Assembly: GCA_051313645.2 (NCBI GenBank) | Contig: JBNRSN020000004.1 | Span: forward strand, 168,330,001-168,394,000 | Origin: Centroscyllium fabricii | Taxonomy: Eukaryota | Direction: 5' to 3' | Length of the DNA stretch: 64,000 bases | In this document: piece after piece, positions 1 through 64,000 of the stretch | How positions within the stretch are numbered: the first letter of the stretch is position 1 | Layout: each line of letters starts with the position of its first letter | The notes under the pieces: model-generated | What the model saw: the letters and a program-made list of their open reading frames with translations, nothing else | Database searches by the model: none | What the model was told of the DNA's origin: nothing | Made by a program: the position numbers and the translations under genes

Positions 1-1035
1 CTTACTGTAATTATATCGGGCCTTGGTGAGACAACACTGGAGTATTGTGTACAGTTTTGGTCTCCTTACCTAAGGAAGGATATATTTGCCTTTGCGGGAA
101 AGAAAGAAAGACTTGCATTTATATAACGCCTTTCACGACCACAGGACGTCTCAACACTTTACAACCAATGAAGTACAGTCACTGTTGTAATGTGGGAAAT
201 GCAGCAGCCAGTTTGTGCACAGCAAGCTCCCACAAACAGCAATGTGATAATGACCAGATAATCTGTTTTTGTTATGTTGATTGAGGGATAAATATTGGCC
301 AGAACACTGGGGCTAACTCCCCTGCTCCTTTTCGAAAAAGTGCCATGGGATCTTTTACGTCCACCTGAGAGAACAGACAGGGCCTCGGTTTAACGTCTCA
401 TCCAAAAGACGGCAGCTCCAACAGTGCAGCACTGGCGTGTCAGCCTAGATTTATGTGGAGTGGGACTTGAACCCTCAACCTTCTGGCTCAGAGGCGAGTG
501 TGCTACCCACTAAGCCACAGCTGACACACAGGAGTGCAATGAAGGTTCACTAGACTGATTCGTGCGGTGGGGTGGGGGGGATGGGTTGTCCTATGAGGAG
601 AGATTGAGTAGACTAGGCCTATATTCCTTAGAATTTAGAAAACTGAGAGGTGATCTCATTGAAAAATATATATTTCTTACAAGGTTTGACGGGGTGGATG
701 CCGGGAGTATGTTTCCCCTGGCTGGGGAGTCTAGAATCAGGGGTCACAGTCACAGAATAAGGGGTCGGCCATTTAGGACTGAGATGAGGAGAAATTTCTC
801 CACTCAGAGGGTGTTGAATCTTTGGAATTCTCTGCCCCAGAGAGCTGTGGAGGCTCAGTCATTGGGTATATTCAAGACAGAGATTGATAGATTTTTAGAT
901 ATTAAGAGAATCGAGGGATATGGGCACAGTGCGGGAAGGTGGAGATGAGGTAGAGGATCAGCCATGATTTTATTGAATGGCAGAGCAGGCTTGAGGAGCT
1001 GAGTGGCCTACCTCTCTTATTTCTTATGTTCTTGT
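1..1035 (+). mobile_element. CR1 LINE 3' fragment interrupted by a SINE
   Basis: RT C-terminal peptide YEERLSRLGLYSLEFRKLRGDLIE and tail tcttatgttctt. Confidence 0.85.
98..527 (-). mobile_element. tRNA-derived Deu-domain SINE (SacSINE1-like)
   Basis: tRNA-like head on the - strand, core GGATGAGACGTTAAACCGAGGCCC, tail ATATAAATGCAAGTCTTTC. Confidence 0.8.
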
Positions 1036-1237
1036 GCCATTCTTAATCTTGAGCTGTCTACAGCTAAGAAGAAACAGGTTATCATGATTTTGTAATGAAC
1101 CAAAACAATATTTTTTTCTCACAGATTCACAATGTTTCAAAGTGAGGCTTGTCTGTTTATCACCCTTCAATCAAGCTGATCAACTGAAGTGATAGTTAAA
1201 CATTTGGAATGAATCCTTCTGCAATCTGGTAGAAAAT

Positions 1238-2534
1238 ATGAGTGGTTCGAAGCCTGACATCCTGTGGGCTCCTCATCATGTGGACAGATTTGTTGTTTGT
1301 GACTCTGAACTTTGCCTTTATCGTACTGAATCAGTAGGAAATTTTGAAGCTAAAGCTGGTTCTTTGAGGCTTTCAGAGGACACCACAGCTACATTGCTGG
1401 CAATTAACTCTGACACCCCCTATATGAAATGTGTGGCTTGGTATCCTAAGTATGACCCAGAGTGTTTACTTGCCGTTGGTCAAGCTAATGGACGAGTTGT
1501 CCTTACTAGCCTTGGTCAAGATCGCAATTCTAAATGCAGAGATTTGATAGGAAAGGAATTTGTTCCTAAGCATGCTCGCCAGTGTAATACATTAGCTTGG
1601 AATCCTGTGGACAGCAACTGGCTTGCTGCTGGACTGGACAAACACAGGGCAGATTTCTCGGTACTCATCTGGGATATCAGCAGCAAATATACACCAGAGA
1701 TAGCAGTCCCAGCAGAGAAGGTTCGACTTTCTGCTGGTGATACAGATGCTGGCCTTGTCGTAACAAAACCGTTGTACGAACTAGGCCAAAATGATGCAAG
1801 CCTCTCCCTTTGCTGGCTTCCAAGAGATCAGAAACTGCTATTGGCAGGCATGCACCGCAATCTTGCAATTTTTGACTTGAGAAACACCAGCCAAAAAATG
1901 TTTGTCAATACAAAGGCTGTTCAGGGTGTAACTGTTGACCCTCACTTCCATGACCGTGTAGCATCTTTCTTTGAAGGTCAAGTGGCAATCTGGGACTTGC
2001 GGAAGTTTGAAAAGCCAGTGCTGACTCTGACGGAGCAACCAAAACCACTAACAAAAGTAGCTTGGTGTCCAACTAGAACTGGTTTACTGGCTACGTTGAC
2101 TAGAGATAGTAATCTAATTCGCCTGTACGATATGCAACATACCCCAACACCTATTGGGGATGAAACTGAGCCCACCATAATAGAAAGGAGTGTGCAGCCT
2201 TGTGAAAACTACATTGCCTCATTTGCTTGGCATCCGACAAATCAGAACCGTATGGTTGTGGTGTCATCTAACAGATTGATGTCAGACTTCACTGTCTTTG
2301 AGCGAATATCACTGGCGTGGAGTCCAACTACTTCTCTGATGTGGGCATGTGGCAGACACTTGTATAACTGCAGTGAAGAGGGAGAAGCTAGTTCTGGAGA
2401 GAAGGATGTTGCCACAAAAATGAGGCAGCGGGCACTATCAAGATATGGACTTGACACAGAGCAAGTGTGGAGAAATCATTTGTTGGCTGAAGATGATGAC
2501 CCACAGCTAAAATCTTTATGGTACACTCTGCATT
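1238..2534 (+). CDS. MIOS: MIOS coding exon 1 (N-terminal WD40 propeller); exon probably starts at 1125
   Basis: [28 protein letters not shown]...[10 protein letters not shown] matches vertebrate MIOS. It ends at the U12 donor ATATCCTTT (2535). Upstream acceptor ttttttctcacag ends at 1124. Confidence 0.97.
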
Positions 2535-3054
2535 ATATCCTTTTGGTTAAAATTATGAGTAGCAAGGTAATGGTTTCATCAAAGATTTTTTTTAGAAGAA
2601 AGATTATTGCTGAAGAAGTAACATAAATCTTGCAGTAATGTTCTTTTAAGAAGGCCAAAACTTGTATAAAGTAACTTTTTAAATTTTGGGGTTTGCTGTG
2701 CAACAATTTATTTTTCAGTGTGAATAATTTTTTTAAGTAAATGAAACTTGCCTGTAATGTTTCTATTTTAGTTTGGTTGAAGGATGTACATCACTTGTTC
2801 GGCTGTTTGTGGTAGAACTGGGTCTGTTGTACACTAATTGATGGGGATTGATTGCTATGAATAGTCAACAACTCTCTTATCTTGTATCGTGCGACTACCA
2901 GATTTTAGAAGCCGGACTAGATGGACCTTGGTCTTTTTTCATCCACCAATTCCTATGTTCCCATGTCACTGTCAATATTGTGATCTATTTTCAACATCTG
3001 AAAACAAATTGTAAATGGGTGTTGCACTGCTGTTATCCTGCCATAAATGACATT

Positions 3055-4345
3055 GGCCCAGAAATTCAGGTCTCCACGGGTTCGTACGCACGGGGTACTC
3101 ACCCGTAGGCCCAACGAAAGTGCCGGTTTCGTGCATGCACTGCGCATGTGCGGGAATCCGGCACTTCCGTTCCCCTGAACGAAGGGGTTCAGAGGTGGAA
3201 CGCATGCACAGCAGCGCGTGCGCATTGCACTTACGTTTTTCTTTACAGCTTTTTCCATGCGGGTACGTCTGCAGATTTTAGAAATGTAAAAAGCAGGCGT
3301 AAGTCCTGCTTTTAACAAGGTAAGTGGTGAATTAATTCAAATTAAAACATTTTTTCCACAGGTTTATTATTTTTAAATACTTTAAAGAAAAGGTAAGTTT
3401 ATTTTTAGCCCCGTTAGAAAATGTAATTTTTTGAAAATTAAATTATTGTTTAAAATACAGGTTGAGCACCGTTAATCGGGCACGGGCGGGACCAGGCCCG
3501 TGCCGGGAAATGGAAAAAACCGGGAGAACGAGTTTGGACACTGCGCATGCGCGCCAGTCAAAATGGCCGCGCGCATGCGCGCAGCATTGCGATTGGCTGG
3601 CGCGCGCATGCGCAGATCGGGCCCGGGTCCGCCGTCCCTCTCCATCGCCTTTGGGGTTGCTGCTGCCGCCGAGCGGGACTCAGGCTGACAGCTGTTGCCT
3701 AGTGACTGTCCGCCTCAGTCACGGGGCTCAGCTGTCGAGAAAATAACGGGCGGCCGTATTGAATTATCTGCGCATGCGCTAACCGTCCGGTGACGCATGC
3801 GCAGATCATTCAAAACACCCGCAGCTGTTTTGAATGATCTGCGCATGCGCTCGGCGCATGCGCAGATCATTCGCTGAAGCCACGATGGGGGCTGCCATTT
3901 TGCGCATGCGCAGTGCAGTCGGGGCAATTTGTGCCGGCAGACTGAAGCTGCCGGCTATTCGGGACACGGATTAACGGTGCTCAACCTGTAGTTATTTCAT
4001 GTAATTTGTAGTTATTTTAAAAATGTGATTTTAAATTTTTTTTTTTAATTATTTGAAGTTTGTGATATTTTAGGGCTTATAGTATTCATAGTTTTGACAG
4101 CACTTCCTGTCAAACTCATGAATGAAGCATTCCCTGCTCTGATTGGCTCTCCATGGCCCACGTGACCCCAGGGGATGCATCGAACTAACTGCGCCCCTGG
4201 GACACGCAAGCACTGCGCGCCGGCAGTTGGAGGAGGCCCAGGAACGGAATTCCATGCAGGCCCACAGCTCAACGGCTGACGCGCAAGGTAAGTGCAGGTT
4301 GGAGGCTTACACCCGCAGGAAGCCTCTGACCCGAATTTCCGGACC
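3055..4345. mobile_element. Non-autonomous PIF/Harbinger-like DNA transposon
   Basis: TIRs GGCCCAGAAATTCAGGTC / GACCCGAATTTCCGGACC; 3-bp TSD ATT. Confidence 0.75.
3458..3988. mobile_element. Tc1/mariner (Tigger-like) MITE with GC-rich cargo, nested in the Harbinger-like element
   Basis: 20-bp TIR CAGGTTGAGCACCGTTAATC; TA on both sides. Confidence 0.9.
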
Positions 4346-5096
4346 ATTGTAAATCTGCACAGCAAGAGCTCACTGCATCTATTTTCTCCTGGAGCATAAC
4401 CCCATTTCCTTGGAATAGTGACTGATATATTGAATTCCCTATCAGTTATCACTTTAGCGGATCTGGAGGAATTGGTGCTGTATTTGAGAGATGAAGCTTT
4501 TTAATTTGTATGTCTAGGTCAGGAGTATAAAATTCTGCCTTTTTCCCCAGGATAACTGGCAGAATAGCTCATAAGTGAAGTTTAGTAGGTATGGTTATCC
4601 TAATGCATGACAATAAACATCCTGTTTACACTGCTGACGATGACCTGCACTGCTCATAACATTGAAACAATTCAGTTTGAAGAAAAAAGAAATTAGTCCA
4701 GTCAAATCAATAGAAACTGCATTATGTGGTGCTGAAGAGATTAAACAAAAACTTAAAATAAAAAATGCTGAAAGTACAGAACACATCCATCATCATTTGT
4801 CGGGGACAGATAGGTTACTGTTTCTGGTGCAGCCCCTGGAAATAATATTTATATTACTCTTTCTCCAACCCAGAATTAACTTCCAGTATAAGCTGTTTAG
4901 TGCTACTAATCAAGTCATTCAGATGGCAGTTTTCTCACTGCTGAAACACTTGTGAATGAGCTGTCTGTATGCCAAATACTTCTGGTTCCTGATTAAGGTG
5001 CTAAAGTAGTTAATATTTAATCAGATTTTCGTGTTTGATATAAACATGTAAATGATGAGGATTATTCTGAATTGCACCAACTTTTATTTGAGGCTA

Positions 5097-5410
5097 TTGC
5101 ATTTATATAATGCCGTACACAATTTCAGGGTATCCTAAAGCGCTTTACAGCCCATGCAGCACTTTTGAAGTGTAGTTACTGTTGTAATGTAGGGAAAGGC
5201 GGCAGCCGATTTTCACACAACAAGCTCCCACAAAGAGCAATGTGATGATGACCAGATAATTTGTTTTGTTTGTGGTGTTGGTTGAGGGATTAATATTGGC
5301 CAGGACACCAAAGAAATCCCCTGCTCCTCTTCGAATAAAGCTACGGGATCTTTCATGTCCACCTGCGGGGGCAGACGGGGCTTCGGTTTAATGTCTCATC
5401 CGAAAGAAAG
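5097..5410 (-). mobile_element. Deu-domain SINE, 5' truncated
   Basis: Homologous to 98-527. Confidence 0.75.
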
Positions 5411-7789
5411 GGGTGGAATATTTTGGAAGGAGGAATGTACTTTCAATTTAAAATACTTTCCCCTCCATTTCTTCCCCCTCCTATTTTACTGTATTTAAAA
5501 TGAAGATTGTTTAGTATCCCAGTCATATTTTCTAGTGAGAAAGCAGCCTTGTTACATTTGGTCTCCCCAGCCTGCGGGGTGGGGGAAATATTTAGTGATG
5601 TATGTGACTGTTCTATTTTCAGTACTTGTACCCTGGTTATCAAGCTTTCTGATTGTTTTGAAAGCACTGAGGAGTGGGAGGAGGGAATGGTGATAATGAG
5701 ACCAGACCAAAGACAAACGTGACACCTTTCTCGCCTGAGCTGGTGTTTTGTAGCCAGAGCACCTGCTGTGGCTGATTTCTACCAGGCTGTTTTGTAAGGA
5801 ATTTCTATTTTCAGATGTGAGGGGTTTCTGAGCAGGTTTTGGAAGAGCGTTTCAATTCTCCCAAGTTCTTAAACCTAAAACATCAAAATGTTAAATCAGA
5901 TGGTGAAGTTGAGCTTTTAGATACAAAGGCCCTGAAATTTCAATCCAGGGTCAGCAGAGGGTGGGTGAATTGCTTGATGAAGGCAGAACTTCGGGTGGAA
6001 CCCAGTTCCAGTGGGATGCCGTCCATGTAAAATGCAGTAAATTCTGTCCAAGGAAGATAGAGAGGAATATGGCTACCTCCCATTACGCCAAGGGGTGGGA
6101 GCATGTCTTGGATTTCTGCCCATTACATCCTTTTAAGGCCTCCGTGGAACTCTTGCCACTAAGAGCTGGCGTGTGTTCCATTGAGGTCTGTAGGAAGGCC
6201 CCAGTGGGATGCACCAAGATCCACTTCTATCTCTGAAGCACGTGCTCCTTCCCGCCCCCCAACCTCGTAAATGACCCCATCTCTGGAAATTGGAACTGGG
6301 TCAGCTGTCTTCATGTTTGGTGTTTAGGAGTTTCTCCTTGCTACATTTGTATCAGTGGAGTGGGCCCATCATAATTTTAACTGCTATATATAACAAAAAT
6401 ATAAGGCATTATTAATTGGCTAAAATCTTGTGCCACTTAACCTTATGGGGTTGCTTCCTATGGCAAGAGTGGTGTTGGCTGGTAAAGGGTCAGTGTCATT
6501 GCCTGAGTAGTTTGTGCTGGTATGCTCCATTGTGCTGTGACCTCAGTCCACCGCAATATATTTTCTGGAATAAGGCAGATGTGATCATGATGCAGTTGGT
6601 GCTTTGAAATTATGCAAGTGGGAGCCCTGGTTTTAAAATTCCAGCTTCAGCTCGATCTTCCCTTTCATCCCCTAGGATGGGTTATTAGCATGGCATTGAG
6701 TCATGTACATCTTTAAAGACTACATGAAATGCAGTGCATTTGATAAATGATAAGCTTTCCATGGCGTTATTTGTGGTGAATTGGCGGACATGCTGTTGTA
6801 GCATACAACGCAAGATTGGGACCACTGATTTACAATGATTTGAATAAGTCCAATTGTGCTTTTATTAGAGAGTTTCAGGAGTGTTAGCAATATTTCCAGG
6901 CTCGTCTACACAGTATTTGTATGGAACTGTAAATTAGCTTCAGTTTAATTATAACTTTTTTAACTGCAGTTAGTTTATCTTTTTTTTTTTTAAAGTACAG
7001 GATGAAGGGGAAGATGTTGCAGATAGGATGTAGGAACTGTAGCAGTAGTGAGGGGCTGTGGGTGGTTCTGGGGTTTGGGAGGAGGGCATTTTTGAGGGGT
7101 CTGGAAGAATGAAGAGGGTGTTTACAGAATGTGGGAGCACTGGGAAGGGCATGCCAGGTTGAGAGGAGTGGGATAGGGATCTTGGAAGTGTTGGGAGCAT
7201 TGGGCGGAGGCTCCTTGAAGTGGCGATGGTGAAAGGATGTTTTTTGGGTGTGGCAGCACTGGGATGGCAGTGATGGTGTGTGAAAGCATTGGAGAGGGTG
7301 TGGGATATTAGGGGTGATGGTTATGGGTGCCACCAATTTCTCATGCAGGTTGACAGTGGAGGGAAAGGCATGTGTGTTGAGGGGAGGGAGGTAGTGAGGA
7401 TGATGATGCCGTGCTTAGGGTTGGGGATCCAGCCCTGGTGGATGAGAGAGATTTTTCATGTTGCACATTATCAACGTTTATTTCTTAATTAAAATTATTG
7501 AACAAGAAGGTGTATATAACTGGCTAGGAGCTGCCTCTGGGCTAATGTGATCAACCACCAGATGGTGAGTAATGAAGACAATGGCTGTTTGATTGCAGAA
7601 GTGCAGATTGTAGGTTTTGTTAAGTGCATGTTCAGATTGTGGAAAATTCAAGGTTGCAATATATTACTAAGAGTTGCTGAAGCATGATGACATTGTATAT
7701 AGATTTTCATTGTCAATTACTATTGAAGCAGGCAAAAAAAACTACAAGCTATTTTTCCCTTCATGTTGCTTTCCTATATTTACAATCAC

Positions 7790-7888
7790 TCATGAAACAA
7801 TATGCTGAAGATGCAGAACAGAAATCATCTGTGAACAAAGTGCCTCTTGTATACTCTGGCATCAAAACAATAGTGAAATCAAGTGCAG
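7790..7888 (+). CDS. MIOS: MIOS coding exon 2 (99 nt)
   Basis: (F)[32 protein letters not shown]; donor G|GTGAGT. Confidence 0.93.
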
Positions 7889-9872
7889 GTGAGTGTGAAT
7901 TAATTGATGTGTTTCCCCTCCATTTGTAATGTTTGCCTCTGGTGCAGATGCTTGTAGTTTGATGTTCCAGGTGTTATCAGATAACTAACAGGGACGATAA
8001 TGCAGAATTTAGCTTCAGGTGGACTGAAACAAATTTCCAATCCAAACATCAGTTGTCTTAATTGGGCAGTGGTTTGGATCAGGAACACAAAGTGTTTTAA
8101 TTTTAACTATCCAAAAACAGAAACTGCATAATTCAGCCATACATAGCAGCAACCATTGCTTTAAACAGTAAGATGTTCCTATTTGGTTTGTAACAGGTCT
8201 CTAACAAAGAAATCTCGAAATATAAACATTTGAACACACCTTTTTACCTGTACTGAATTTACACAGTCCCATTTCCTGCTTTAGAAGTGTAACTTGTTTT
8301 TGATTGGCTATTACACCACTCGAGGACAAATTCATGTCCAGTTTAATTATATATACAGGTATAATATATTTTTGGTATAAGTAGTACCTCAAGAGCCCTT
8401 CTGTTCTCTGATTCTGTTTTCATTGCCTGGGATCTACACCAATGCAGTGGCTCTGTTTCTGCATTATCTAAGTGTTACTAACAATCAGCCAAAACGATGG
8501 GGAGTTGTTACTCTCTTTAATAAAACTTCTAACTGGAACATGGTTGGAATAAAGCCATAGCGTTTATTATAGATCTGTTATTAAACCTTGATACTTGAGG
8601 ATGTGAGGCCTACACTAATATAAATTGGGCATAATGCATATGTTTTAAAAGTATTTGCATATTTTCATATTGCCTTCATTTTCCTAGTTTTTGGTTAGTA
8701 TTCGAATACTTTCTCAAGTTTATGATTATTTAATAGAATGTTTACAAATGTCAGAAGTTATTTTCCTCTGCATTTTTCTGTTTCTCTTTTCAGATACCTG
8801 TACTATATTTTTGTATCACTAATTTGTGACTTGATAATTCATACACTACAGTTTCCATTGTTTTCTGGTAATGCCAATTTTATGTGATGTATATTTATTG
8901 ATTCTTAATGGGTAAAATGGTTTGCATCTTAAAAATTACAAATATATAGTACAATGCTTTTCTGTAAACAATTTCAGTTGTCATGTGCTCATGGGAAAAG
9001 AGCCAGATTTCAAAGAAAAGTACCTGGATGATTTTAGGTAGGGATAAGTTTGCCTGTCTGGTCATCTGGCAAGAGACTTGGATATTAGCTGGATATGGTC
9101 TGTTTATGTTGGGGTAGGCATATCTCCTGGTGCATATACCAGAGAGTAATAAGATAGTGGAGTCTATGGCAATGTTTGTCTGTTATGTGGGGGAAACTTG
9201 AGGGGTTGAATGTAACCAAAGTTTATAAGTGGGAAGAGGAGATGTTATTTGGGTGCCTGCTTTAAATCATAGAGTTAAGAAGCAGCATTTTTTGATGGTG
9301 CTTTGTCTGTGTATTTTATACATAATTATGTAGGATTTAAGCAGTCGACCTACCCACGTGTAGTTTAAAATGCTTTGATTGTCCATATTGTATGCTTACA
9401 GATGTAAATATCCCATCTTTCAAAACCTTGTTTCAGGAATGCAATGTCAGACCTCTTTCACCCACTGGTGCGATCCAAATATGCTGTGTTAGCACATTTA
9501 GTGTATATTCATAAATTCATTTACATGGATGGGACATTTTCTATCAACATTATCCACAATCAAGAACACAACTCTTTTTTAAATGATGCATTTTATATCA
9601 CACTCTGCTTCAACAGGGGTAAAATTGCATTCGTCCAGGATCCAGAACCATCCTAGAAAGATTCCTCCATTTAATACAACTGAGGCAGTGTGATGATCAT
9701 CCCGGGACTCGTTCATAAATCTTTTGAGATTCAAGCAATCAAATTGAATATTTGGGCTTTCATGTGCCTTTTATTTCATTTGTACAATCAGAAAAAGAAT
9801 TGGTTCTAATGGTCAATTTTTGCATTTTAGTATCAAGCAGAGCCCACTATTGCGTGCTGAGTTATCAAGCTC

Positions 9873-10450
9873 AACAATAATAACTTGCATTTATATAGCA
9901 AATTAAACATAGTAAAACATCCCAAGGCGCTCACAGGAATGTAATGAGACAAAATTTGACACCCGCGCCACATGCGATATTAAGACAGGTGACCAAAAGC
10001 TGAGTCAAAGAGGTAGGTTTTAAGGAATGTCTTAAAGGAGGAGAGAGCGGTACAGAGACGGAGAGGTTTAGGAGGGAATTCCAGAGCTTGGGGCCTAGAC
10101 AGCTGAAGGCATGGCCACCAATGGTGGAGTGAAGGAAATCAGAAGTGCACAAGAGCCCAGAATTGGAGGAAGGCTGAGTTCTCAGAGGGTTGTAGGGCTG
10201 GAGGAGGTTAAAGAGATAGGGAAGGGTGAACCCATGGAGGGATCTGAACACAAGGATGAGAATTTTAAATTTGAGGCATTGATGGACCAGCAACCAATGT
10301 AGATCAGCGAGCACAGGAATGATGGGCGAATGGGACCTGATGCGGGCAGCAAAGTTTTGGATGACCTCAAATTTACAGAGGACGCAAGGTGAGAGGCTGA
10401 TCAGGAAAGCATTGGAATAGTCGAGTCTGGAGGTAACAAAAGCATGGATG
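9873..10450 (-). mobile_element. L2-type LINE 3' fragment
   Basis: Peptide LADLHWLLVHQCLKFKILILVFRSLHG...GGHAFSCLGPKLWNSL. Confidence 0.8.
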
Positions 10451-10531
10451 GATGAATTAATTATGTAGTCAAGGTTAAAACATTGTGAAGCACCATATCA
10501 ATTTTTTTGTTTACATTTATTCCATTGTCAG

Positions 10532-10792
10532 AGAGAAAAACAGAGAGTTATAAGCACAGCTGGACTGGGTGTGATCGACAGACAGATGTTATCAGGTACC
10601 AGAGTGAGGAGCGATGCTTGGCTCTGCAACTTTGTGGTTGGATCCAGAAGGGACCAGAGATTGATGTGGGTCCCTTCCTAAACTCATTAGAGCAAGGAGA
10701 AGAATGGGAACGAGCTGCTGCTGTTGCACTTTTTAACCTTGACATTCGAAAAGCTATAGAGATTCTCAACAAGGGAGCTGCTTTGGGGAAAG
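10532..10792 (+). CDS. MIOS: MIOS coding exon 3 (261 nt)
   Basis: ...[28 protein letters not shown]...[17 protein letters not shown]; acceptor gtcag, donor G|GTATGC; frame consistent. Confidence 0.92.
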
Positions 10793-10995
10793 GTATGCTA
10801 TTCATCTGTTTTTACATTGTTTCAAGCTAATTGATCATTATACATATAAGACAATTTTTGTGACGCATCTTGGATTGCTTTATTTCATTCAGTGAGTGGA
10901 AACAAGAATGAGCATCAATTTGCTTTGCGTAACCAAATGAGAAGGATAGATACTCTTTCTTGTGGCATGGGTTTTAGAAATGTTGTCACGATTTA

Positions 10996-11586
10996 GGCCT
11001 AGAGTTTTGCTAATTTTCACCTGAAATTGAGCAAACCATGTAAAATATCGCGGAATTTTAAGTGCAACTTACGGTGAGCGTAAATTGAGTTTCAGCAATT
11101 TTTAACGTTGGTTTAAAAAACATTGTGCTGGAAGCTGGCCCCGCCCTCAAATGGCCACACCCGCAGATCGAAATAATGAGCATGGCGAGTTTCCGCCGTT
11201 TGCAACTGGTCGAGGAGGCTCTTCAAATTAAGCTTTTTTTCAGGCGTAAAGGCACATACTAAATATTTTAAAATATTTTACTTAGTAAGAAACTGACTAG
11301 TGTACACTGATGAAACTAGTAAATGGTTCAGTATAGAATTTTTAAAGTAATTTTCAGTGATTTAAAATCCGGTTATTCAGGTGATGGAATAAACACTCTT
11401 ATTAAAAATGCTTATTTTTTGTAATAAACCCATTTTCAGCTTTCCGATTGCACTGGTTCATGGAAGATTTTACATTTGTGGTTATGCAAATGAGTGAGTT
11501 GAAGTTTGAACCATAACTTCACTTCGTAAAACCAGCGCAATTTGCGCACAGATTGCCGATTGCGCCCAAAGCAGAAACTCTAACCC
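10996..11586. mobile_element. Harbinger-like MITE
   Basis: Ends GGCCTAGAGTTTTGCT / AGCAGAAACTCTAACCC; TSD TTA. Confidence 0.7.
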
Positions 11587-12702
11587 TTAGAACCCTTCTT
11601 TAAAGTAATTGTATATATATTAATACACTCCCTACCATTTTAAATCGAGCAACACCTCCAATAGTACAGCACTCCCTCAGTGCTGCCAGCCTGGATTATG
11701 TGGTCCGGTCTCTGGAGTGGGATTTTAACCTGCAACCTTCTGACTCCAAGATGAGAGTGCTAACTAACACTGAGCCAAGGCTGACGCTCATAATTTCATA
11801 AAAGAATACTCCAAAGTGAAATTATAATTTTATGTTTTCTCATTAATCTAAAAGTACACCCTAATGTTTTTTTTAAACTCTATCTCGGGACAGCTGATAC
11901 TTGTGTTTTCACGGCCCAGGATCCTGACAAAAGTGGCCTCCAGTGCTGACTCCACCAAAGTATGCAGAATCAGGGAAAGCTCACCTCCTACCAATATGCC
12001 CAGTGGGCACTAATGCAATTCGGAGTGCAACTTGGGCAGTACCAGACGTAGGAGACTGCAATGTGGTGGATGGTAAACCTTCAAAGATCCTGGAAGTGTG
12101 CCCAACAGCCAGAGGCTGAAAAAGAAAGGCACAAATGTTTCAATCTTTGGGGGCCCAGGCTCTGACTCAGATCTGGAATCTCCATGTGGGCTTACATTCA
12201 CTGGATGTTATTCCTGCTTTCACTCAATTACAGACCCATTAATGTCTTGCTAAGCCAGGGACGAGGAAACATTTGGGCTTGGAGATAGCCCCCCCCCCCC
12301 CAGCTGTCGCCTCTAACACCAGTGTTCTTGTTTGAATTGGAGGAGACTCTAGCACCAACAAAGCACTGCGGAAGCGGGTGAGGTAGGCTAGGATCTGGTG
12401 TGTCCAGACCTCTTGCTGGGCTTGTCAGGCATACACTGGAAGGCTATGGATTTTCGGCCCCAATATTTGTTTGCTTTGGCTTAATGCACTCAAAATCTGT
12501 TTGTGCACCCAAAATCAGATCTGTGGCAAAGATGACAGCCCTAATTTGGAGGTCAGACAGTTAATAAGTTGGGATATGGGGTGGGGAGTGGGGAGTATCT
12601 TTCAGATGGACTTGGGCAAAGCTTTTATTGGGTGTAAATTTTCTTTTTAAATAAAAAATAAATGGAAGAGGTGGCTTATAATGAATCCTTTGTGATTTAC
12701 AG

Positions 12703-12872
12703 GAGATTTGAACCTGAATGTTGTAGCTATGGCACTGTCAGGTTACACAGATGAAAAGAATTCTCTGTGGCGAGAAATGTGTAGCACTCTGAGGCTGCAG
12801 CTGAATAATCCTTATCTATGTGTCATGTTTGCCTTTCTGACTAGTGAACCAGGGTCATATGATGGTGTGTTG
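12703..12872 (+). CDS. MIOS: MIOS coding exon 4 (170 nt)
   Basis: [27 protein letters not shown]...YDGVL; tttacag / GTAAGT. Confidence 0.95.
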
Positions 12873-12978
12873 GTAAGTTCTGTCTGCCTATCATTTAATG
12901 GTTATAATTTTGACCATTAACATTTTTGTAAACCAATTATTTTGTCAAATGCTAACATTTTATCATCCCTCACTTTAG

Positions 12979-13044
12979 TATGAGAGCAGTGTAGCTGTAC
13001 GTGACAGAGTGGCCTTCGCTAATATGTTTCTAAATGACACCCAG
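12979..13044 (+). CDS. MIOS: MIOS coding exon 5 (66 nt; not in ORF track)
   Basis: YESSVAVRDRVAFANMFLNDTQ; ctttag / GTGAGT; follows a 106-nt intron. Confidence 0.93.
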
Positions 13045-13138
13045 GTGAGTGTAAAGATGATAATACACACTTGAATTCATTAAAAATGTATTGATTTTAT
13101 GCTGGGCTCCAATGTAGTTGAGGATGAAGATAATCAAC

Positions 13139-13537
13139 GGCGGCACGGTGGCAAAGTGGTTAGTACTGTTGCCTTACAGCACTAGAGACCCGGGTTCAAA
13201 TCCAGCCTCGGGGTACTATCTGTGTGCAGTTTGCACATTCTCCCCGTGTCTGCGTGGGTTTCCTCCGGGTGCTCCGGTTTCCTCCCACAGTCCAAAGATG
13301 TGCGGGTTAGGTTGATTGGCCATGATAAATTGACCCTTTGTGTTAGGGGAATTGAATATGTGGGGGTACGGGGATAGGGTGGGATATGTGTCGGTGCAGA
13401 CTCGAAAGGGATCGAGGGATATGGGGAGAGGGCAGGGACAGGGTACTGGGTTTGGATGATCAGCCATGATCTCATTGAATGGCGGAGCAGGCTCGAAGGG
13501 CCGACTGGCCTACTCCTGCTCCTATTTTCTATGTTTC
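13139..13537 (+). mobile_element. V-SINE (HE1-like) with CR1-derived tail
   Basis: A/B-box head, V-domain TGGGTTTCCTCCGGGTGCTCCGGTTTCCTCCCACAGTCCAAAGA, CR1 3' end. Confidence 0.88.
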
Positions 13538-13639
13538 CTTATCCTTCTCTTAGTATGTCTGGTTGTGCACCTCAATTCTTAACTAGATATGGTAGGGCCT
13601 ACAAAACTTTGCTGTTTACCATTGGATGTGGGATCACTT

Positions 13640-14085
13640 GGCTCTGTCAGTAGCTGCCTGCTTTTGGAGTTTAGCATGCAGGTAGCCCTGTGTTGTATCT
13701 ACCAGGTTGGTACCTCATTCTAAAGTATGCCTGATTGCTGTGTTCCTTTTTGCACTCTCCATTGAACCAGAGTCGATCTTCTGGCTTTGATTGAGGAATG
13801 AGGGATATGCTGGACTATGAAGTTACAGATTGTGATGATTGATAGTTGTGCTGAATGCTGTGGGCCCAGTTTTTGGGCTGCTAGATTTGTCCTTCCCACT
13901 TAGCATGGTGGTAGTGCACAATGGAGGGTATCCTCACTTTGAAGGTAAGGCTTGCAGAGGTTGTGCGGTGGTCGCCCCTATCACTGCTATCATGGACAGA
14001 AACATCTGTGACAGGTAAGTTAGTAAGATATGGCCAAGTAGGTTACTCCCTCACCACCTGATACGTTCCCAGTTTGGCAGCTGCC
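13640..14085 (-). mobile_element. Degraded LINE fragment (family of 52003-54910)
   Basis: Similar to 53690-54110. Confidence 0.6.
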
Positions 14086-14194
14086 AGATTAAGTGTCATT
14101 TTCACTTTTCAAATTATTTTTTCCCCTCCTCCACAGTTTTTTTTTATAGCAAATCATTTCTTCTGAACTAAAAACATACATTTATATGGAATCT

Positions 14195-14590
14195 TTCATA
14201 TCTTTATCTTTCAGAAATGTCTGAGCACTTCACATAGAATTAATTACTTTGAGTGCATAGCAGTTACTGCACATCAATATCCCACCAACAACAATGAGAT
14301 AAATGATCAATTAATTTTTGACTGTTGGTTGAGGGAGGAATGTTGGCCAAGACACTGGGAAAACTCACTGTTCTTTCAGTGGGTGCTATGGGATCTTTAG
14401 TGTCACTGGAAGAGGTGGATAGAGCCTTGGTTTAACTGCTCATTCAAAAGACCTCTGACAATTCCAGCGCTCCCTCGGTACTGCATTGGAGTGTCAGCCT
14501 AGGTTACGTGCTTAAGTTCTGCCATGGGGCTTGAACATGCAGCCTCTGACTCGGAAACAAGTGAGTTATTAACAGAACCTGACTAACTGA
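14195..14590 (-). mobile_element. Old Deu-domain SINE
   Basis: Degenerate homology to 98-527. Confidence 0.65.
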
Positions 14591-14606
14591 ACAGAAGAGC
14601 AGTCAA

Positions 14607-14780
14607 AACCAAAATACTGCGGATGCTGGAAATCTGAAATAAAAACAGAAAATGCTGGAAATACTCAGCAGGTCAGCCAGCATCTGTAGAGCGAGAAATA
14701 GAGTTAACGTTGCTGGTCGATGACCCTTTGTCAGAACTGGGGTGTTAGCTCTGTTTCACGCTCTACAGATGCTGCCTGAC
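14607..14780. mobile_element. Penelope-like terminal-repeat fragment with inverted arm
   Basis: 15-bp TSD CAGAAGAGCAGTCAA (14592-14606, 14781-14795); homologous to the end of 50944-51609. Confidence 0.75.
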
Positions 14781-15416
14781 CAGAAGAGCAGTCAACTCTG
14801 AGGAGGCCTGAGGTTGGGAAATTGTGGTTGAAGCCTCTTTTTTACTCAAAATGACCAGAGGTTTTCAATCAAATCATCTTGGAACCCTCACATTTCTTTC
14901 TAGTAGTGAGATATATCATGCTGTCCATAACTCCAACAAAGGCCTGACTACTTCATCTCCCCCTTCCTAAGTAACTTCATCGAAATGAAGTGCACATGAT
15001 TAAGCATCTAAATTCAGATAGTCATAACCATTAATGGCATAGAAGGAGGCCATTCAGCCCATCGAGTCCGTGCCGGCGCTCTATAGAGCAATCCAGTCGG
15101 TCCTATTGCCCCGCTCTATCCCTGTAGCCCTGCAAGTTTATTTCCCTCCAGTGCCTATCCAATCTCGCCTTGAAAACAATGAGTTTCTCCGTTTCTACCA
15201 CTTCCGTCTGCAGCGAATTCCAGGGCATCACCACTCACTGGGTAGAAAAGTTTCCCCTCACATTCCCCCTGAATCTCCTCTGCGCCCTCAAGGGCCTTCA
15301 CATATTTCCTCGGGCAGGGACTTGCATTGGATGAAACCTTGTAGATTCTTTTGCAAATAAAATTCTGTCTATCTGAAGAAATAGCCACATTTTCTCAACT
15401 TTGCCTTGAAATGCAA

Positions 15417-15918
15417 GGGCCAAGATCTTGGCGGAGGCGAGCATTTGCGAGGGGGGAGCGATGGCGGGGAAGCACACAGGAAGACAGGAGTCCACTCCAT
15501 TTCTTGCCCAGCGGCCAGATTGGCAGGTTGTCCTGGTGGGAAAGCCAGCACTGAAACCACTGGAGACTGTCCCCGGCAATTGGAAAAAATCAGGGCTTGG
15601 TGTGGGGACTTGGAGCACAGCTGTGGTGTTTCTCGAGCCCTAGGGAACCTGGCTGGCGGGCCAGTATTAAATTTAAATGGCTGATAAATTTGAGGAACGG
15701 AGCCTCATTAACATATTATCATGGACCTGCCTCTCCAGAGCAAGTTACTCCGATGCCACCGAACCTGCCGCATTTAAACGGAAGTAGGCGAGTTCGCAAG
15801 GATTGGGTTTTGCATATTTAGTGATTTTTGAATCCCCCCTTCCCCCCCACCCCCCCCCCCCCCCCACCCGACCACCTGCTCTCATTGGTGGTGGGGGGGG
15901 GGGGAGGTAAAATGTGCT
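15417..15918. mobile_element. Degraded Harbinger-like MITE
   Basis: GGGCCAAGATCTT start and AAAATGTGCT end; GC-rich interior. Confidence 0.4.
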
Positions 15919-16499
15919 ACATTACATACTCTTTACTCAGTTCAAAAACCTTAAGTTTGTGAAACATAACTTTACTTGTTTTTAACAAATCTGAACAGAC
16001 TGTCCTCGATCAACCCACGCATTTTTGAATGCTTACTAACTTTATCTCAAATTATGGATTCTAGGAGAGTGCCCACAACTGATATTAGACTCACTGATCT
16101 CTAAATATCCAGTTTATCCTTCTCTTCCTTCTTGAACAAGGTTGTTACATTGGCTACTCCCTTTCCCACAGCATAATTTGCATGGTTAGGGAGGATTGAA
16201 AAATTATGGCCAGAGCCTCTGCTATCTCCTCTCCAATGGTGCATGCCAGCAGGATCTGGTTACCTTTAGTTCTGCTATTTCTGTCAGATACAAATCATTT
16301 TCTACAGTCAGCTCTGTCAATTGTTTCATATCTCCTCCAGTACACACATGTTCTCGCTTCCACCATCCTTTGTAAAAAATAAAAATAAAATGCAGACTGC
16401 TTATTTAATAACTGCCATACCTTCAGCCTGCACAATTAGACTTCCTCCTTCATGCTTGAGTGGAACCCTGACTATTCTTTACTTTTTTATATGCTTATA

Positions 16500-17610
16500 A
16501 AGTTAAAGCACATGGGATTGGGGGTAAGGTACTGACTTGGATAGAGAACTGGTTGGCAGACAGGAAGCAAAGAATTGGAATAAATGGGTCTTTTTCAGAG
16601 TGGCAGGCAGTGACTAGCAGGGTACCACAGGGATTGTTGCTAGGATCCCAGCTATTCACAATATATATTAATCTAGAGAAGGGAACTAGATGTAATATCT
16701 CCAAGTTTGCAGACGACCCAAAGCTGGGTGGGCGTGTGTGCTGTGAGGAGGATGCAGAGAAACTTCAGTGTGATTTGGACAGGTTGGGTGTTTGGGCAGA
16801 TGCAGTATAATGTGGATAAATGCGAGGTTATCCACTTTGGTGGCAAAAACAGGAAGGCAGATTATTATCTGAACAATAGATTGGGAGAAGGGGAAGTGCA
16901 ATGAGACCTGGGAGTCCTTGTGCACCAGTCGCTGAAGGTAAGCATGCAGATGCAGCAGGCGGTTGAGAAGGCAAATGGTATGTTGGCCTTCATAGCGCGA
17001 GGATTCGAGCACAAGAGCAAGGATGTCTTGCTGCAGTTGTACAGGGCCTTGGTGGGACCACACCTTGAGTATTGTGTGCCGTTTTGGTCACCTTATCTGA
17101 GGAAGGATGTTCTTTCCATGGAGGGAGTGCAGCGAAGATTCACCAGACTGATACCTGGGATGGCAGGAATGACGTTTAACGAGAGATTGGGTCGATTAAA
17201 CTTATATTCGCTGGAGTTTAGAAGAATGAGAGGGGATCTCATTGAAACTTATAAAATTCTAACAGGACTAGACATACTCGATGCAGGAAGGATGTTCCCG
17301 ATGGCGGGGGAGTCTAGAACCAGGGGTCACAGTCTAAAGATAAGGGGTAAGCCATTTAGGACTGAGATGAGGAGGAATTTCCTCACCCAGAGAGTGGTGA
17401 ACCTGTGGAATTCTCTACCATAGAAGGCAGTTGAGGCCAACTTATTAAATATATTCAAAAAGGAGTTAGATATATTTCTTAAGGCTAAAGGGATCAAGGG
17501 ATATGGGGAGAAAGCAGGGACAGGGTACTGAATTTGGATGATTAGCCATGATCTCATTAAATGGCAGAGTAGACTCGAGGGGCCGAATGGCCTACTCCTA
17601 GTTTCTGTGT
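16500..17610 (+). mobile_element. CR1 LINE 3' part (RT)
   Basis: VTSRVPQG...ISKFADD, KANGMLAFIARG, EFRRMRGDLIE; frameshifted. Confidence 0.92.
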
Positions 17611-17762
17611 AAACCCACCATGATTAATTTAATCATAAGTCTCTTTTAAGTTTCAGTTTTGTTTTAATCCCCTATTTATCCAGAGAACTATATTCTTTCC
17701 GCCCCCTTTTTTTGCCTTATTGAGATACATTTATTTCTGTTCTGTGAAGATTACTTTCTGCT

Positions 17763-18689
17763 TTCAATTCAATTCAATTTTATTGTCATTGCACAGTCTA
17801 TAATCACAGTGCAACGAAAAGTGAGCTTGCAAGCTCCCAGGACATGACATAGCAGACATTAAGTTATAAATTATAGAGTTATGGATAAATAATAAATAAA
17901 TAGATAAATGAATAAAGATTGCAAATAGCATTTCAAAAAGAAGATAAGCAAGTGCTGGGGGGGGCAAAAGGGCTGTTAATGTAGGAAGTGTGGCTGGAGG
18001 TGCTGATGGTAGACAGATTTGGTGTTGAGTGATAGAGTTCAACTGGATAACAGCCCTTTAATAGCAGGTAGCTGGGTACCGGTGATGTATTGGGCAGTTT
18101 TGACTACTCTCTGAAAGGCCTTCCTGTCGGAGGTGGAGCAGCTGCCATACCACACCGTAATGCAGTTTGTTAGGATGTTTTCTATTGTGCAGCGGTAGCA
18201 GTTGGAGAGAAGCTGGGATGATAAGTTAACTTTCTTCAGCCTCCGCAGGAGGTATAGGCGCTGCTGAGCTTTCTTCACCAAGGAGGATGAGTTGAGGGAT
18301 CATGAGAAGTCTTTCATAATGTGGATGCCCAGGAACTTGAAGCTGCAGACCCTTTCCACCTCAGCCCCATTGATGTAGATCGGGGTGTGTCTGATGTCTT
18401 TGGACTTCCTGAAGTCTGCAATGAGCTTCTTGGTGTTGAGGGACAGGTTGTTGTCAGCGCTCCACGCCACAAGGTGTTGGACCTCTTCTCTGTAGGCTGA
18501 ATCGTTATTGTTAGTGATCAGTCCTATCACTGTGGTGTCGTCCGCGAACTTGATGATGGTATTGGAGTTGTGGATAGGCACACAATCATGGGTGAAGAGG
18601 GAGTAGAGGACAGGGCTCAACACGCATCCTTGTGGAGCCCCGGTGCTCAGGGTTAAGGTGGTGGAGGTGAGGTTACCTAACCTAAAAGA
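17763..18689 (-). mobile_element. Rex1/Babar-type LINE 3' fragment
   Basis: [23 protein letters not shown]...[12 protein letters not shown]; (TTGAA)n tail; possible TSD TTTCTGCT. Confidence 0.85.
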
Positions 18690-21600
18690 TTTCTGCTGAT
18701 CTGTCAACCTGTTTGCTAACTTTTCTGCCTAGTTAAATTAAGCCACGTCCCTTTTTTATCTTATTAAATTTTGCCTTTTTCTAGACCAGCAACCTTTACT
18801 CTTCATTGTCCTGTATGTGGTCATTATTTCCTAATAGTTTTCCTACTCTTGCATCAGTTATCTTCTACCATTAATTTCCAAGAATTAAATTAGCAATGTT
18901 TGTTTTCTTTTTGGACTAGAAATTCTAAATGGTGTTCCTCATTTGACCACTACAGTACCTTAATTCTAGTCATAGTTGACATAGTTGAAATGTCCAAATA
19001 TTATTGCCCAATTGTTTTGTGTATTTCTCTGAACTGTCTGCAGATCTCCTCTCCGTGTCAATTTTTAGCAGCCTATAATGTACCATTGTACAATTTCCCT
19101 TCCTATTTCGAAACTCCATACCAAAGCATAAAAATTGTTCTAATGCAACTCCCTACAACATGATAGAATGTTTCACTAACACTGCCATTCACCCCCTTTA
19201 TTTTCCCTATATCTCTTGAAAAGTTATAACTACGAATATTAAATTCCTAGTCCTTTCCAGACTAAAGCCATGTCTGTATATGCAGTAGCTACTATGTTAA
19301 ATCCCTCCATAATTATTGATGTTTCTGACTTTCCAATTTTATTTTGAATGCTTTGCACATTCATGTGCATACCTATATCCTAAAAGCAATGCTTTGGAAG
19401 TTTATAGAACATAAACAAAAGCTGCAAGTTTATAGAACATAAAACAAAAGCTGCAGCAGGTGTGTCATTAGTACATGGTCATTTTCTCACTCTCTCCCAT
19501 TCGAACACGCACAGCCTACTTGTTGGGGACCCTGATGAACTTTAGCTGAATAAAACTTTGAAAATTGTCCTCTAGGTTTTTTTAAAATAATTATGAAAAA
19601 CAATTGAGCAGCAACTGCAAAGCCTGAAAAAAATGCAATGTATTTGTGCAGGTGACTGGTACTAACGCATCCAGGTAAATGAGGTACATTGCACAATCCA
19701 AATTCAGCTCAGAGTTACAGCTCTGGCAGAAATCCAAGCTCAGACATTTAGGAGAAGTTAAGGCATTTGAGTTGGTCATTAAAAGAACACAATTCAGTAG
19801 ATTCATTTAATGTTACAAATTATGTAAATTTACTTTTTTTTTCATTTTGTTTCAACTCTTATTTTAGACATTAGAAACTTACCAAGAAAAAGATGAAAAA
19901 TATTCAAAGAATTTTGATACAGTTGTCAGGGACAAATAATAATAGCTCCACTCAGTGGTCAAATGATGGACTTACAGAAGAATGTGTTTAAATAGGTGGT
20001 TGCCATTTAACTGTGGATATAGGAATTTATATAACGGGGGGAGGAAGTGTAACGAAAAGAGTTACAACCGGAAGTAAGGTTTTGTAGACAGGAAATGTGT
20101 GCTGATGTAAGATTTTTATTAAGTTCTATAGATCTGTAGTTAAATAGCAAAAGATGGGACATTTTGGGAAGCAGAAAAGTAGAGTTGGATGGAGCACAGG
20201 AGTTTCCTTTCAATGCTGGCTGAGGAGCTGGTAGCTGAAAAACTGAGGTGCTACAGTGATGCCACTGGCAAGTGGGTGCATTCATGGTGTGACAAGTTTA
20301 CATAATTTCATTATAAATGTGGACATAGAAATTTATAATGATTAAAGAGTTGGCACAAAAACGTGATCGAAAGATGACAACAGGAAGTAATGTTTTGTAG
20401 ACAGGAAATACATGTGGAATATATATACTGTAATGTATACTATAATATCAGATCTGCTGTGACTTTGCTTACTATGAGTCAGATTTTTATAAGAACAGGG
20501 GTGTTATGACAGCTAATGTTACTGGGGACACTGACATCAGCATTGGGAGCATCTGTGCGGTAAGTGGGTATTGGGAAGAGGATGCAGGGTCTGACGATAC
20601 TAGGGTGAGGTCTTGTGATCTACCAGTATTTTAAGGGGTTTCCAGGATCTGAAAATGTCCCAACTTTGAGTTTAAACTGGATATCTGGGGATGTGTGACC
20701 TGAGTTTCCCCCGGGAGAAGGGTTTCAGATCATTGGGGAGGCCAGCTTCTGGCAGTACTGGGGGAGCACGGGGTGGGGAGGATCATGATCTGGAAACCTA
20801 GTGGGGAAGTCCCCAAAGAATGGGGCCCAAACTGTTCTTGGTCCCTCTTGGACCATCAGGTACCCTTCCTCATTGCTTTTCCCAATGTCTGACAGTTCCT
20901 GCCTTAAGGCATTTAACAGTACATTTTCTGCGTAATGAATGAAAAACGGAAAATTTATCTTCGTTAATGAGTTTTACTACTTATGCAGTCTTTTATAAAC
21001 ATTATTTCCATAAACATACATTTCATAAAAACAAAGAGCTCTAAAGTTCGTTCATATATTTTTTAAATCCTTCAGCTTAAAAATGTTTTGGAAGGTAGAG
21101 ATTTGTTGAACTAAATTTTCAACTAAAATAGGGGGGAAAATGATCTTTGTTTTGTTTTCTAATCAACAAAAAATTACACATGCTCTAATCACCATTGTTG
21201 TTTCTCCATGAGGAGTTCATTATAGAAAAGCAAGATTTGTTAATAAATGTTAATGTTTTCACTTCTTGAAATAAAGCTGTGAGGAATCACTTTCCAGTAA
21301 TCTTTCAAAGTCATTTGGAAAAAACAAAAATCCCAAATCCTTACAGGAGATGGGGACATGTCCATTTTAATCAGCTCATGCTGATGTGCAGATTACAAGC
21401 TGAGAAATTCTGCAAACTATATGCTGATAATGCATAGATGTGTTTTCAAGTTCTGTCCCAATTTTTCTGAGGTAAAAGCATTCAACCAAAGCCCAGACTT
21501 CTGAGACAGTCTAAGGCCTTGAAGTTATTTTTTTATGAAGGCAAGACAGAAAAGGTAAATTTAATCATGGTATTGTGAAATATGCAGTTTTTTAAATTTT

Positions 21601-23271
21601 TGTTTTAAAACCTTATTTTGGAAATTAGATATTTCAATTACTGGAAAATGGCAGAAGAAAAAATATCAAAGCATTTTGAATCATTGGGTTCATCAACAGA
21701 GTGTGATGGTGAAATATTTTTAAGATAGATTTTTCCCATTATAAATGTTTTTGCATGGATTCTCATATGTTAATATGTGGATTCCCGTCTATATATTAAT
21801 CTTGTATATGCCGTGCAATTTCTGTCCATAAACTTCGTCATGATTTTTGATAATACCTTCACATCAACATTTATAATGAGGAATTTTCACGTGTAAACAG
21901 TTGCTGCTCACTTGTGCAAGTTGTGCATTTGACCATTTCTAACTGCTTAGTTCACCCAATTTTGCGATGGGATCTCACCAAATTCCACCATACTGTTTGT
22001 TTCCCTGGTGGTTTAGTGGTTGGCCACCAGATTTTGACATTGGTCGACCTGCAGTTTTCTTTCCCTGGTAGCATTGAAGCTTGGCTCCAGCAAACCACCT
22101 TGAGCCTTGTGCCTCATATACCAAAACCCGTGACCTGTCTGTTGTAATCCTTCGGGCTTTGTGACTGCTGACTTCACCATGACCCCTACCCAACCCTTGT
22201 CCCTTCGCCCTGCACACCCACCCACAACCCCTTCTCATTGGGAGCTTTCTTTCCAGCCACCTTTTTCTCACTGTGACTGTAATCTGGGATTATTTGAACA
22301 ACTTTAGCTCAAAGAGCTATTTAGTTTTTTTTTACAGCTTTATAGTCAGCAAATACATGATAATCACTCATTCAGAAATACTGCCAGTGAAACCCGTGAA
22401 AGTCAGTTAGTGCCTACGGGAACAGGAAGCAGGTGCAGCAAAGATGGGAAGGATGTATGAATTCACTGGTGCCTGCTGCGCTATTAATTTAGTGATTTGT
22501 AGGTGTATTAGACTGTACTTATTAATTCACTGCACACTTCTCCATTTAATTCACTACTGTCTTCATTTATTTATTTGTTGTTGCCTGCTGCTCTATGAAT
22601 TTATTGATTCACTAGTGCCCGCTACTTGTTTGATTTATTAATTCAGTGCGGCGCACCTAACTGAGCACCAGTGTTCATCAATATCCTTTTGTTGTCAAGT
22701 GAGTTGTAATGTATGTGGTTTGTGATGGTTTCAGCTTTCCTGTTGTGATTGTATGGTGTCAAAAAACATTTTGTTCCCAAATAAGTTCTCTATTTCTCCT
22801 GTTATATTTTAAATCTTCCATGTTGTTGTAGCAGCTTCTGCTTACCATTTTATGATATATTCTTTGGGAACATTGAGATAAAACTTCAACTACTGCAGAG
22901 GTCTTTATTGCAATGCCACGGGAGATTGTCTGATTATAAATGTTTACATAGCTAGTTTCCATTGTGGCTTGTTGGGGTTTTTGTTATAAAAGCATAACAG
23001 AGGAAGTAAAGTTTGTGGACATGAAGTATGCAAAACTTTTAATATCTAAATACGTTCATGCACTTCACGTGTTTACATTTACTAAATGATAATTTCCACG
23101 GTATGTTTAATACACAATTAGGAGACATCGCGAACACTAAGCTTTATTTCTTTTCCCAAATATCTTGGTCCTGTTCCACATGTTGCTCAAATGTAACTGT
23201 CTAATGTAAAAATTGAAATGATCTTGTCCTTTAGCTCCATTAGTGTATTGACAAATGATCCTGTTCTTTAG

Positions 23272-23430
23272 ATCCTTCGGTATATTGACAAACTAACCAA
23301 TGAAATGAAAGAAGCTGGCAATCTGGAGGGAATTCTCTTAACCGGTCTGACAAAAGATGGCATTGACCTAATGGAAAGCTATGTTGATAGGACTGGTGAT
23401 GTACAGACAGCAAGCTTCTGTATGCTGCAG
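23272..23430 (+). CDS. MIOS: MIOS coding exon 6 (159 nt)
   Basis: [53 protein letters not shown]; ctttag / GTAGGT. Confidence 0.93.
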
Positions 23431-23596
23431 GTAGGTCAAACAGGAATGTGGCAGTAACTGCTTGTTTAAACAAATGTATTTCCTTAATTTTGTAGTTGGA
23501 GATTCTGCATGAGATCTTAGAAAAAAAATATTTATCCAAAGGGTACTAAACATTTTGAATTATCTACCATGCAAGGAAGTGGAATCAAAGACAACG

Positions 23597-24102
23597 ACAC
23601 GGTGGTGTAGTGGTTAGCACTGCTGCCTCGCAATAAGGAGCTCCTGGGTTCGAATCCTGCTTGGCCCAGGACCCCTTTGTGTGGAGTTTGCATGTTCTCC
23701 CCGTGTTCGTGTGGGTTTCCTCCGGGTACTCCGGTTTCCTCCCACCACCCAAAGACATGCAGGTTAGGTGAATTGGAGATACTAAAAAAAATTGCCCATG
23801 AGTATGTGTGTGAGATATAGTTCTTAGAGTTGGGGGTGTCGGGGGGATATGGGGAGAGGGTAGGAGGGGGGGTGCTGGGTTTGGATGCTCCGCCATGACC
23901 TCACCAAAATGGCGGAGCAGGCTCGAAGGGCCGAATGGCCTCCTCCTGTATTCTTATGTTCTTATTAAAGGAATAAGGGGTTACGTGGAGCGGGCAGGGA
24001 AGTGGACGTGAGTCTAAGTTTGGATCAGCCATGATCCTATTGAATGGCGGAGCAGGCCCGAGGGGCCATATGGCCTACTCCTGCTCCTACTTATGTTCTT
24101 AT
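23597..24102 (+). mobile_element. V-SINE followed by a CR1 3' tail fragment
   Basis: Head GGTGGTGTAGTGGTTAGCAC, V-domain, two CR1-type tails. Confidence 0.82.
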
Positions 24103-24423
24103 TTGTGGTGAGGGGAGGGATTTAAGATACAGTTGAATGTTAGGCCAGGTGAGTTGATGTACTAGAGGGGTGAGCTAAATGTCCATTCATCTTCCTTGAC
24201 TTGTGCTCTTATACCACTATGAAAGGGCGTATGTCTACCATCAAACTGTGTTGGTCCTGCAATTTAAAGACACCAGTTTAAATTATAGCTTTGATACTAA
24301 AGCTTAACAGTATTAAAACTTGATGATTTTAATCAGAATACTTAATTGCAGTGAAGAAAGAGAATTAATATCAAGGCATCTGTTCTTGTTCCATATGCAA
24401 CTGGCTAGTCTGCCACACAGCGA

Positions 24424-25177
24424 GGGGGATTTTCATGTCCCGTGAGGCGGGGTTTTCGGTGGGTCGGCCGGCAAAATAGCAGAACCAGCGGGTCGCGAAG
24501 CCCCCCCCCCCATTGCCGGATCCCCGCCGCTTTGACATTTCCCCGCCCCGAAATCTTGCGGCCGGCGTGGATGGCTTGTCACCTCATTAAGGGCCCTAAA
24601 TTGGCATGTGTAATGCCATTTTAAGGGCCCTTCCAAATTTTCATCCCATTCCCACCCTAACCCCGCCAGCCTAAAACCCCGCTGGAGCACAGCAATGTTC
24701 ATTACTTTCTCCTTCAAGGTGTTGAAGGACATGCTGCAAAATGCTTCGCTCGCCTTCAGCACCTTAGTAAGTCACTCCGTGGTGGGTGCACCAGCTGTGG
24801 GCAAAAACGGAGAAATCTCAGCTTTGCACATTTCCTCACAGCCGGTGCCGAGCTGTCAAGGATTCAGAGCCCGCCCGCCCACCTGTCAGTCACCAGCACT
24901 TGACCTTTCCCATTGGTTCCACTCGACTGTGATGTCGCAGTGGAGTGATTCCATAGGAACTGTCAACAACCAGTGCTGGAACTGTCAATCAAGCTGCTTG
25001 ATCCCCGCTGGAGCCCCGACTCGATCGAGTTAATTACCACCGGCTGCCACACGCGGGGACTTAATTACTCAATTAAATGAAAATTGCGTGGGGTTCCCAG
25101 GTCTTTGGCCGGGCGAGACAGGAACCCGCCCCAACCAATCCCTGCCAGGTTCCCGCACTTCCGGCAAAATCCCCCCC
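24424..25177. mobile_element. Harbinger-like MITE
   Basis: GGGGGATTTT ... AAAATCCCCC ends; interior homologous to 30211-30912. Confidence 0.65.
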
Positions 25178-25336
25178 AGGTATGTCCTATCCTGATTAAA
25201 GAAGCATGAATGAATGCTGCATAGCAATTCAAAGAAAGGAGTAATAATTATTTTAATTGTAAAATGGTTATTGATTTGATTGACTGGTAATCAGTTAGTG
25301 TTACTGTATGACTGGTTGGTTGAAAGGAGACATAAT

Positions 25337-25828
25337 TTTTTTTTATTCATTGATGGGATGTGGGCGTCGCTGGCTGGCTGGGCCTGCTTTTAGTGCCCAT
25401 CCCTAATTGCCCTTGAAAAGATGGTGGTGAGCCGCCGCCTTGAACCACTGCAGTCCATATGGTGTAGGTACACCCACAATGTTGCGTAGCGGTTGTTTAC
25501 AACTGAGTGGCTTGCTGGGCCATTTCAGAGGGCATTAAGAGTCAACCACATTGCTGTGGGTCTGGAGTCACATGTAGGCCAGACCAGGTAAGGACGGCAG
25601 ATTTCCATCCCTAAAGGACATTAGTGAACCAGATGGGTTTTTGCAACAATCGACAATGGTATCATGGTCGCCATTACTAAGACTAACATTTAATTCCAGA
25701 ATTAAATTGAATTGAATTTAAATTCCACCAGCTGCTGTGGTGCGATTTGAACCCATATCCTCAGACCATTTGACTGAGCCTCTGGCTTACTAGTCTAGTG
25801 ACATAACCACTACACCACCGCCTCCCCT
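25337..25828 (-). mobile_element. Short derivative of the 52003-54910 LINE family (5' and 3' ends joined)
   Basis: Left part matches the 3' end at 39000-39097; right part matches 54600-54910. Confidence 0.65.
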
Positions 25829-26191
25829 ATAATTGAAGCAATTATATAGTAGTTGCAAGGAGGTGTGATTCAAGCAGGGTAACATGGTCTCCAGTTTGCT
25901 TTACTTCGATGAGGTACATCACCTGGTGAAAATTGCATTAAAAAATTGGCCAGATGCCTTGAAACAATCTGTTCATTGTATTTAATCATGTCATCATAAC
26001 CTATGGATAGCCAAAATACATTATATTTTGCATAAATGTTATGTGTAATGTTAAGTTGTTAGTGTGATTTCCATTCCCTTTCCTTTGGCAACTAACTGGA
26101 CAAATAATTTCTGACCTCTTATTTTAAAAGATGTGATTTCAGAGATATTATGAATTTTTAAATAAAGTTTATATTCTTTTAACATTCTCAG

Positions 26192-26344
26192 GGCTTCCCA
26201 AGTGATGTTGTGAAAGATCCCAGAGTCCAGTATTGGATTGAGAATTACAGGAACCTACTTGATGCTTGGAGATTCTGGCATAAGAGGGCTGAATTTGACA
26301 TCCATAGGAGTAAGTTGGACCCATTTTCAAAACCTCTTGCACAG
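26192..26344 (+). CDS. MIOS: MIOS coding exon 7 (153 nt)
   Basis: [51 protein letters not shown]; ctcag / GTAAAT. Confidence 0.95.
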
Positions 26345-26690
26345 GTAAATGTGTTTTTCAACAAACTGAACAACATAGTTGTTAAAAATGTTGGTTTCAT
26401 TTAGAGAGAATTAGTTTAAAAAATAAATCAGGGGGGGGCTGTTACTTGAGACCCAGAGACATGTAGAGGGCCATAGATGTAGGAAAGGTTTTAGGGTTGT
26501 ACGAAGGGTACCACGGGTTTGGGGTCAATCCGGTATTCCCCTCCCTTCTTCCACATGCCAAAATACATTATACACTGTGGTTTTTCATAAGCTGGCAGGA
26601 ACATGGACATTTGATTCACCAAATCCTAAGTTCTTTGCTATCACGCAACTGGTAATGGTGATTTCCTCTCCAAGTTGGTGGCGATTATTA

Positions 26691-27092
26691 GAAAGAAAGA
26701 CTTGCATTTATATAGTGCCTTTCATGACCTCAAGGTGTCCCAAAGCACTTTACAGCCAATTAAGTACTTTTTGAAGTGTAGTTACTGTTGTAATGTAGGA
26801 AACACGGCAGCCAACTTGCGCAGAGCAAGCTCCCACAAACAGCAATGTGATAATGATAGTGATGTTGATCGAGGGATAAATATTGGTCAGGACACCGGGG
26901 ATAACTCCCCTGCTCTTCTTCGGAATAGTGCCATGGAATCTTTTACGTCCACCTGAGAGAACAGATGGGGCCTTGATTTAACGTCTCCTCCGAAAGACAG
27001 CACTTCCTCAGTACAGTACTGGAGTGTCAGCCTAGTCTCTGGAGTTGGACTTGAACCCACAACCTTATGACTCTGAGGCAAGAGTGCTACTC
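26691..27092 (-). mobile_element. Deu-domain SINE
   Basis: Homologous to 98-527 and 41521-41952. Confidence 0.8.
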
Positions 27093-27297
27093 ATGGATTA
27101 GTTGTATTTAGACTTTTTAAACTTTAGTTCTAACTCCTGTTTTTATTCACGTTTATAGAACTATCCCGAACATTTATTTTAGATGATCAGTTTGAAAAGC
27201 CATTGTCAGCATTCATCATTTTACTTTTAGATTAGCTGCACTTGCATAATAATCTTTATTTAATGCCATAATCTATCCAAAGCAGCATAATTCAATA

Positions 27298-27970
27298 CAG
27301 GTTGTGCACCGAAAATCCGTGACCCGAAACGCCGGCAGCTTCAGTCTGCCGGCACAAATTGCCCCGACTGCACTGCGCATGCGCGAGATGGCAGCCGCCA
27401 TCGCGGCTTCGGTGAATGATCTGCGCATGCGCCGCTGAACGGCGAGCGCATGCGCAGATCATTCAAAACGGCTGCCGGGTGTTTTGAATGATCTGCGCAT
27501 GCGTCGCCGGACGGCTAGCGCATGCGCAGATCATTCAAAACGGCCGCCGGGCCTTCCGAGGCGTCAGGGCGAAAATAAAACTGGAAGCGCACAGTTCCCG
27601 GCGAGCAGGCTGTCCCTGTGCGAGAGCCAGGAATGGGAATGTTGAGCGGAGTTCCTTACCCGGCTTTGCTGCTGCTGGAGTCAGTGGATGAGCGGCTGGC
27701 TGAGTGAGTGAACAGCTCCGGCTCGTGTCTCGGCAGTACTAGCATATCCAGTGAGCACTCACTCTAAAAATAGCTCCCCTCCCCCTGCACCAATCCGCAC
27801 ATACACATGGCCCCACTCAGCCCCCTCTTTTGGACTTTTCCTGCATCGTTCGGCGGCCATTTCTAATGTTTTGCATGGTGCGCGCATGCGCACTGACCGA
27901 CTTCATTCTGCCGGTTTTTTCACTTTCCCGGCCTGGTCCCGCCCGTGCCGGATTTCCGGTGCGCAACCTG
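27298..27970. mobile_element. Tigger-like MITE, same family as 3458-3988 (inverted), different interior
   Basis: TIR CAGGTTGTGCACCGAAAATCCG / CGGATTTCCGGTGCGCAACCTG; TA TSD. Confidence 0.88.
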
Positions 27971-28129
27971 TAATAGTTATGGCTAGGGATAAGCAAAATA
28001 CTTGAATTTTACACTGTCCAGTTAGGGCAATGTTATTTCATATTACCCTACTGAAAGATATGAAGTTAACATATTCCCATGCTAAGTTAGTTATTTTCAC
28101 AAAGAATACTAGGTAATTAATTCTACTAT

Positions 28130-28425
28130 ATAGTGGTTAGCACTGTTGCCTCACAGCGCATGGGGCCCAGGTTCAAATCCGGCCTCGGGTGACTATCTGT
28201 GTGGAGTTTGCACATTCTCCCCGTGTCTGCGTGGGTTTCCTCCGGGTGCTCCGGTTTCCTCCCACAGTCCAAAGATGTGCGGGTTAGGTTGATTGTCCAT
28301 GATAAATTGACCCTTAGTGTTAGGGAGATTAAATATGTGGGGTTACGGTGGGATATGTGTCGGTGCAGGCTCGATGGGCTGAAATGGCCTCTATCTGCAC
28401 TGTAGGGATTCTATGATTCTATGTT
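28130..28425 (+). mobile_element. V-SINE
   Basis: Head, V-domain and (ATTCTATG)n tail. Confidence 0.82.
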
Positions 28426-30210
28426 AATATAACATTTAATTCATGACTGTTTATTTTGTGAAATTCAATAAGACACCAATTTTAAAAGCTGGCATCAAAT
28501 GCTATTTTTCCAATTCCGCTACATTAAATGAGTTGGTTTCAGAATAGTTGTCGTTAGTGGAAATACGCAAATGGCTTTAGGTGTTAATTAATTGGGAAAA
28601 AAACAGAATGAGCTTGTATTTTTGATCTTTTAATTACTCTGAGTCCATGTTGGATGCATCCATTTTAAGTTGAGCTGATACTTAACTGTATCCATGTTTA
28701 CTATTTGCTTCTAATACTGTAGAATCCCACCATACTGAAGTAATTCAAACCAAGACCCATTTTCTAGATAAATTTGTTAGTGCTGGTATTTTTTATTTGT
28801 GTTTATTGCTTTTGTTTTTTTTAATGCTGACGTTTTGTCAAACATAATTGCTTACCAAATACTTAAAATTTTCCAGTATTACAATTTAATGATGAAAAAA
28901 ATAACAAAACTTCTGGTAAGGGATTGGTGAAGGGAATGCTGCTATGTGCCTGCTGTGAAGAGATTCGCCTGCAGGGTGCACTAGAGCTTTACATCTGATC
29001 AGATTGGCTTTGCTGGAAAATTTCTGCTCATGGAAGTCACACATCCTACATGGTAAAAATGGAGATTGAAAAACTTTCCATGAACAACTTGACACTGATC
29101 AATGAGTTAGACTGGACATTATCATGAACAGAAGGGGAGTTTCGGTTAGGATTCTTGAAAGCTGTGAGGTTGACCTATTACCTGATCAGTATTGTTGCCG
29201 TTATCCATTCAGCTGGCATTGCTGCATGGTCAGGCTGTGAGGCATTCCTATCTGGGCTTGTACGCTGGCATGCCCAGCTTTATAATGTGACACTTCTTCA
29301 AGAACATATCCAATTAGAGCAGATAAGTTGTTAGAGGGATGAGGATGAGTAATGGGATATGTCTTGGAGCTTTGCTTGATTCTCTTATGTAATTGGAGAG
29401 GAATTTTTCATGGTTTTTCCTAATTGGCTGTAGTCTTTTTCCTTTTTTTTTTGCTTCTCAATGGAGATTGCGTGGTTAATGGGTGGGTAGATGGTGTATA
29501 TGATTGCACTGTATCTGGATAGGATGCACTTGATGGTCCTGATTCTCTCTTTCCTGTCCTTTTAATATACGTTATTCCGTTTCTCCAGAAATCATAAGGT
29601 GGTTATGAATTCTGGACTCTATTTAATGTTTTATTGAGCTCCAGTACTTCTGTGTGTGCTGTTTTCTCTCAATGCTCAGCAAGTACAACACTAAGTACAA
29701 CAGGCACAGTTTCCAATATATAACCGCCCTCATATGTCCAAAATGCCCCTGTGCTTTGCCTGGAGCCCTCCCGCCCTGCTCTCTCCTGGTTCCAGTTTGC
29801 ACTGTGAATTGGACTAGTACCTAGCCCGCCCACACCCTGCCTGCTTTGTTTAAAAATAAGCATAATTGGTCAGGGCTCCAGGGAGGAGCCGAGCTCAAGT
29901 TAAAACTAGGTCAGAGAATGCAGAAGAGGATTCAGAACTGCTGCAAGAAAATGAAAGAATGGCATTTCAATGGGAATTTAAAAAATTACATTTTCTAAGT
30001 GGCCTGAGTTTGTGAGACCCACTCTGGTTCCAGTCTCCTTGCTGGAAGCAGGATTCAGAGCCAGGGTCCACGTCCCACTCAATTATGCACATACAGCTCA
30101 ATATACACACAATCCACTTGGCACTTTTACATTGGCTTTTAGCTGTGCCACTTCTGAATTGCCACTGTGCCTGTTGTGGCGAATTCTAATTAGAAATGTA
30201 GGAACATATA

Positions 30211-30912
30211 GGGGTAAATTTTCCTCAGGCCGTCAGGCGGGCTTTTCGGCAGAGATGGGCGCAAAATACCAAAACCGGCGTCCCGACCCGAATCTTTCCC
30301 GACGGGAATGGTCGTTAGGCTCATTAAGCACCCTTAATTGGCATGTATAATGCCATTTTAAGGGGCCCTTGGTATTTTCAGGTGTTCCCCACCCGAAACC
30401 CGCCAGTCTGAAACCCCGCTGGTGAAATCTGGCGTGGACACAATTGCTTGCTGACTATCAGCTGAAAGTCAAAGGTAGATATTGAATCAGCTGTAGCAGA
30501 AGTCGTCCCTGGGCACCAGGCTGCAGGAGGGCTGACTGTATCCCTAGGGTGTACAAGATCAGTGGGGAAAAAAGCTTTCACAGACTTGCCTTGCAGCTGC
30601 TTTTTAATGTTTGACAGATAGCTCTTCACCAGCTGTCAATGATACGGGTCTGCTGCAGTAGGTCCCAGTGAAATGGACGCTGTCAGTCAAGGGCTGTGGT
30701 TTCACTAGGCTTTGGGGCTCTGCTCTTTGAGCAGCCGGCACCCCGCCGGCTTTCTGACTGAAAACAGTCAAGTGGCAAGGGTTCCAACATGCAGGGAATT
30801 AATTGGCCAATTAAGCCAAAATTGCATGGGGCTCCCAGGCCCTTCAACATTCGTGTCAGAAACCTGACCCGTCCGAAACCCACCAATTCCCCACACATGG
30901 GAAAATTATCAA
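30211..30912. mobile_element. Harbinger-like MITE
   Basis: GGGGTAAATTTTCC ... GGAAAATTATC; shares TAATGCCATTTTAAGGG with 24424-25177. Confidence 0.6.
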
Positions 30913-31546
30913 CAGCAAAATCAGCACGCTAGACAGTAAAATATATGGTGCATGTTGCTGATCTCGCTGTTGCTGGGAAGTCTAACCAATATTACTGCCT
31001 TGAAATGTTATTGTATATGCAGTTAATATTCTTACCAAAAGATGGCCTAATAGTAGTATTTGGCTTACTGGTGCATGCACATTCTTACTTAATCATTGCA
31101 TATTACAACTTCAGGAAAACAGAACATTCTGATTAATGGAATGAAGTAGAAACTTTTCTAAAGAGTTAGCTTTGCTACAAGGGAGGGGTAGGAGAGTCAG
31201 GGTGCTACAAAATAAATGTTTTTCACTTGCCCAGTCAGGCAAGTGGATTTCTAAAACACTTGCCGGAACACAAATTTCACTTGCCCGAAATTTTTAAAGA
31301 AATAAATAAAGATTTTACCTTTTTATTAAAATGCTTTAATATAAAGCCATAGATTATGATTGTGCGTTTAGTTGCATTGGCGGTTTCTGCCCCTCTCTAT
31401 TATCCTCTCCATCCTATTCCACCTTTAAAAATCTTTTCAAAAATCTATTTCCTCAATCATTCACTCCATTTCTTCATTTCGCTCTTCCAAACTTTCTGTG
31501 AAGCCTCCACAGGCCGCGGGCTCCCTCACTCTGTCTCCCCGCCTAC

Positions 31547-31688
31547 CTTTGTCCAGCAGCCGCTCCAGGTCCGTGAAGATGCTGCAAAGGTTGGGCAGGC
31601 TCGACGTCAGCTTCTTGTCATTCATCAGCTGCATCAAATAGTCGGGACTGGGTCTCGGCTTCTCCTTCACTCCCATTTCCACCACCAT
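31547..31688 (-). pseudogene. QKI: Captured QKI (quaking) family coding exon 1 with native donor
   Basis: [47 protein letters not shown]; 142 coding nt then AAG|GTAGGC; no downstream QKI exons seen. Confidence 0.9.
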
Positions 31689-32065
31689 CCTTTTATAGAT
31701 ATTTTCCCCCCTCTGAGGAGTAATTATAAAGATTTTATAATTGATCGAAAGAATAAAGACCGAGTTGGTTTTTTTTCTTCAGAAGCCGCTCCGGTTTTCT
31801 CTCTTCCCCCTCAGCGGGTCGACGGCACCGACCCACTCCACCTAACCTGACTGCTGCCCTGTCCCGATTGTCATGCTGCCTCCTTCAATCACCGCCACGC
31901 CGCCCATCTCTCTCCTCTCTCTTTCCCCCCCCCCCCCCCCCCCATAGCCAATCCTCACCCGCCTCCAGGGCTGGATCCACCCACCCGTTCCCGTCATCAA
32001 CCAATCGATTTGATGCGCCACCTCCTCCAGTCGACCGCCACGGCAAACCGAGACGTAAACACGAT

Positions 32066-33517
32066 CATAGAAACTAGGAGCAGGAGTAGGCCACTCGGCC
32101 CCTCGAGCCTGCTCCGCCATTCAATGCGATCATGGCTGATCATCCAAATTCAGTACCCTGTCCCTGCTTTCTCCCCATACCCCTTGATCCCTTTAGCCTT
32201 GAGAAATATATCCAACTCCTTGAATATATTTAATGAATTGGCCTCCACCGCCCTCTGTGGTAGAGAATTCCACAGGTTCACCACTCTCTGGGTGAAGAAA
32301 TTGCTCCTCATCTCTGTCCTAAATGGCTTACCCCTTATCCTTAGGCTGTGACCCCTGGTTCTGAACTCCCCCACCATAGGGAACATCCTTCCTGCATCTA
32401 GTCTGTCCAGTCCTGTTAGAATTTTATAAGTTTCAATGAGATCCCCTCTCATTCTTCTAAACTCCAGCGAGTATAAGTTTAATCGACCCAATCTCTCCTC
32501 ATATGTCATTCCTGCCATCCCTGATGAATCTTCGCTGAACTCCTTCCATCGCGAGAACATCCTTCCTCAGATAAGGTGACCAAAACTGCACACAATACTC
32601 AAGATGTGGTCTCACCAAGGCCCTGTATAACTGCAGCAAGACATCCTTGTTCCTGTACTCCAACCCTCTCACTACAAAGGCCAACATACCATTTGCCTTC
32701 TTAACCGCCTGCTGCACCTGCATGCTTACCTTCAGCGACTGGTGCACAAGGACACGCAGGTCTCGTTGCACTTCCCCTTCTCCCAATCTATTGCCATTCA
32801 GATAATCAGCCTTCCTGTTTTTGCCACCAAAGTGGATAACCTCACATTTATCCACATTATATTGCATCTGAAACACCCAACCTGTCCAAATCATACTGGA
32901 GTTTCTCGGCATCCTCCTCACAGCACACACGCCCACACAGCTTTGTGTCGTCTGCAAACTTGGAGATCTTACATCTAGTTCCCTTGTCTAGATCATTTAT
33001 ATATGCCATTCAATGAGATCATGGCTGATCATCCAAACCCAGTACCCTGTCCCTGCCTTGTCCCCATATCCCTCTCGAGCCTGCACCGACACACATCCCA
33101 CCCGATCACCGTAACCCCACATATTCAATCCCCCTAACACTAAGGGTCAATTTATCATGGCCAATCAACCTAACCTGCACATCTTTGGACTGTGGGAGGA
33201 AACCGGAGCACCCGGAGGAAACCCACGCAGACACGGGGAGAATGTGCAAACTCCACACAGATAGTACCCGAGGCTGGATTTGAACCCGGGTCTCTAGTGC
33301 TGTAAGGCAACAGTGCTAACCACTATGCCTTCTGAAAGTCCAAATTCACCACATCCACTGGTTCTCCCTTATCTATTTTACCAGTTACATCCTCAAAAAA
33401 TTTCAGTAGATTAGTCAAGCACAATTTACCTTTTGTAAATCCATTTTGACTTTGTCCGATCCGGTCACTATTTTCCAAGTGCTCTGCTATTACATATTTT
33501 ATGATGGACTCTAGCAT
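32066..33517 (-). mobile_element. CR1 LINE fragment inside the Pack element
   Basis: RT peptides CLTNLLKFFEDVT, KANGMLAF, EFRRMRGDLIE; tail at 32066. Confidence 0.9.
33005..33325 (-). mobile_element. V-SINE inside the CR1
   Basis: Reverse complement of 13139-13480; ATGCC on both sides. Confidence 0.85.
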
Positions 33518-34514
33518 GGCACACTCCAATCAACCCCTTCAATACAACTAAACCAGACCTGCAATCAATACGAAACCCCAAATGACACCTAATCATCATT
33601 TTGTATTCTACCACCCAAACCGTAGCCACGTTTAGTACCCTGAAAGCCAACCCCATCAACTCAACCCTGCCCAACTCAAATCTCCGGTCAAAGAACATCT
33701 TTAACCCCATCAACATGTAGCACTGAACTGTGCAAGAATAGTAATGCATTTAACTGAATGTTATACAACTTTTGCTGTACTACTTCAAGATAATAAGCAA
33801 ATTTTGCACAATTCAACAAAAATATTTTTAAGTCCATTAAAATGCCAGTTCATTGTACCCTGTATTAGTGCACGTGTGGTCACAGTAGCAGCAATTTTAC
33901 AGTAACCCGATAATGCCCTGTAACATGGAATAAAATAAAACTAAATATTATTTCGGTTCAAATCATATATTACAATAAGTTTAAAATCACGATTCAATTT
34001 CAGGAGCCCCCAGACTCCTTAATGACATAGGCAGCCGGGTTGAACACACTTGAGAAACCCACCACACTAGACATAAATAAGGCAACACTGTGGCGGTTGT
34101 CCACTGATAAACTAATGCACCTTTGTATAAAGTCAGCATCCACTGCCTTATAACGCAGGTTATCCTATGTCTATGGGAGGGTGGATAAACACTGTAGTGT
34201 TTTACAGATTAAAGCCTGAATTTAAAAGCTGGCGGCTATTCCCCAAGTATAATGTAAAACGCCATTGCACGGGACAGAAAGCTTTGGGGGGCCAGGTGAA
34301 CCGCAGACATGGATGGACTCGGGGCTGTGCTGTGTGTTGGTTGTTCAGTGTCAGGCGGTGCTGTCTACACACCCTCCCGAACCGCAAATACAACTCGGAG
34401 CACCGAAGGGACACCATTGCAAACAGCCCAATCCGGCACTTCAAATAAACCCACGAAATTAGCTCAGAAACGAAATGTGCCACAAATTTCGACGTCGTGG
34501 CTTAATAGCATGGG

Positions 34515-36400
34515 CTAACTTGAAAAGGGGTATCATGAAGGCCAAACGCAACTACTCAATGACGATTGAGGACCATTTTCAAAATAATACAGACCCCCCG
34601 GCGCATGTGGCAAGGCATTCAAACCATCACTGATTATAAGAGCAAGAACACCTGCCCCCCCCCCCCACCAGTGACGCCTCCCTCCCTGACGAGCTTAACA
34701 ACTTCTATGCTCTCTTTGACATGAACAACAGGGAGCCAGCCACCTTAGCCTTGCTACCCCTGGACGATCAGGTGCTCACACTGTCCATCTCTGACGCAAG
34801 AGGTTCTTTACGCAGAGTGAGCACACGTAAGGCTGCCGGCCTAGACGGTATCCCTGGACGAGCTCTCAGGGCATGTGCTGACCAGTTGGCTGAGGTCTTC
34901 ACTGACATCTTCAACTTATCACTGGCTCAGGCAGTGGTCCCCACATGCTTTAAGACCACAACCATCGTTCCGGTGCCAAAGTTGGGATGTGCCTGAATGA
35001 CTACCACCCTATTGCACTCACTCCCATTATAATGAAGTGCTTCGAGAGACTGGTCCTGACACACACAAAAGCCAGCGTGCCCGCCACCCTAGATCAACAC
35101 CAGTTTGCCTACCGCACAAATAGGTCAACTGAAGATGCCATTTCATCTGCTCTTCACTCCACTTTGACCCACTTGGAAGGCAAAGACACCTACGTCAAAA
35201 TGCTGGTCATCGATTAGAGCTCAGCATTCAATACCATCATCCCGACCAAGCTTGCAACCAAACTCCATGCCCTTGGCCTTAACACCTCCCTCTGAAAATG
35301 GACCCTGGACTTCCTGACGAACAGACCCCAGTCTGTTAGGTTATGTAACTTCACCTCCACCACCCTAACCCTGAGCACCGGGGCTCCACAAGGATGCGTG
35401 TTGAGCCCTGTCCTCTACTCCCTCTTCACCCATGATTGTGTGCCTGTCCACGACTCCAATACCATCATCAAGTTCGCGGATGACACCACAGTGGTGGTAG
35501 GACTGATCACCAACAATAACGATTCAGCCTACAGAGAAGAGGTCCAACACCTTGTGGCGTGGAGCGCTGACAACAATCTGTTCCTCAACACCAAGGAGCT
35601 CATTGTAGACTTCAGGAAGTCCAGAGACATCAGACACACCCCGATCTACATCAATGGGGCTGAGGTGGAAAGGGTCTGCAGCTTCAAGTTCCTGGGCGTC
35701 CACATTATGGAAGACTTCTCATGATCCCTCAACTCATCCTCCTTGGTGAAGAAAGCTCAGCAGCGCCTATACCTCCTGCGGAGGCTGAAGAAAGTTAATT
35801 TATCCTCCCAGCTTCTCTCCAACCGCTACTGCTGCACAATAGAAAGCATCCTGACGAACTGCATCACGGTGTGGTATGGCACCTGCTCCACCTCCTACAG
35901 GAAAGCCTTGCAGCGAGTAGTCAAAACTGCCCAATACATCACCGGTACCCAGCTACCTGCTATTCAAGACATCTATGAGAAGCGTTGCCTGTGGAAATCT
36001 CTCAGCATCACCAGGGACCCCAGCCACAGACTGTTTGCCCCCCTGCCATCTAGGAGGTGCTACAGATGCATTCGAGCCCGGACGACCAGGCTCAGGAACA
36101 GCTTCTTCCCTCGGGCTGTTATCCAGCTGAACTCTATCACTCAACACCAAATCTGTCTACCATCGGCACCCCACCTGCACTTTCTGCATTAACAGCCCTT
36201 TTGCCCCCCCAGCACTTGCTCATCTACTCTTTGAAATGCTATTTGCACTCTTTATTCATTTATCTATTTATTTATTATTTATCCATAACTCTGTATAATT
36301 TATAACTTAATGTCTGCTATGTCATGTCCTGGTAGCTTGTGAGCTCACTTTTTGTTGCACTGTGCTTATAGACTGTGCAATGACAATAAAATTGAATTGA
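34515..36400 (+). mobile_element. Rex1/Babar-type LINE (RT region), same family as 17763-18689
   Basis: [49 protein letters not shown]; AATTGAATTGAA tail. Confidence 0.9.
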
Positions 36401-36608
36401 ACAAAATAAAATTAATATTTAGCTCAGATAAGCCACCGGTAAAGTTCAACAAGCGCATAATTGTAACCAAATAAAGCACAATAGGGGTCACTGCCAACCG
36501 TCAGAGAACCGGACCATTTACCTCAGACTCTTAACCCAGATATAAGCATCTCCACAGACATGCACGGAATCAGCTTTGAGAAGATTGCCCTCCCTTTTCC
36601 CCCATCTC

Positions 36609-36731
36609 TCACTGGATAGTTTTCCGCCCTTGTCTCCTTCTGCGCTGTAAAATGAAGTAAGAATTGGGGTTTTCCGTCACCCAGAGCTTGAGAGCATTTT
36701 TCAGCAGCACTTCTTCAGGCTTTAGCCACAT
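36609..36731 (-). pseudogene. TBC1D8: Captured N-terminal coding fragment of TBC1D8 (TBC1D8/8B family); 40-aa ORF, absent from the ORF track
   Basis: Manual translation [40 protein letters not shown]; the first ~35 aa match the TBC1D8 N-terminus. Confidence 0.87.
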
Positions 36732-37911
36732 AATGAAAACCTCACGCGGACATCAGAAATGTATGCAGTTTCTTTCCTTCCTCAGTCAAATGCTAGTCAC
36801 CTAGATTGGGTTTTCTGTCCCGCCATTGCTTATATTGACCAAACACACTTTCTTTCCACCTGTACTAAGCCTTACAGTGCACCTTCCCTGGGGCTCACAA
36901 TCTACGCTCATCCCGTGGCCTTGATCATCGATGTGAAATACATCGGGCAAGTGCGATTTTCATTTGCTTGCCCTTCGGCGCATTTTGCTTGCCCCGGGCA
37001 AGCGGTTTTGTCGCGACCTGGGAGAGTGAAGAAAATGTACTGAGGCGTACTCGAGTAATTAGAATAACACTTATAGGTAAAACACAATCCCTGAATAATA
37101 CATACATTTCTTTGAATCCTGCTGTTTTCGCCTCTGCTGTTTAGTTTTCCTAAGACAGTATCTACTGTGCCTGAGTACCTACCAGCTGCCAGGACTCCAC
37201 AACTCCAACTTTCAACTGCTCACTAGATGATGTGCAAGAGCCTAGGGAGGATTTGGCAGATTTCCTACTCTTCCCCCAGCAATATGGCCAAGATAAAAAC
37301 TGGAGCAAAGTGGGAATTAAACCTGTTCACGCACAATAGATGTCAAGAAAGCAGTGCCCTGAACTATTGGATTGCCTTTCATGGTAGTGTTATGTAACAC
37401 GTTTCCAATAATTTTAAAGGACTTAATTCCTGAAAAATAAATCTTCCTGTTTCAGTTAATTTTGTCAGTTTTCATGAGAACTTTTGAAGATTTCAGAGAT
37501 ATTGGAAATCTCCACACTATTGGTTGATCAGATTGACCCTGACAGTGTACCCGGAGAGAACTATGGTTTTTACCATTTCCCATTGTAGAACGCAATTGGG
37601 CTGGGATATGCAAAACTAGAAAAAGTGACCAATATTATTTAGGCTTACTAAACACTAATGCAAAAGGATTTTGGAAAGTGACTGTTTATGGTTCACTTGG
37701 AGCATCTCTTGTAGTTTGAATAATAAACAATTTGCTCTATTGTTGAGGTGTTATTGGTATGACTCAGATCTCTTTACATTACAAATGAACAGCATTGTAC
37801 TGATACTCATTGGTATGCGTGTGTTTTTTTTGTTAGCTGTGTATATAGAAATGCCCACGAATCTCCAAAAGCAAACTGCTGAGAAGTAAACATCAGTAAT
37901 TCCCTTTTGTT

Positions 37912-38237
37912 TGTTATGGAGTTCACACTCTCTCCTGATAGGACATGCTACAGCTACACTGAGTCCTGGTTAGACCATGATGCAATAAAGACTTACCAAG
38001 CTTTTAGTGAACATAAAGCAAGGCTTTATTCAACTTATAACATAACATAAAGACACAGAGCTAGTTCACAGTCACTAGCCTCCTAGTTCTAGAGTGTCTG
38101 TTTAAACTGGTGCTTAGGCCCCAGTATTTATACTCCCTGGTCAGGTGCCCTCAGCTGGCCGACCAGTAACTGTTCCTAGGTTGTTTGGAAGTCCAACCAA
38201 TAACTCTTCCTAGGTTATTTCAGCACCATTCGAGACT
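37912..38237 (-). mobile_element. Probable partial LTR of the Gypsy element
   Basis: TGTT terminus; AATAAA and TATAAATA on the - strand; adjoins pol remnants. Confidence 0.55.
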
Positions 38238-39097
38238 CGTCAGATACTGACGCAGTCCGTGTCCATATGCAGCAAGACCTGGACAACATTCAGACTTGGG
38301 CTGACAAGTGGCAAGTAACATTCGCACCACACAAGTGCCAGGCAATGACCAGCTCCAACAAGTGAGACTCCAACCATCTCCCCTTGACATTCAATGGCAT
38401 TATCATCGCTGAATCCCCCACTATCAACATCCTGGGGGTTGCCATTGATCGGAAACTGAACTGGACCAGCCATATAAATACTGTGGCTACAAGAGCTGGC
38501 CAGAGGCTGGGAATTCTGCGGCGAGTGTCTCGCCTCCTGACTCCCCAAAGCCTTTCCACCATCTACAAAGCACAAGTCAGGAGTGTGATGGAATACTCTC
38601 CACTTGCCTGGATGAGTGCAGCTCCAACAACACTCAAGAAGCTCGACACCATTCAGGATAAAGCAGGCCGCTTGATTGGCACTCCATCCACCACCTTCAA
38701 CATTCACTCCCTCCACCACCGGCGCACTGTGGCTGCAGTGTGTACCATCTACAAGATGCACTGCAGCAACTCGCCAAAGCTCCTTCCAAACCCGCGACCT
38801 CTACCACTTAGAAGGACAAGGGCAGCAAACGCATGGGAACCGCACCACCTACAAGTTCACCTCCAAGCCACACACCATCCTGACTTGGACCTGTATCGCC
38901 GCTCCTTCACTGTCGCTGGGCCAAAATCCTGGAACTCCCTTCCTAACAACATTGTGGGTGTACCTACACCATATGGACTGCAGCGGTCCAAGAAGGCGGC
39001 TCACCACCATCTTCGAGGGCAATTAGGGATGGGCACTAAATGCAGGCATAGCCAGCCAGCGACGCCCACATCCCATCAATGGATTAAAAAAAAAAAT
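38238..39097 (+). mobile_element. CR1/L2-clade LINE 3' end with poly(A)
   Basis: YKAQVRSVMEYSPLAWMSAAPTTLKKLDTIQ; same family as 52003-54910. Confidence 0.88.
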
Positions 39098-40860
39098 TAG
39101 GGCAAGGGAAGGCAAAGGGAAAGCGCGAATACTCCTCTACCATCGTAAGGAGGTAGGTATTCCGTGTAGAAGAGGGCAATGGCCCTTTAAAGTCTATGCT
39201 AAGTCGCTGCATGGGCTGCATAGCGTGTATGAGTACGCCGTCTGATGGGCAGAAGAATTGTGGTTTCAATTCCGCACAAGTCCTGCAGGAGGAGCAAGCT
39301 TTTCTGACATCTTCCGTGGAGAATGGTAGATTTTTGGATCGCACAAAATGTAGAATGCGAGTTATGCCCGGATGGCATAAGTCCATATGGAGATCCACCA
39401 GGGTGGTTGATGACATTGAAGAGCAGAATGCCTGTGTGAAGGTATCTGGGGCCACATTCTGTTTGCCGGGTCGGTAACGGATAGTATAACCAAAGGCAGC
39501 CAACTCCATTCGCCAAAGTTGAATTTTATTATTTTTGATTTTGGTGTGTTTCCAGTTGTCCAGCATGAAGCCTACGGGAACGCCTTCATGCTGGAGGGTA
39601 AAATGACGCCGAGCAAGAAAATGGCTCCATTGGCGCACAGCTTCGATGATGGCTGTGGCCTCCTTCTCGACAGGGGGATAATGGAGCTCGCTACCCTGCA
39701 AAGTTCTGGTTAGAAATGTCACCTGTCACCCACCTTGATTCAGGGTAGCCAAGATCGCTACCTCCGATGCGTCACACTCCACCACAAAGGGAAGGTTCCC
39801 GTAGATGGAGCGAAGCGTGGCTTTCTCCAGCAACCCTTTGAGGAGGTCAAAGGCTGAAAGAGCCATTGCGTCTAATGGAAATTACTTTGCATGAAGCGGG
39901 CTGTATTTTATCAGAAGTGAGGTATCCACTTTGCGTAATAAACAAACATGCCAAGTGCCCGACAAAGAGCGCCAAGATTTGCAGGAGGAGGAAGCTCCTG
40001 AAGTGGACGAAGTCGCTCTGGGTCTGGTTTAATTACACCATTGCCCACCCAGTAGCCAAGAATATTAATTGATGATACCAATTTCACTGATTTAGAGTCG
40101 TTCAATGTTAAGTGGCGACAACGGAGGACGTCAAAAAAGTGTCGCAGGTTGGCGTCGTGTTCCTTCTGATCATGGCCGGCAATAGTGATATTGTCCAAAT
40201 ACAGAAAAGATCCATCAAGTTCTCTTGCCTGACCAAGCCATCCATGGCTCGTTGAAAGACAGCCACCCCATTGGTGACCCCAAATGGAAGCCGACGAAAC
40301 TGATAGCCGACCATTGGCCTCAAAGGCCGTATACTTCTTGTCTGAATCTTTCAGTGGCACCTGATGGTAAGTGCTTTTTAAGTCGAAAGTTGAAAATACC
40401 TTGTATTTGGCAAGGTTGTTGACCATATCATCTATGCGTGGGAGTGGGTAGGCATCCAGATCAGTATATTGGTTGATAGTTTGTGAGTAGTTGATACATA
40501 GATGTTTCTTATGTGGTTTTAAAGAGTTCTTCACAATGACGACTTGAGCCCGCCAGGGCGACGAACATGATTCAATAATCCCCCCCCCCCCCCCCCAGCT
40601 AAGAGGCGAGAAATTTCTGTCCGAACAAATGCTTGATCATCCTGGCTGAAACGTCGTGATCTGGTGGCGATGGGTTTACAGCGAGGTGAGAGATTGGGAA
40701 ATGAGGGTTTGCCGAGCAAGGCCGCCGAAAGTGCACAAAACGGCACCTTAGAAATGGTAAGCTCAGGCCTCAACCCTCCAAACTCAAAAGTGAGTCTCTT
40801 GTGTTGTTTCTGGAAATCTTGCCCCAGCAACACATCGCTGCATAAATTCTCGAGTATTCC
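39098..40860 (-). mobile_element. Ty3/Gypsy pol remnant (protease end, RT, RNase H, integrase)
   Basis: DAYPLPRIDD, FSTFDLKS, YLDNITI, EKEATAIIEAV, HHCC (LH..LCHPG..C..C), IDFKGPLP; frameshifted. Confidence 0.92.
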
Positions 40861-40861
40861 A

Positions 40862-41312
40862 AGCCGGGTTTATCCTTACACTCTTGTTCAAAAAAGGGTG
40901 TAACGTTTGCAATTCTCCAGTCCTCTGGCACCACCCCTGTATCAAAGGAAGATTCGAAGATTATGGGCAGTGCATCCGCAACTTCCACCTTTACTTCCCT
41001 CAGCATCCTAGGATGCATCCTATCTGGTCCTGCTGATTTATCTACAACCAGCCTTTCTAGTACCTCTATTAATTATTAGCGCATCCAGTACCTCAACTAC
41101 TTCCTCTTTGACTATGACTTTGACTGCATCTGTCTTTACCAAGGAAGAAGATGCAAAGTACTCATTTAGTACCTCTGCCTCCATGAGTAGGTCTACTTTT
41201 TGGTCCCTAATCGGCCCCACCCCTCCTCTTACTACCCATTTACTATTTATATGCCTATAGAAGACTTTTGGATTCCCTTTTATGTTAGCTGCCAGTCTAT
41301 TCTCATACGCTT
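40862..41312 (-). mobile_element. CR1 LINE fragment
   Basis: MHPRMLREV...VPEDWRIANVTP; AEVLNEYFAS. Confidence 0.8.
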
Positions 41313-41520
41313 CCCTTTTGTACAGCTAGGACCATTCCTTACCTCTTGGGGCATTGGCTTCCAGGGTAATCAGGAACTGAGTGGATAAAAGTACGGCTCA
41401 GTGACAAATGTATCTCTCCAGGCTCCATTTCATGAGCCAGGCTAGCTGGTCAGTTGGCATCATCACCCTGGAGTATTCCAGACCTGCCACAAAGGATCGA
41501 TTTTTGGTTTAATTCTTCCA

Positions 41521-41952
41521 GTGTCAGCTGTGGCTCAGTTGGTAACACCCCTGTCTCTGAGTCAGAAGGTTGTGGGTCCAAGTCCCACTCCAGAGACTTG
41601 AGCACAAAAATCTAGGCTGACACTCTAGTACAGTGTTGAGGATGGGGAGTGCTGTCTTTTGGATGAGACTTTAAACCGAGGCCCCGTCTGCCCTCCCAGG
41701 TGGACATAAAAGATCCTATGGCACTTTCGAACAAGAGCATGGGAGTTATCCTCAGTGTCCTCGCCAATATTTATCCCTCAATTAACGTCACTAAAAACAT
41801 TATCTGGTCATTATCACATTGCTGTGGCCAAATTGGCTGCCACGTTTCCTACATTACAACAGTGACTACACTTCAAAAGTACTTAATTGGCTGTTGAGTA
41901 CTTTGGGATGTCCAGTGATTGTGAAAGACACTATATGAATGCAAGTCTTTTT
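41521..41952 (+). mobile_element. Deu-domain SINE
   Basis: Head GTGGCTCAGTTGGTA, Deu core, tail ATGCAAGTCTTT. Confidence 0.82.
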
Positions 41953-43323
41953 ATTGACAGGCATATCATCTTAGAAACAACTTGACTCTAAAGAGATCCC
42001 TCCCACCCTCCTCCTAGTCCAAGTAGGACAGTCACTGGTTGTTCAAACAACTGACTATGCACAGGTTTGAGTCATCAACTAGGTGAACAACAAGCAGCAT
42101 TGTGAGCAGCATAACTCATCATGAAATATGTGAATGCAGATTGTCCTGATCATAGCATAGACACACACTATCCCCATCAAATTATGGTTTCACTACATAG
42201 AAATGCAGAGTTTCTGCTCATCTATTTGCCTCTGGTCTGGTGATCTTCATTGGAGAGGGCCTTCATCATAGTGAAAGATGCTAGTGCTGTACAGTGGAAA
42301 AGTCCTACTTTTGGCATGTAGGACTATAAAAAAGTTGATTTAAGTATTCCAGTTCTACCCAAATTACCTTTTTAGAGAGATAAAAACAAACTTAACTCAT
42401 TTAATGGGAAGAAAGATTTTGCAGAGTCTATAATGAGAGTAAATTGTGCATGGTCAATGAAAGACATTTGCTAGATGAGTATGCCTACGTCAGGTTTAAG
42501 GCAGGCCAGGTGCAAAGTAAGGATATTTCTCTGCCCCAACAATGTGCAGTACAGTACCTGAATTTTCAATTTGAGAATAGCACCCCCTACTGATCAAGTG
42601 TAAATTATTTATTTCAATCTCCTTATGACTGCTTTGAGTGAGAATGAAAGTTTGTGATGAATCATGGTTGAGCAATTTTATGCTGTGGATTCCTGGGAAG
42701 CAGGTTTGTGATGGCCCAAGCTGATTTGTACAGTAGTTGGCCAGGAGGAAACTATTATCTCATTTGTGTGTGGTGTAGCGAAACTTAGACAGTATGTGAA
42801 CCTATGGTGTTGGCTAATCTCCTTGTTCGTTCAATAACTTGGGCATGTACTCGAGGGCAATATTGATCATGAGCTTTGGCTGGGGAGAGAAAAGTTTTGG
42901 GAAGCTAGTTAATATAGGAAGCATGAACACTGGGGTGAATATTACTGACTTACCTGTGTGGATTTATGAGTGTGAACCCTGTGTAAATAAACACATGACA
43001 ACATGGCCCTCAGTGAAGAGTTACCTGGTTACTCTGATATAAGGTAAATGTATCTTGATTTAATGAAGAAATAATGCATACAAAGTTTTAGCTTTCTGTT
43101 CATTTTGTACAAAAGCATGCAAAGTTTAAAATGCTGTCAACTATCTGACTACCATTTGTTCTTGGGTATGTTTTGGGTGAAAACCGTGAGATTAGTTTCT
43201 AACACTTGCATTTGGGGTTGGCTTACATTTTGTTACCTTTGCTAGGAAATGAAAGTCAAACCACTTTAATATTATAAGGTATTTCACATTTCCAGTTCAC
43301 AGATGTGTGTTTATATATTCCAG

Positions 43324-43528
43324 GTGTTTGTGAGCTGCAACTTCTGTGGAAAATCAATATCATATAGCTGCTCTGCCATGCCACACCAGGGACGAAGTTT
43401 CAGCCAATATGGTGTTAGTGGTTCTCCAACCAAATCAAAAGTTACAAGCTGTCCAGGATGTCGTAAACCTCTCCCCCGCTGTGCACTCTGCCTCATCAAT
43501 ATGGGAACACCGGTTTCAAGCTGTCCAG
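43324..43528 (+). CDS. MIOS: MIOS coding exon 8 (205 nt; zinc-binding region)
   Basis: [17 protein letters not shown]...[26 protein letters not shown]; ttccag / GTCAGT. Confidence 0.95.
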
Positions 43529-43802
43529 GTCAGTGTCTGAAAACTTTTTTGGTTTGGACTTTCAGAAGGCTTTTGATAAGGTCCTGCATAAGAGATTAGT
43601 GTGCAAAGTTAAAGCGCATGGGATTGGGGGTAAGGTACTGATTTGGATAGAGAACTGGTTGACAGACAGTTGGAATAAACGGGTCTTTTTCCGACTTGCA
43701 GGCAGTGACTAGTGGGGTACCGCAGGGATCGGTGCTAGGACCCCAGCTATTCACAATATATATTAATGATTGAGACGAGGGAACTAGATGTAATATCTCC
43801 AA

Positions 43803-43890
43803 AGGGTCCGAACCCGAAACGTCGACTCTGTTTCTCTCCACCGATGCTGCCTGGCCTGCTGGGTTTTTCCAGCATTTTCTGTTGTTATTT
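43803..43890 (+). mobile_element. Penelope-like terminal fragment
   Basis: CCCGAAACGTCGAC...GATGCTGCC; TSD TGTAATATCTCCAA, second copy split by a MITE. Confidence 0.75.
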
Positions 43891-43897
43891 TGTAATA

Positions 43898-44243
43898 CAG
43901 GTACACAATCTCTCAACCGCACATCCGAAAACCGAAAAGCACTGAAAAACCGAGTTGCGCCAAAACTGACCCGTTTTGAAAGCCAATTCAATATAATCCA
44001 GTGATAAAAGTAAAATTAACAAGGAAGTAGAGCTTACCAATGTAAAAAAAAAAATGGACCCATGGGTCCAATTCCTCCCCGAGCCCACAATCTCCTGCCG
44101 TTTCAGCCTGTGCACTGGGCCGCCAACACGGCAATACGCATGTGATCTGCGCATGCGCACTGGGCACCATCCGAAAACCGAAAAATCCTGAAAACCGAGA
44201 CCCGTCCGGTCCCACGGGTTTCTGATAAGGGATTCTGTACCTG
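43898..44243. mobile_element. Tigger-like MITE with first-exon-like cargo
   Basis: TIR CAGGTACACAATC / GATTCTGTACCTG; TA TSD. Confidence 0.85.
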
Positions 44244-45539
44244 TATCTCCAAGTTTGCAGATGATAGACACAAAGCTGGGTGGGCGTGTGCTGTGAGGAG
44301 GATGCTGAGAAACTCCAGTATGATTTGGACAGGTTGGGTGATATGGCAGATGCACTAATGTGGATAAATGTGTGGTTATCCACTTCGGTGGCAAAAACAG
44401 GAAGGCAGATTATTATCTGAACGCTAATAGATTGGGAGAAGGGGAAGTGCAAGGAGACCTGGGTGTCCTTGTGCACCAGTCGCTGAAGGTAAGCATGCAG
44501 GTGCAGCAGGCGGTTAAGAAGGCAAATGGTATGTTGGCCTTCATAGCGAGAGGATTCGAGTACAGGAGCAAGAATGTCTTGCTGCAGCTGTACAGGGCCT
44601 TGGTTAAGAAGGCAAATGGTATGTTGGCCTTCATAGTGAGAGGATTCGAGTACAGGAGCAAGGATGTCTTGCTGCAGCTGTACAGGGCCTTGGTGAGACC
44701 ACACCTTGAGTATTGTGTGCCGTTTTGGTTGCCTTATGTGAGGAAGGATGTTCTTGCCATGGAGGGAGTGCAGTGAAGATTCACCAGGCTGATACCTGGG
44801 ATGGCAGGATTGACGTATGAGGAGAGATTAGGTCGATTAGGCTTATATTCGCTAGAGTTTAGAAGAATGAGGGGGGATCTCATTGAAACTTCTAAAATTC
44901 TAACAGGACTAGACAGACTAGATACAGGAAGGATGTCCCCAATGGGCGGTCCAGGACCAGGGGTCACAGTCTAAGGATAAGGGGTAAGCCATTTAGGACT
45001 GAGATGAGGAGGAATTTCTTTACCCAAAGAGTGGTGAACCAGTGGAATTCTCTACCACAAAAGGCAGTTGAAACCAATTCATTAAATATATTCAAGAAGG
45101 AGTTAGATATATTTCTTAAGGCTAAAGGGAGATGGGGAGAAAGCAGGGACAGGGTACTGAATTTGGATGATCAGCCATGATCTCATTAAATGGCGGAACA
45201 GGCTTGAGGGGCCAAATGACCTACTCCTGCTCCTATCTTCTATGTTTCTGTGACCCCTTTCCAAATGGATAGTAATGATGGACCCCCCCTCAACAATCTA
45301 AATTATAATACTACTGAGGACTTCTACAAACTTTAGAACACATCTAGGATTTGTTTTTCCACAAACCTGTAAACTGTATTTTCACTTGTATACTATTGTT
45401 TATTCGCTCTGTACTTGCATTCTGTAATTGCAGTGTGGTGGCTAAGACTCATTCTGTGTTCAGCTACATTTATTCAGCACTCAGACAGGACCAGAAAACA
45501 CATCTAGACACAGTAAACAATGCAGTCATTAGTGTTAAA

Positions 45540-45659
45540 ATGTAAGAAGTCACACAACACCAGGTTATGGTCCAACAGTTTTATTTGAAATCACAAGCTA
45601 TAACCTGGTGTGTGACTTCTTACATTTGTCCACCCCAGTCCAACACCGGCACCTCCACA
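45540..45659. mobile_element. Short insertion with internal inverted repeat (probably Penelope-derived)
   Basis: 14-bp TSD TCATTAGTGTTAAA; arms TGTAAGAAGTCACAC...CCAGGTTAT / ATAACCTGG...GTGACTTCTTACA. Confidence 0.65.
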
Positions 45660-47289
45660 TCATTAGTGTTAAAGTATCCCTTTACTCAAGTTTTTCTGAG
45701 TTGATACACACATGCTTATAAATGTGCCCATGGTGTTGGTCTACTGACACTGTTATAAGTGTTGATTATACACACACAACGTGCATATGCTTAATACACT
45801 CAATGTGAGGAAAACATCCCGTATTATATTTTACGCATTCACTGAAACCTTCATTATCTGCTCTTAACTACATAATGGCGGAATGTTGAGAGTCCCCATA
45901 TTGCTGTCTTACACATACGGTACATTAAACCCTTCTGCAGGAAAATAAAGCCAAGTACCATGCAAATTGTAAAAACATCATATAATTTTGATGTCTTGTG
46001 TAAGGTTTTGTCATGAAAATTTTGGCAATCATAAAGGCAGATAATAGGTTACACTCTACACCCATATTATATAAGGTATGCAATCAAATTAAGTTCAACA
46101 GTTTACTTTAAAATGTGCGATCAGGTAGCCTGCGCTCTATCACTATTTGTCATGACACAAGACTCACTGTCACAAGAAAAAAATGGAACAAACCACCCCT
46201 CTGATTTGTATATATTGTACGCGCATATACTATATAGACCGGAGGTAGGCTTGGTGCAAGGTGGGAGCGGAGTGCAGCCACCACATGTCCCGTAAGGCCG
46301 GCCCTGCACGGTTCTCATTATTTCTCGGACCCCTAGAAAGTCTGTACGAACCCCCGTTTGAGAACCACTGGTCTAGGTAATCGCTGGTACTTGGTATCAA
46401 GACACTAACAGTCTGGTTAAAGTAAAAATCAGCAGTAATTTAGCAACGTAGGTTGTTGCCTTGCTTGGATCTTCGTAATTGCTGACACCAACTCAATAAC
46501 TTGTACCGTATTTGAGTTCAAATTATTGGGAGTCTGAGGCTTCCCAATGTGGATAGAAACTCCAGCAATACACTTGCCCTGTAAAAGAGACACATGGTAG
46601 AAAATCTGTGGATTAGAATTGGTTTTGGAAAGCATGGAGGAGATCAAAGTCCACCCGCCAGCTCATCTGAATTACTCAGTTAGGGGAGGGCAAGTGTGAA
46701 GGAAGAAACCACTTTATACAGGGTTTGACTGGTGCACTTGCTGTTCCACTGCAATGTGCAGTACAATAAAGCATAAGCTATAGAAGTTTACAGCACAGTA
46801 GGAGGCTGTTCAGCTGACCATCCCTGTGCTGGCTTCTTGCTAGGATATACAAAACTAATCACACTACCTTGCCCTCTCCCCATAACCCTGCATCTTCCTC
46901 AGCTTCAAATATTTATTCATTTTCCCTTAAAAGATGCACTGATTCTCTGCTGCAAAGCATTACATGCTCTAGCACTTATGTGTGAAGAAATGGAAGCATG
47001 ACATTGGTCGCTGTTCACTATAGTACCAGAAGCTGACTCTGAAAACAGAATAAAGTGGCACCCATCACCTTTGCGTGTGTGATTCAAGGATGTAGCATGT
47101 TGAGTTGCCAGTGATAAACTACTTGAGTCACTGCCACAAATTAGGATGATGCCTTGTAGCACAGTCCAGCTGAGTGTTCTATCCAGTCTATTTGTTTTCT
47201 TCTCCACAGTTAATACATAAATACTTTTGAATGGGATGCAGTACAGAGCTGAGATGTTAAACTACTTTAATTCCCTTAACTAACGTGTA

Positions 47290-47715
47290 GAGAGGGGATC
47301 TCATCGAAACTTATAAAATTCTGACAGGTCTGGACAAACTAGATGCAGGAAGAATGTTCCCGATGGTCGAAGAGTCCAGAACCAGGGGGCATAGTCAAAG
47401 GATAAGGGGTAGGCCATTCAAGACCGAGATGAGGAAGAATTTCTTCACCCAGAGAGTGGTGAACCTGTGGAATTCTCTATCACAGAATGTCGTTGAGGCC
47501 AAGTCATTAAATATATTCAATGAGTTAGATATTGTTCTTGGAGCTAAAGGTATTCAAGAAGGAGTTAGATATAGTTCTTGGAGCTAAAGTTATCAAGGGA
47601 TATGGGGAGAAGGCAGGTACGGGGTACTGAGTTTGGATGATCAGCCATGATCTCATCGAATGGCGGAGCAGGCTCGAATGGCCTACTCCTGCTCCTATCT
47701 TCTATGTTTCTATGT
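47290..47715 (+). mobile_element. CR1 3' end
   Basis: RGDLIETYKIL...FFTQRVVNLWNSL; tail. Confidence 0.85.
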
Positions 47716-48205
47716 GTACAACTGCTATCTTACTGGCTGTTGCCCAGTGTTAAGTAATTTGCCTCTTTGGATTTTAATTAGCTCTTGATATTGGAACAAA
47801 TCCTCAGCTTTATTACAAATTAAATGCAGAAATCATTCTTGTCTTTAATGTGCAATGATTATTCTTTAAGATATTGGTACAAGGGTTGTTAACTGGTTTC
47901 ACCTTCATGACAAAAAGTTTGGCAAACCATTCTCTGTTTGGGAAAGACGAACAGCAAGAAAACCCCTGTGCCACTTTTGTCAACTATGTTAATCAACACA
48001 ATTTGTACCATTTCTGTGTTGGCAAAAAGGAACAAAGTTTACAAAAAACTTCTTCACAATGGCTGTGAACTTTTTTTTACCAACTTTAAACAAACTCTAT
48101 CTAAAAGGAGAGAAACAAAGATGTCCATAGGACAAATGGCATTCATCCATTTTGAAAAAGGAATACTTGTGGCATAAACAAAGTAGTTAATCTGTAATTA
48201 CCTTC

Positions 48206-49580
48206 ATAAGAACATAAGAAATAGCAGGAGTAGGCCATACGGCCCCTCGAGCCTGCTCCACCAGTCAATAAGATCATGGCTGATCATCGACCTCAACTCC
48301 TTTCCTGTCCGATCTCCATATCCCTCGATTCCCCTAGAGTCCAAAAATCTACCTCTCTTTGCCTTGAATATACTCAAAGACTCAGCATTCACAGCCCTCT
48401 GGGGCAGAGAATTCCAAAGATTCAGAACCCTCAGTGAAGAAATTCCTCATCTCAGTTTTAAACCCCTTATCCTGAGACTATGCCCCCTAGTTCTAGACAC
48501 TCCAGCCAGGGAAATCAACCTCTCAGCATCTACCCTGTCAATCCCCTTCAGAATCCTGTATATTTCAATGAGATCACCTCTCATTCTTCTAAACTCCAGA
48601 GAGTATAGGCCCATTTTACACAATCTCTCATCATAGGACAGCTCTCTCATCCCAGGAATCAATCTAGTGAACCTTCGTTGCACCGTCTCCAAGGCAAGTA
48701 TATCCTTCCTTAGATAAGGAGACCAAAACTGTGCACAGTACTCCAGGTGTCGTCTCACCAAGGCCCTGTACAATTGTAGCAAGACTTCCTTACTCTTATA
48801 CTCCAACCTCCTTGCAATAAAGGCCAATATGCCATTTGCGTTCCTTATTGCTTGCTGTACCTGCATGCTAACTTTGTGTTTCTTGCACGAGAACACCCAA
48901 ATTTTTCTGAACACCAACATTTAAAAGTTTCTCACCATTTAACAAATATTCTGTTTTTCTATTCTTCCTACCAAACCTCACATTTCCCTACATTACACTC
49001 CATCTGCCACCTTGCTGCCCACTCACTTAGTCTATCTATATCCTTTTGCAGACTCTGCATTCTCCTCACAGCTTACACTCCCACCTAGCTTTGTATCGTC
49101 AGCAAACTTGATCTAGGTCATTAATATAGATTGTAAATAGCTGAGGCCCCAGCACTGAACCTTGCGGCACCCCACTAGTTGCAGCCTGCCAACCTGAAAA
49201 AGACCCGTTTATCCTTACCCTCTGTTTTCTATCCGTTAACCAATCCACTATCCATGCTAATACATTACTCCCAACCCCATGAGCCCTTATCTTATGTAAT
49301 AGCCTTTTATTGCCTTTTGGCAATCCAAATCTACTACATCCACTGGTTCCCCTTTATCTATCCTACTAGTTACATCATTAAAAATCTCTAATAAATTTGT
49401 CAAACACGATTTCCCTTTCATAAAACCATGTTGGCGCTGCCTAATCATATTATAAGTGCCCTGATACCACTTCCTTAACAATGATTCCAGCATTTTCCCG
49501 ATGACTGATGTCAGGCTAACTGGCCTGTAGTTCCCTGTTTTCTCTCTCCCTCTGTTCTTGAATAGCGGGATTACATTTGA
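48206..49580 (-). mobile_element. CR1 LINE (RT region)
   Basis: [35 protein letters not shown]. Confidence 0.9.
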
Positions 49581-49728
49581 TAAATTCTTAACTACAAGTC
49601 AAGAAAGAGAGCACTGTGGGAGGTAAGGTGGAGCAGAACATTAAGTAAGTATTTCAGTGTTATCTTTGGAACTGTAATGCATCTTACTGTTTTTCCACTA
49701 TAACTATATGGATTTTTTTTTGGAATAG

Positions 49729-49858
49729 GAACTGGCAAGTCTGATGAAAAGGTAGATCTCAGCAAAGACAAAAAATTGGCTCAGTTCAATAACTGGTTTA
49801 CTTGGTGCCAAAACTGTCGTCATGGAGGCCATGCTGGTCATATGCTCAGCTGGTTCAG
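49729..49858 (+). CDS. MIOS: MIOS coding exon 9 (130 nt; RING-like region)
   Basis: [43 protein letters not shown]; aatag / GTAAGA. Confidence 0.95.
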
Positions 49859-50367
49859 GTAAGAGTTCGATATCCATGTGACGTCTGCATAGATACAGCA
49901 GGCAGAATTGAGAGATTATTGATTTTGTACTAGCTTTTAGAATTTATAGTTTTCAGAAATGAGAGATACTCCATTGGCCTGTTTAGGACCTGCTTTATAA
50001 AAATTATGTAATCCTCTCCAAAATTAATTGGGTAGCTATTCAGGAGTATTTTGGATTGCGAATGCATAAACTGGTGGAATGCAAGTTCAGTTCCCCGAAC
50101 TGCCAAGTTCCAAATGAGGGAGATAAAATCAGCGCTAACCAGTCAGCATTCTAACATTTTCTGATGCAGCATGTCATCATTACTGCGAGGCCCTGAGTTG
50201 TGCACCATTTATGCTGCTGTCTTTGTCTGTGATGCATATCTTTTAAAAAAACGAACAGACAAAGCCTGCCATTTCATGCTGAGTTCTTCTGTCCTGGAGG
50301 AAGAAATTTGAAAGCCGCTACAATTGCCCTTCAATTGGCCTCAGAAGCTTACAAGCAACTACAATTA

Positions 50368-50697
50368 CAGGTCCACAACCCCTTATCCGAAATTCGAAAA
50401 GCTCTGAAAACTGAAAGTTTCTTCGTGGAGCGTCACTCGTGTGCACGACATGACCCGAGTTGCGCCAAACATGACCCGACGCTTGACCCATGCAGGTGTG
50501 AGGCATCCGTTGTGTCTCGGCGTTGCTATCAGTCACACGTGCTTCTGCTGCTCTCTGATATTTTTTGTTATTTTGAGTTTAATTTCACTGAAAATGTCAA
50601 AGAGCTGCAGATAACCCTACCGTTCTGAAATCCGAAAAATTCCAAATTTCGAAACACATCTGACCCCAAGGGTTTCAGATAAGGGATTGTGGACCTG
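50368..50697. mobile_element. Tigger-like MITE
   Basis: TIR CAGGTCCACAACCCCTTATC / GATAAGGGATTGTGGACCTG; TA...TG flanks; related to 43898-44243. Confidence 0.82.
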
Positions 50698-50943
50698 TGT
50701 TTGGATTTGCCACTTGGACCACTTCCCCACTGGGTTCAGCTGTACAGAAATAGGTAAACTACATGGAAATAAATTTAGGTCATTGGTTTAATGAATTTTT
50801 CATTATGGCTCAGTAATGCACATCACCTATTAATTTACTGCTAATTTAACATGGCAGCTATTAAAGCCACCATAGATAAATCCCATTATTTTCCCTGTAA
50901 TATGCTACATGCTATTAAATTGTCCCAGATGCACTATTTTAGC

Positions 50944-51609
50944 AATAGCAAAATACTGCAGATGCTGGAAATCCGAAATAACAGAAAATGCTGGAAAAAC
51001 TCAGCAGGCCAGGCAACATCGGTGGAGAGAAATATAGAGTCGACCTTTGGGTTAGGACCCTTTGTCAAGACTAAAGCAAGGAAATGAAACCGGTAGGAAG
51101 GCTGGGGGAGCTGGGAGGGAACAAAAGGGTAGAGAGCCAAAGAGAAAAGACATTAAGAGGTATTCAAAAGGAGACGAGATGCTGATGGGGCTGTGGACAG
51201 GAGACCGCTATAGATTAGGTTGAAAAGCACTGGCAGAATGGGAGGCGGCAGCCACGAGAGAGGGAAAAAAAGGCCAAATAAAAGGTGTGGATAAAAATAG
51301 GTAAAAATATAATGGGGGCCGAAGTTATGATCTGAAATTGTTGAACTTGATATTGAGTCCGGAGGGCTGTAAAGTGCCGAATCGGAAGATGAGGTGTTGT
51401 TCCTGGAGTTTATGCTGAGCTTCCAAGGAACAATGTAATAGGCCAAGGACGGAGATCAGAGTGGGAATGAAGCGGAGAATTAAAGTGACAGGCGACCGCA
51501 AGCTCGGGGGTCCCCCTTATGGACTGAATGGAGGTGTTCCGCAAAGCGGTCACCCAATCTGCATTTGGTCTCCCCCAATGTAGAGGAGACCGTGTCGTGA
51601 GCAGCGAAT
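50944..51609 (-). mobile_element. Penelope-like element 3' fragment (GIY-YIG endonuclease remnant plus terminal repeat)
   Basis: GETKCRLGDRFAEHLHSVHKGD; 11-bp TSD ACTATTTTAGC. Confidence 0.8.
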
Positions 51610-52002
51610 ACTATTTTAGCCCTGTTCAAAAAATTAAATGGGATTTGGATTAATATAAAGAGATCATCAGTGGTAGTGGTGTTGTGGGTTTCAGGAATTA
51701 CTGAAAGACAAAATGAGCTAGAAATGGAAAAATAAATCTTTGTGCCAAGTAGAAAAGTAATAGACAAAATATAACTGGCTATGTACCCGATAGTTACTAT
51801 TTATCAGAAATAAAAATTACCCATCCTCATTTGTGCTACTCTAACTTCATATCATCTCTGAAATTACTAAACACTTGGTGAAATTAGTTAATTGGGATTA
51901 GTAAGAATATATATCTAACCCGGGCTCATTATCACCCTCTTCCATCACTTTTAGATCTGACTTATCTATTTTTCTCACCTGAGATCCTCATACCTGCACA
52001 TA

Positions 52003-54910
52003 TCTTGGGAGGTGCTGCCGAAGAAGCCTTTGCAAATTGCTGCAGTGTATCTTGTAGATGGTGTACACTGCAGCCACAGTGGGCAGGTGGTACAGGGAGT
52101 GAAAGTTTGAGCTGGTGGATGGGGGAGCCAATAAAGCGGGCTGCTTTGTCCTGGATGGTGTCCAGCTTCTTGAGTGGTGTTGGAGCTGTACTCATCCAGG
52201 CAAGTGGAGAGTATTCTATCATACTCCTGACTTGTGCCTTGTAGATTGTGGAAAGGCTTTGGAGAGTCAGGAGGTGAGACACTTGCTGTAGAATACCTAG
52301 CCTCTTATCTGCTCTTGTAGCCACAGTATTTATGTGGCTGGTCCAGTTATGTTTCTGGTCAGTGGGGACAACCACCCCCCCCCCCCCCCCCAAAAGGATG
52401 TTGATGGTGGGCGATTTGGTGATGGTAATACTGTTGAGTATCATGGGGCGGTGGTTATACTCTCGCTTGTCAGAGATAGTCATTGCCTGGCACTTGTGTG
52501 GCGCGAATGATACTTGCCACTTATCAGCCCAAGCCTGAATGTCATCCAGGTCTTGCTGCATTCGGATATGGACTGCTTCATTATCTGAGGAGTTGCGAAT
52601 GGAACTGAACACTGTGCAATCATCAGCGAACTGAACACTGTGCAATCATCAGCGAACATCCCCACTTCTGACCTTTATGATAGCGGGAAGGTCATTGATG
52701 AAGCAGCTGAAGATGGTTGGGCCTAGGACACTGCCCTGAGGAACTCCTGCAGCGATGTTGTGGGGCTGAGATGATTGGTCTCCAACAACTACAACCATCT
52801 TCCTTTGTGCTAGGTTTGACTCCAGCCAGTTTTCCCTCTGATTCCCATTGACTTAAATTTTACTTGGGCTCCTTGATGCCACAATCGATCAAATGCTGCC
52901 TTGATGGTCAAGGGCAGTCACTCTCACCTCACGAATTTAGCTCTTCTGTCCATGTTTGGACCAAGGCAATGTAATGAGGTTTACGAGCCGAGTGGTCTTG
53001 GCAGAACCCAAACTGAGCATCGGTGAGCAGGTTATTGGTGAGTAAGTGCTGCTTGATAGCACTGTCGGCAACACCTTCCATCACTTTGCTGATGATTGAG
53101 AGTAGACTGATGGGGTGGTAATTGGTCGGGTTGGATTTGTCCTGCTTTTTGTGGACAGGATATACCTGGGCAGTTTTCCACATTGTCGGGTAGATGCCAG
53201 TGTTGTAGCTGTACTGGAACAGCTTGACTGGAGGCGCAACTAGTTCTGGAGCACATGTCTTCAACACGATAGCCGGGATGTTGTCAGGGCCCATAGGCTT
53301 TGCTGTATCCAGTGCGCTCAGCCATTTCTTGATATCACGTGGAGTGAATTGAATTGGCTGAAGACTGGCTTCTGTGATGGTGGGGACCTCAGGAGGAGGC
53401 CGATATGGATCATCCACTCGGCACTTCTGGCTGAAGATGGTTGCAAACGCTTCAGCCTTGTCTTTTGCACTCGCGTGCTGGGCTCTGTCGTCATTGAGGA
53501 TGGGGATATTCATGAAGCCTCCTTCTCCCGTTAGTTGTTTAATTGTCCTCCACCATTCACGACTGGATGTGGCAGGACTGCAGAGCTTTGATCTGATCCT
53601 TTGACTGTGGGATCGCTTAGCTCTGTCCATAGCATGATGCTTCCGCTGTTTAGCATGAAAGTAGTCCTGTGTTGCAACCTCCCCAGGTTGGCACCTCACT
53701 TTTAGGTGCGCCTGGTGCTGCTCCTGGCATGCTTTTCTGCACTCCTCATTGAACCAGTGTTGTTCCCTTGGCTTGATGGTAATGATAGTGAGAGATATGC
53801 CGGGCTATGAGGTCACAGATTTTGGTGCAATACAATTCTGCTGCTGCTGATGGCCCACAGCGCCTCATGGATGCCCAGTTTTGAGTTGCCAGATCTGTTC
53901 TGAATCTATTCAATTAGCATGGTGGTAGTGCCATGCAACACAATGGAGTGTCCTCGGTGTGAAGATGAGATTTCGTCTCCACAATGACTGTGTGGTGGTC
54001 ACTGCTACCAATGCTGTCATGGACAGATACAGCTGCGACAGGTAGATGGGTGAGGACAAGGTCAAGTAGGTTTTTCCCACCTGCCGCAGGCCCAGTCTGG
54101 CAGCTATATCCCTCAGGACTCTGCCAGCTCGGTCAGTAGTGGTGCTACCGAGCCACTCATGCTGATGGACATTGAAGAGTACATTCTGTGCCCTTGCTTC
54201 CATCCAAGTGGTGTTAAACATGGAAGAGTACTGCTCCATCAGCGGTATGTGGTAATCAGTAGGCGGTTTCCTTGCTTGACCTGAAGCCATGAGACTTCAT
54301 AGGGTCCGGAATCAATGTTAAGGACTCCCAGGGCCACACACTGCCTATTGTATACCACTGTGCTGCCACCTCTGGTGGGTCTGTCCTGCTGGTGGGACAG
54401 GGCATACCCAAGGATGGTGATGGGAGGAATGTGGGACATTGGCTGAAAGGTATGATTGTGAGTTTGACTCCCAATTTTGGCAGAAGTCCGCAGATATCAG
54501 TGAGGAGGACTTTGCAGGGTCGATTTTGCAATTGTCGTGTCCTTAGCTGGTGCCGAGGTTGATGCCAGGTGGTCCGTCCAGTTTTTTTATTCTTGTTTTC
54601 GTAGCGGTTGTGTACAATTGAGTAGCTTGCTAGGCCATTTCAGAGGGCAGTTAAGAGCCAACCACATTGCTGTGGGTCTGGAGTCACATAGGCTAAGGAC
54701 GGCAGATTTCCTTCCCTAATGGACATTAATGAACCAGATGGGTTTTTACGACAATCTGATGGTTTCATGGTTACCGTTACTGATGCTAGCTTTTTATTGC
54801 AGATTTATTTAATGAACTGAATTTAAATTCCCCAGCTGCTGTGGTGGGATTATTAGTCCAGGCCTCTGGGTTGCTAGTCCAATAACATAACCACTATGCT
54901 TCCGTTCCCG
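52003..54910 (-). mobile_element. CR1/L2-clade LINE, endonuclease plus RT, degraded
   Basis: QDRPTRGG, KPMGPDNIPAIVLKTCAPEL, MFADDCT; 26-bp internal tandem duplication near 52602-52656. Confidence 0.9.
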
Positions 54911-56295
54911 GATCATTCTCCTGTCTGAAAATGCAACCAGTTACTTATCCAACCCAAAAATCTGTTCGCAAATCCCACAGAACTCAACCTTATTTAGTAG
55001 CCTGTTGTGTGGCACCTTATCAAAGGTTTTTTTGAATATCAAACAAGCTACCTTGTATCCGCCAACCTTGTAACTTACTCAAAAGAAATTCAGGTAGGTT
55101 GGTGAGACACTGCTTTCTTTTCCACAAGCCATGTTGAGATTGTCTAATAATCCCTTCTGTCAAGGTAGTCGTACGCTGTATCTGTCTAATCAGCCAAACT
55201 TGCTATGAGTCCCACCATGGCAATATGTGAAACTGAATTATATAAATCTGGTCATTTGTAGTCAGACACAGGAAAAATTACACTGAAAGCTGCCAGATTG
55301 TCGTCAAAACCCTTACCAAGTCTGGCTTACGTGTGACGCTCAGCCACACTGCGTTTGACTCTTAACAGAATTAGTGTAGCAAGCCTTTCAGTTGTACAAA
55401 CAATAGCTACTTATAAAGAAAGCCCATCACCACCTTCACAGGGCAGATAGGGATGGGCAATAAAAGTGGCCTTGCCATCATCGCCCATATCCCAAGAACA
55501 AATAAATTAAAAAGCACAATCGGAAGAATCCGTACAATTTTAGGAACCCCATTAGAAGTAAAGTAAAAAAGCAATGGAAAAAGATGCAGTGTAGGTTCAG
55601 TGGTATGTTACCAGAAATGTGGATCACAGTCATGAAGAGACTTGAGAAGTTGGGACCTTTTAAGGGATGATTTGATGGGGATCCTTGAGGTTCTGAAGGT
55701 TCTAATTAAATGATGGTTTGCTTTCACTGGTCAGCAAGACAATAAGAGCAGAAATTTAAGATGATCATAAAAAGACTTAAAGGGGAGGTGACACAAAACT
55801 CTTTACACGGAGATTTAGAAATTTCTTATAGCAGTCTTTAAATTCTGTTAAAATGACACTAGTTGCTTGAAAAGAGATTGAAAGGCATGGGGGTGAGGAG
55901 GAAAGTGGGATTAAACATGGAGGAAAAGCACTAGCACAGATTTGGGCTGAATGGACTGTTTTTGGACTGTTACATTCTATGATGCAACTAGCACAAGACA
56001 AACGTCATTACCTTTTGGGCAGGGTGATGGGCGGTGAATACTGGAATGCCTTGTTTCATCTGGTAGTTAGGATGGAAACTTACTTAGTTGGTGACTGCCA
56101 ACCCAGGAACCTAGACTTGAACTTTTTGGTTTAGAATCAACTGCATGAGCTACTTGATTGCTTCATAATTTCAAAAGGTTTTTTTGTTCTTGTCTTCTTC
56201 CATCCTCTTTACCCCTTCTGTTCTATTTTACTGAAATAAATGTTGTTTTTCTACTATGAATCACTTTTACTGGGCTGATTTCAGACACCTTAAGC

Positions 56296-56422
56296 CTGTG
56301 GTCCATGAAAACAAAAATTATCACGTGTACCTCGTATGTATCATTTGATGCACGTTGTGGTCCGCAAAAGCTTTTGATGACAATGTAGTGGTCCACATAA
56401 AGGAAAAGGGTGGTAACCTCTG
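56296..56422. mobile_element. hAT MITE remnant
   Basis: CCTTAAGC on both sides; right end GGTAACCTCTG; repeated GTGGTCC; left TIR missing. Confidence 0.45.
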
Positions 56423-56431
56423 CCTTAAGCT

Positions 56432-56590
56432 ATAACAAAAGCAAAATACTGTGGATCCTGGAAATCTGAAATTAAACAGAAAATCACCAGTTCTGACGAA
56501 GGGTCGTCAACCTGAAACGTTAATTCTGTTTCCTTCTCCACATATGCTGCCTGACCTGCTGCGTATTTCCAGCGTTTTCTGTTTTTATTA
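56432..56590 (+). mobile_element. Penelope-like terminal repeat with hammerhead motif
   Basis: CTGACGA-AGGGTCGTCAACCT-GAAACGTT; homologous to 14607-14780. Confidence 0.72.
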
Positions 56591-56637
56591 CCTTAAACTG
56601 ACCACAACTAAACTTATAGCTTAACATGCTGGACAAT

Positions 56638-57321
56638 GGCCCAGATTTTCCGGGGCCTATGACCATGTACGCGGTACATACGTGGCTGTTAGTGCCCCGC
56701 AAGTGCCGGGTTTCCGCATGCGCAAAAACCTGGAACTTGTGATCTATCACGTTTCAGCTTGACCAATCGGCCGCATCCCTGGGAAATGGACATTCGTTGG
56801 CAGAGAGTTGGGCTATTTGCCCAACTACTGCACAGCAAATGCCCAGGAAACTCTTAATGCCTGGTTAAAAAAAAGCAGGTATAGGGCCACTTTCTACTAG
56901 CCTAAGAGTTTAAATAAATATTGATACAATTCTTTTAACATTAAAAAACTTTGTTATAGGTTATTTTTACCTCCTTTAAAATGTTTAAATTTATTCAAAA
57001 TTAAGTTTTTGTTTTAAATGTTTGATTTAATTATATTAACTGGTGTGTAATTGTGTTTTTTAGGGGATTCCTATTCATGCTTATGGGGATTCCGAACATA
57101 AATGGAATCCCCCTAAGCATAATGGATCCCCTTTTTGATTGGTTGGCCTGGCCCATGTGAACCGCATGTGCCCCTGGGATACATGGGCCTTTATGCATGC
57201 GCACACGTAAAGGCCCAGGAGCGTGAGTCTACAAACCTCTGGGACCATCAGGTAGGTTTGTACTTTTATTGCGGTTCGGAGGCATTCGCCCACAGGAAGC
57301 CTCCAACCGCAAATTCTTGCC
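56638..57321. mobile_element. Harbinger-like MITE, family of 3055-4345
   Basis: GGCCCAGATTTT ... AAATTCTTGCC; TSD AAT. Confidence 0.72.
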
Positions 57322-57400
57322 AATCTGGTACAGTATCTCCCTTTCTTCCCATTTCCAATTCTAATCTTTACTGCTACTGCTTTTGTCATTTTCCCCACAG

Positions 57401-57497
57401 GGATCACCATGAGTGTCCCGTGTCCGCATGTACCTGTAAGTGCATGCAGTTGGATACAACAGGAAATCTAATCCCAGCAGAAACATCCCACAGCTAA
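57401..57497 (+). CDS. MIOS: MIOS last coding exon (97 nt incl. TAA)
   Basis: (R)[31 protein letters not shown]; acceptor ttttccccacag. Confidence 0.95.
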
Positions 57498-58579
57498 AAA
57501 GAGACAAGAATCTAAAGCACTGCTTTCTAATTGTCCTTCAAAAGCTCCGTGTGCACCTTCTGCCACCGAGCACACACCGCTCTCAAAGTAATGAAAAAAA
57601 TAAATTGTTCCATTAATTTGACAATTTGATGTGCATGATATATACCCAGGTATAGCAGAAATGAGCCTATTTATGTCATGTTTTAGGAGCTGGTTCAGTT
57701 CATTTCAAGAAGTTCCTGGAGCCAACTTGGGATTCTGAGCATCATCCAGGAAATGTCCTGGATGATGCTGAACAGTCCTTGAACCTGCCGCTATAATATT
57801 GGTTCATTTCTATACTGTCTGTCTCTAGCAGTAAAGCCATTTTAGCTAAAACACATGAAAAATTAGACTTGATGCTCTCAAAATATGAGACTTTAACAAA
57901 GACTGCTTGGATTCACATTGTAAAAATTATAAGTTTCCGTTTTTTCAATTCCAGGAAATTAGAATTGATGTATAATGTAGCTTGGCATTAAGCAAAAGAC
58001 TAGAGACTGGAGTATTATTGCATCAATATGATTGGTTTCTCTCTACATTCTGCTGAATTGCCACATAATTCTAAATGTCAAAGAGGAATATCTGTACACT
58101 TACTGAAGTGCCTCAGTAACCTCTGGTCCTGTTTCTTACATTACTGATTTGTTACATTTTCTCTTCCTGTGATATTGTAAAGATTGTAGCCTATGATTCA
58201 CTACCTTTATTAAATTCAGTAGAGCATACCATCTTAATTTCCATGCAAATATATTGAGGAATATGGTCCCTAATTGAAGCAATAACTGTTTAGGCAACTG
58301 TTAATTAATGTGTGAAATCAGATTGAACTTGACAATTTAACTATGTGAAATCTAATGTGGCCTTGGCTGTGTTGGTAGTGAAACTTTGTCAAATAAATTA
58401 TATAGTAATGTGCAAAAAATATTGAGACATGTATTAATTTACTTTAAAAGGAATTGTAAAAAATGTAATACTCATCTTGCACATAATTTGTAAACTGCAT
58501 TTACTGTTCATATTGGTGCTTCTGATATTTGCTGTGTGTGTGCCTAAAACCAAAGGTGTTCTATTTTCATTGGTTTCAC

Positions 58580-58597
58580 AATAAATTTGTAAATAAA
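58580..58597 (+). terminator. Candidate MIOS polyadenylation signals (two AATAAA)
   Basis: AATAAA at 58580 and 58592 followed by GT/T-rich sequence, about 1.1 kb after the stop. Confidence 0.55.
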
Positions 58598-59136
58598 GTG
58601 TGCACATTTGTATCACCGGTGTTTTCCTTCTGCAAAAAAAGCCTACAGCTCTGACCCAATTATTTAGAAGTTTGTAGTTTTTTTGTGCTTTTACTATTTT
58701 TCCTCATCATTATGGAATGTCAACAATGAGGTGAAGTGGGCATCTGGGCTTTGAGATGAGGTCACTCATGCAAGTAAAAATTGATTATAATTGCTGAACC
58801 TCAAGATGGCACTGTATAATTTGTAGCCAATTAAAAATAATCTAGCCAAATTTATATTTAATAAAATTTAAACCAGTTGATGAGTGTAAACTTGGATGGA
58901 GATTTTTTTTTGTTGAAAAACCTAAAGTGAAAAGCTGATGCCCACCAATGTTAATAAAATAGAATAGGTAAACCAGAAAATAGTGATTAGATTATGCCAA
59001 ACTTCAACCTGAAGACTGTAGCAGGCAAAAATTAGAGTTCCATAATTTTGAGGTCCCAAGAGAGAATGATACAGAAAGCTTCTGAATCTTGATCAACAGT
59101 TAGGATTGTTTGGGTGGGATGGAAAGTTAAAATAAA

Positions 59137-59230
59137 ATTGAGGTTGGGATCAGATCAGCCATGATCTTGTTGAATGGCGGAGCAGGCTCGAGGGGCCGAT
59201 TGGCCTACTCCTGCTCCTATTTCTTATGTT
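59137..59230 (+). mobile_element. CR1 3' tail fragment
   Basis: GATCAGCCATGATC...GGCCTACTCCTGCTCCTATTTCTTATG. Confidence 0.75.
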
Positions 59231-59599
59231 AGGACACGGAGGAGGGGGGAGTGTGTGTTAAGTACAGTATATAATCGGTACTGACCGTGAAGAAACAATT
59301 TGCCATATTAAGTGCCATTTCCTGTCTCTCAACATTTCATCGCCAATAAACTAGTGCATCAACACTATCTTTTTGCATATATCCTTTTTATTCAGCTAAG
59401 AAACCAAGAATTTTGATTTAGAAATGGAAAATAAAATTGTCTTGTGCAGCATTCAATGGATATTTTTATCCTTGCTCTCATTTGTGTTAACTAACTTTGC
59501 TTCAAGTTTTTTTTTGTCCCAAGGTCAGTGGTTCAATTACCCATCCCTCCCCTTCACAATTCATCAGCCAAGACAAACTTCCAAATCTCTGCTGGACAA

Positions 59600-59865
59600 G
59601 GAGGCACCACTTTAAGATTAGAGCGAGTCCATTCACGTGAAATCTGGAAACATTGTTTCACACAACGGGGACCAGAAATATGAAACACTCTCAGGCTGCG
59701 GCTGGCAGATAACAGGAATTTTCAAAACCCAGATCAACAGACTTTTCTAGTAAGGGTATCAAGGCATATAGATCAAAGGCAGGTAAATAGAGTTGAGGTA
59801 CACATTGCCTATGATCTGATAGAATTGTGGACCAGGCTTGAGGGGCTGAACAGCCTACTCCATCA
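59600..59865 (+). mobile_element. Old CR1 3' fragment
   Basis: Degenerate match to CR1 3' end. Confidence 0.55.
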
Positions 59866-62800
59866 CAAAGGCTGCCCCCTTCCAGCTATGGGAATAACTA
59901 ATCATAAATAATTGCTCCGTACAACCAATCAATTCAAAAAGGTGAGCTGGTCAAATCATTCCAAATGATTTTTGGAAAACATTGTCCAATTTCCTCAATC
60001 ACTGAAATTTCTTATGCCCAAAGTAAGGTTTGTAACAAGACATTTTTAAAAAATTCCAGTAACAGTGTAATTTGTCTGTTTTCACTTGAAGCCCTCAGCT
60101 GCTCAGGCCAGAACTTAGACTTGATATTTTTGTACTGTAGTCTGAGCACATGCAGTGTGCATAATTTCCAGTGCATTTTCTTAGTCCAAATAGTATGTTT
60201 CTCGTCAGCCCCTTGACACCATCGGTTTGGTTGTTTTTCAAAAGCAGGGCAAATTTCAAGTTTAAGTATTTATATAAACTGAGAAAAAATAATTATTTCA
60301 AATGGAAACTTGTTTAAACATCAGAAAGCATATCAAGCAGAGACATTCTTTTCTCAGTTCAAAAATTTAATTTTGAAAGCTTTACAGGCAAAAAGTAAAG
60401 CTCTCACTATCAACGCCTGTATTGATGGCTAGAATAAACAAAGGATAGCTGTGAAGCACAAACCTGCAGCCATCCAGGAACCAATCACAGATCTGTGTAG
60501 TACAAGCAAAATTTGACTTATTTGGTTAATTGAAATCAGTGGTCATGTCATGCATACATGGCATCATACCCCAGTGTTAGGAAACAATATATCCTGCTTG
60601 AGTAATGTCACATTTAGACCTAGCTTGAAGTGAAATTGTACTTCTTTTCTGCAGTTTCCTAACTGCTGGAGGCATTGAGAAATGAGGTGCTTCTCTTCCC
60701 CCGCCTCTCCAACAGCAAGTCACTCGGCACCATATCAGACAACACCCTGCAGGTCAGGGCTAGAAGAATATGCTCATGTCTACATCTATCATTTGGAGAG
60801 AGAAAAAAGGGTTAGTGAAAGTTTTGGGGTGCAACAAGAGTGCAAGAATCTTGTACCAGTTACTCATGCCTGCTCCACAATTAACCATCTTGCTTTTATT
60901 TTTATAAATGCATGCATTGTTACTGGTAACAGCCTGGAAGAAGCCTTTCATGTGGTCAGGTCAGATAAATGAAGGGGTAAAGCAGCATAATAGGAAAACT
61001 ACTCCCATAAGTTTTTTAAATATTTTATCAAATGTTAGGAGCATGGATATTTGTCATGCAACAGACTTAGCCAGCCACTAACTCAACTAGTTTATGGTAT
61101 TTATCATGATGGCTGTTGCTCAGCTGATGTAGTAGAGCTGTTTATTAAGATGCCTTTACTTTGCTTGTCCAGTTTCAGAGAACAGCACTATACCAGCCTC
61201 CTGCCATCATTCTCCCATCTTTACTTTCCCAAACTGCACCACTCTAAGATGCTATTTGGAAACACAGGAATCAATTTAATGAGCATATGCACAATATGAC
61301 AACTTCATTACAGTCCCCACCACAGCCTGAAGATGTATGCCCTACATTTGAACATTTTGCAGGCCAGAAGTAGACAAATAAAGCAGCAATTCACAAGTAC
61401 CAAAAAAAAGTTGGTCTTTGCCAATGCTCAAAAGAGGTAAGTAGAGCCATTCATATTTCTGAGTACAGAGACACAGGCTGCATTCTAATAAGTGTTCTGA
61501 CCTAATGATGCCACCAATGCTGTTTTAGAATGTTTGCTTTTTTAACTTGGACTGCAGGGAACCATTATGAAGCTAATTTATTTTGACTTGTTATAATCCA
61601 TTTTCTGAAACTTGAAATAGTTTTAAACTTCTACATTTGACTGATTTTCTTCCTTGCAGGTAAGGTACTACAATTTGTCAGCCTCAATTATAAAGCAAAA
61701 TAAAAATTCCTGGAGTGCTGAGCTCTGACCTCACCTGTTTAATTTATCATTCAACAAACACATTCTGAAGTGATGGGTTTTGCAACATTTTAGAAAATAT
61801 ATAAAAGCATAAATTTCCACATTACACCTTTATCTTTCACTTAAGTTAACAGATCAATATTCACGACCAGTAGCTGGCTTGTACTGACAAGTCCAATAAT
61901 TGAGGATAAATCATATTGGAGTTCTATTGGCTAGTAGAGATCTTGTCTTCCAAATCATACTGGTTCTTCACATGGTGATATGAGGAAATCAACTGCTGCC
62001 CGTCACACTAAATGGATAGTACTGTGGAAATTCATGCAAGATGCGCAGGGCTTCATTGTAAAGGCTGAGATCTAAAAAACAAAAGGTAGAAGGAAAAAAT
62101 TAGTCTAGCCAAGTATCAGTAGAGCCTAAATAATTACACCTGAAAAAGTGCAGATAGCTGTACCACTATGTCACTATTGGTTAATCAATAAATTGAAATG
62201 TAACGATCAGCACCTCTTTTAAACTTGCATTTATTTAAACACCTTATCACATCTTCAAAAGTTCCAAAGTACATTGCCACAAATGAATTGTTTTTTGAAA
62301 CAGTTATGTAGGCAAAGGTAGACAACAGGTCCAACAAACAGGGAATGAATGACCAGATAATCTGTATATTGGTGGTGTTGGTTAAGAAAGAAATGTCAAA
62401 TGTCAGTCAGAAGACACAACTCCCTGCTCTTCGGCACTATACCATCATATATGCTATATTGTACCATCAGGTTCCACACCCTTCATACATGTATTCTACC
62501 AGATAACAAAAAAACTAAAATATTTTACACAGGAGAATGCAAAGATAATCAAGCAGTGAATGTATATTAGCCATTAAATTTCTTTATTGACATTGCAAAG
62601 CTCTCATGGTTTATTAATTTGAACCTCATTACATCTGAATGGTACAGATTGGATATGAGATGACAGTAAAGATAGTCCAGTTCAGAAGCCTGTCAATCAC
62701 AGACATGATGCTGGAGGCAGAAAATTAAAATTTCAAGCTGGTTTATTAAATGTAAAGAGGTATTAAAAAAACACCCATCTTAGAATGTCAAATGAATTCT

Positions 62801-64000
62801 TGACTTGTACCTTTTCTGTAAACTGAGCTTGTAAAATATTCAAACCATTGCCTCGTATCACAGTAACTTCAGGTTGCTCAGCATTTGACAGCATTTATAC
62901 AATCCACACACGTCTAGTGTTGCACTTGTAGCCTTAAAACAGACCTAGCCCATTATTTTTATAGATACACAAATATTCACATTGCTGGTTGCAGATTGTT
63001 TTGATTCAAAAAAATTCAGAGACTATTTTAAACTTAGATTCAGACAAAAACTAGTCCCTGCCTTTTAAAAGTTATCCTGTATGGGACCACTTGATGCTAA
63101 GTTTTTAGGAAAAACACGGTTTGTGAGTGGCTAGTTATACAGGTATATAGTTTCATTATACCAAGTAGCAAGTGGGTGCAAGTGCAACTCAAATGCAAAT
63201 GCAGATACACTGATGACAAACTAGCTTTAATCCAACTTTTTTTTTTTTTACACACAATTTAAAAGGTCAGTTATTTTTTTCTCAATTCCAGATCACTGCA
63301 GGGATTATCTTTAACAGAGCACCCTAATATAGATTATTCGCCTGAAGTGTTTACTGGATTACGCATGGCCATCGAAGAAATGATGGATGGAGGATGAAGC
63401 AATTCCCAAGTGGTCTGTAGCAATCAATCACTAAACGGCTACCATCCTTGAGGCTTTAAGGATTGAATTTTTTGAGATTAAACTGCAATATTGAGTTATG
63501 TACTCAAAACACTCCAATAACTTTCTGAATTTATAACACCCCCCAGCATTTTAGATGTTACCACATTGAGAATTACCTAGGTCAAAATTGACCTCTGAGA
63601 GCAGCAGTGCAAGTTCCAATCGGATATAGCTTAAAAAACAGCAATTATAAACCTTTCCCTACAGGAACTGCGACCATTTTAGATGTCTGGTAACCACAAC
63701 TGCTACAGATTCTCTGCTATAGATTGCAAACATGCTGGAATCGCAGACAAGCCAAACCGATAAACTGGAATAGCAAAGGACTCATCACATATTACATGTA
63801 AATATGGCAATTGTCAAGTAGATTTTCTATTCTTCAGTGATGAAGTGCAACTTGACAAAAAGCATTAAGAGGGAATTAAAATTTCAGGAAAATTGAAATT
63901 CATTTTATATCCCAACTAGCAAATGCTATGAAGTATGAATACCCAAGACTTTCTGAAGCTGGAGACAATGCACTCAAAGGTTTCTAGGAGAATTACTATT

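Follow-up and report, generated by a model that had tools for sequence, protein, structure and literature searches.

The window analysed was a 64,000-nt stretch of the genome of Centroscyllium fabricii. It contains the gene MIOS on the + strand, whose exons flank a transposable element on either side (Table 1). The TIRs of this element are imperfect and 15 bp long, matching at 12 of the 15 positions in this copy. Clusters of CTTGCC/GGCAAG motifs lie at both ends (at 31226, 31238, 31259 and 31280, and at 36946, 36967, 36988 and 36997). An earlier note on this DNA had listed the TIRs, the flanking GGAGAGT repeat and the motif arrays, and all were found in the sequence where it had placed them. 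Removal of 32066-33517 and 34489-36399 left about 2.46 kb, against the 2.5 kb estimated before, and no transposase was found in this copy. Domain and protein matches confirmed that the start of TBC1D8 and exon 1 of QKI are present, both on the - strand and so antisense to the host gene MIOS.

Table 1. Features of the element at the MIOS locus (positions in the 64,000-nt window)
Feature	Position	Strand	Basis or remark
Left target site duplication, 7 bp GGAGAGT	31191-31197		Sequence; identical to 37021-37027
Left hAT arm: TIR (31198-31212) and subterminal motifs	31198-31353		81-92% to the same arm of transposase-bearing elements; homology ends at 31353
160 bp common to most sampled family copies	31354-31513		Without match to coding elements
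QKI fragment: 5'UTR 31880-31689, exon 1 coding 31688-31547, first 33 nt of intron 1 31546-31514	31514-31880	-	79% to parent locus L098
GC-rich stretch with CCAAT motifs	31881-32065		In founder core
5'-truncated CR1 LINE, which the parent carries in TBC1D8 intron 1; the captured block ends with its 3' tail	32066-33517	-	Same position in parent locus L073
SINE private to this copy, in place of about 200 bp of CR1	33005-33329	-	Absent from sister copies, which have about 200 bp of CR1 there
TBC1D8 intron 1, distal part	33518-34488	-	88% to L073:7398-8507
Rex1-like LINE fragment private to this copy	34489-36399	+	RVT_1 matches; sister copies join 34488 to 36400
TBC1D8 5'UTR 36908-36732, exon 1 coding 36731-36613 (8-nt deletion), start of intron 1 36612-36400	36400-36908	-	Comparison with the parent gene
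Second copy of the 3-nt target CAT	36909-36911		Also at 32066-32068; single in empty core copies
Right hAT arm, TIR 37006-37020	36915-37020		Comparison with transposase-bearing elements
Right target site duplication, 7 bp GGAGAGT	37021-37027		Sequence

Partner elements were searched for by two transposase domains. In the PF05699 search, the arms adjoined a transposase in none of the 50 loci examined (30 + 20; 150 scored, 2,497 candidates). An arm near one PF05699 locus (L264) was rejected as a partner, since it belonged to a separate element. The search with zf-C17orf113 (PF25431) gave 23 loci, in about 15 of which the right arm precedes the same transposase start by 500-900 nt. On extension of 16 zf-C17orf113 loci, most also showed the left arm, and several measured 3.2-3.4 kb with 5-bp duplications. 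The left arm lies downstream of the transposase in these coding copies, and the right arm upstream. The longest transposase frame seen (692 aa) stops early; it contains zf-C17orf113, a weak match to the hAT dimerisation region and motifs that we take to be of the DDE type. The PF05699 dimerisation match was above the cut-off in one locus (L354) and below it in another (L347).

The arms of the MIOS-locus copy were 82-95% identical to those of these elements, which are about 3.3 kb long and encode a hAT transposase of the ZNF862/C17orf113 type. This placed the element in the hAT superfamily, an assignment that the earlier note had called tentative because its 7-bp repeat is one short of the usual 8 bp. 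Short TIRs with subterminal repeated motifs are present, as is a cognate transposase with a dimerisation region between the same termini; the canonical 8-bp hAT duplication is not. Since the shared homology is limited to the arms, these are the true transposon parts, and the rest is cargo. The element is likely mobilised in trans by the hAT transposase.

The 160 bp that follow the left arm matched neither the coding elements nor 15 kb of QKI intron 1, and a peptide search with them returned no hits. One frame in this segment resembles the hAT C-terminus. A transposase remnant was nevertheless rejected, because the stops are common to nearly all copies; the lack of any protein found and of any match to the coding elements also counted against it.

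The left arm and the right part each matched many loci in the 7.2-Gb genome, the proteins of which match those of sharks most closely. A tight left-end pattern had 2,095 exact matches genome-wide (1,067 + 1,028) and none when reversed as a control. It matched 33 of 70 left ends that had not been chosen by it, and scaling gave roughly 4,500 elements, a figure that rests on left ends and includes coding copies and cargo-free derivatives. A 29-mer within the QKI exon had 290 exact matches and was present in 22 of 66 exon-bearing copies. The QKI exon therefore exists in at least 290 copies, and in about 900 by a scaling that, like the former, is rough, as the reference copies were chosen by similarity. 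A STAR_dimer profile search gave 1,181 candidates, and all of the 150 scored passed the cut-off.

Among 62 complete, non-redundant copies, 38 were flanked by an exact target duplication, which measured 5 bp in 24 of them, 6 bp in 5 and 7 bp in 9; this count skipped pairs ending at an inner terminus-like sequence. The other 24 comprised 15 with one mismatch at 5-7 bp and 9 without duplication. A recount with BLAST-defined ends and without that filter found exact duplications in 32 of 58 copies (18, 7 and 7 at 5, 6 and 7 bp) and none in 26. The background was 0.12% in 3,306 mismatched flank pairs. The modal length was 5 bp, 14 of the 38 exact duplications were 6 or 7 bp long, and none of the 62 copies had an exact duplication of 8 bp or longer. 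All three lengths occurred within the subfamily that carries TBC1D8. The GGAGAGT repeat is thus not a degraded 8-mer, as the family makes duplications of 5, 6 and 7 bp. The genome-wide check of the termini that had been proposed earlier yielded many copies whose target duplications differ. This is a real and mobile element, and the copy at MIOS is a non-autonomous hAT that carries gene fragments.

The QKI exon gave a Pfam match to STAR_dimer (E 6.6e-13) and a PDB match to quaking, and its GT donor is intact. Its parent (L098 on G000:C834) is without TIRs; the QKI NLS exon follows 164 kb downstream. The match to the parent covers the whole QKI fragment, of which only 33 nt are intron. The adjoining GC-rich stretch is likely to be further upstream sequence of QKI. 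Copies of a core of about 1 kb, consisting of the hAT arms around the QKI 5'UTR, exon 1 and a little intron, exist without the TBC1D8 block, and in these position 32068 is joined directly to the right arm. In many family copies the coding part of QKI is deleted and both flanks are kept. QKI exon 1 is a single founder cargo that the family inherited.

The start of TBC1D8 at 36731 matched shark TBC1D8 at 94%, and the exon is frameshifted in this copy. The parent gene (G000:C1:173595111-173727367, - strand; locus L073) has no TIRs and matches 32066-36911 in order, CR1 included. The copy at MIOS therefore has two identified donors, QKI and TBC1D8, and the extra exon donors read from it earlier are intron 1. 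An apparent donor near 36521, considered as a separate exon donor, lies within this intron; the real donor is at 36612. Mapping the pieces to their parents, a check that the earlier note had suggested, thus led to two TIR-free loci and not to the mosaic of many unrelated first exons that it had proposed. From 32066 to 36908, apart from the private SINE and LINE, the cargo is one contiguous copy of the TBC1D8 locus. Those two are indeed later insertions, the LINE, which has a reverse transcriptase match, being the one that the earlier note called Rex1; the CR1, which had been counted with them, arrived with the TBC1D8 block.

In the TBC1D8 subfamily the block sits at one fixed site. The exon was found in at least 31 distinct copies, and the exact junction is kept in 13. 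The CR1 of the block shares 6 of 7 diagnostic variants with that of the parent, one of them about 50 nt from the tail, and independent CR1 copies lack the parent variants. The block CR1 is therefore the parent's own copy to within about 50 nt of the tail. The CR1 piece was also considered as a non-autonomous element of fixed length, and this was rejected, as most independent copies continue past 33517.

Another subfamily carries exon 1 of RYK, identified by protein search, with about 50 exon-1 matches besides the parent; a PDB search of this piece gave chance hits only. The piece matches its parent at L150:4729-5383, a locus without TIRs, and has no LINE tail at its end. A later module from G000:C113 (parent L278, also without TIRs) sits inside the cargo of this subfamily. 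It removes about 53 nt of RYK sequence and shows microhomology of 4-5 nt at both ends; gap repair would be expected to leave such junctions. A third subfamily ('C' module, L099 type) carries a GC-rich gene start. In the search for its parent, all 30 matching loci were family copies, and the ESM Atlas yielded nothing usable. The gene starts of QKI, TBC1D8 and RYK, the three that were identified, are richer in GC and CpG than the window background.

The microhomology junctions of the C113 module, together with RYK and the other sister cargoes, showed that serial capture holds at the family level (the QKI core, then TBC1D8 or RYK), although it does not take the form of a many-donor mosaic at MIOS. 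Template switching during gap repair, the mechanism put forward earlier, fits the C113 module and may fit the capture of QKI and RYK. The TBC1D8 block likely took an RNA route instead.

We interpreted this block as the probable product of 5' transduction by CR1 of unspliced TBC1D8 RNA. In 5' transduction a LINE is copied together with upstream host RNA (PMC12593883). The insert ends exactly at the 3' tail of the CR1, and this CR1 is the copy of the donor locus. Such tails occurred 14 times in 118 kb of other DNA. The 5' junction lies at L073:9036, 169 nt upstream of the ATG. Spliced TBC1D8 contigs stop nearby at 8995, 9018, 9028 and 9057 (4 of 4 runs from 4 studies); these are assembled contigs of other species, presumed to be RNA, which hint at the transcript start but cannot show the true one. 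Comparison of empty and filled copies showed that the target loses nothing at the block site and that 3 nt (CAT) are duplicated.

A second subfamily, the one with RYK exon 1, provided an internal comparison. Inserted in RYK exon 1, it contains a CR1 3' piece and 317 non-CR1 bases within one 5-bp duplication, followed by RYK in 33 of 34 loci. This suggested that CR1 delivers 5' extras in this family. The duplication enclosing the LINE and the extra sequence is thus 5 nt in this event and only 3 nt at the TBC1D8 block. Of 59 candidate loci, 35 were examined, and none proved to be the source of the 317-nt module, so this event may be a template switch instead of a transduction.

The CAT duplication is equally readable as microhomology. 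The right junction shows imperfect microhomology that fits DNA template switching, and the family does take up DNA in this way. These observations speak against an RNA route.

Retained QKI intron sequence had been taken earlier as a sign of capture at the DNA level. Such an argument does not hold for the TBC1D8 block, which is bounded by the apparent transcript start and the LINE 3' tail: since unspliced RNA likely gave rise to it by 5' transduction, capture at the DNA level does not follow from a retained intron.

All of the cargo, the TBC1D8 block included, could have been captured as DNA by template switching during gap repair or replication, in the manner of Pack-MULEs or FoSTeST. The block would then meet the transcript start and the LINE tail by chance or through open chromatin. 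This would agree with the short microhomology at both TBC1D8 junctions and with the C113 module and its deletion. Promoter DNA is suggested by a motif that we take to be NRF1-like, at which the RYK block begins, and by what we take to be a GC box and a CRE-like motif upstream of an ATG in another module. Microhomology is also reported as common at the breakpoints of Pack-TIRs (PMC8277862). On the other hand, at a density of 14 tails per 118 kb, the chance that a random breakpoint falls within 5 nt of a sense CR1 3' end is about 6e-4. In addition, the target was not deleted at the block site, and the second insertion of CR1 plus flank has a clean duplication. We therefore considered DNA capture of the whole cargo unlikely, although it is the strongest of the alternatives.

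The family copies differ by 3-5% from the commonest letters. Parent and family QKI exons are separated by five synonymous and no non-synonymous differences. Among changes private to single copies, pN/pS was 0.66 in 92 QKI copies, compared with 0.51 expected without selection from the mutation spectrum of the arm, and 34 of the 92 contained indels. From these sequence comparisons there is no sign of selection on the QKI peptide, and the copies decay neutrally. The cargo is a passenger and not a selected gene.

The copies might instead be kept because the QKI promoter, first exon and donor that they provide would yield chimeric transcripts or small RNAs with an effect on QKI. Of 78 copies, 72 have an intact GT donor, which would make chimeric transcripts possible, and many copies keep an open exon frame. 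Against such a role, pN/pS was not below the neutral expectation and indels were frequent. A coding motif within 1.5 kb was kept by only 3 of 25 left ends in a position-ordered sample, and the copy at MIOS is antisense to its host gene and has a frameshifted TBC1D8 exon. We thus found retention for regulation quite improbable.

Least probable of all, if by little, is that a short CR1 inserted first and that homologous recombination or gene conversion with the CR1 of the TBC1D8 intron then brought in the upstream gene region: this accounts for the exact end at the tail, and CR1 conversion tracts are present in the TBC1D8 subfamily (L171, L173 and L175), but the variants of the parent set in about 50 nt inside the tail of the block CR1, and no CR1 joined straight to the core was seen among the extended junction-bearing copies (L167 and L169 being uninformative owing to nested inserts).

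Taken as a whole, we are fairly confident that the element is a non-autonomous hAT with a QKI core, which received the TBC1D8 block, likely by CR1-primed reverse transcription, and was then likely moved in trans by hAT transposase. In the founder, the transposase would have been replaced by the 5' region of QKI, probably through template switching in gap repair. CR1-type LINEs are primed at the tail by microhomology. The CR1 reverse transcriptase would have recognised the tail of the sense-oriented, truncated CR1 in TBC1D8 intron 1 RNA. Reverse transcription would then have been primed at CAT in one transposon copy and have run back to the start of transcription. The new unit of QKI and TBC1D8 was presumably amplified by hAT transposase to a few dozen copies, with the private SINE and LINE insertions and neutral decay probably coming afterwards.

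The family is likely a variant of the animal Pack-TIRs, unusual in its copy number and in its likely mix of RNA- and DNA-level capture. Its cargo was copied from TIR-free host loci (those of QKI, TBC1D8, RYK and the C113 module), and it is present in multiple copies with distinct target duplications. The Pack-TIR survey lists 370 elements from 100 genomes; hAT accounts for 208, and only four cases are multicopy in vertebrate reference genomes; the word 'shark' is absent from its main text (PMC8277862). One of its cases, Pack-hAT-N8_XT, is a frog 5'UTR piece amplified with distinct duplications, with three copies in the case illustrated (PMC8277862). Like the elements reported there, ours is a TIR DNA transposon with a host gene fragment, belongs to hAT as the commonest carrier, and has microhomology at breakpoints. 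Unlike them, it has at least 290 copies of the QKI exon (about 900 estimated) and nested serial captures, one of them likely RNA-derived.

Rice Pack-MULEs are likewise non-autonomous TIR elements that duplicate GC-rich gene pieces, and their acquisition has been linked to open chromatin near gene starts (PMC5861414). They are plant elements of the Mutator superfamily with 8-11-bp duplications, as reported there, whereas here the superfamily is hAT, the duplications are 5-7 bp and there is a single founder cargo. The hAT5, hAT6 and hAT7 groups also have duplications shorter than 8 bp, and 5 bp is the commonest here; those groups are described as separate and set apart by one length each (5, 6 and 7 bp; PMC12730594), while all three lengths occur here within one subfamily. 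SVA_F1, with at least 84 reference copies, resembles the TBC1D8 unit in that transcription starting at the promoter of an upstream gene brought a first exon and a retroelement together, with amplification afterwards. As reported, it arose by splicing and spreads by retrotransposition (PMC12593883). The TBC1D8 unit, in contrast, keeps its intron, has CR1 as its carrier and owes its amplification to a DNA transposase.

In the literature searched, with Repbase Reports and subscription journals lying outside it, no prior description of a hAT family with mixed 5-7-bp duplications was found. The same search gave no matching description of a shark DNA transposon with captured gene fragments, of CR1 5' transduction or of a retrocopy in a DNA transposon, and none of the ZNF862/C17orf113 hAT as a mobile family. 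What sets the family apart from the known kind is its copy number, the nested captures whose parents and empty sites are kept, the entry of one cargo that a LINE likely mediated and the mixture of duplication lengths.

Multicopy gene-carrying DNA transposons are reported to be rare and low in copy number in vertebrates (PMC8277862). Here the first exon of a highly conserved RNA-binding gene, QKI, reached hundreds of copies through a single founder. The nested subfamilies preserve the parent locus next to the empty and the filled site, which allows capture mechanisms to be read directly. With its mixed duplications of 5-7 bp, the family lends itself to tests of how the stagger of a hAT transposase is set. 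For gene annotation and read mapping in this genome, about a thousand copies of the first exons of QKI, RYK and TBC1D8 will be a source of confusion. More speculatively, and with rather low odds in our judgement, the family may represent a relay from LINE to hAT. CR1 reverse transcriptase would repeatedly write nascent, intron-containing gene 5' ends into hAT elements. A transposase with a variable stagger of 5-7 bp would then carry cassettes of promoter and first exon from conserved genes to hundreds of places in the genome, and at some of these, chimeric transcripts with the QKI dimerisation region might start.

The hAT family contained a large subfamily of the L099 type (about 28 copies in the sample). 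Its module carried an exon-like piece on the + strand and a GC-rich gene start, with an ATG in good context, a GC box and a CRE-like motif. A common short subfamily (L130, L145, L147 and others) lacked the QKI coding part, and a 7-nt repeat bordered the deletion on both sides; these copies also had an inner terminus-like sequence, and a GC-rich segment was present in duplicate. A further module of about 450 bp, nested within the RYK piece of L009, L011, L029 and L136, contained a short frame opening with an ATG.

Family copies L100 and L112 were interrupted by LTR-retroelement-like insertions with open frames of more than 1,200 aa. Five other loci (L218–L222) contained a hAT unrelated to this family. 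Its dimerisation regions were almost the same at all five, and its open frames reached 871 aa; it is probably a young family.

Coordinates of features in the family and at the parent loci
Feature	Location
Tandem expansion, QKI intron-1 start	L098:4900-5347
Tandem expansion, RYK promoter	L150:4500-4750
Tandem double, RYK exons 2 onward	G000:C224:170.77-171.47 Mb
CR1 5' truncation, TBC1D8 block	window 33517
CR1 5' truncation, RYK subfamily	L107:7087
CR1 exchange tract	L173:2511-5543
GC-rich gene-start module	L099:2050-2420

The two CR1 copies differed in origin, and their 5' truncation points lay within about 3 nt of one another. This suggested a hotspot for truncation or template switching.

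Within the TBC1D8 subfamily, L171, L173 and L175 contained tracts of gene conversion or recombination between the block CR1 and other CR1 copies. In L173 the CR1 extended on as a long CR1, and TBC1D8 exon 1 was joined to another, donor-like sequence.

The doubled RYK exons, with near-identical scores, either are genuinely duplicated or reflect an error of assembly.

The tandem expansions at the QKI and RYK parent loci were missing from the captured copies. The captured copies thus retain an older state than their parents.

What the first reader, a model, noticed from the sequence alone, without database searches (positions are those of the whole stretch)
36609..36780. Hidden TBC1D8 start exon fragment below the ORF-track cut-off
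Seen: - strand ATG at 36731 gives [35 protein letters not shown]. Established: TBC1D8 (a Rab-GAP) begins [36 protein letters not shown] second unrelated first coding exon inside the same TIR pair as QKI is the strongest evidence for multi-gene capture with a 5' bias.
Basis: partly seen in the sequence, partly recalled or inferred. Interest (0 to 1): 0.8.

Follow-up and report, generated by a model that had tools for sequence, protein, structure and literature searches.

The report
Transposon carrying two genes' first exons
In a shark or ray genome, a DNA transposon lodged in an intron holds dead copies of the first coding exons of two unrelated genes, TBC1D8 and QKI, a kind of two-gene cargo familiar from plant transposons and bat rolling-circle elements.

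Summary
Confirmed and extended. The minus-strand peptide at 36731 is elasmobranch TBC1D8 (33 of 35 residues identical). A quaking-A (QKI) first coding exon with its donor lies 4.9 kb downstream on the same strand. No other exon of either gene is in the window. Both sit in a 5.8-kb element (31198-37020) with 15-bp inverted ends (12/15), a 7-bp target duplication and clustered subterminal repeats, antisense inside an intron of an intact MIOS gene; two retroelements are nested between them. In 5 of 5 testable same-species pairs the genes lie on different chromosomes. Best reading: a non-autonomous TIR transposon that copied two genomic 5' gene ends (a two-donor Pack-TIR), now decaying. Capture order is unresolved (p 0.23-0.35); 5' bias rests on two cases. 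Copy number, empty site, parent DNA and junctions could not be checked: no shark DNA collection was available.

The parts
26345..43323 (+). Host intron of MIOS (GATOR2 subunit); the element lies inside it, cargo antisense to MIOS
   Evidence: tblastn of a named shark MIOS maps 11 exon blocks covering residues 1-877; GT donor and AG acceptor read
31191..31197 (.). Left copy of the 7-bp target-site duplication
   Evidence: exact match to 37021-37027
31198..31212 (+). Left terminal inverted repeat, 15 bp
   Evidence: 12 of 15 match to the right end; only these two sites match the end pattern in the window
31213..31290 (.). Left subterminal region with repeats of the CTTGCCC family in both orientations (inner limit approximate)
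31291..31546 (-). Splice donor (GT at 31546-31545) and probable start of QKI intron 1
   Evidence: donor read; intron origin of the rest is inferred
31547..31688 (-). QKI / quaking-A first coding exon, 142 nt, frame open, 8-9 amino-acid changes in 47
   Evidence: PDB quaking hits E 3e-17; elasmobranch quaking-A 81-83%; Pfam STAR_dimer
31689..32058 (-). GC- and CpG-rich leader, probable QKI 5' UTR/promoter
   Evidence: GC 0.55, CpG o/e 0.98 against 0.43 and 0.40 for the window; no copy elsewhere in the window; origin inferred
32059..33470 (-). Nested dispersed repeats: LINE 3' part plus a SINE-like repeat (CR1-group label is recalled; no Pfam hit)
   Evidence: 87-93% identical to copies elsewhere in the window; 0 Pfam families for its two frames; outer limit approximate
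33471..34490 (.). Unassigned 1-kb stretch; may be continued TBC1D8 intron 1, QKI upstream DNA or a third donor; probably holds or borders the donor junction
   Evidence: unique within the window; no Pfam or Rfam match; one frame searched, only repeat-type weak hits
34491..36401 (+). Nested, 5'-truncated non-LTR retrotransposon (Rex1-type label is recalled)
   Evidence: Pfam RVT_1 and ALKBH8_N; 93-95% identical to a copy at 17768-18689; 10-bp direct repeat about 20 bp outside each end; 5' limit approximate
36402..36612 (-). Splice donor (GT at 36612-36611) and probable start of TBC1D8 intron 1
   Evidence: intron origin of the rest is inferred
36613..36731 (-). TBC1D8 first coding exon, complete, 119 nt, with an 8-nt frameshifting deletion at about 36629 and changes K21N, S22P and at the last exon base
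36732..36930 (-). About 200 bp upstream of the TBC1D8 ATG, probable 5' UTR/proximal promoter
   Evidence: position and uniqueness in the window; origin inferred; no TATA or GC box found
36931..37005 (.). Right subterminal region with four CTTGCCC-family repeats
37006..37020 (-). Right terminal inverted repeat
37021..37027 (.). Right copy of the 7-bp target-site duplication

Best explanation
A non-autonomous cut-and-paste transposon (short TIRs starting CAGG, subterminal repeats; hAT- or P-like) had its interior replaced by genomic DNA copied from the 5' ends of two unlinked genes, TBC1D8 and quaking-A, each as leader + first coding exon + donor + start of intron 1, head to tail on one strand. 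Most likely route: two successive template-switch/gap-repair events inside the element, with mobilisation by a transposase supplied in trans, ending in an antisense insertion in a MIOS intron. Two retroelements sit between the cargo pieces, at least one inserted later. The cargo is now decaying without selection and makes no functional protein. Shown: exon identities, completeness, donors, frameshift, absence of other exons, ends, duplication, host intron. Inferred: parents on other chromosomes in this genome, the copying mechanism, transposition after loading, neutrality. Confidence in the structure (two captured first exons in one TIR element) is about 0.9; the figure given is for the whole route.
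For: TBC1D8 94% and quaking-A 81-83%; both exons end in a GT donor at the codon where orthologous isoforms diverge or skip, so DNA and not mRNA was copied; no further exon of either gene at E<0.1 in the window with 3 TBC1D8 and 2 QKI queries; TIR + 7-bp duplication + subterminal cluster, P 5e-9; no second pair of ends inside; genes on different-length chromosomes in 5 of 5 same-species pairs; frameshift and changes at conserved residues, each explicable by one base change against the closest ortholog, 3 of 8 QKI changes of CpG-decay type; in the animal survey multicopy Pack-TIRs were always far from their parents while single-copy ones were mostly near (PMC8277862).
Against: TIR + duplication alone is within chance for a window scan. 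The duplication is 7 bp, not the usual 8 of hAT. No second copy, empty site, parent DNA or transposase was seen. The donor junction was not located and may coincide with the nested LINE. Most animal Pack-TIRs are single-copy and filled in place without transposition, so loading in situ at the MIOS site is not excluded. Synonymous divergence could not be measured, so neutrality rests on protein-level changes.
Confidence: 0.6

Rival explanations
1. Two single-donor elements of the same family (one with TBC1D8, one with QKI) were fused by recombination, for example through the LINE at 32059-33470, giving a hybrid with one end from each.
For: The LINE lies exactly between the QKI leader and the unassigned stretch and has no flanking direct repeat of 7 bp or more; the two subterminal regions share motifs but align poorly; the LINE's divergence from its relatives (about 10% pairwise) is of the same order as the cargo's.
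Against: A perfect 7-bp duplication flanks the whole unit, so the hybrid would have had to transpose afterwards; LINE insertions of this kind often lack clear duplications (own knowledge); asymmetric subterminal regions are usual.
Confidence: 0.15
2. End-bypass or alternative transposition: copies of the element had inserted at the TBC1D8 promoter and in QKI intron 1, and flanking gene DNA was carried off with one end from each. The 5' content then reflects insertion preference for open promoters, not a capture bias.
For: Each end abuts its cargo closely (289 bp from the right end to the ATG, 348 bp from the left end to the QKI donor). Tan et al. note that their pipeline misses this route. Neighbouring Pack elements can mobilise as one in plants (PMC8903248).
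Against: Needs the two donors on one molecule or an extra recombination step, yet they lie on different chromosomes in related species; no internal ends remain.
Confidence: 0.12
3. The inverted ends are incidental; the exons arrived by another route (Helitron cargo, templated insertion at a break, or small segmental duplication).
For: Chance TIR-plus-duplication pairs occur about once per window; bat Helitrons carry such first-exon cargo sequentially (PMC4224331).
Against: Subterminal motif cluster at both ends (P 5e-9) and tight bracketing of both exons (0.0003 expected); the other 3 of 4 candidate pairs lack such a cluster.
Confidence: 0.08
4. Assembly chimera that pasted pieces of the live TBC1D8 and QKI loci into the MIOS intron.
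For: Repeat-rich interval; no reads were available to check.
Against: Both exons differ from all listed orthologs at conserved residues and one has a frameshift; the unit has matched ends and a flanking duplication; MIOS exons on both sides are collinear.
Confidence: 0.03

Closest known systems
Animal Pack-TIRs (Tan et al. 2021, PMC8277862; seen: text parts 1-2 of 10, passages, section 14, supplementary file 8)
   Same: Non-TE host DNA between TIR ends with a target duplication; hAT the commonest carrier (208 of 370); a frog hAT element carrying a 5' UTR on three chromosomes; cargo copied as DNA.
   Different: Their pipeline required one parent covering 80-120% of an interior under 5 kb, so a two-donor, nested, 5.8-kb element could not be counted; median cargo 224 bp; most are near the parent. 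The only cartilaginous fish among the 100 genomes was the elephant shark, with 0 cases.
Plant Pack-MULEs and other Pack-TYPE elements (PMC8903248 and PMC5861414; seen: passages)
   Same: Fragments from more than one locus in one non-autonomous element; preference for GC-rich gene parts; Pack-hAT exists in maize.
   Different: Plant genomes; thousands of elements in many families, often multicopy. Here one element, copy number unknown, short TIRs and 7-bp duplication unlike MULE (8-11 bp).
Bat Helitrons (Thomas et al. 2014, PMC4224331; seen: passages)
   Same: Vertebrate case of sequential capture with excess of promoter + 5' UTR + first exon + partial first intron, the same cargo anatomy as here.
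   Different: Rolling-circle elements without TIRs or target duplications; 5' excess shown there on 54 genes, here on two.

Membership tests
TBC1D8 (versus TBC1D8B/9/9B) | Highest similarity to TBC1D8 orthologs and their diagnostic residues | tested here: met
   2-4 differences in 39 to 10 elasmobranch TBC1D8-type proteins, 6-7 to two bony-fish TBC1D8, 7-9 to four bony-fish/coelacanth 8B; full-length tree puts the chondrichthyan proteins with bony-fish TBC1D8, 100/100. No chondrichthyan 8B or any TBC1D9 was among the 120 listed hits, so those were not compared directly.
Functional TBC1D8 gene | Open exon 1 and downstream GRAM/TBC exons | tested here: not met
   8-nt frameshift; no other exon in the window
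Processed (retro) pseudogene | Exon 1 joined to exon 2, no intron, poly(A) | tested here: not met
   Both exons end in GT donors and no exon-2 sequence follows
Pack-TIR / Pack-TYPE element | Inverted terminal repeats at both ends | tested here: met
   15 bp, 12 of 15, with shared subterminal repeats
Pack-TIR / Pack-TYPE element | Target-site duplication | tested here: met
   7 bp exact
Pack-TIR / Pack-TYPE element | Interior holds host-gene DNA and no transposase | tested here: met
   Two exons; no transposase domain in the 16 element frames of 17 proteins scanned; short or decayed remnants could be missed
Pack-TIR / Pack-TYPE element | Intact parent copy at another locus, not flanked by the same ends | tested here: inconclusive
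Pack-TIR / Pack-TYPE element | Ends belong to a repeated transposon family; empty site or further copies | not testable with these tools
hAT superfamily | Short TIRs of 10-25 bp | tested here: met
   15 bp against the range in PMC3942097
hAT superfamily | 8-bp target duplication | tested here: not met
   7 bp exact; 8 bp only with a one-base loss. Repbase lists some hAT families with 7-bp duplications (PMC4455052), so hAT is not excluded but not filed
hAT superfamily | Matching autonomous hAT transposase | not testable with these tools
   None in the element; partner unknown
P superfamily | 7- or 8-bp target duplication | tested here: met
   7 bp; Galileo gives 7 or 8 bp (PMC4168063)
P superfamily | THAP-domain transposase partner | not testable with these tools
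   None in the element; partner unknown
Helitron | No TIRs and no target duplication | tested here: not met
   TIRs and a 7-bp duplication are present; feature list from own knowledge

The most novel reading that the evidence does not exclude
Sharks or rays harbour a multicopy TIR transposon family that behaves like plant Pack-MULEs: it repeatedly harvests promoter-plus-first-exon modules from unlinked genes, stacks them and spreads them, so that 5'-biased multi-gene capture by cut-and-paste elements is a vertebrate process too, and this element is one member of an amplified two-gene subfamily.
Probability: 0.3. Interest if true: 0.75.

Novelty: new variant of a known kind. Interest (0 to 1): 0.55.

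Why it matters
Gene capture by cut-and-paste transposons is documented in animals only as single-donor, mostly short and local copies, and the main survey could not have seen a two-donor element and sampled no shark or ray. A TIR element with two unlinked first-exon modules shows that plant-style stacked capture occurs in a vertebrate lineage and gives a ready probe (the ends) to ask genome-wide whether 5' ends are favoured and whether such elements spread promoters and donors. This copy itself looks dead, so the immediate biological effect is probably small; it can also mislead gene annotation.

Tried and rejected
Ordering the captures by divergence: 3 changes in about 92 non-synonymous sites (TBC1D8) against 8-9 in about 112 (QKI), Fisher p 0.35 and 0.23; not resolved, and confounded because 3 of 8 QKI changes are CpG-decay type and the closest ortholog differs by lineage. 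TIR + duplication as stand-alone proof: rejected, chance level about 1 per window; the end-pattern search alone is also within chance (20 of 100 shuffles reach 2 matches). Third captured gene or RNA: 0 Rfam matches in the window; 0 Pfam families in 6 frames of the unassigned and terminal regions; one 99-aa frame (34205-34501, minus) searched against 1.84 billion representatives gave 3 weak hits, all to one 25-27-residue stretch repeated in long unnamed proteins, taken as repeat-type matches and not examined; the other frames of that stretch were not searched there. Motif copies at 46571-46868 do not mark a related element: no end pattern there. Naming the transposon family from the literature failed. 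Narrowing the host to shark or ray failed: 6-10 differences in 432 MIOS residues to six elasmobranchs. A look-up of cluster members, meant to add species to the chromosome comparison, could not be made, so that comparison rests on 5 pairs. No annotated protein carrying the copy's own substitutions appeared (best identities 94% and 83% among the 120 listed hits of each search; proteins under 71 and 84 aa were not searched).

Full report
Setting. The window holds an elasmobranch MIOS gene on the plus strand: the first large exon hits Pfam MIOS_WD40 and shark and ray MIOS at 98-99%; tblastn with a named shark MIOS maps 11 exon blocks covering residues 1-877 in order. The first exon differs at 6-10 of 432 residues from six elasmobranchs, 15 from the chimaera and 39 from the coelacanth. 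The finding lies in the intron 26345-43323.

The observation. The 40-aa frame finds 952 proteins at E<=0.001 among 994 candidates, headed by elasmobranch TBC1D8 at 89-94%. Against named proteins the copy has 2-4 differences in 39 comparable residues to 10 elasmobranch TBC1D8-type proteins, 7 to the chimaera, 6-7 to two bony-fish TBC1D8 and 7-9 to four 8B proteins. A tree of 16 named full-length proteins groups the chondrichthyan sequences with bony-fish TBC1D8 against 8B at 100/100. Chondrichthyan 8B and TBC1D9 were not among the 120 listed hits and were not compared.

It is a whole exon. Orthologs have three more residues after residue 34 and then GGKLS. In the window codon 34 is followed by one base and then five codons for GGKLS in a shifted frame, one further base, and GTGAG. 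That the parent exon ends here is supported by fetched proteins that diverge or skip at exactly this codon: a ray isoform, a bat isoform and two sturgeon models. Residue 22 is serine in 10 of 10 elasmobranch proteins and proline here; the last exon base should start a glycine codon (10 of 11 proteins) and is A. With the frameshift, the copy is dead as TBC1D8.

The QKI partner. 31688-31547 encodes 47 residues matching quaking in the PDB (E 3e-17), Pfam STAR_dimer and elasmobranch quaking-A at 81-83% (524 hits among 529 candidates); it is 142 nt and ends in a GT donor. Each of its 8 differences from the skate protein needs one base change, 3 of them of CpG-decay type (parent codons inferred, not seen). 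Its leader is GC- and CpG-rich. With three TBC1D8 and two QKI full-length queries, tblastn finds only these first exons in the window; every other match has E>=0.14. Donors present and exon 2 absent mean that DNA, not mRNA, was copied.

The container. The ends are 31198-31212 and 37006-37020, 12 of 15 matching, flanked by an exact 7-bp direct repeat. I tested how much this proves. Scanning the window for any such arrangement gives 4 pairs, and 20 simulated windows give a mean of 1.1, so the pattern alone is weak. But 6 of the 12 window copies of one 7-mer (CTTGCCC, either strand) lie in the terminal 100 bp of the two ends, P 5e-9 after correcting for all 7-mers, while the other three pairs show nothing below 0.13; and a chance pair falling within 500 bp outside both exons is expected 0.0003 times. 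No further ends lie inside. The element is 5,823 bp, of which about 3,300 are two nested repeats with 87-95% identical copies elsewhere in the window. The reverse-transcriptase LINE (RVT_1 and ALKBH8_N) has a 10-bp direct repeat about 20 bp outside each end (chance 82 of 20,000), suggesting that the DNA on its two sides was once contiguous. The names CR1-group and Rex1-type are recalled, not tested. No transposase domain was found in 16 element frames. Superfamily is open: TIR length fits hAT but the usual 8-bp duplication does not (PMC3942097, passages); 7-bp hAT families exist in Repbase (PMC4455052, passages) and P-superfamily Galileo makes 7-8 bp (PMC4168063, passages).

Where the parents are. 

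Order and bias. Protein-level divergence is 3 of about 92 non-synonymous sites for TBC1D8 and 8-9 of about 112 for QKI, Fisher p 0.23-0.35. QKI-first is the direction of the trend but is not shown. Both genes have many coding exons (own knowledge), so two first exons out of two is suggestive, but it is two cases noticed after the fact, non-coding cargo cannot be recognised here, and an excess could come from insertion preference or retention rather than capture.

Mechanism. Best supported: a non-autonomous TIR element took up two genomic 5' ends by successive template-switch or gap-repair events, was moved by a transposase in trans, and landed antisense in the MIOS intron, where its donors cannot be used by MIOS transcripts (inference); retroelements nested and the cargo decayed. 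Tan et al. found multicopy Pack-TIRs always far from their parents and single-copy ones mostly near, which leans towards transposition after loading, since both donors are unlinked; loading in place is not excluded. Rivals: fusion of two single-donor elements at the nested LINE (0.15), end-bypass from insertions at both promoters (0.12), incidental ends (0.08), misassembly (0.03).

Comparison with what is known. It works like a Pack-TYPE element. Animal Pack-TIRs are known (370 in 100 genomes; PMC8277862, text parts 1-2, passages, section 14, supplementary file 8), but the pipeline demanded one parent covering 80-120% of an interior under 5 kb and included one cartilaginous fish, the elephant shark, with 0 cases. 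Multi-locus cargo is known in plants (PMC8903248, passages; GC preference in PMC5861414, passages), and sequential capture with a 5' excess is known in bat Helitrons (PMC4224331, passages). Searches of the held library (top 10-20 listings seen) showed no report of a two-donor TIR element in a vertebrate or of this TBC1D8/QKI element; subscription journals and repeat databases were not searched. Membership tests met: TIRs, duplication, host cargo without transposase. Untested: family, copy number, empty site, parent flanks.

Verdict. Real, correctly identified, and cleaner than first described: two complete first coding exons with donors in one TIR element. A new variant of a known kind; interest 0.55, rising to about 0.75 if the ends define a multicopy family with a general first-exon excess.

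Noticed in passing
window 27296-27972: A separate small element with 24-bp inverted arms (92%) and internal palindromic 72-bp repeats; related sequence at 3740-3997. Looks like a MITE.
   Followed up: no
window 39084-40869 (minus): Broken ORFs that read like the polymerase and integrase of an LTR retrotransposon (label recalled, not scanned), in the same MIOS intron but outside the element.
   Followed up: no
window 34459-34468 and 36419-36428: 10-bp direct repeat about 20 bp outside both ends of the nested LINE; possible target duplication implying that 33471-34468 continues TBC1D8 intron 1.
   Followed up: partly
window 33471-34490: Unassigned 1-kb stretch whose GC rises from 0.36 to 0.48 towards the LINE; a third donor is not excluded.
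   Followed up: partly
P0001: An 81-aa whale shark protein labelled TBC1D8B-like has TBC1D8-type residues and stops after two exons' worth of sequence; probably a split or mislabelled model, possibly another partial copy.
   Followed up: no
window 31548-31688: The QKI copy has skate-like residues at positions 7 and 14 (8 differences from skate, 9 from sharks), a possible clue to host lineage or to which paralog was copied.
   Followed up: partly
window 44512-44694: Near-perfect 90-bp tandem duplication inside a LINE fragment.
   Followed up: no
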